Shown in pieces: positions 1 to 16,287 of a stretch of 16,287 bases of DNA; the first letter of the stretch is position 1; each line of letters begins with the position of its first letter. The DNA lies in contig CAZECW010000021.1 of NCBI GenBank assembly GCA_964510585.1, positions 1-16,287 on the forward strand. The letters run 5' to 3'. The notes below the pieces were generated by a model. It saw only the letters and a list, made by a program, of their open reading frames with translations, had not been told where the DNA came from and did not search any database. A program made the translations under genes and the position numbers. This stretch comes from an uncultured archaeon. GTDB lineage: Archaea > Asgardarchaeota > Jordiarchaeia > Jordiarchaeales > Jordiarchaeaceae.

Positions 1-1
1 A

Positions 2-140
2 TGCTGTGTTGCATAATTCTTATTTTTTTAATTTATTTATATATTATTTTGAATTTTTTGCAATTTCACATTGTTAATTTGAAAAAATTTAAGAAAATTA
101 AATAAATTCATTAGAAAAAGTAAAATTATACAACACAGCA
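2..140. repeat. AT-rich ungapped imperfect palindrome (139 bp, centre at 71)
   Basis: Positions i and 142-i pair. By hand count 53 of 69 pairs are Watson-Crick, plus 2 G-T. Perfect outer arms TGCTGTGTTG (2-11) / CAACACAGCA (131-140). May continue beyond the window start. Confidence 0.9.
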
Positions 141-240
141 CTGGTAAACACTGTGTATTAGATGTAGCTTGGATGTCCAAAAGCTCAAATAAAGCTCCAA
201 GCCGAGACAGGCAGAGAAGGTTCGAGCATTCAACGATAAT

Positions 241-398
241 CCCAGGTCCCACAAAGGACAGGGATAACTGGGTGGTGGCACACCCATTGCAGATAGCTAC
301 TGAGCGGTGAAGGGATGAACGCTTAAAACGCATTTATCCCCGAGTGTTGAGGGGGCTGTGTGCAAGAATCCCCAGACTTCAGTCGAGAGGAGTGTCAA
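241..398 (+). mobile_element. IS200/IS605-family right-end remnant (tnpB 3' tail / omegaRNA-like scaffold); left end not found
   Basis: GAAT (366-369), imperfect hairpin CCCCAGACTTCAGTCGAGAGG, terminal TCAA (395-398): an ISHp608-type right end. 265-290 is 25/26 identical to the reverse complement of 5464-5489. The left boundary is uncertain (somewhere in 141-240). Confidence 0.8.
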
Positions 399-467
399 TG
401 ACCAAGAAACCATCGTAGAAACCCAGATGCCGAATACCATAATCAATACACTCGTAGGCTCTAGTAA

Positions 468-683
468 TTAGTTGAATTTAAGCTCACCTAGCTGCCTCTT
501 TAAATCAAGTTTTACGGTCTTTCCCTCTCTAAACTCCCTCTCCGCTTCTTTCAAAATTAATTCTTCTTCCTTCGTTAGGATGTTATCCACTTATATCACA
601 GGCTTCTTAATGTAGGCAAGATCCCTTCTTATAGCCTTTAATTCCTCAACTATTAAGGTAAAATCGTCTTTCATTTCCACCAT
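468..683 (-). pseudogene. Archaeal RelB/VapB-like antitoxin with a premature stop
   Basis: Reads MVEMKDDFTLIVEELKAIRRDLAYIKKPVI*VDNILTKEEELILKEAEREFREGKTVKL, with in-frame TAA at 591-593. Resembles small archaeal antitoxins by recalled pattern. No toxin follows. Confidence 0.6.
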
Positions 684-1009
684 TCAACAACCTCCACAGC
701 TCAATTGTAGTTTTTCCTATGAACCTTTGTTTAGCTGTTTGAGTTCACAACAAATATACCAGCATTATATTTAAAGTTCCTCTTGGCTAAATCTGCTTTC
801 TTGAATATCATATATAGGTGAAGCAATGAAAAACCAGAACAAACATTCTACTTCACAAATCTAGAAAATACATAAAATAAGATATCGTTCCATGCGAAAG
901 TCGCAAACACTAAAACAGGCATCAACAACTAGCAGTCACCAGCACCTCCTAATACCCCTTGAGCACCCTTCAACCTTCTCAGTTTTTCCTTCAGTTCAAG
1001 GTTTTGCTA

Positions 1010-1180
1010 AATATTTCTCGTAACTTTTTTGAGCCGTTTGAGGGGGACGCTCACTTTGTTGCTGTGATTTGCTGCAGGTTCTGCAGTAGTCATGTTATTG
1101 ACCGGTGTCGGTCTGTTCGTTTCTGATAATTTTGTCGGTTTTTGTAAGTCGGAGCATACTTAATTGGAGCAGAATCTCTT
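1010..1180 (-). pseudogene. Possible degraded IS1-family InsA-like zinc-ribbon fragment
   Basis: Frame-hopping reads give FCSN*VCSDLQK / TDKIIRNEQTDTGQ*HDYCRTCSKS / VPLKRLKK, resembling the CxxxxC...IIRNG...CxxC pattern. Contains stops and frameshifts; no IS ends identified. Confidence 0.3.
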
Positions 1181-1328
1181 TTCCTTCTACCAGTTGCCAG
1201 ATTCATTGTAGTGTATTCCCGGTTCAGAACTATAAAGTCAGTAAAGTATAAATCAAACAGTATCGACGTAGACTAATATTCACAATCAAGCTATGAGCAC
1301 CCACCAAAATGCACGGCAGCAAGAATAT

Positions 1329-1761
1329 TTATTTTGGTATTATCTCAAATCCTAGGTTCACTTTTTCAAAATCAGCATCGCCGGTGAAAGCCTTGGTTAT
1401 TTTCAACTCCTGCATCAAAACAAAAGATGTTAAATCTGTAAATGAAATACTTGGTTTATCTTTCAGTTTTTTCCTCAGCTGCCAGGCAATTCTAAATCTT
1501 TCTTCTGCTATTCTCTCTAATACTAACAGGTCTTTTTTTATTATGGAGTGTAAAGCTTCTACAAATCGAACTTGCGGTAGCGAAAACAACATTTCTGAAG
1601 AGAGCTGTTATCACCTCGTCAAGCACGTAGTCGGAGGTAACCAGTCTATACCCCTCCCTTCTTATTTCTTTGTATTCTTTAACAGCACGTTTATGATTTG
1701 AATCATTCCGATTAGCCAAGGCCAGCCAGGCCCATGTGTCCACGAAAACCAGTTTAGCCAT
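1329..1761 (-). pseudogene. vapC: PIN-domain VapC toxin split by a +1 frameshift
   Basis: N-half MAKLVFVDTWAWLAL...SDYVLDE (ORF 1492-1806) and C-half VRFVEAL...SFTDLTSF...AFTGDADF (ORF 1329-1592). Removing one A at 1572-1573 restores FATAVRFVEAL. The span of 433 nt is 3n+1. Confidence 0.85.
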
Positions 1762-1966
1762 AGACATAATTATCATGCCTTTCCGCCAGATCAGGGGGGC
1801 CCTCACAAATCCCTATCACATCTTCTAAGAGGTCTTTCTTCTCCTTTTTCTTCTCCCCGGTTTTCCTCTTTTTCTTCTCCAACTGCTCAATAAAGTCCAT
1901 GACCTCTTTAATACTGTCTTCAGGCAACGATTTAACCTTCTGTATAAGGCTATCCCTATCCATCAC
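1754..1966 (-). CDS. vapB: VapB-type antitoxin (DUF2281-like N-terminus)
   Basis: 70 aa with LPEDSIKEVMDFIEQL and a DLAERHDNYVYG tail. Its stop overlaps the start of the downstream PIN gene. Confidence 0.75.
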   Translation of the reverse strand: MMDRDSLIQKVKSLPEDSIKEVMDFIEQLEKKKRKTGEKKKEKKDLLEDVIGICEGPPDLAERHDNYVYG

Positions 1967-1981
1967 TCTTCACCACAATTA

Positions 1982-2009
1982 CTCTCATAGAGAGCTAAAT
2001 AAACTTTTC
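1982..2009 (-). promoter_or_regulatory. BRE/TATA promoter with a putative palindromic operator
   Basis: Minus strand GAAAAG-TTTATTTA (2009-1996), followed by inverted repeat CTCTC-ATA-GAGAG (1982-1994), upstream of the ATG at 1966. Confidence 0.55.
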
Positions 2010-2132
2010 ATCGTCTAGATAAAAAGCACAGAAGAAAACTCACGTCTACCAAGCCTCCAAAATCCCCAAAGAAATAGATTTTGAATATTCTCTCATCCAA
2101 AAAGTTGTATCAAAAAGGATAGTTTAGTGAAT

Positions 2133-2657
2133 CTAGTGTGATGCCCAGCCCTGTGCACTGTGAAGCATGCCCAGAAACATGGCGTATACTTGGGGATCGT
2201 TGCTCCATTCCTCTTGGATCTCGAGTTCTTCCTCATTGTGAAAGGAGGGGGGACAATGGAGAAACAAGCCTCTAAGATAACGCCAGGCAAAGTCGCGATC
2301 ATTGCACAGAATTTCAATCTCACCCTCCTGACTGATGTGAACATGCAGAAGCACGTCCTCCCCTGGCACATAGCGTCTAATAATCAAACTGGGTTTAAAA
2401 AGGGGAGACAGAACCAGAGCCAAAGGCTGATCCTCGTTTATCTCTGCTCCCATGCCTGTCCAGAAACGCAGCCGGTCAGCGTAACCCCAACCCTCCTCCA
2501 ATATGAATTGAATATTCACGTCAATCGGACTAAAATTCGGATGCACCACCAAGCGATAAACTGGCACTACATTCACATTTTCCAACTGCTCACTAATCGA
2601 CTCACCATCACCCAAATATCTGCCTATAGGGATTCTTGAACGCTTCCGGGGACACAT
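2133..2657 (-). CDS. Hypothetical protein, 174 aa
   Basis: Open frame with protein-like composition, many G-starting codons and a purine-rich upstream stretch. Preferred over the antisense ORF 2160-2639. No family recognised. Confidence 0.6.
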   Translation of the reverse strand: MCPRKRSRIPIGRYLGDGESISEQLENVNVVPVYRLVVHPNFSPIDVNIQFILEEGWGYADRLRFWTGMGAEINEDQPLALVLSPLFKPSLIIRRYVPGEDVLLHVHISQEGEIEILCNDRDFAWRYLRGLFLHCPPSFHNEEELEIQEEWSNDPQVYAMFLGMLHSAQGWASH

Positions 2658-2928
2658 AATTCTCTCTCCACAGTTTTCATACCTTTTTTTGAATTTCCTT
2701 AATAGTAGGTTGTTTTAAAGGTATATGAACTCCAAGGTATATAAACGCCCCACTTGTTCAGACCATTGATTTCAATACATAGTTCTGATGTCTCAAGAAA
2801 ATGAGAATTCACAAATAGGGCGTGCAAAAGTTTACACTTCATTGAAAAAGGCGAATACAAAATCTCGATGAATAAAAATATGGGCAAAGTAGGTACGGGA
2901 TAATTACCCTTCATAGGCTTCAATTCAT

Positions 2929-3327
2929 CTAGTCTCGATGCAATTTTATTCCTTTAATTCTTTCGAAATGTTTCACGTTCTTTGTGTAGAATTTGGCGTC
3001 GTTTTCCAGTAATATTCCCGCAATCATAACATCTCTGAAATTCACAATTTGACCCTTTTCCTCTAACTCAGCCATTACCTCACCTGATAGTTTTGCCGAC
3101 TCGCCAGTAAACCTGAATGCTTCAAGCCTTAAGGCCAGTTCATCTACGGCTTTCACATTTTCCTCCTTTTTTGTTTTGAACGCACCGTAGTATAATTCAA
3201 AGAGATTTATTGTGGTTGTGGTAAGCTGGAATTCTTCTTCGAGTTGCTCAATTCTACCTCTAATCTTGCCTCTCAAGAAATCTATTAGTATGTCGGTGTC
3301 TAAGCATAGCGTTTCCACGCCTTCCAT
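2929..3327 (-). CDS. vapC: PIN-domain VapC toxin (intact)
   Basis: LCLDTDILIDFLRG, TTINLFELYYGA, FRDVMIAG, YTKNVKHF: the acidic PIN catalytic residues are present. Start is probably ATG 3327 or GTG 3318 rather than 3381. Confidence 0.92.
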   Translation of the reverse strand: MEGVETLCLDTDILIDFLRGKIRGRIEQLEEEFQLTTTTINLFELYYGAFKTKKEENVKAVDELALRLEAFRFTGESAKLSGEVMAELEEKGQIVNFRDVMIAGILLENDAKFYTKNVKHFERIKGIKLHRD

Positions 3328-3533
3328 CCCTTCCTCAGAAACTCCTTTATTTCTTGAGCCTCCTCGTCGCTGACATCCCAAGACCCGGAAAGATCACTAA
3401 TCTTTCTCCTCATAAGGTATTTTATTGCGTCCTCTATCGAGACAGATCTTTTCAATTCGGCCTGCAGCCTGCCAGCCATTTCAACAAGTTTCTTGTAGGT
3501 TTCCTCACTTATCTTGATGGATTTTGTGGTCAT
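3300..3533 (-). CDS. vapB: VapB antitoxin (RHH-type N-terminus)
   Basis: MTTKSIKISEETYKKL (beta-strand then helix) and ISDLSGSW. Overlaps the vapC start. Confidence 0.85.
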   Translation of the reverse strand: MTTKSIKISEETYKKLVEMAGRLQAELKRSVSIEDAIKYLMRRKISDLSGSWDVSDEEAQEIKEFLRKGWKAWKRYA

Positions 3534-3571
3534 AGTAGATAAAGTGGTTAAAGTAGTATAAATACCTTTTC
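3532..3571 (-). promoter_or_regulatory. Leaderless BRE/TATA promoter with three direct repeats at 9-bp period
   Basis: Minus strand GAAAAGG-TATTTATA (3571-3557), 24 nt before ATG 3533. Plus strand ATAGTAG (3532), AAAGTGG (3541), AAAGTAG (3550). Confidence 0.65.
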
Positions 3572-3760
3572 TCGTTGGAAAGTTAAGTTCTTTAGAACAA
3601 GAGGTTCTAGTTTGTTTTAAAGATTTGAGAGTAACATGACGCGGAGCAGAGTTTTTATGTTTTTGGAAGTCACCCAGTTCATGAAAAACCTCAAAGTACT
3701 GGAATGAAGTAACCTAGTTCTTAAAAAATTACTAAAGCGTGGCTTACACTCCGCTCCGTC

Positions 3761-4200
3761 TCAGAGTAGGTCTTCTAGGAATATGATGCGTATATTAAAG
3801 TGAGTCCTTTGATTCTCATCGACTAGTTCCTTTTCCCTTACTGCGAAGAGCGCGGGTGCGGAAACATGTTTAGCTAGTCCGAGGGTGAAGCAATCAGCCA
3901 ACGATACTCTACGCTCGCATTTTTACCGCGCTGAGATTTCGAAGATACGATCTGCATCCTCAACTATAAAGTATCCGGATTCTATTAGACCCGTAACTTT
4001 TTCGTGCGCCAACTTCCAACTGATGCGTCTGCAAATGTGATATTTGTCACGTGTGGAAGTATCTCCTCATCCCGAATTGCTTTCTTTATCTTTTCCACCC
4101 TGCTTGTCGGTAACAGTAATTATATGACGGTGCCGGCATCAAATACCAGCCTACCTTTGGGAAGCTCTTCTTTCGTGGGCTTTTTCTTCCTCTCTTTCAA
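3761..4200 (-). pseudogene. vapC: PIN-domain VapC toxin with two nonsense codons and a frameshift
   Basis: RLVFDAGTVI*LLL...EEILPHVT, then a shifted frame GLIESGYFIVEDA...SAR*KCERRVSLADCFTLGLA...ALFAVREKEL...IIFLEDLL*. TAA at 4120-4122 and 3923-3925; frameshift near 4010-4025. Start approximate. Confidence 0.85.
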
Positions 4201-4432
4201 GGTCTATCCTCCTCTCCTCCACAAGGTCTTTAATAACAAGGTCGGGATGGATTCCCTCCACTGGTTTGCAGGCTTCTTCCAAAAGTTCGGGTCTTCTTCT
4301 CTTCTCAAGAACTAAGTACATTATAACATTTTCAAAATCCACCTTTCTCCCCCACTTGAGCTGCAACTTAGCCATCTCCCTCAACAACTCCTTTTTGGCA
4401 GTCTCAGAAATAGAGATCGTAGTCCTCTTCAT
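4151..4432 (-). CDS. vapB: VapB-like antitoxin (RHH-type)
   Basis: MKRTTISISETAKKELL...KVDFENVIMYL; 93 aa, overlapping the PIN pseudogene. Confidence 0.75.
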   Translation of the reverse strand: MKRTTISISETAKKELLREMAKLQLKWGRKVDFENVIMYLVLEKRRRPELLEEACKPVEGIHPDLVIKDLVEERRIDLEREEEKAHERRASQR

Positions 4433-4929
4433 AAAAACATCCCAACTTCCAAAAATTGCTTCTAAAAATTCTCACCAATGAAAATAATATTCAATGTATA
4501 AAATTTATTCAAAGCATGAAAATGTCCAAAAAAATTGATGTATTTAGATGTTTATTAGTTTTCGGGTTTATAGGGGCGCGTCCAAAAATTCTAGTTTTAT
4601 GGGGTGTCTCCCTCTTTTATCGTGAGGTGGAGTGTGACTATGTGGCCTTGTCTTTAAGCCTATTTACAGCCACATGAAGGAGTGCGGGAAGGCTTTAGCA
4701 ACCAAAAATCAAGAAGAAGCAGATAGTGACACGTCCAAAAATTTGGGGGTGCCCACCGAAGAATAATACCCTGCGAGTCAAGCTCCAGAATCGATGATTA
4801 CAAAATGGTGCGAAATTTGGGACTACCGAGTTAACCTTTTCAAAGGAAAGATAATCTCCAAAACTTGTATGGATTTGTATTAATTGATTAACTGTGGAAG
4901 TATATCTATTAGGACTGTTAGTGCTATGT

Positions 4930-5385
4930 TTACCATGATTGGAGAAATTTTTTCAAATTTTTTATTCTGTCGCAATTTTCTAAATCGCGTATTAGCCTTT
5001 CGAGTTTATTAATATTAATATTTATTATTTGGTGTAGTTTTATACCATCATTTGGTAGACCGTAATTCCCCATTTGCATATTAGCTTGTTTTACAGCTTC
5101 TAATAACCATTCTTCTAGTCTCGGACACAGAACGACTAAACGATTGCACTTTTTATCATGTAGAATTTTCAAACCGTGTTCAGATAAAATTTCGGCTTTC
5201 GCTCTCTTCATATATGGTGGTTGTGGGCTGTTAGGGTCTTCGTCTACCAGTCCTATACAATTTTCCTGCTTTTCTAACTTTTTACAAATCTCAGGTTTGT
5301 TTCCTGCGTGAATAATTTCCTTCTTTGAAATTTTTATTAATGATTTTACCAGAATACTGTCTGGTTTGCATTCAACATAGATTAC
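4930..5385 (-). pseudogene. TOPRIM-like protein lacking a canonical start codon
   Basis: The frame is open well upstream of the ORF-track start: VIYVECKPDSILVKSL...IIHAGNKPEICKKL...IGLVDEDPNSPQPPYMKR, giving an E...DxD TOPRIM-type signature. No in-frame ATG/GTG/TTG lies between the upstream in-frame TGA (inside the inserted element) and Met at 5211. Confidence 0.55.
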
Positions 5386-5401
5386 TCTTTTAGAATTTTC
5401 T

Positions 5402-5575
5402 TTGACACTCTCCGCGACTAAAGTCGGGAGATTCTTGCTTCTGGCTCATCGGGAGCCTTCGAAGCAATGGGTGTGCCATCACCCAGTTAACACGCCCTTC
5501 CCTCAAAGGAACGGCGTCTATGTTGGCACCCTCATGGGGGCTGCGTCCTGTTTAGCCTCTTAAGCCCAAGCCAAA
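5402..5575 (-). ncRNA. Putative omegaRNA/reRNA-like structured RNA
   Basis: Internal TATATAAATA (rc 5595-5604) upstream; successive hairpins shared in position with 241-398; ends at the right-end TCAA. The 5' end is estimated from TATA spacing and expression is not shown. Confidence 0.45.
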
Positions 5576-5677
5576 CCCTTCAGCTACCAACAACTATTTA
5601 TATACCATACTTTCAAATAAACTTTCTGGCGATTCATCCCCACGACTAGAAGTCGGGGGCTTTCTCGCCAAGGTTTT
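5402..5677 (-). mobile_element. Complete 276-bp non-autonomous IS200/IS605 derivative (PATE/MITE-like) with ISHp608-type ends
   Basis: Left end: TTAC (rc 5678-5681) | AAAACCTTGGCGAG-AAAG-CCCCCGACTTCTAGTCGTGGGG. Right end: GAAT-CTCCCGACTTTAGTCGCGGAG-AGTG-TCAA. The AAAG/TTAC and GAAT/TCAA guide/cleavage pairs are those established for ISHp608. No tnpA or tnpB ORF inside. Confidence 0.88.
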
Positions 5678-5710
5678 GTAAAATTTTCATTTTGACTAAG
5701 TGGTTCTGCA

Positions 5711-5723
5711 AAAAGTTTAATAA
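5711..5723 (+). promoter_or_regulatory. BRE/TATA of the MFS gene
   Basis: AAAAG-TTTAATAA about 50 nt before ATG 5771. Confidence 0.5.
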
Positions 5724-5761
5724 TTATTGATACAATAATAAATGAGCTTCATCATAGAGGG

Positions 5762-7342
5762 TTGAGTGTTATGGTTAAGAAGAGAGAAGTTTCTGTTGAA
5801 ACTGAGGAGGTTAAAGGCAGGAAAAGATCGTTTATGGCTATTAGCTTGGCAAACTTTGTGGACAGGGCAGATATGCAGGCGCTTCCCACCTACTACACTT
5901 CCATAGGCCGGGAACTTGCAGTTACTCGTGGGGCTTTGGGTTTCATCACTTCAACTAGGTCAGCTATTCAAACAATTGTTGCCCCATTCTGGGGATATTT
6001 GGCAGACAGGTATTCTCGGAGAGTGGTTCTCACAATCGGTTGCTTAATTTGGGGCGCCTTTACTCTTCTGTGCGCTTATGCCGGCGATTTTACATCGCTA
6101 CTCTTCTTTAGACTATTGGCGGGATTTGGCTTGGCGACCATTATACCCACAGGTTTCTCGCTAGTTATAGATTATTTTAAGCCTGAGGATCGAGGCAAGT
6201 GGCTGGGGATTTTCCAGATGTTCGGGGTTCTGGGCGTCGCCATCGTGGTGCCTGTGTTGGGAATGCTAGACGCTCCAAGTTACACTTTCGGACTAGAATC
6301 TAACCTTTACCAACTTTACCTTTACTGGTTGGCGTATCCTCCCATACTTGACATACTAAAGGAACTCCTCTTATTTGACACATTGATGAAGTACACTGTT
6401 CACTATGGAGCTTGGAGAATGGGTTTCATACTGGTTGCGCTTATCAGCTTTATAGTAGCTGGTGTAGTGTGGTTCTTTGTTAAGGAACCTGTTAGGGGTG
6501 CGATGGAGAAGGAGCTTAAGGGCATAATTACTGTTGAAGCCGCGGAAAAGTATAAAATTGAGAGAAGAGCTGTGGGGGAGATTCTGCGAACAAGAACGAT
6601 GCAAATAATAATAATTCAGGGAATGCTCGGCTACATGCCCTGGGTTGTTTTCCAGGCTTGGCTTGTGCACTGGCTTGAAAGTGTGAGGTACATTTCGCCA
6701 AGCGACGCAACAATAGTTTTTGCACTGTTGGTGATAGGCGTGGCTCTGGGCAATGGTTTCGGGGGCTGGCTTGGAGATAAGGGTGAAAAGCGGAGTTTTA
6801 ACAGGGGCAGAATTATTGTGGCTCAGATTTCTGTGTTCTCGGGGATCCCCCTCACTTTGTTTGTGCTCACCACGCCCCTTTCTCTTGCGCATTACATGGT
6901 TCTGATGTTCATCACGGCTGTTTTGGTTAGTTGGGCTGGTCCCGCCGCTGTTCAACCAATGGTTGCCAACGTAACCAAACCCGAGGTAAGAAGCACCTCC
7001 TTCTCCATTGAGCAAATGTTTGAGGGGGGCTTCGCAGCGATAGCCGCAGTCATCACTGGATACTTGGCAGACACCATTAATGGTGGAGTGGCAGGCATAA
7101 CAATGCAAACCATCACCCCATACATAGGATACTGGCTTGGAGTTCTTCCCCTTCCTCTGTTGCTAGTTCTATTCACAGTTTCAGGACAATCGCTGACCAC
7201 GGCAATGCTCATAACAATAACTATTCCTTGGACACTTTGCCTGCTTGTGTGGTTCTTGGCATACAGATACTATCCCCAGGATAGGGGAAGAATCTTCGAA
7301 ATCTTGGAGGAAAGGCGAAAAGAAATGACCAAAAAACCCTAA
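5762..7342 (+). CDS. MFS transporter (MFS_1, spinster-like)
   Basis: ANFVDRAD in TM1, motif A GYLADRYSRR, FRLLAGFG, GWLGDKGE, about 12 hydrophobic segments. Start is TTG 5762 or ATG 5771. Confidence 0.93.
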   Translation: MSVMVKKREVSVETEEVKGRKRSFMAISLANFVDRADMQALPTYYTSIGRELAVTRGALGFITSTRSAIQTIVAPFWGYLADRYSRRVVLTIGCLIWGAFTLLCAYAGDFTSLLFFRLLAGFGLATIIPTGFSLVIDYFKPEDRGKWLGIFQMFGVLGVAIVVPVLGMLDAPSYTFGLESNLYQLYLYWLAYPPILDILKELLLFDTLMKYTVHYGAWRMGFILVALISFIVAGVVWFFVKEPVRGAMEKELKGIITVEAAEKYKIERRAVGEILRTRTMQIIIIQGMLGYMPWVVFQAWLVHWLESVRYISPSDATIVFALLVIGVALGNGFGGWLGDKGEKRSFNRGRIIVAQISVFSGIPLTLFVLTTPLSLAHYMVLMFITAVLVSWAGPAAVQPMVANVTKPEVRSTSFSIEQMFEGGFAAIAAVITGYLADTINGGVAGITMQTITPYIGYWLGVLPLPLLLVLFTVSGQSLTTAMLITITIPWTLCLLVWFLAYRYYPQDRGRIFEILEERRKEMTKKP

Positions 7343-7350
7343 AACAAAAC

Positions 7351-7370
7351 CTTCCCTCATCTTTTTTTAT
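7351..7370 (+). terminator. Pyrimidine/T-run terminator
   Basis: CTTCCCTCATCTTTTTTTAT just after the MFS stop; archaeal oligo-T type. Confidence 0.5.
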
Positions 7371-7602
7371 GAAATAATTCTTGAGGAAAAATTCTAAGAT
7401 TTTTACATTATCGGCTTTCTCTGCAACTTATGCCCCCTATTTTCACATAAAATGGATGGAAGGTGAGGTATCCAAATTGTTGATGGTGGTTTCCTCCAAC
7501 GGGTGAACTGATTAAGTATGGGTTTATGTTAAAACGGCTACGCAAAAAAGTGGGTTTGTTTCTTTTTTAATTTTAAATAGGAGTTGGGGGTAGGGGAAAA
7601 TT

Positions 7603-8403
7603 TTAGCTGCCGCTTTGTTTTAGGATGTGTTTCGCTGATTCTTCAATTTTTGGCATCAGCCTATCTAGCATCCCAAATATTCCTAGGGCGAATATGATGG
7701 TGCCCACAAGTGTTACTACAGCTTGAATTTCTGGGGATACTCTCTGGTAGAACATGTTGACCATTAATATTGTGAGTCCTAGGGCGAATCCCAATGATCT
7801 GCCGCTCCTGTTCTTCCAAGCAATGTAGTAGAAAAGTAGGATTGTTGGGGCGGAAATTAGCATAATGTATATTCCCATCGCAATTATGGGTGTGGGGGGA
7901 TACATTACGTTTAGAGGATCAAGGAAGGGCTCAATGTTTAGGAAGTATGGCAGGTTTCTAAGTAGGCTTGGGTCAAACTTTTCCGAAATAACATACCAAC
8001 TCTGTCCTATAAGCTGTCCACTTGTTATGTATGAAAGGTACTGGATGCCCAAGTATGCTTCTGTTCTGGTGTAGTCTAAAATGGAGTAGTGTATTGCTGC
8101 GATGGTGGCCACGTATGGTGGGAGCAGGTATAGTTCCCTTATTTCCATCATCGCCAGTCCTACCAGTAGTACCACGGAGAAGTCTATTAGGGATGTGAAA
8201 ACTATGTATACGTAGGGGTGGACTTGGAAAAGGTCAACGAGAATGAGGAAGTAGCCTATCCAGGTTGCTGAGAACATAGCGAAGTAAACTATTATTAGAA
8301 GAGTGACGATTTGCCTCCTTTCAAAGAAGCGTTTAGCCAGATAAGCCGCGCACACCGCGGTAGGAATTGAGCATAGTAGGACCATAGATTCATAAAACGC
8401 CAT
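7603..8403 (-). CDS. Hypothetical integral membrane protein, about 7 TM
   Basis: Seven hydrophobic segments; basic loops KRFFERR and WKNRSGRS; long loop between TM4 and TM5. Starts 2 nt after the stop of the upstream gene. Confidence 0.85.
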   Translation of the reverse strand: MAFYESMVLLCSIPTAVCAAYLAKRFFERRQIVTLLIIVYFAMFSATWIGYFLILVDLFQVHPYVYIVFTSLIDFSVVLLVGLAMMEIRELYLLPPYVATIAAIHYSILDYTRTEAYLGIQYLSYITSGQLIGQSWYVISEKFDPSLLRNLPYFLNIEPFLDPLNVMYPPTPIIAMGIYIMLISAPTILLFYYIAWKNRSGRSLGFALGLTILMVNMFYQRVSPEIQAVVTLVGTIIFALGIFGMLDRLMPKIEESAKHILKQSGS

Positions 8404-8405
8404 GG

Positions 8406-8804
8406 TTACCAGATTCCTTTTTCTTTTTTCAGTATATTTCCCATTTTGGATTTTTTATCTTCTTCGACAAGCTTTTCTAAATTATAGAAGTCGGAGAGAG
8501 CATTTATTCTTCCCCTCAGGTTTATTGCGGCGAGCCTAGCCACTTGTGGATCATTCATGACCACTATTATTCCAGTTCTCTCTGTCACCTTCATAAGGAA
8601 GGTGTTATTGTTGTGCAAACTGTCTCCCAAATGCATATCCAGTAACGGAAACCTATTGTAGTAGTCAAGAATTTCTCCAGAAACATTGCCCTTTTGACAC
8701 CAAACCTTATGATTCACGTCAACTATGGCCACCGCCTCTGGCTTCCACCTGCCCAAATTAACCTCCACAATTTCAACCAGCTTGTCGAGGTTCAATTCAG
8801 CCAT
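8406..8804 (-). CDS. Small soluble protein, possibly profilin/roadblock-like fold
   Basis: 132 aa with a helix - beta (EAVAIVDVNHKVWCQKG) - beta (FLMKV, TGIIVVM) - helix pattern. The CDS is well supported; the fold is my inference. Confidence 0.7.
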   Translation of the reverse strand: MAELNLDKLVEIVEVNLGRWKPEAVAIVDVNHKVWCQKGNVSGEILDYYNRFPLLDMHLGDSLHNNNTFLMKVTERTGIIVVMNDPQVARLAAINLRGRINALSDFYNLEKLVEEDKKSKMGNILKKEKGIW

Positions 8805-8983
8805 AGTTATTCCCTCTACCAGTAAATATACTTTTTAGTAGCTATGCTACATAATGTTTTCATCGCTTTTATATTTTTCCACGATTTTTACAATCGGCAC
8901 ATACTTTTGATTCACTTTTCCTTTCAACTTTATTTTCTTCCTTTTTAAGAAAAATTGTTTAGAGCTTTAGGTTCTCAGACTTA

Positions 8984-10045
8984 TTAATCTATTTCTTTTG
9001 GGTCTTCTCTTGGTAGTCTTTTTTCCACTGGAAGCATTGGCTTGAATTTTTTGTGTGGCTCTGTTTGGTACCAGTAGGCTGTGCTTGAGTAGTCGTCGGA
9101 GCGTCTGTTTGCATGTCCATGCTCAATTGTTACCCTGATGGATTTTTCAAAGTATATGGGGTCCTCTATGTGGAATCGGTACATGCTAATTTTTCCCGAC
9201 CAGTTTTTACCTCCGGGAACAGTTATCCCGTGGTAGGGGGCGCAGTACTCTTGGGCTGGGCAGAAGGCGGTGTTAAAGTAGTCTTCTGTTCCAGTTCCAT
9301 TTATGGTTGGTAGATTGTCGCCGTCTATGAATATCATGTCATCGCCCTCACCGTACCAGTTCCAGTTCTCTCTTGTTAATCTGAGGTTGTGGATGTTTAG
9401 GTTGCATCCTACGTAGTGTCCCTTACCCTCGGCTTCCAAGATTACATAGTTTCCTTTGCCGTCAAGATTTTTTCCTCCGAAGAGGTATTCCCAGTTGTCC
9501 ATTCCAAAGTCGGGTATGCCCTCACAGGGGTTTTCTCTATTCCAGGTTGCGTGGAACCTGCCAAGATTCTCCTCGAGTTTGGTGTATTCCTCATAGTCTA
9601 TGTAGTAGTAGAATATCATTGCCTGTTCTGACTCGTTAACAATTTCTATGACTGCTCTTTTGGAGAAGGGCATGGGGAAGAAGCAGTTAAATCCTCTACC
9701 GTTCTCTGGAGACATGGTGAGGGGTAGGGAGACGAAATTTTTGCGTATGGCGTGGCCTATTCCAAAGAAGTCTCCTATGGGTACCTCAACAGAAGGATTT
9801 TCCTCGTCGTCCCAGAACATCCGAATAAGAATCTTTCTCAGGTAGTATGGTGCTGAGCAATCCATGGTGACCCAAATGTGAGTTATGCAGCCCGCACCCC
9901 TAATATCAGCAATAGTGGCACTCTCCCGACTTTTTATTATCAAATAGTCGTCGTTGCCACCACTCTTATCCCAACTGGATACTCGTCTCCTTTTACAGTT
10001 CCTCAACCTTGGTAGGTCGCGTAGAGAACTTCCAATCCAACTCAA
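8984..10045 (-). CDS. Glycoside hydrolase family 172 (DUF2961)
   Basis: RRVSSWDKSGGNDD, GAGCITHIWVT, VEVPIGDFFG, WYGEGDDMIFIDG, GTGTEDYF, YRFHIEDPIYF, DDYSSTAYWYQ. GGAGGT at 10057-10052 favours TTG 10045 over 10051. Confidence 0.93.
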   Translation of the reverse strand: MSWIGSSLRDLPRLRNCKRRRVSSWDKSGGNDDYLIIKSRESATIADIRGAGCITHIWVTMDCSAPYYLRKILIRMFWDDEENPSVEVPIGDFFGIGHAIRKNFVSLPLTMSPENGRGFNCFFPMPFSKRAVIEIVNESEQAMIFYYYIDYEEYTKLEENLGRFHATWNRENPCEGIPDFGMDNWEYLFGGKNLDGKGNYVILEAEGKGHYVGCNLNIHNLRLTRENWNWYGEGDDMIFIDGDNLPTINGTGTEDYFNTAFCPAQEYCAPYHGITVPGGKNWSGKISMYRFHIEDPIYFEKSIRVTIEHGHANRRSDDYSSTAYWYQTEPHKKFKPMLPVEKRLPREDPKEID

Positions 10046-10309
10046 ATTCAAACCTCCTTAAATCACACTCTTTTCAAATATCACTCCTCAATTAAAGACT
10101 GTCGGAGTAGACCTATTATATTTTACAGCCTCCATTTTTTAATTTACGCCCCCATCAAATTTAGATGCGAGACTACCATTTAAGCGAATAAACCAACTTA
10201 TCAAGTGGAGTGAGAAAAAACAATAGGGAAAACAGGGTATCCTAACGGGAGAATAGAAAAAACTATAATTTGGACGTGGGACAAAAGGAGAATAGCAAGA
10301 GAATGATAC

Positions 10310-11386
10310 CTATTTCCCTCTTTTTTCTGTCTTCTCTTTTAGCATATTTATTATGAATGCTTTGTTGTCTGGAATCTCAGAGATATGTTCCTCTGGCCTT
10401 CTCACCAATTTTATAGCTTCGTTTGGACACGTGGGATAACACACCCCGCATCCCACACACCTGTGCTCATCTATTTCCGCGAATTCTTTTACCGTTATTG
10501 CTTCCATAGGGCAGCGTTCGGCGCAGGTTCCGCAGGCCGTGCACAAGTTGGTGTTTACCGTGCTGACATAGTTTGATCTTGCTAAAGCTCTAGGTAGTTT
10601 AGCTAATTTGAGAGCTCTGAAGAAGATGCAACAGTCAGAGCAGCAGTTACATATGGTTGCTATTTTTCCCTGGTGATTTTCAGTCACATGTACTAGGCCT
10701 TCCTGGTTTGCTTTTCTCAGGATTTCTAGCGTTTCTTCTCTGGTGATCTCTCTGCCCATTCCGTGCTCCACAATGTATTGTCCCATACTATCAAAATGTA
10801 GGCAAACCTCTAGAGAATGGTTGCATCCTCCGCCCGTATATCGGGCGATCTGTCTACAAGGGCAATTAGCTACGGCGAAAAACTTGTTTGCCTTAAGTAG
10901 CTCTTTGATATCCTCATAGGGGGTTATTTGTGAGCCGTGGGATATGGAAATATCTACGGGTATCACCCTAAGAATGGATTGTTTCCGGTCACCAATCTCA
11001 TAGGCAAACTTTTTTTCAAAGTAATTCTTCCAGAGAGGAGCAAGTTTCAAGACTATATCATTCTTCCTCCCAGGCCAGAAGGGAGTCTCAGAAAAGCCCA
11101 CAATCGAAGGCAGTAAACGGTATAACTTTTTACCTTCACGCTCCACGGCGAAAACGGTTCCCTTATCTGCCATTTTTTCCAGCCTTTTTCTAAGCCTATC
11201 CGGGTCCTCTTTAAGCTGGGCGGCTATCTCCTCAAGGGTCTGGATAACCAGCGGCAGTTTCAGGGCTAACTCGGCCTCTTCTGGGGTATAAAGGACTTTG
11301 AGAATTTCCAGTGCCTCCTCGCTTTTAGGAAACCCTATCGGCCACTCGTCAAGCTTCCTTCTTAATCTCTCATATACATCCTCCAA
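10310..11386 (-). CDS. 4Fe-4S dicluster protein with an N-terminal HTH-like region and extra Cys clusters
   Basis: C-terminal CTACGTCAERCP and CVGCGVCYPTCP; internal CPCR, CLHF, ICNCCSDCC; N-terminal LYTPEEAELAL. Confidence 0.88.
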   Translation of the reverse strand: MEDVYERLRRKLDEWPIGFPKSEEALEILKVLYTPEEAELALKLPLVIQTLEEIAAQLKEDPDRLRKRLEKMADKGTVFAVEREGKKLYRLLPSIVGFSETPFWPGRKNDIVLKLAPLWKNYFEKKFAYEIGDRKQSILRVIPVDISISHGSQITPYEDIKELLKANKFFAVANCPCRQIARYTGGGCNHSLEVCLHFDSMGQYIVEHGMGREITREETLEILRKANQEGLVHVTENHQGKIATICNCCSDCCIFFRALKLAKLPRALARSNYVSTVNTNLCTACGTCAERCPMEAITVKEFAEIDEHRCVGCGVCYPTCPNEAIKLVRRPEEHISEIPDNKAFIINMLKEKTEKRGK

Positions 11387-11599
11387 ATCTGGTAACCCCT
11401 AAACAAATTTTCTAACTTGAACTGTTAAGTATCTCATAAAGCTTATGCCTTAAAAATGATGTCATTTTTTTAAAACTTTTCGTTAATAAAACCAAATATT
11501 AGTAAGGGTTTAAGTAACACCAGTTTTGGCACTTCCCCACATAGTGTGGAGCTTTCCTCGCCCGGACATCATCGTAGAGGGTTTAAGGCGAGGGAAAGG

Positions 11600-12052
11600 C
11601 TATTTCATGTGTTCCCAAAGTATGGCTCCGCTTATGAGTCCAAGTAAGCCTCCGAAGTTAAAGAAGGCGAAGAATCCCATTAATCCGAATATGGTTAAAG
11701 TTACTGCGTACCACTTGTTGCCTGTCCATATACCTATGGAACTTAGAAGCATGACGAAACCGTGAACCGCAACTATGACTCCGAAGGTGTACAGGTCCCA
11801 AATAATTGCGCCCACATAGTAGCCTCCCAACGGTCCCAGGGAAATTGAATTGATGAAGGAAAAAAAGAATGTGGAGAAATATGTCATAAGCTGCTCCAAA
11901 AACTGTGGAAAGAGAATAGAAAGCCCCATCAAAAGTAGAATGTTCCCCCTCATACTAACACCCACTAGCATTATCACAAGCCCACTCAACACTCCATATA
12001 AACCACCAATACACCCCAACAAAACAAACGCCTTCTGCGAACCAGAACCCAT
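11600..12052 (-). CDS. Small membrane protein, paralog of 12230-12670
   Basis: LGCIGGLYGVLSG ... VHG ... FFNFGGLLGLISG. ATG 12052 (after GAGGG) is preferred over TTG 12079. Confidence 0.82.
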   Translation of the reverse strand: MGSGSQKAFVLLGCIGGLYGVLSGLVIMLVGVSMRGNILLLMGLSILFPQFLEQLMTYFSTFFFSFINSISLGPLGGYYVGAIIWDLYTFGVIVAVHGFVMLLSSIGIWTGNKWYAVTLTIFGLMGFFAFFNFGGLLGLISGAILWEHMK

Positions 12053-12229
12053 ACAGTAGCCCTCAACTCTATCATTCAACTACCACTACTTGGATTCCAC
12101 ACTTAAAAATGCTACCCCAATCTCAAGCGGAACATGCTAAGCCTCTATTTCAAGATTAAAAAAAGGAGAGCAAAACAAAGAAAAAGGAGAAGGTTTTTTA
12201 GGGGTGGTTTGTCTGTGAGGGCTCGTTGT

Positions 12230-12670
12230 TTACTTGCCTTTGTAGTAGAGTACAAGGCCAGCGATGAGTGCCAGTAGTCCTCCAAGGTTGAAGATGAGGA
12301 AACCAATGAATCCTATAATCGCCATTAGAATTGCGCCCCACATCTGTCCACGCATTGCGACGAATGCACCAAGGAGTATGAGTAAACCGTGAATTATGAC
12401 AATGATTCCGAGGATGGATAGAGCTGAGCTCGCCTGTAAACCTAAAAGTGGGGCAAGCGGACCGAAGGTGAAGGCGGCCAGAGTCGGAGAGACGTACTGA
12501 ATAATCGCGAGAATCTGTGAAAGGTATTCGGGATAGAGGTAACTCAACAGTAGAACATTGTTGATTGTGTTAGCTGCGCCTACTCCTGCTATGGCAATGG
12601 CTATTCCGGAGAGGATTCCGTAGAGTCCACCCAAGATGCCTAAAATTGCCCAAGCCTTTTCTTCTGCCAA
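12230..12670 (-). CDS. Small membrane protein (DUF4064-like), paralog of 11600-12052
   Basis: LGILGGLYGILSG ... IHG ... IFNLGGLLALIAG; GGAGG upstream of the TTG start. Confidence 0.85.
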   Translation of the reverse strand: MAEEKAWAILGILGGLYGILSGIAIAIAGVGAANTINNVLLLSYLYPEYLSQILAIIQYVSPTLAAFTFGPLAPLLGLQASSALSILGIIVIIHGLLILLGAFVAMRGQMWGAILMAIIGFIGFLIFNLGGLLALIAGLVLYYKGK

Positions 12671-12762
12671 GAGTTTTTCCTCCTACATTCTCCCCAGCTT
12701 GATTGGGGGGGGTTTTTACCTAAAGCGAATTATTCTATACTTTTCTATTTTCCTATTTTTCC

Positions 12763-12778
12763 TTTATAAGCTTTATCG
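12763..12778 (-). promoter_or_regulatory. BRE/TATA upstream of the membrane-protein paralog
   Basis: Minus strand CGATAAAG-CTTATAAA, about 95 nt before the start codon. Confidence 0.5.
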
Positions 12779-13458
12779 CCAAGGAATCCAACCATTACGA
12801 CAATTGCATAATCAACACAAAACTCCACAATTATGCAGATTTCTATTCCGAACCTCTGCACCACCATACCCCTCTTTGAAAATTTCGCAAAAACCCCCCA
12901 AAAAAACAGAGACCCCCAAACAAGCATCATAAACCAAATATGCCTACATCCCACTTAGGCATCGCAACCATATGTATTTGTTTCGCAGTTTTTCACTAAC
13001 TCCTATTTTAAATAAGGCCTCTTGATTTTTGGACATTTCTTGCTTGACGGCTGAAGGCGACGTTTCATTTTCACCTCAAATATTTATCATATTAAGTATT
13101 CGTGTAAAAATTTTTGAAATATGAAAAAAAGCAAGCCAACAATAACCATAAATAAGCCAAACAATCGGAGCCAACATTGAACATACGGAACTCACACTTT
13201 ACTAATGTAAACCTAGGTCTTTTCCACACTTAAAAGCCCATCTTAGACTTAGACATTTTTACTCCCCACGAACCTACCCACACGAAGTAACGCAGAGTTA
13301 ACCTCGCCAACACACCAACAAAAAACTTAGAAAAAACAAAAGCAACCACAAATAGAAAAAGTTAAAGGAAAAAAACAAAATCGATCCAGAACCAGACCCC
13401 AAAAAAACACAAAAACACCAAAACCAAGAGAAAACCACCCAAAAACCCCTCGAAAATG

Positions 13459-13475
13459 TTAGGTTAGGTTAGGTT
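13459..13475 (+). repeat. (TTAGG)3TT short tandem repeat
   Basis: TTAGGTTAGGTTAGGTT read directly. Confidence 0.9.
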
Positions 13476-13720
13476 GTTTTCCCTCCCAGAATCGCCATAA
13501 ACACCCAAAAAGCCACAATTCCCTCCAACGAAAAAGGGAGAAAAAACAGGGCAAAAACCTCTAAACAAATCTAACATTGTCAAGATAAAAAGAACCAAAA
13601 ATTTCCCAAAAACTTCAGATAAAAAACGCGAAAAAAGTTGAAATATTAAAAAGTAGTAAATACATAATAAGGTCAATATTACTAAACCTTAGAATTCTAA
13701 CTGAAGGAAGAATGTAGAGA

Positions 13721-16287
13721 ATGAAGAAAAAGAGTCTCCTTCCAATCATACTTATCCTACTACTGACACTCTCAATGCTCGTAGTAATTTTAGCAGGAAA
13801 CACCCAGCTAACACTACCACTGAACTCATCCCAAAACTATCTAAACCCCACCGCAAAATCTTACACCGGAAGCGGAGACCAACTAAACGCCCTACTCTAC
13901 ATAACAAACAACACCATCACTACACCAAACGCTACAAGCACAAGCGACAACATATACATCCCATGTCCCAACGGCTGGAAAATCATCTGGACAAACATAA
14001 CAATTTCAAACATTAACGCACCAAACGTTACCATAGAACCAAATGCTAGCACCCCTGACGATAGTGTAAAATTAGGTTTTTATGCAATGTCATTCCGTTT
14101 AACAAGTAACGCATACTTGGATAAAGTCAGCGTGATGCTTAGAGTAAACAATGATGATTATGCAACCTTTTATGTTTACAGAGCGACTAATAATAATGGA
14201 GTGCCTATACCGAGTACTTACCAGAAGAGAATCAGTGACGTTTTTCTCAATAATGGAACCAATTACTGGTTGGATGTTGATTTCGGACATGAGTTTTTGA
14301 ATATCTCAGAAACTTTTGATAATACCTTTTTCATTGCCATCGAAGGTCAAGGGGAACTTGATGGATACTGGAGAGCTTTATCGGATAGTCCTCCACCAGG
14401 TGCTGGATACGTGTACAAGAGGGAGGCAACCTGGACGTTACAAGACTATGATTGTAAACTTAGGGTGAATGTTAGTGCAAGTCAGTTGGCGCCGGCTGAG
14501 AGCGCTTGGCCCTCGGATATTAACTTGACTATTAACGGTTCACAGGTTTCAGATGTTAGTAAGGGTAATGGTGAGTGGATTAATGATACTGTATCCCCTG
14601 TTTCAACGGGTTACATTTTCTTTGATGTGAATTCGACTTGGATGACTGATGTGAGTTTCTCTTATGTCTGGAATGTTACTTATGGTAAGGATGCTAGTGC
14701 TAATACCAATTTTGTTGTCAGTTATGATAGTGCTTCTTTTTGGAATGTGACGGTTGATGCTTCTGATGCTTTTCCCTTGACGGATAATGGTGTTAACCAC
14801 ATTAATATTACTGGGATTCCTCAGGACTGGGGAGACTCAAGCTCGATGGCTTACAATCAAACTGGTGATAGTTGGGTTGAGCTGCTTAGCCATCCGCCTG
14901 ACACTATTAGTTTCATTGCTAGTAATGGTACTTGGGTTGTGAATTGTACTGCTCCCAACTATGTTTCGGGAATTTCTTTTGGGGTTGACGGGGAACCAGT
15001 TGAAAACGCAACTCTCTACGACCTTCTCGACATTAATGTGCTTTTCAACACTTCCCTGAGAAGCAATGTTACTGGAACTGTCAACATCACAATTTATGAT
15101 CCGGGCCAAATCATGAATCATACTGACGAAAAAACAGTGAATCAGGCTACTAATACTTCGTTCAGCTGGGATGTTGGCAGCACGGCTAGCTCCACTGGAA
15201 CCTATAATGTTACTGTGAGTTTCCATGATGGTTTTGTTGTTGGCTATAATGAATCGCAACTCAGCGTTGTGTCTCTTGTGGGCACTCAGCTTGCTGTGAC
15301 TTGGTCTCCGCCACATTATGAGTATCCGGGGCCTGTTCCAGTACTCCTCCACTATAATAGGACTGATTCTGGTCAGGGGATAGCTGGAGCAAACATTTCT
15401 GCTTATTTTGAGAATAATACACCTATAACTATTCCGTCTCCTACCGATTATGGAAACGGCTCTTACAGGGTGGAGTTAAACTTCGGCACAGCCTTTGATG
15501 TTCACAGAGTGTACTTCAACGCCAGTAAACGCCTCTTCGAACCAGGTGTTTCCAGCCAAATTCAAATTAACTATACCAAGGTTTTGGTCAACATTATTTT
15601 GAATACGCCTCCGAGTGTGGTTCTCAACACCCCCTTAGTGGCTGCTGTTATGCTGCGTTATGCAACCAATAATTCTGCGTTCGCCAATCAGACTGTTAAC
15701 TTTAATTTTTCTTTGAGATTCACCAATGGCACAATCATAGTTATTCAGCGTAACAGTTTAACCAATTACGAGGGGAGGGCTGAAGCCTCCATCGTGGTGC
15801 CCCTGGACACTGTTGAGCTGAATGTTTCAGCCTTCTACAATGGTACAAGCACTGTTTTGGGTGTGGTGAGTTCCACAAATAGTGTTACTCTAACCAGTGA
15901 GATGGTTAACCCGCTGTTTATGGGCTTGTTTTCCTACATGTTCCTTACAGTTGCGCGGCAGAACCAGAATTTAACCTTCTATATTTTGGTTGGGGCCTTG
16001 TTGGCTTCTGTGGTTGCGGCTGGTGTGGTGGCGAGTAGGGTGCGTAGGAGGCGGCTGGTTCCTCTGAAGGCTTTGGCCAGTCTTGAGAACATTATTGTGG
16101 ATCATATTGCTACTGGTGCTACCTTGTGGTCGTTTGACTTTTTGAAGATGGAGCAGGATGTGACGCTGGTTTCTGGTTTTATGTCGGCGGTTAAGTCATT
16201 TATGGGTGAGATGCAAAAGGGTGGTCTAAGAAAACTGGAAACTGAGCTTGGTACCTTCATAAGGGAAGACGGAGACTTTTTAACGGC
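13721..16287 (+). CDS. Large single-pass surface glycoprotein with a cytoplasmic longin-like domain (3'-truncated, >=855 aa)
   Basis: Uninterrupted frame from ATG 13721 to the window end, absent from the ORF track because no stop is in the window. Signal peptide MKKKSLLPIILILLL; about 40 N-x-S/T sequons by hand count; TM FYILVGALLASVVAAGVVA (15977-16033); RVRRRR; then LENIIVDHIATGATLWSFDF...LVSGFMSAVKSFMGEM. Confidence 0.9.
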   Translation, partial: MKKKSLLPIILILLLTLSMLVVILAGNTQLTLPLNSSQNYLNPTAKSYTGSGDQLNALLYITNNTITTPNATSTSDNIYIPCPNGWKIIWTNITISNINAPNVTIEPNASTPDDSVKLGFYAMSFRLTSNAYLDKVSVMLRVNNDDYATFYVYRATNNNGVPIPSTYQKRISDVFLNNGTNYWLDVDFGHEFLNISETFDNTFFIAIEGQGELDGYWRALSDSPPPGAGYVYKREATWTLQDYDCKLRVNVSASQLAPAESAWPSDINLTINGSQVSDVSKGNGEWINDTVSPVSTGYIFFDVNSTWMTDVSFSYVWNVTYGKDASANTNFVVSYDSASFWNVTVDASDAFPLTDNGVNHINITGIPQDWGDSSSMAYNQTGDSWVELLSHPPDTISFIASNGTWVVNCTAPNYVSGISFGVDGEPVENATLYDLLDINVLFNTSLRSNVTGTVNITIYDPGQIMNHTDEKTVNQATNTSFSWDVGSTASSTGTYNVTVSFHDGFVVGYNESQLSVVSLVGTQLAVTWSPPHYEYPGPVPVLLHYNRTDSGQGIAGANISAYFENNTPITIPSPTDYGNGSYRVELNFGTAFDVHRVYFNASKRLFEPGVSSQIQINYTKVLVNIILNTPPSVVLNTPLVAAVMLRYATNNSAFANQTVNFNFSLRFTNGTIIVIQRNSLTNYEGRAEASIVVPLDTVELNVSAFYNGTSTVLGVVSSTNSVTLTSEMVNPLFMGLFSYMFLTVARQNQNLTFYILVGALLASVVAAGVVASRVRRRRLVPLKALASLENIIVDHIATGATLWSFDFLKMEQDVTLVSGFMSAVKSFMGEMQKGGLRKLETELGTFIREDGDFLT

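Follow-up and report, generated by a model that had tools for sequence, protein, structure and literature searches.

Two families of gene-less IS200/IS605 elements in a Jordiarchaeales genome share a conserved fold consistent with a TnpB omegaRNA scaffold

The DNA analyzed here, a 16,287-nt stretch of an uncultured Jordiarchaeales archaeon (CAZECW010000021.1, positions 1–16,287; hereafter the window), contains two segments on opposite strands that follow one structural plan in different sequence, raising the question of what kind of element they represent and whether the plan is that of a folded RNA. In both, as read directly from the sequence, a two-part hairpin (P1) is followed by a 26-nt block containing a second stem (P2), by a third stem (P3) and by a right end of the form GAAT–hairpin–TCAA. 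The GAAT-to-TCAA distance is 33 nt in the plus-strand and minus-strand copies alike, and the block is identical at 25 of 26 positions, its sole difference (G/A) lying in the loop; the P3 interiors are unrelated, the minus-strand one being much shorter. The original prediction had placed this series at 241–398 (plus strand) and 5402–5520 (minus strand), and its features, including block identity and spacing, were recovered there; the outer limits had to be moved, as the minus-strand element runs to 5677 and similarity on the plus strand starts near 139, not at 241. We consider it probable (about 0.8) that both segments are PATEs or MITEs of two families, termed A and B, namely IS608-like IS200/IS605 deletion derivatives that each keep the scaffold part of a TnpB omegaRNA.

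The minus-strand segment is a complete family A PATE of 276 nt without an ORF (5402–5677), lying 3' of a TTAC (5681–5678) and ending in TCAA (5405–5402); it is one of about 70 family A copies in the genome, and the covariance model matches it at 5402–5531 with 95.3 bits. A guide tetranucleotide stands 5' of each hairpin foot (AAAG at 5663, GAAT at 5434). At the left end (5638–5663), AAAG (5663–5660) adjoins the left subterminal hairpin (5659–5638), with the TTAC target 18 nt upstream of the hairpin foot. A TATA-like box (TATATAAATA, 5595–5604, minus strand) recurs in the consensus of family A and might act as a promoter for the scaffold, with a start near 5575; a TATA-like word occurs at a comparable place in family B PATEs and also after the left end of a full-length element on contig C81. 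Downstream, P1 (5517–5492) is a two-part hairpin, CGCC.TTCC / GGAA.GGCG, whose stem is kept and whose loop varies among copies; its pairs covary, as in the closing pair (GC/CG/AU). The 26-nt block (5464–5489) holds P2, 5485–5480 with 5473–5468, around the loop AUGGCA (5479–5474). P3 (5435–5467) is closed by TTGC (5467–5464) and GCAA (5438–5435) around a short interior, with two-sided changes in all eight pairs of the closing helix. According to sequence and pair counts, the right end (5402–5434) comprises GAAT (5434–5431), an imperfect hairpin (5430–5410), UGUCA (5407–5403) as the 3' strand of a candidate pseudoknot, and the cleavage site TCAA (5405–5402). The predicted guide of this copy would extend from 5401 downward on the minus strand.

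The plus-strand segment belongs to family B, whose members are about 330 nt long and number four in the genome. Three sister copies, on C107, C58 and C32, have TTAC, AAAG and the left hairpin, whereas the window copy (139–398) lacks all three; it aligns to the sisters at 89–93% identity, with similarity beginning near 139, and retains a complete scaffold and right end (model match at 228–398, 148 bits). An extra 5' stem, GCTTGGA (167–173) with TCCAAGC (196–202), was called by RNAalifold from 22 copies aligned with MAFFT, and three of its pairs switch UA/CG or CG/UA between the copies of this genome and those of other metagenomes. P1 (240–264) consists of CCC/GGG and GTCC/GGAC separated by an internal loop, as given by the fold, the pair counts and RNAalifold on MAFFT. 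Within the block (265–290), P2 pairs TGGGTG (269–274) with CACCCA (281–286) around the loop GUGGCA (275–280), and an old tnpB frame reads ..DNWVVAHPL.. across it. P3 (287–365) is closed by TTGC (287–290) and GCAA (362–365) around a structured interior of about 70 nt. The right end (366–398) carries GAAT (366–369), a hairpin (370–390), UGUCA (393–397) and TCAA (395–398), and the predicted guide would start at 399. Two pairs of this right hairpin are replaced by C.A and A.G mismatches in this copy only. Since the left end is lost and the right hairpin weakened, the copy is judged stranded and is most likely an immobile, decaying fossil. ORFs inside 139–398 and 5402–5677 are short and unconserved only; one of them (173–310) is a remnant of the tnpB frame and ends in ...IIPGPTKDRDNWVVAHPL..., and intact TnpB carries the same words in its C-terminal tail.

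Positions 2–140, at the contig start, form an AT-rich imperfect palindrome of 139 bp (69-nt arms, 77% complementary, 1 nt between them), which abuts the point where the family B copy loses similarity to its sisters. Two origins are conceivable: a genuine insertion or rearrangement by which the element lost its left end, or a fold-back artefact of the contig end. Elsewhere, the window holds a run of small toxin-antitoxin-like genes (1329–4432), within which a PIN-domain ORF (2929–3381, minus strand) is overlapped by a short upstream ORF (3300–3533), together with DUF2961, 4Fe-4S and MFS genes; an ORF of 855 aa without a Pfam match (13721–16285) runs off the window. A tRNA scan of the window found none. 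Of the neighbouring genes, one for a transporter is weak evidence of an Asgard host.

The ends assign the two families to IS200/IS605. All 13 complete family A copies of 276–280 nt are preceded by TTAC and end in TCAA, and the same target and end occur in family B copies from this and other samples. The work of Barabas in 2008 reportedly identified GAAT as the right guide of IS608 from Helicobacter pylori. In that element the left guide is AAAG, the target TTAC and the right cleavage site TCAA, with 19 nt between TTAC and the hairpin (PMC3201880). The elements described here thus share its tetranucleotide code (AAAG/TTAC, GAAT/TCAA) and nearly its left spacing (18 nt versus 19 nt), but differ in having an archaeal host, other hairpin sequences and TCAA only 4 nt from the right hairpin foot instead of 10 nt. 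This code at the hairpin feet, together with intact tnpA+tnpB parents bearing the family A left end, substantiates the IS605 derivation proposed originally. In a divergent subgroup (L047, L057, L074 and L081), the right-end tetranucleotides GAAT/TCAA have changed jointly, to GAAC or GGAC with TCAG, as expected from DNA-guide pairing by TnpA.

The genome (3.78 Mb, 217 contigs) contains at least three autonomous tnpA+tnpB copies, split over contig ends. Three Y1_Tnp genes retain the HUH motif and the tyrosine, each followed by tnpB, and the autonomous left ends on C169, C7 and C162 are nearly identical to that of family A. In the 3' parts of the autonomous copies, the TnpB zinc ribbon is followed immediately by a third version of the fold. 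On C81, the tnpB frame of a full-length element passes through P1 and P2 (...DNWVVAHPL...) to the right end. Likewise, 13 metagenome ORFs of about 400–455 codons from stop to stop reach into the block, and complete tnpB ORFs read from the first ATG encode proteins of about 400–427 aa; both metagenome TnpB ORFs that were scanned contain OrfB_IS605 and Cas12f1-like TNB domains. Thus, in the 13 full-length relatives and in C81 the tnpB ORF spans P1 and P2, and in some it continues to the right end. Lying across both the right end and the 3' end of intact tnpB, the fold occupies exactly the position of TnpB omegaRNA scaffolds, and position and architecture, including an ISDra2-like pseudoknot candidate, support the omegaRNA reading of the original prediction, under which the fold would be such a scaffold.

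The TnpBs linked to the scaffold (L089:11132–12415, L042:5103–6386 and C81) have a glycine at the canonical RuvC-II glutamate (..ILGKL.., ..AVGDL..), and an alternative RuvC-II glutamate was not located in these three proteins. "RuvC-II rearranged" TnpB clades are known and thought to be active (PMC10691335); the partner TnpBs match these clades in sequence, and their activity is putative here. A separate feature of C81 (5072–6787, minus strand; L039:211–1926) is a 571-codon frame in which a degenerate Y1 transposase is fused with an apparently complete TnpB. The Y1 domain lacks its beginning and has YIQ in place of the HUH motif, so that the frame looks like a tnpA pseudogene in frame with tnpB.

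The copies share a conserved four-helix fold: P1, P2 with an NUGGCA loop, P3 of variable length and the right-end hairpin. From 59 copies aligned with MAFFT, RNAalifold returned P2, P3 and the right hairpin, with two-sided changes in 12 of 20 pairs. When 104 copies were aligned to the covariance model, 93.4% of cells were paired, compared with 38–54% in slid controls in which the pairing partners were moved by 1–3 columns. In this set, two-sided changes occurred in 25 of 32 pairs (pair counts, being taken from model-fitted alignments, lean towards the model), and none of 500 shuffles reached the observed values, a test that kinship among the sequences inflates. As these 104 copies were gathered via an exact 21-mer of the block, the invariance of P2 among them is built in; for this reason, 40 divergent copies found by the model alone were fetched from other genomes. 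Here, 86.6% of cells were paired (37–47% in slid controls), two-sided changes affected 30 of 37 pairs, and five of the six P2 pairs covaried (for example GC/CG/GU and UA/CG) around a loop that stays NUGGCA. The slid controls and the MAFFT results agree in direction with the model-fitted counts, and P1 as well as the family B 5' stem (167–173 with 196–202) was recovered from a MAFFT alignment without model fitting. The fold is therefore retained while the sequence diverges, as had been claimed from the two window copies.

Much of this covariation could stem from the tnpB-linked parents, with the PATEs merely inheriting it. Among loci L040–L137 (alignment A1), both P1 types (ataatCCC.. and ataGGCTACC..) are found with both long P3 interiors, a shuffling that suggests recombination between related elements. 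An all-against-all column scan of alignment A2 for long-range pairs was noisy and yielded one extra outer P1 pair only.

A candidate pseudoknot would connect the P2 loop to the right end. In the 40-copy divergent set, the loop bases UGGCA can pair with UGUCA, a pentamer separated from the guide by a single base, in 96.6% of cells. Six sequences show A-U and three G-C in place of the middle G.U, and one has a double change; the changes are mostly one-sided, with almost no two-sided covariation. This pattern fits a pseudoknot and is not proof of one, because TCAA is also constrained by TnpA. Single-sequence folds had instead joined GUGU, close to the 3' end, to an ACAU preceding P1; this candidate was set aside, as the loop pseudoknot accounts better for the 3' strand.

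The elements are abundant in the host. With up to four mismatches allowed, the 3.78-Mb genome contains 81 instances of the 26-nt block, and the covariance model (P1 to P3 plus right hairpin) matches 88 places, so the likeness of the two window segments is not due to chance; together with the strong covariation, this is the outcome of the survey of genomic copies suggested in the original prediction. The model also matches all five congeneric genomes examined and, across the phylum, 20 of 60 relatives, and the exact 21-mer of the block is present on at least 88 metagenome contigs and in MAGs of Methanomethylicota, Hadarchaeota, Jordarchaeia and Nitrososphaerota. Family B is frequent in hot-spring metagenomes, from which about 30 distinct copies were retrieved. 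In many cases a contig ends about 50 nt from the block, indicating that the repeat breaks the assembly.

Second genomic targets were sought for 83 predicted guides. This gave 12 short matches, approximately the chance level, with one exception, a site shared by C12 and C154; the predicted guide of the plus-strand window copy had no second, TTAC-flanked match elsewhere in the genome. At the exceptional site, the right flank of a PATE on C12 (C12:8681–8955) recurs at C154:2119–2321 with 98% identity (194/198), directly preceded by TTAC and with no PATE, thus resembling an empty site. A mis-join through the repeat, a strain variant and PATE-mediated recombination are possible origins, which are indistinguishable because the left flanks of C12 and C154 differ. 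In addition, about 60 nt to the right of a PATE on C62 (C62:12658) recur on C75 around 18733 (minus strand), where they follow the terminus (..TTACAA) of another repeat, about 135 nt long and present in about ten genome copies (C66, C90, C207, C193, C25 and others).

From these observations a working scheme can be proposed. The parental TnpA would move complete PATEs by single-strand peel-and-paste, inserting them 3' of TTAC. A promoter kept beside the left end would transcribe the scaffold and read through TCAA into the flank, providing a guide of about 16 nt specific to each copy. The parental TnpB would bind this PATE RNA in trans and, after excision, would cut the TTAC-plus-flank donor joint, whereupon recombination would restore the copy. 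This scheme follows the model of Meers 2023 (PMC10055086), in which omegaRNAs, often encoded by PATEs, are used in trans. The roughly 80 gene-less cassettes outnumber the few tnpB genes by about 15 to 1. On this basis, self-promoted guide cassettes might act as parasites competing for the parental TnpB, or some immobilized copies, such as 139–398, might be kept as fixed guides against host or foreign DNA; we regard either role as doubtful.

Several alternative explanations bear on why gene-less copies keep the fold. It might be a passive relic, functionless in PATEs whose internal deletions left the 3' end of tnpB intact by accident. Within family A, the copies are young and almost identical, too alike to inform on purifying selection within this genome, and the plus-strand copy is decaying, with its left end gone and two right-hairpin pairs broken, both of which are compatible with a relic. 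Nevertheless, at least four independent PATE lineages from different archaeal phyla, including families A and B here and the Jordarchaeia PATEs L043 and L049, preserve the scaffold in full, from P1 through TCAA, even though the two ends are all that TnpA requires; compensatory changes maintain pairing in divergent PATE lineages, and the TATA-like box is retained upstream. These points render a mere relic unlikely. Alternatively, the stems might fold in the single-stranded top strand and assist excision or integration by TnpA as DNA. The left and right hairpins certainly serve TnpA in this form, and the joint change of GAAT/TCAA to GAAC/TCAG is a signal at the DNA level. Counts of G.U versus A.C, applied as a strand test, gave a modest excess only, and because the structured strand is also the TnpA-active top strand, strand bias does not separate RNA from top-strand DNA. 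A purely DNA-level role is nonetheless improbable for P1 to P3, which occupy the omegaRNA scaffold position of studied elements, given that IS608 requires only its subterminal hairpins and the guide and cleavage tetranucleotides (PMC3201880).

A third reading would make the fold a regulatory, sotRNA-like sense-overlapping RNA or an attenuator of tnpB expression rather than a guide. Its precedent is from Halobacterium, where Gomes-Filho in 2015, before TnpB guides were known, is said to have described sense-strand transcripts that overlap IS1341-type tnpB genes at their 3' ends. A gene-less PATE, however, lacks any tnpB in cis that such an RNA could regulate, and sotRNAs are nowadays generally interpreted as omegaRNAs, which makes this reading the least credible of the three. 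We therefore retain the interpretation of both window segments as PATEs that probably carry a TnpB omegaRNA scaffold.

Comparable elements are known. PATEs were first named in Haloquadratum walsbyi (PMC3119063), and gene-less PATE-like IS200/IS605 elements encoding omegaRNAs have been described in Geobacillus stearothermophilus (Meers et al. 2023, PMC10055086). Like the latter, the elements studied here have no ORF, possess both subterminal hairpins, are present in many copies per genome, carry the scaffold beside the right end and appear to be mobilized in trans. They differ in their hot-spring archaeal host, in having two families within a single genome that match in structure but diverge in sequence (about 80 copies together), in a scaffold without an Rfam family and in a partner TnpB of the RuvC-II-rearranged type. 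In ISDra2 of Deinococcus radiodurans, nucleotides −5 to −3 of the omegaRNA (reRNA) base-pair with a loop located about 100 nt upstream (PMC10097598). Similarly, the scaffold here lies across the 3' end of tnpB and the transposon right end, comprises several stems in about 116–170 nt, and would pair the bases just 5' of the guide with an upstream loop (the candidate pseudoknot), with a guide predicted to come from the flank. Unlike the case of ISDra2, with which no sequence or covariance-model similarity was detectable, P1 lies and covaries inside the coding region of the TnpB tail and P3 ranges from about 10 to 75 nt; the target (TAM) is TTAC, compared with TTGAT in ISDra2. TldR proteins are nuclease-dead TnpBs with fixed guide RNAs (PMC10705468). 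The left-end-less copy at 139–398 resembles TldR guides in being a predicted TnpB-family guide RNA outside a mobile element, but it has neither an adjacent tnpB-like gene nor a TTAC-flanked genomic target, and its right hairpin is decaying. A search of the whole window against Rfam 15 at E values up to 1 matched no family, indicating that the scaffold family is uncurated and giving no evidence for another identity.

PATEs bearing omegaRNAs are thus a kind already described, and the current picture of how IS200/IS605 elements work is unchanged; the scaffold class is uncurated. What is new here is the side-by-side comparison of two families, an unbiased covariation test that includes P2, and the spread over archaeal phyla. 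For genome annotation, the copies matter because they break assemblies and split genes. More broadly, these results would define a well-supported omegaRNA scaffold class missing from Rfam, represented by a covariance model plus about 150 diverse sequences, distributed over several thermophilic archaeal phyla, and paired with compact TnpBs (about 400–427 aa, rearranged RuvC-II) and a simple TTAC target motif, and may offer a lead for heat-stable genome-editing tools.

What the first reader, a model, noticed from the sequence alone, without database searches (positions are those of the whole stretch)
5380..5681. Complete protein-free IS605 derivative that keeps a promoter and an omegaRNA-like scaffold: a possible mobile, trans-acting guide-RNA cassette
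The 276-bp element has both TnpA-recognition ends with the full ISHp608 code (TTAC/AAAG on the left, GAAT/TCAA on the right), an internal TATA box and the structured 3' scaffold, but no tnpA or tnpB. A transcript of roughly 170 nt would read through TCAA into the flank AGAAAATTCTAAAAGAG, so each new insertion would acquire a new guide. Such a guide would match the empty allele right after TTAC. If a TnpB is supplied in trans, this minimal element could be both mobilised and protected or homed by borrowed enzymes, or could act as a programmable regulator. The ends and TATA are seen in the sequence; TnpB guide biology is established; function here is inference.
Basis: partly seen in the sequence, partly recalled or inferred. 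Interest (0 to 1): 0.8.

Follow-up and report, generated by a model that had tools for sequence, protein, structure and literature searches.

The report
Gene-less IS605 mini-transposon with guide RNA
This is one of roughly 80-100 copies of a 276-base, protein-free offshoot of an IS200/IS605 transposon in a hot-spring archaeon; it keeps both transposon ends, the old transposase promoter region and the folded guide-RNA scaffold of the TnpB nuclease, which makes it a clean example of a kind of element (PATE / stand-alone omegaRNA) that is already described.

Summary
On the minus strand, window 5677-5402 is a 276-nt element with no ORF. TTAC precedes it and it ends in TCAA; AAAG and GAAT sit at the feet of the two end hairpins.

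The genome holds 30 complete internal copies plus about 80 half copies at contig ends (96 left ends, 78 right ends, every flank different). 29 of the 30 complete copies follow TTAC.

The parent is an IS with an intact tnpA and a 393-aa tnpB. The element looks like an internal deletion that joined the left end and tnpA promoter region (tnpA ATG now CTG) to the last ~125-165 nt of tnpB plus the right end.

That 3' part is a conserved omegaRNA scaffold. In 25 sequences from several archaeal lineages the stems covary, and a loop-to-3'-end pseudoknot pairs in every sequence.

- Its TATA box is the most variable part of the family (intact in 16 of 30 copies). A better conserved BRE/TATA candidate lies 17 nt upstream.
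- RNA evidence is weak.
- No empty site was found for this copy.

Protein-free IS605 derivatives with omegaRNAs acting in trans are already in the literature. Earlier agents of this scan reached the same verdict on other copies. Verdict: real, well preserved, a new member of a known kind.

The parts
5678..5681 (-). TTAC: TnpA target / left cleavage site in the flank, and the expected TnpB TAM
   Evidence: 29 of 30 complete copies and 77 of 95 left ends follow TTAC.
5402..5677 (-). The 276-nt protein-free IS200/IS605 derivative (PATE)
   Evidence: no ORF; 30 complete copies plus about 80 half copies at contig ends; unrelated flanks.
5638..5663 (-). Left end: AAAG guide tetranucleotide (5663-5660) and the subterminal hairpin (5659-5638)
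   Evidence: 84-95% identical to the left ends upstream of tnpA on C169, C7 and L096.
5614..5628 (-). Conserved BRE/TATA-like CAGAAAG-TTTATTTG, homologous to the region upstream of tnpA in the parent IS; the better promoter candidate
   Evidence: nearly invariant in 30 copies. The same position holds AAAAAG-CTTATAGG in the parent IS and AAAAGAG-TTTAATAA in the sister species' PATE. Promoter activity is inferred.
5595..5604 (-).
   Evidence: intact in 16 of 30 copies; the most variable stretch of the family.
5581..5583 (-). CTG, remnant of the tnpA start codon (ATG in the parent IS); homology to the parent's 5' part ends just after it
   Evidence: alignment with C169 and C7.
5525..5580 (-). About 55 nt with two hairpins and only weak similarity to the parent tnpB 3' region; origin unclear
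5402..5524 (-). omegaRNA scaffold core, homologous to the last ~125 nt of the parent IS. It comprises hairpin 5518-5492; box hairpin 5485-5468 (remnant of the tnpB codons NWVMAHPL); long-range stem 5467-5461 with 5441-5435, enclosing hairpin 5457-5443; GAAT 5434-5431; right-end hairpin 5430-5410; and TCAA 5405-5402
   Evidence: 75-77% identity to the parent IS 3' end; covariation across 25 sequences.
5474..5478 (-). Loop UGGCA of the box hairpin, pseudoknot partner of UGUCA at 5407-5403
   Evidence: 125 of 125 cells paired in 25 sequences, against 24-50 when slid; one compensatory A-U to G-C change.
5382..5401 (-). Flank directly after TCAA: the would-be 16-20-nt guide of this copy
   Evidence: all 78 right ends in the genome have different flanks. 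The guide role is inferred from TnpB biology.

Best explanation

Origin. One internal deletion removed tnpA from about its third codon and nearly all of tnpB. This joined the left end and the tnpA promoter region to the omegaRNA scaffold and the right end.

Mobility. TnpA made by full-length copies excises and inserts it as single-stranded DNA 3' of TTAC. It uses the AAAG/TTAC and GAAT/TCAA pairings and the two hairpins. This step is shown only by the anatomy and the copy pattern.

RNA (inferred). Transcription from the retained promoter region runs through the scaffold and across TCAA into the flank. This would give each of about 80 copies its own stand-alone omegaRNA with a flank-derived guide.

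Retention (inferred). TnpB supplied in trans by the few full-length copies would load these RNAs and cut the TTAC-flanked empty site left after excision. Repair from a sister chromosome would then restore the element. That retention advantage would explain why deletion derivatives that keep the scaffold have multiplied.
For: Shown by tool results:
- Copy number, TTAC/TCAA boundaries and unrelated flanks.
- An intact 129-aa Y1 transposase (Pfam Y1_Tnp, E = 9e-35) sits behind a left end 84-92% identical to this element's.
- The alignment runs from the left end to the mutated tnpA start codon.
- The 3' 125 nt are homologous to the tnpB 3' end plus right end, including the NWVMAHPL codons of the 393-aa TnpB P0002.
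- tnpB fragments covering residues 1-202 and 287-393 are in the assembly, in at least 3-4 copies.
- A second, apparently intact 424-aa tnpB on C81 has a near-identical right end.
- Stems covary: 11 of 25 predicted pairs have double changes. The pseudoknot pairs in all 25 sequences, which come from Bathyarchaeia, Nitrososphaeria, Methanomethylicia, Archaeoglobales and others.
- A sister species carries a different ~208-nt PATE family with another deletion junction. It also keeps the promoter region, the scaffold and the right end.
- A hot-mat metatranscriptome holds contigs that cover 5401-5553 and run across the right end into other flanks (weak).

From the literature: PATEs often encode omegaRNAs that TnpB must use in trans (PMC10055086). 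Stand-alone omegaRNAs work in trans with a compatible effector (PMC10691335, PMC9581776). A haloarchaeal PATE is transcribed (PMC4615843).
Against: - No transcription start, strand or processed RNA is shown. The RNA contigs come from other copies or variants and could include DNA.
- The copies are 89-98% identical, so conservation of the scaffold within this genome may only reflect a recent burst.
- The middle of the cognate tnpB (residues 203-286) is not assembled in this genome. One copy is frameshifted. An intact cognate TnpB is therefore shown only in a metagenome contig.
- Both TnpBs have Gly at the RuvC-II position. This clade is predicted, not proven, to stay active through an alternative glutamate (PMC10691335).
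- No empty site or presence/absence polymorphism was found for this copy.
Confidence: 0.6

Rival explanations
1. Plain MITE. The element is moved by TnpA in trans, and the omegaRNA-like part is kept only by descent from a recent deletion. It has no RNA function and no help from TnpB.
For: Copies are 89-98% identical, which fits a recent burst. The named TATA is degenerate in many copies. There is no direct RNA evidence for this copy. Only about 50 nt are needed by TnpA at each end (IS608 literature; own knowledge).
Against: A separately derived ~208-nt PATE family in a sister species also keeps exactly the scaffold, with a different junction. The pseudoknot and all conserved stems are intact. 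There is no oligo-T stop inside the scaffold. Metatranscriptome contigs cover the scaffold.
Confidence: 0.3
2. Portable outward promoter or regulator. The retained promoter reads across the right end and drives or silences neighbouring genes, or the guide directs TnpB to other loci as a regulator.
For: The promoter region points outward across TCAA. In one copy (C12) the element sits exactly between TTAC and the ATG of a 90-aa ORF, and its guide matches a TTAC-flanked paralogue on C154.
Against: Co-oriented ORFs starting within 200 nt downstream are not enriched: 33/78 against 566/1178 at random TTAC sites. Only 1 of 78 guides has a second TTAC-flanked match. The TnpBs keep RuvC-I and RuvC-III residues, so they do not look like dead, domesticated regulators.
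Confidence: 0.05
3. RNA or DNA decoy. The many hairpin and scaffold copies titrate TnpA or TnpB and so damp the parent IS, as was once proposed for haloarchaeal PATE RNAs.
For: Some 80-100 scaffold copies face only a few tnpB genes. The idea is raised in PMC4615843.
Against: Nothing here tests it. It does not explain why guides directly abut a TnpA-competent right end in every copy.
Confidence: 0.05

Closest known systems
PATEs (palindrome-associated transposable elements) of IS200/IS605: Haloquadratum walsbyi (PMC3119063), Halobacterium salinarum VNG_R0052 (PMC4615843), Geobacillus stearothermophilus (PMC10055086)
   Same: Protein-free fusion of a left and a right IS200/IS605 end; many copies; mobilised in trans. 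Such elements are stated to encode omegaRNAs often, for use by TnpB encoded elsewhere. One archaeal PATE RNA is shown to be expressed.
   Different: This family is in a hot-spring archaeon. Its copy number is unusually high (about 0.7% of a 3.8-Mb genome, and a main cause of contig breaks). The junction places the tnpA promoter region directly in front of the scaffold.
Stand-alone omegaRNAs of OMEGA systems (Altae-Tran et al. 2021, as summarised in PMC10691335 and PMC9581776)
   Same: Mobilised omegaRNA loci without an effector or transposase, in genomes that also hold complete loci; proposed to add target sites in trans.
   Different: According to PMC9581776, the trans activity was shown with IscB. 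For TnpB, and for archaea, it remains inferred, here as well.
ISHp608 / IS608 of Helicobacter pylori (own knowledge of the TnpA cleavage code)
   Same: The same four tetranucleotides (TTAC, AAAG, GAAT, TCAA) in the same positions relative to the two hairpins.
   Different: IS608 is a bacterial, autonomous element. This one is archaeal and gene-less, and its parent TnpB belongs to the clade with Gly at RuvC-II.
TnpB omegaRNA of ISDra2 (PMC8612924, PMC10097598)
   Same: The RNA derives from the tnpB 3' end and the right end; the scaffold includes a pseudoknot next to the guide; the guide is taken from the flank; the TAM equals the TnpA target motif.
   Different: No detectable sequence similarity and no Rfam match. 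The scaffold here is driven (by inference) by a captured tnpA promoter rather than lying within a tnpB transcript.

Membership tests
IS200/IS605 non-autonomous element (PATE) | Subterminal imperfect hairpins at both ends, and no terminal inverted repeats | tested here: met
   left hairpin 5659-5638, right hairpin 5430-5410.
IS200/IS605 non-autonomous element (PATE) | Insertion 3' of a fixed tetranucleotide without target duplication, and a fixed right cleavage site | tested here: met
   TTAC before 29 of 30 complete copies and 77 of 95 left ends; TCAA at 29 of 30 right ends; the flanks are not duplicated.
IS200/IS605 non-autonomous element (PATE) | No protein-coding gene between the ends | tested here: met
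   no ORF of 60 aa or more within 5402-5677.
IS200/IS605 non-autonomous element (PATE) | A Y1 transposase with matching ends in the same genome | tested here: met
   tnpA on C169 (129 aa, full Y1_Tnp profile) and on C7, behind left ends 84-92% identical.
IS200/IS605 non-autonomous element (PATE) | Demonstrated mobility (empty site or presence/absence polymorphism) | tested here: inconclusive
   no joined empty form in four metagenome runs. In sister species the two flanks lie on different contigs, and no TTAC is seen at the homologous point.
TnpB omegaRNA (OMEGA guide RNA) | Derived from the 3' end of tnpB plus the right end | tested here: met
   75-77% identity over about 125 nt with the parent IS, including the codons for NWVMAHPL.
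TnpB omegaRNA (OMEGA guide RNA) | Conserved secondary structure supported by covariation, including a pseudoknot next to the guide | tested here: met
   11 of 25 pairs have double changes; pseudoknot 125/125 cells paired, with one compensatory change.
TnpB omegaRNA (OMEGA guide RNA) | A variable guide directly 3' of the right-end boundary | tested here: met
   78 right ends with 78 different 16-nt flanks.
TnpB omegaRNA (OMEGA guide RNA) | The RNA is transcribed across the right end | tested here: inconclusive
   RNA-library contigs cover 5401-5553 and continue into other flanks. They are contigs of other copies, without strand or ends.
TnpB omegaRNA (OMEGA guide RNA) | Binds TnpB and directs TAM-dependent cleavage | not testable with these tools
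   Needs RIP-seq and interference or cleavage assays.
Rfam RNA families (e.g. HgcC RF00062, linked to tnpB 3' RNAs in PMC4615843) | Score at or above the family's gathering threshold | tested here: not met
   no match at gathering score; only chance-level hits at E of 2.5 or more.

The most novel reading that the evidence does not exclude
The roughly 80 copies would form a dispersed, promoter-equipped guide library that a handful of TnpB genes use in trans. Deletion derivatives that captured the tnpA promoter would then out-replicate their parent by hijacking its nuclease for homing in a polyploid archaeon. Occasionally they would also target paralogous TTAC-flanked sites (as the C12 guide matches C154), driving gene conversion or rearrangement. 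The synteny break at this very copy would fit that.
Probability: 0.12. Interest if true: 0.6.

Novelty: new member of a known kind. Interest (0 to 1): 0.3.

Why it matters
It gives a very clean natural case, with about 80 different guides, for testing whether TnpB really serves gene-less passengers in trans. That has been proposed for PATEs but, in what I read, shown only for IscB with stand-alone omegaRNAs.

It also documents a compact, covariation-supported scaffold of about 125-165 nt with a pseudoknot, for a TnpB clade with a rearranged RuvC-II site from thermophilic archaea. This could interest genome-editing work.

For annotation, this family explains a large share of the contig breaks in the assembly.

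Tried and rejected
- Rfam at gathering and at permissive thresholds: nothing meaningful.
- Exact right-end pattern scan of genome contigs: 0 matches; the own genome is left out of that collection.
- Empty site for this copy: none found. In sister species the left flank (88-89% identical) continues into unrelated sequence without TTAC, and the right flank lies on other contigs. Metagenome contigs show no joint from 5401 to 5678.
- RNA evidence: one metatranscriptome with a small share of the stretch gave four contigs. Two cover the scaffold, but they belong to other copies or variants and give no strand, start or end. I do not count this as proof of transcription.
- Depth ratio of element to flank in metagenome contigs (about 100-300 fold): consistent with many copies, but depths are summed over organisms.
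- Second-site targets of the 78 guides: 12-nt matches occur at about chance level. Only one is TTAC-flanked (C12 to C154), and it is a 98% identical copy of a short ORF.
- Outward-promoter idea: no enrichment of co-oriented downstream ORFs.
- Assembling the full parent IS from this genome: failed. tnpB residues 203-286 are missing from the assembly. The full gene came from a metagenome contig.
- Organism name: not obtainable with the tools. Only 'hot springs metagenome' runs hold the stretch, and relatives of the TnpB are mostly Thermoproteota.
- No structure or complex prediction was run, because RNA cannot be included.

Full report
**Observation.** On the minus strand the window reads TTAC (5681-5678), then a 276-nt element (5677-5402), then unrelated flank.
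- The left end has AAAG (5663-5660) at the foot of a hairpin (5659-5638).
- The right end has GAAT (5434-5431) at the foot of a hairpin (5430-5410), followed by AGTG and TCAA (5405-5402).
- No ORF of 60 aa or more overlaps the element.
- These are the four tetranucleotides of the IS608 cleavage code, in the right places (the rule itself is from my own knowledge of the IS608 literature).
- The 3' 177 nt fold far better than shuffles: -77.7 kcal/mol, z = -4.5. The opposite strand also folds well (z = -4.0), as expected for hairpin-rich DNA.

**It is a repeat family.**
- The 3.78-Mb, 217-contig assembly gives 139 blastn matches. Thirty are complete internal copies at 83-98% identity (all but one at 89% or more). 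About 80 are half copies of about 140 nt that sit exactly at contig ends, so the family is a main cause of assembly breaks.
- 29 of the 30 complete copies follow TTAC, 29 of 30 end in TCAA, and the flanks are all different.
- Pattern counts give 96 left-end hairpins (77 of the 95 with enough upstream flank follow TTAC) and 78 right ends with 78 different flanks.
- The family as such was found only in this genome. Sister species of the genus hold elements with similar ends but different interiors.

**The parent.**
- Pfam Y1_Tnp hits lie on C169, C7 and C162. Each is preceded by a left end 84-92% identical to this element's, and each is followed by the start of a tnpB that runs into a contig end.
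- The TnpA on C169 is a complete 129-aa Y1 transposase.
- The tnpB C-terminus and its right end lie on C8, with three more right ends on C54, C45 and C152.
- A protein search with the N-terminal fragment found a 393-aa TnpB (P0002, 99% identical over the fragment). It lies on a 2.5-kb metagenome contig that carries tnpA and tnpB.
- The assembly itself covers residues 1-202 and 287-393 in at least 3-4 copies, one of them frameshifted.
- P0002 ends NWVMAHPLEVQI, and the element still holds the codons for NWVMAHPL (5487-5464).
- A second IS on C81 has a degenerate tnpA and an apparently intact 424-aa tnpB, 43% identical to P0002, with a near-identical right end.
- Both TnpBs carry Gly where RuvC-II usually has Glu, as do all ten relatives aligned. 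This is the rearranged clade described in PMC10691335, which is predicted to use an alternative glutamate.

**How the element arose.**
- Aligned with the parent, homology runs from the left end through the region upstream of tnpA to the tnpA start codon, which is CTG here (5583-5581), and then stops.
- Homology resumes clearly at AACATAG (5524) and runs for the last ~125 nt of the parent to TCAA.
- The 55 nt in between hold two hairpins and have only weak similarity to the tnpB 3' region.
- The simplest reading is one internal deletion that put the tnpA promoter region in front of the omegaRNA scaffold.

**The scaffold is real.** I aligned this element with 24 other right-end regions: the parent, the C81 IS, a second orphan in the window, and TnpB loci from Bathyarchaeia, Nitrososphaeria, Methanomethylicia, Culexarchaeia, Archaeoglobales and others.
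- RNAalifold predicts the box hairpin, a long-range stem and the right-end hairpin. Eleven of 25 pairs have double changes, for example G-C to C-G in 6 sequences at one box-hairpin pair and A-U to G-C in 8 at a right-hairpin pair.
- The parent-type scaffold replaces the long-range stem sequence with a compensating one (TTGGAGG/CTTCCAA against TTGCTTC/GAAGCAA). It also lacks a ~45-nt insert that the other clade has. This element resembles the parent type in lacking that insert.
- Following a lead in earlier notes of this scan, I tested a pseudoknot between the box-hairpin loop UGGCA (5478-5474) and UGUCA at the 3' end (5407-5403). All 125 cells pair, against 24-50 when the partner is slid. There is one compensatory A-U to G-C change and three pair-keeping single changes.
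- The 3' partner overlaps the TnpA cleavage site, so part of its constancy has another cause.

**Independent support for selection on the scaffold.** A sister species carries a different PATE family of about 208 nt. It has its own deletion junction, and it too keeps the left end, the promoter region, the hairpin before the box, the box hairpin, the long-range stem and the right end.

**Promoter.**
- A BRE/TATA-like CAGAAAG-TTTATTTG (5628-5614) is almost invariant. It corresponds in position to AAAAAG-CTTATAGG upstream of tnpA in the parent and to AAAAGAG-TTTAATAA in the sister PATE.
- In the parent, only this upstream box could place a start site before the tnpA ATG. I therefore consider it the more likely promoter.
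- Either box would give a transcript of about 170-190 nt plus guide.
- No run of five T interrupts the scaffold.
- All of this is inference.

**RNA and DNA from public runs.**
- Only hot-spring metagenomes hold the stretch.
- In DNA contigs the summed depth over the element is about 100-300 times that of the flanks.
- One microbial-mat metatranscriptome gave contigs over the neighbouring MFS gene and two contigs over the scaffold (5401-5553, and a variant with an insert). These contigs run across TCAA into other flanks. They show that scaffold-bearing sequence of this family is in an RNA library. They do not give the strand or the start, and they do not show that this copy is transcribed.

**Guides and neighbours.**
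- Of the 78 guides, only one has a second TTAC-flanked match. The C12 copy sits between TTAC and the ATG of a 90-aa ORF. A 98% identical copy of that ORF on C154 has TTAC directly before its ATG and no element.
- Co-oriented ORFs downstream of right ends are not enriched.
- For the window's own copy, the two flanks are not neighbours in sister species, and the left flank there continues into other sequence. This copy therefore sits at a synteny break, and no empty site could be shown.

**What is known.**
- PATEs were defined in Haloquadratum (PMC3119063).
- A Halobacterium PATE RNA is expressed and linked to tnpB 3' RNAs (PMC4615843).
- Meers et al. state that PATEs often encode omegaRNAs that must be used in trans by TnpB from other IS copies (PMC10055086).
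- PMC10691335 and PMC9581776 report mobilised stand-alone omegaRNAs that work in trans, shown with IscB.
- Earlier agents of this scan examined other copies in this genome and reached the same verdict.

**Verdict.** I put the guide-RNA role at about 0.6. It is a new member of a known kind, so interest is modest.

Noticed in passing
window 143-398 (+): A second protein-free omegaRNA-type scaffold ending GAGTGTCAA at 398. It has the same box hairpin and right-end hairpin, plus a ~45-nt extra stem like the C81-type IS. Four copies in the genome (C21, C107, C58, C32) at 82-91% identity. No left end was recognised.
   Followed up: partly
window 1-140: An AT-rich, nearly palindromic 140-nt repeat (arms 2-70 and 72-140). 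It has at least 15 copies at 84-100% identity, several at contig ends; apparently another MITE-like family.
   Followed up: partly
window 5595-5604 and the same columns in 30 copies: The TATATAAATA stretch differs in up to 8 of 30 copies per column, while the rest of the element differs in 0-2. It is a local hot spot of change of unknown cause.
   Followed up: partly
G000:C12:8676-8956 and G000:C154:2120-2321: One copy is inserted exactly between TTAC and the ATG of a 90-aa ORF. A 98% identical copy of that ORF on C154 has TTAC directly before its ATG and no element, so it matches that copy's guide perfectly. It may be a paralogue or a strain variant.
   Followed up: partly
window 5380-5700 versus L098 (G001) and L102 (G004): This copy lies at a synteny break. 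In sister species the left flank continues into what looks like coding sequence, and the right flank (MFS transporter side) is on other contigs.
   Followed up: partly
L044 (G000:C81:4900-7100), minus strand: The 424-aa TnpB reading frame runs through the whole omegaRNA scaffold and stops at a TGA formed just outside TCAA. The C-terminal extension (LLLRWNGM.WEPKRAMN) is conserved in relatives, so the protein and the RNA scaffold share about 135 nt.
   Followed up: partly
L096:1960-2000: The full-length parent IS on the metagenome contig lacks the usual GTGTCAA end: after GGGGAGT comes TATACGTTTA. That copy may be unable to excise.
   Followed up: no
TnpB proteins P0002 and L044:176-1447:-: Gly replaces the RuvC-II glutamate (VGDLKDIR, LGRLRGIR) in these and in all ten aligned relatives. 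This fits the rearranged catalytic-site clades of PMC10691335.
   Followed up: partly
first base after TCAA at 78 right ends in G000: G is almost absent at the first flank position (1 of 78; A 43, T 19, C 15). This may reflect a TnpA or TnpB preference beyond TTAC.
   Followed up: no
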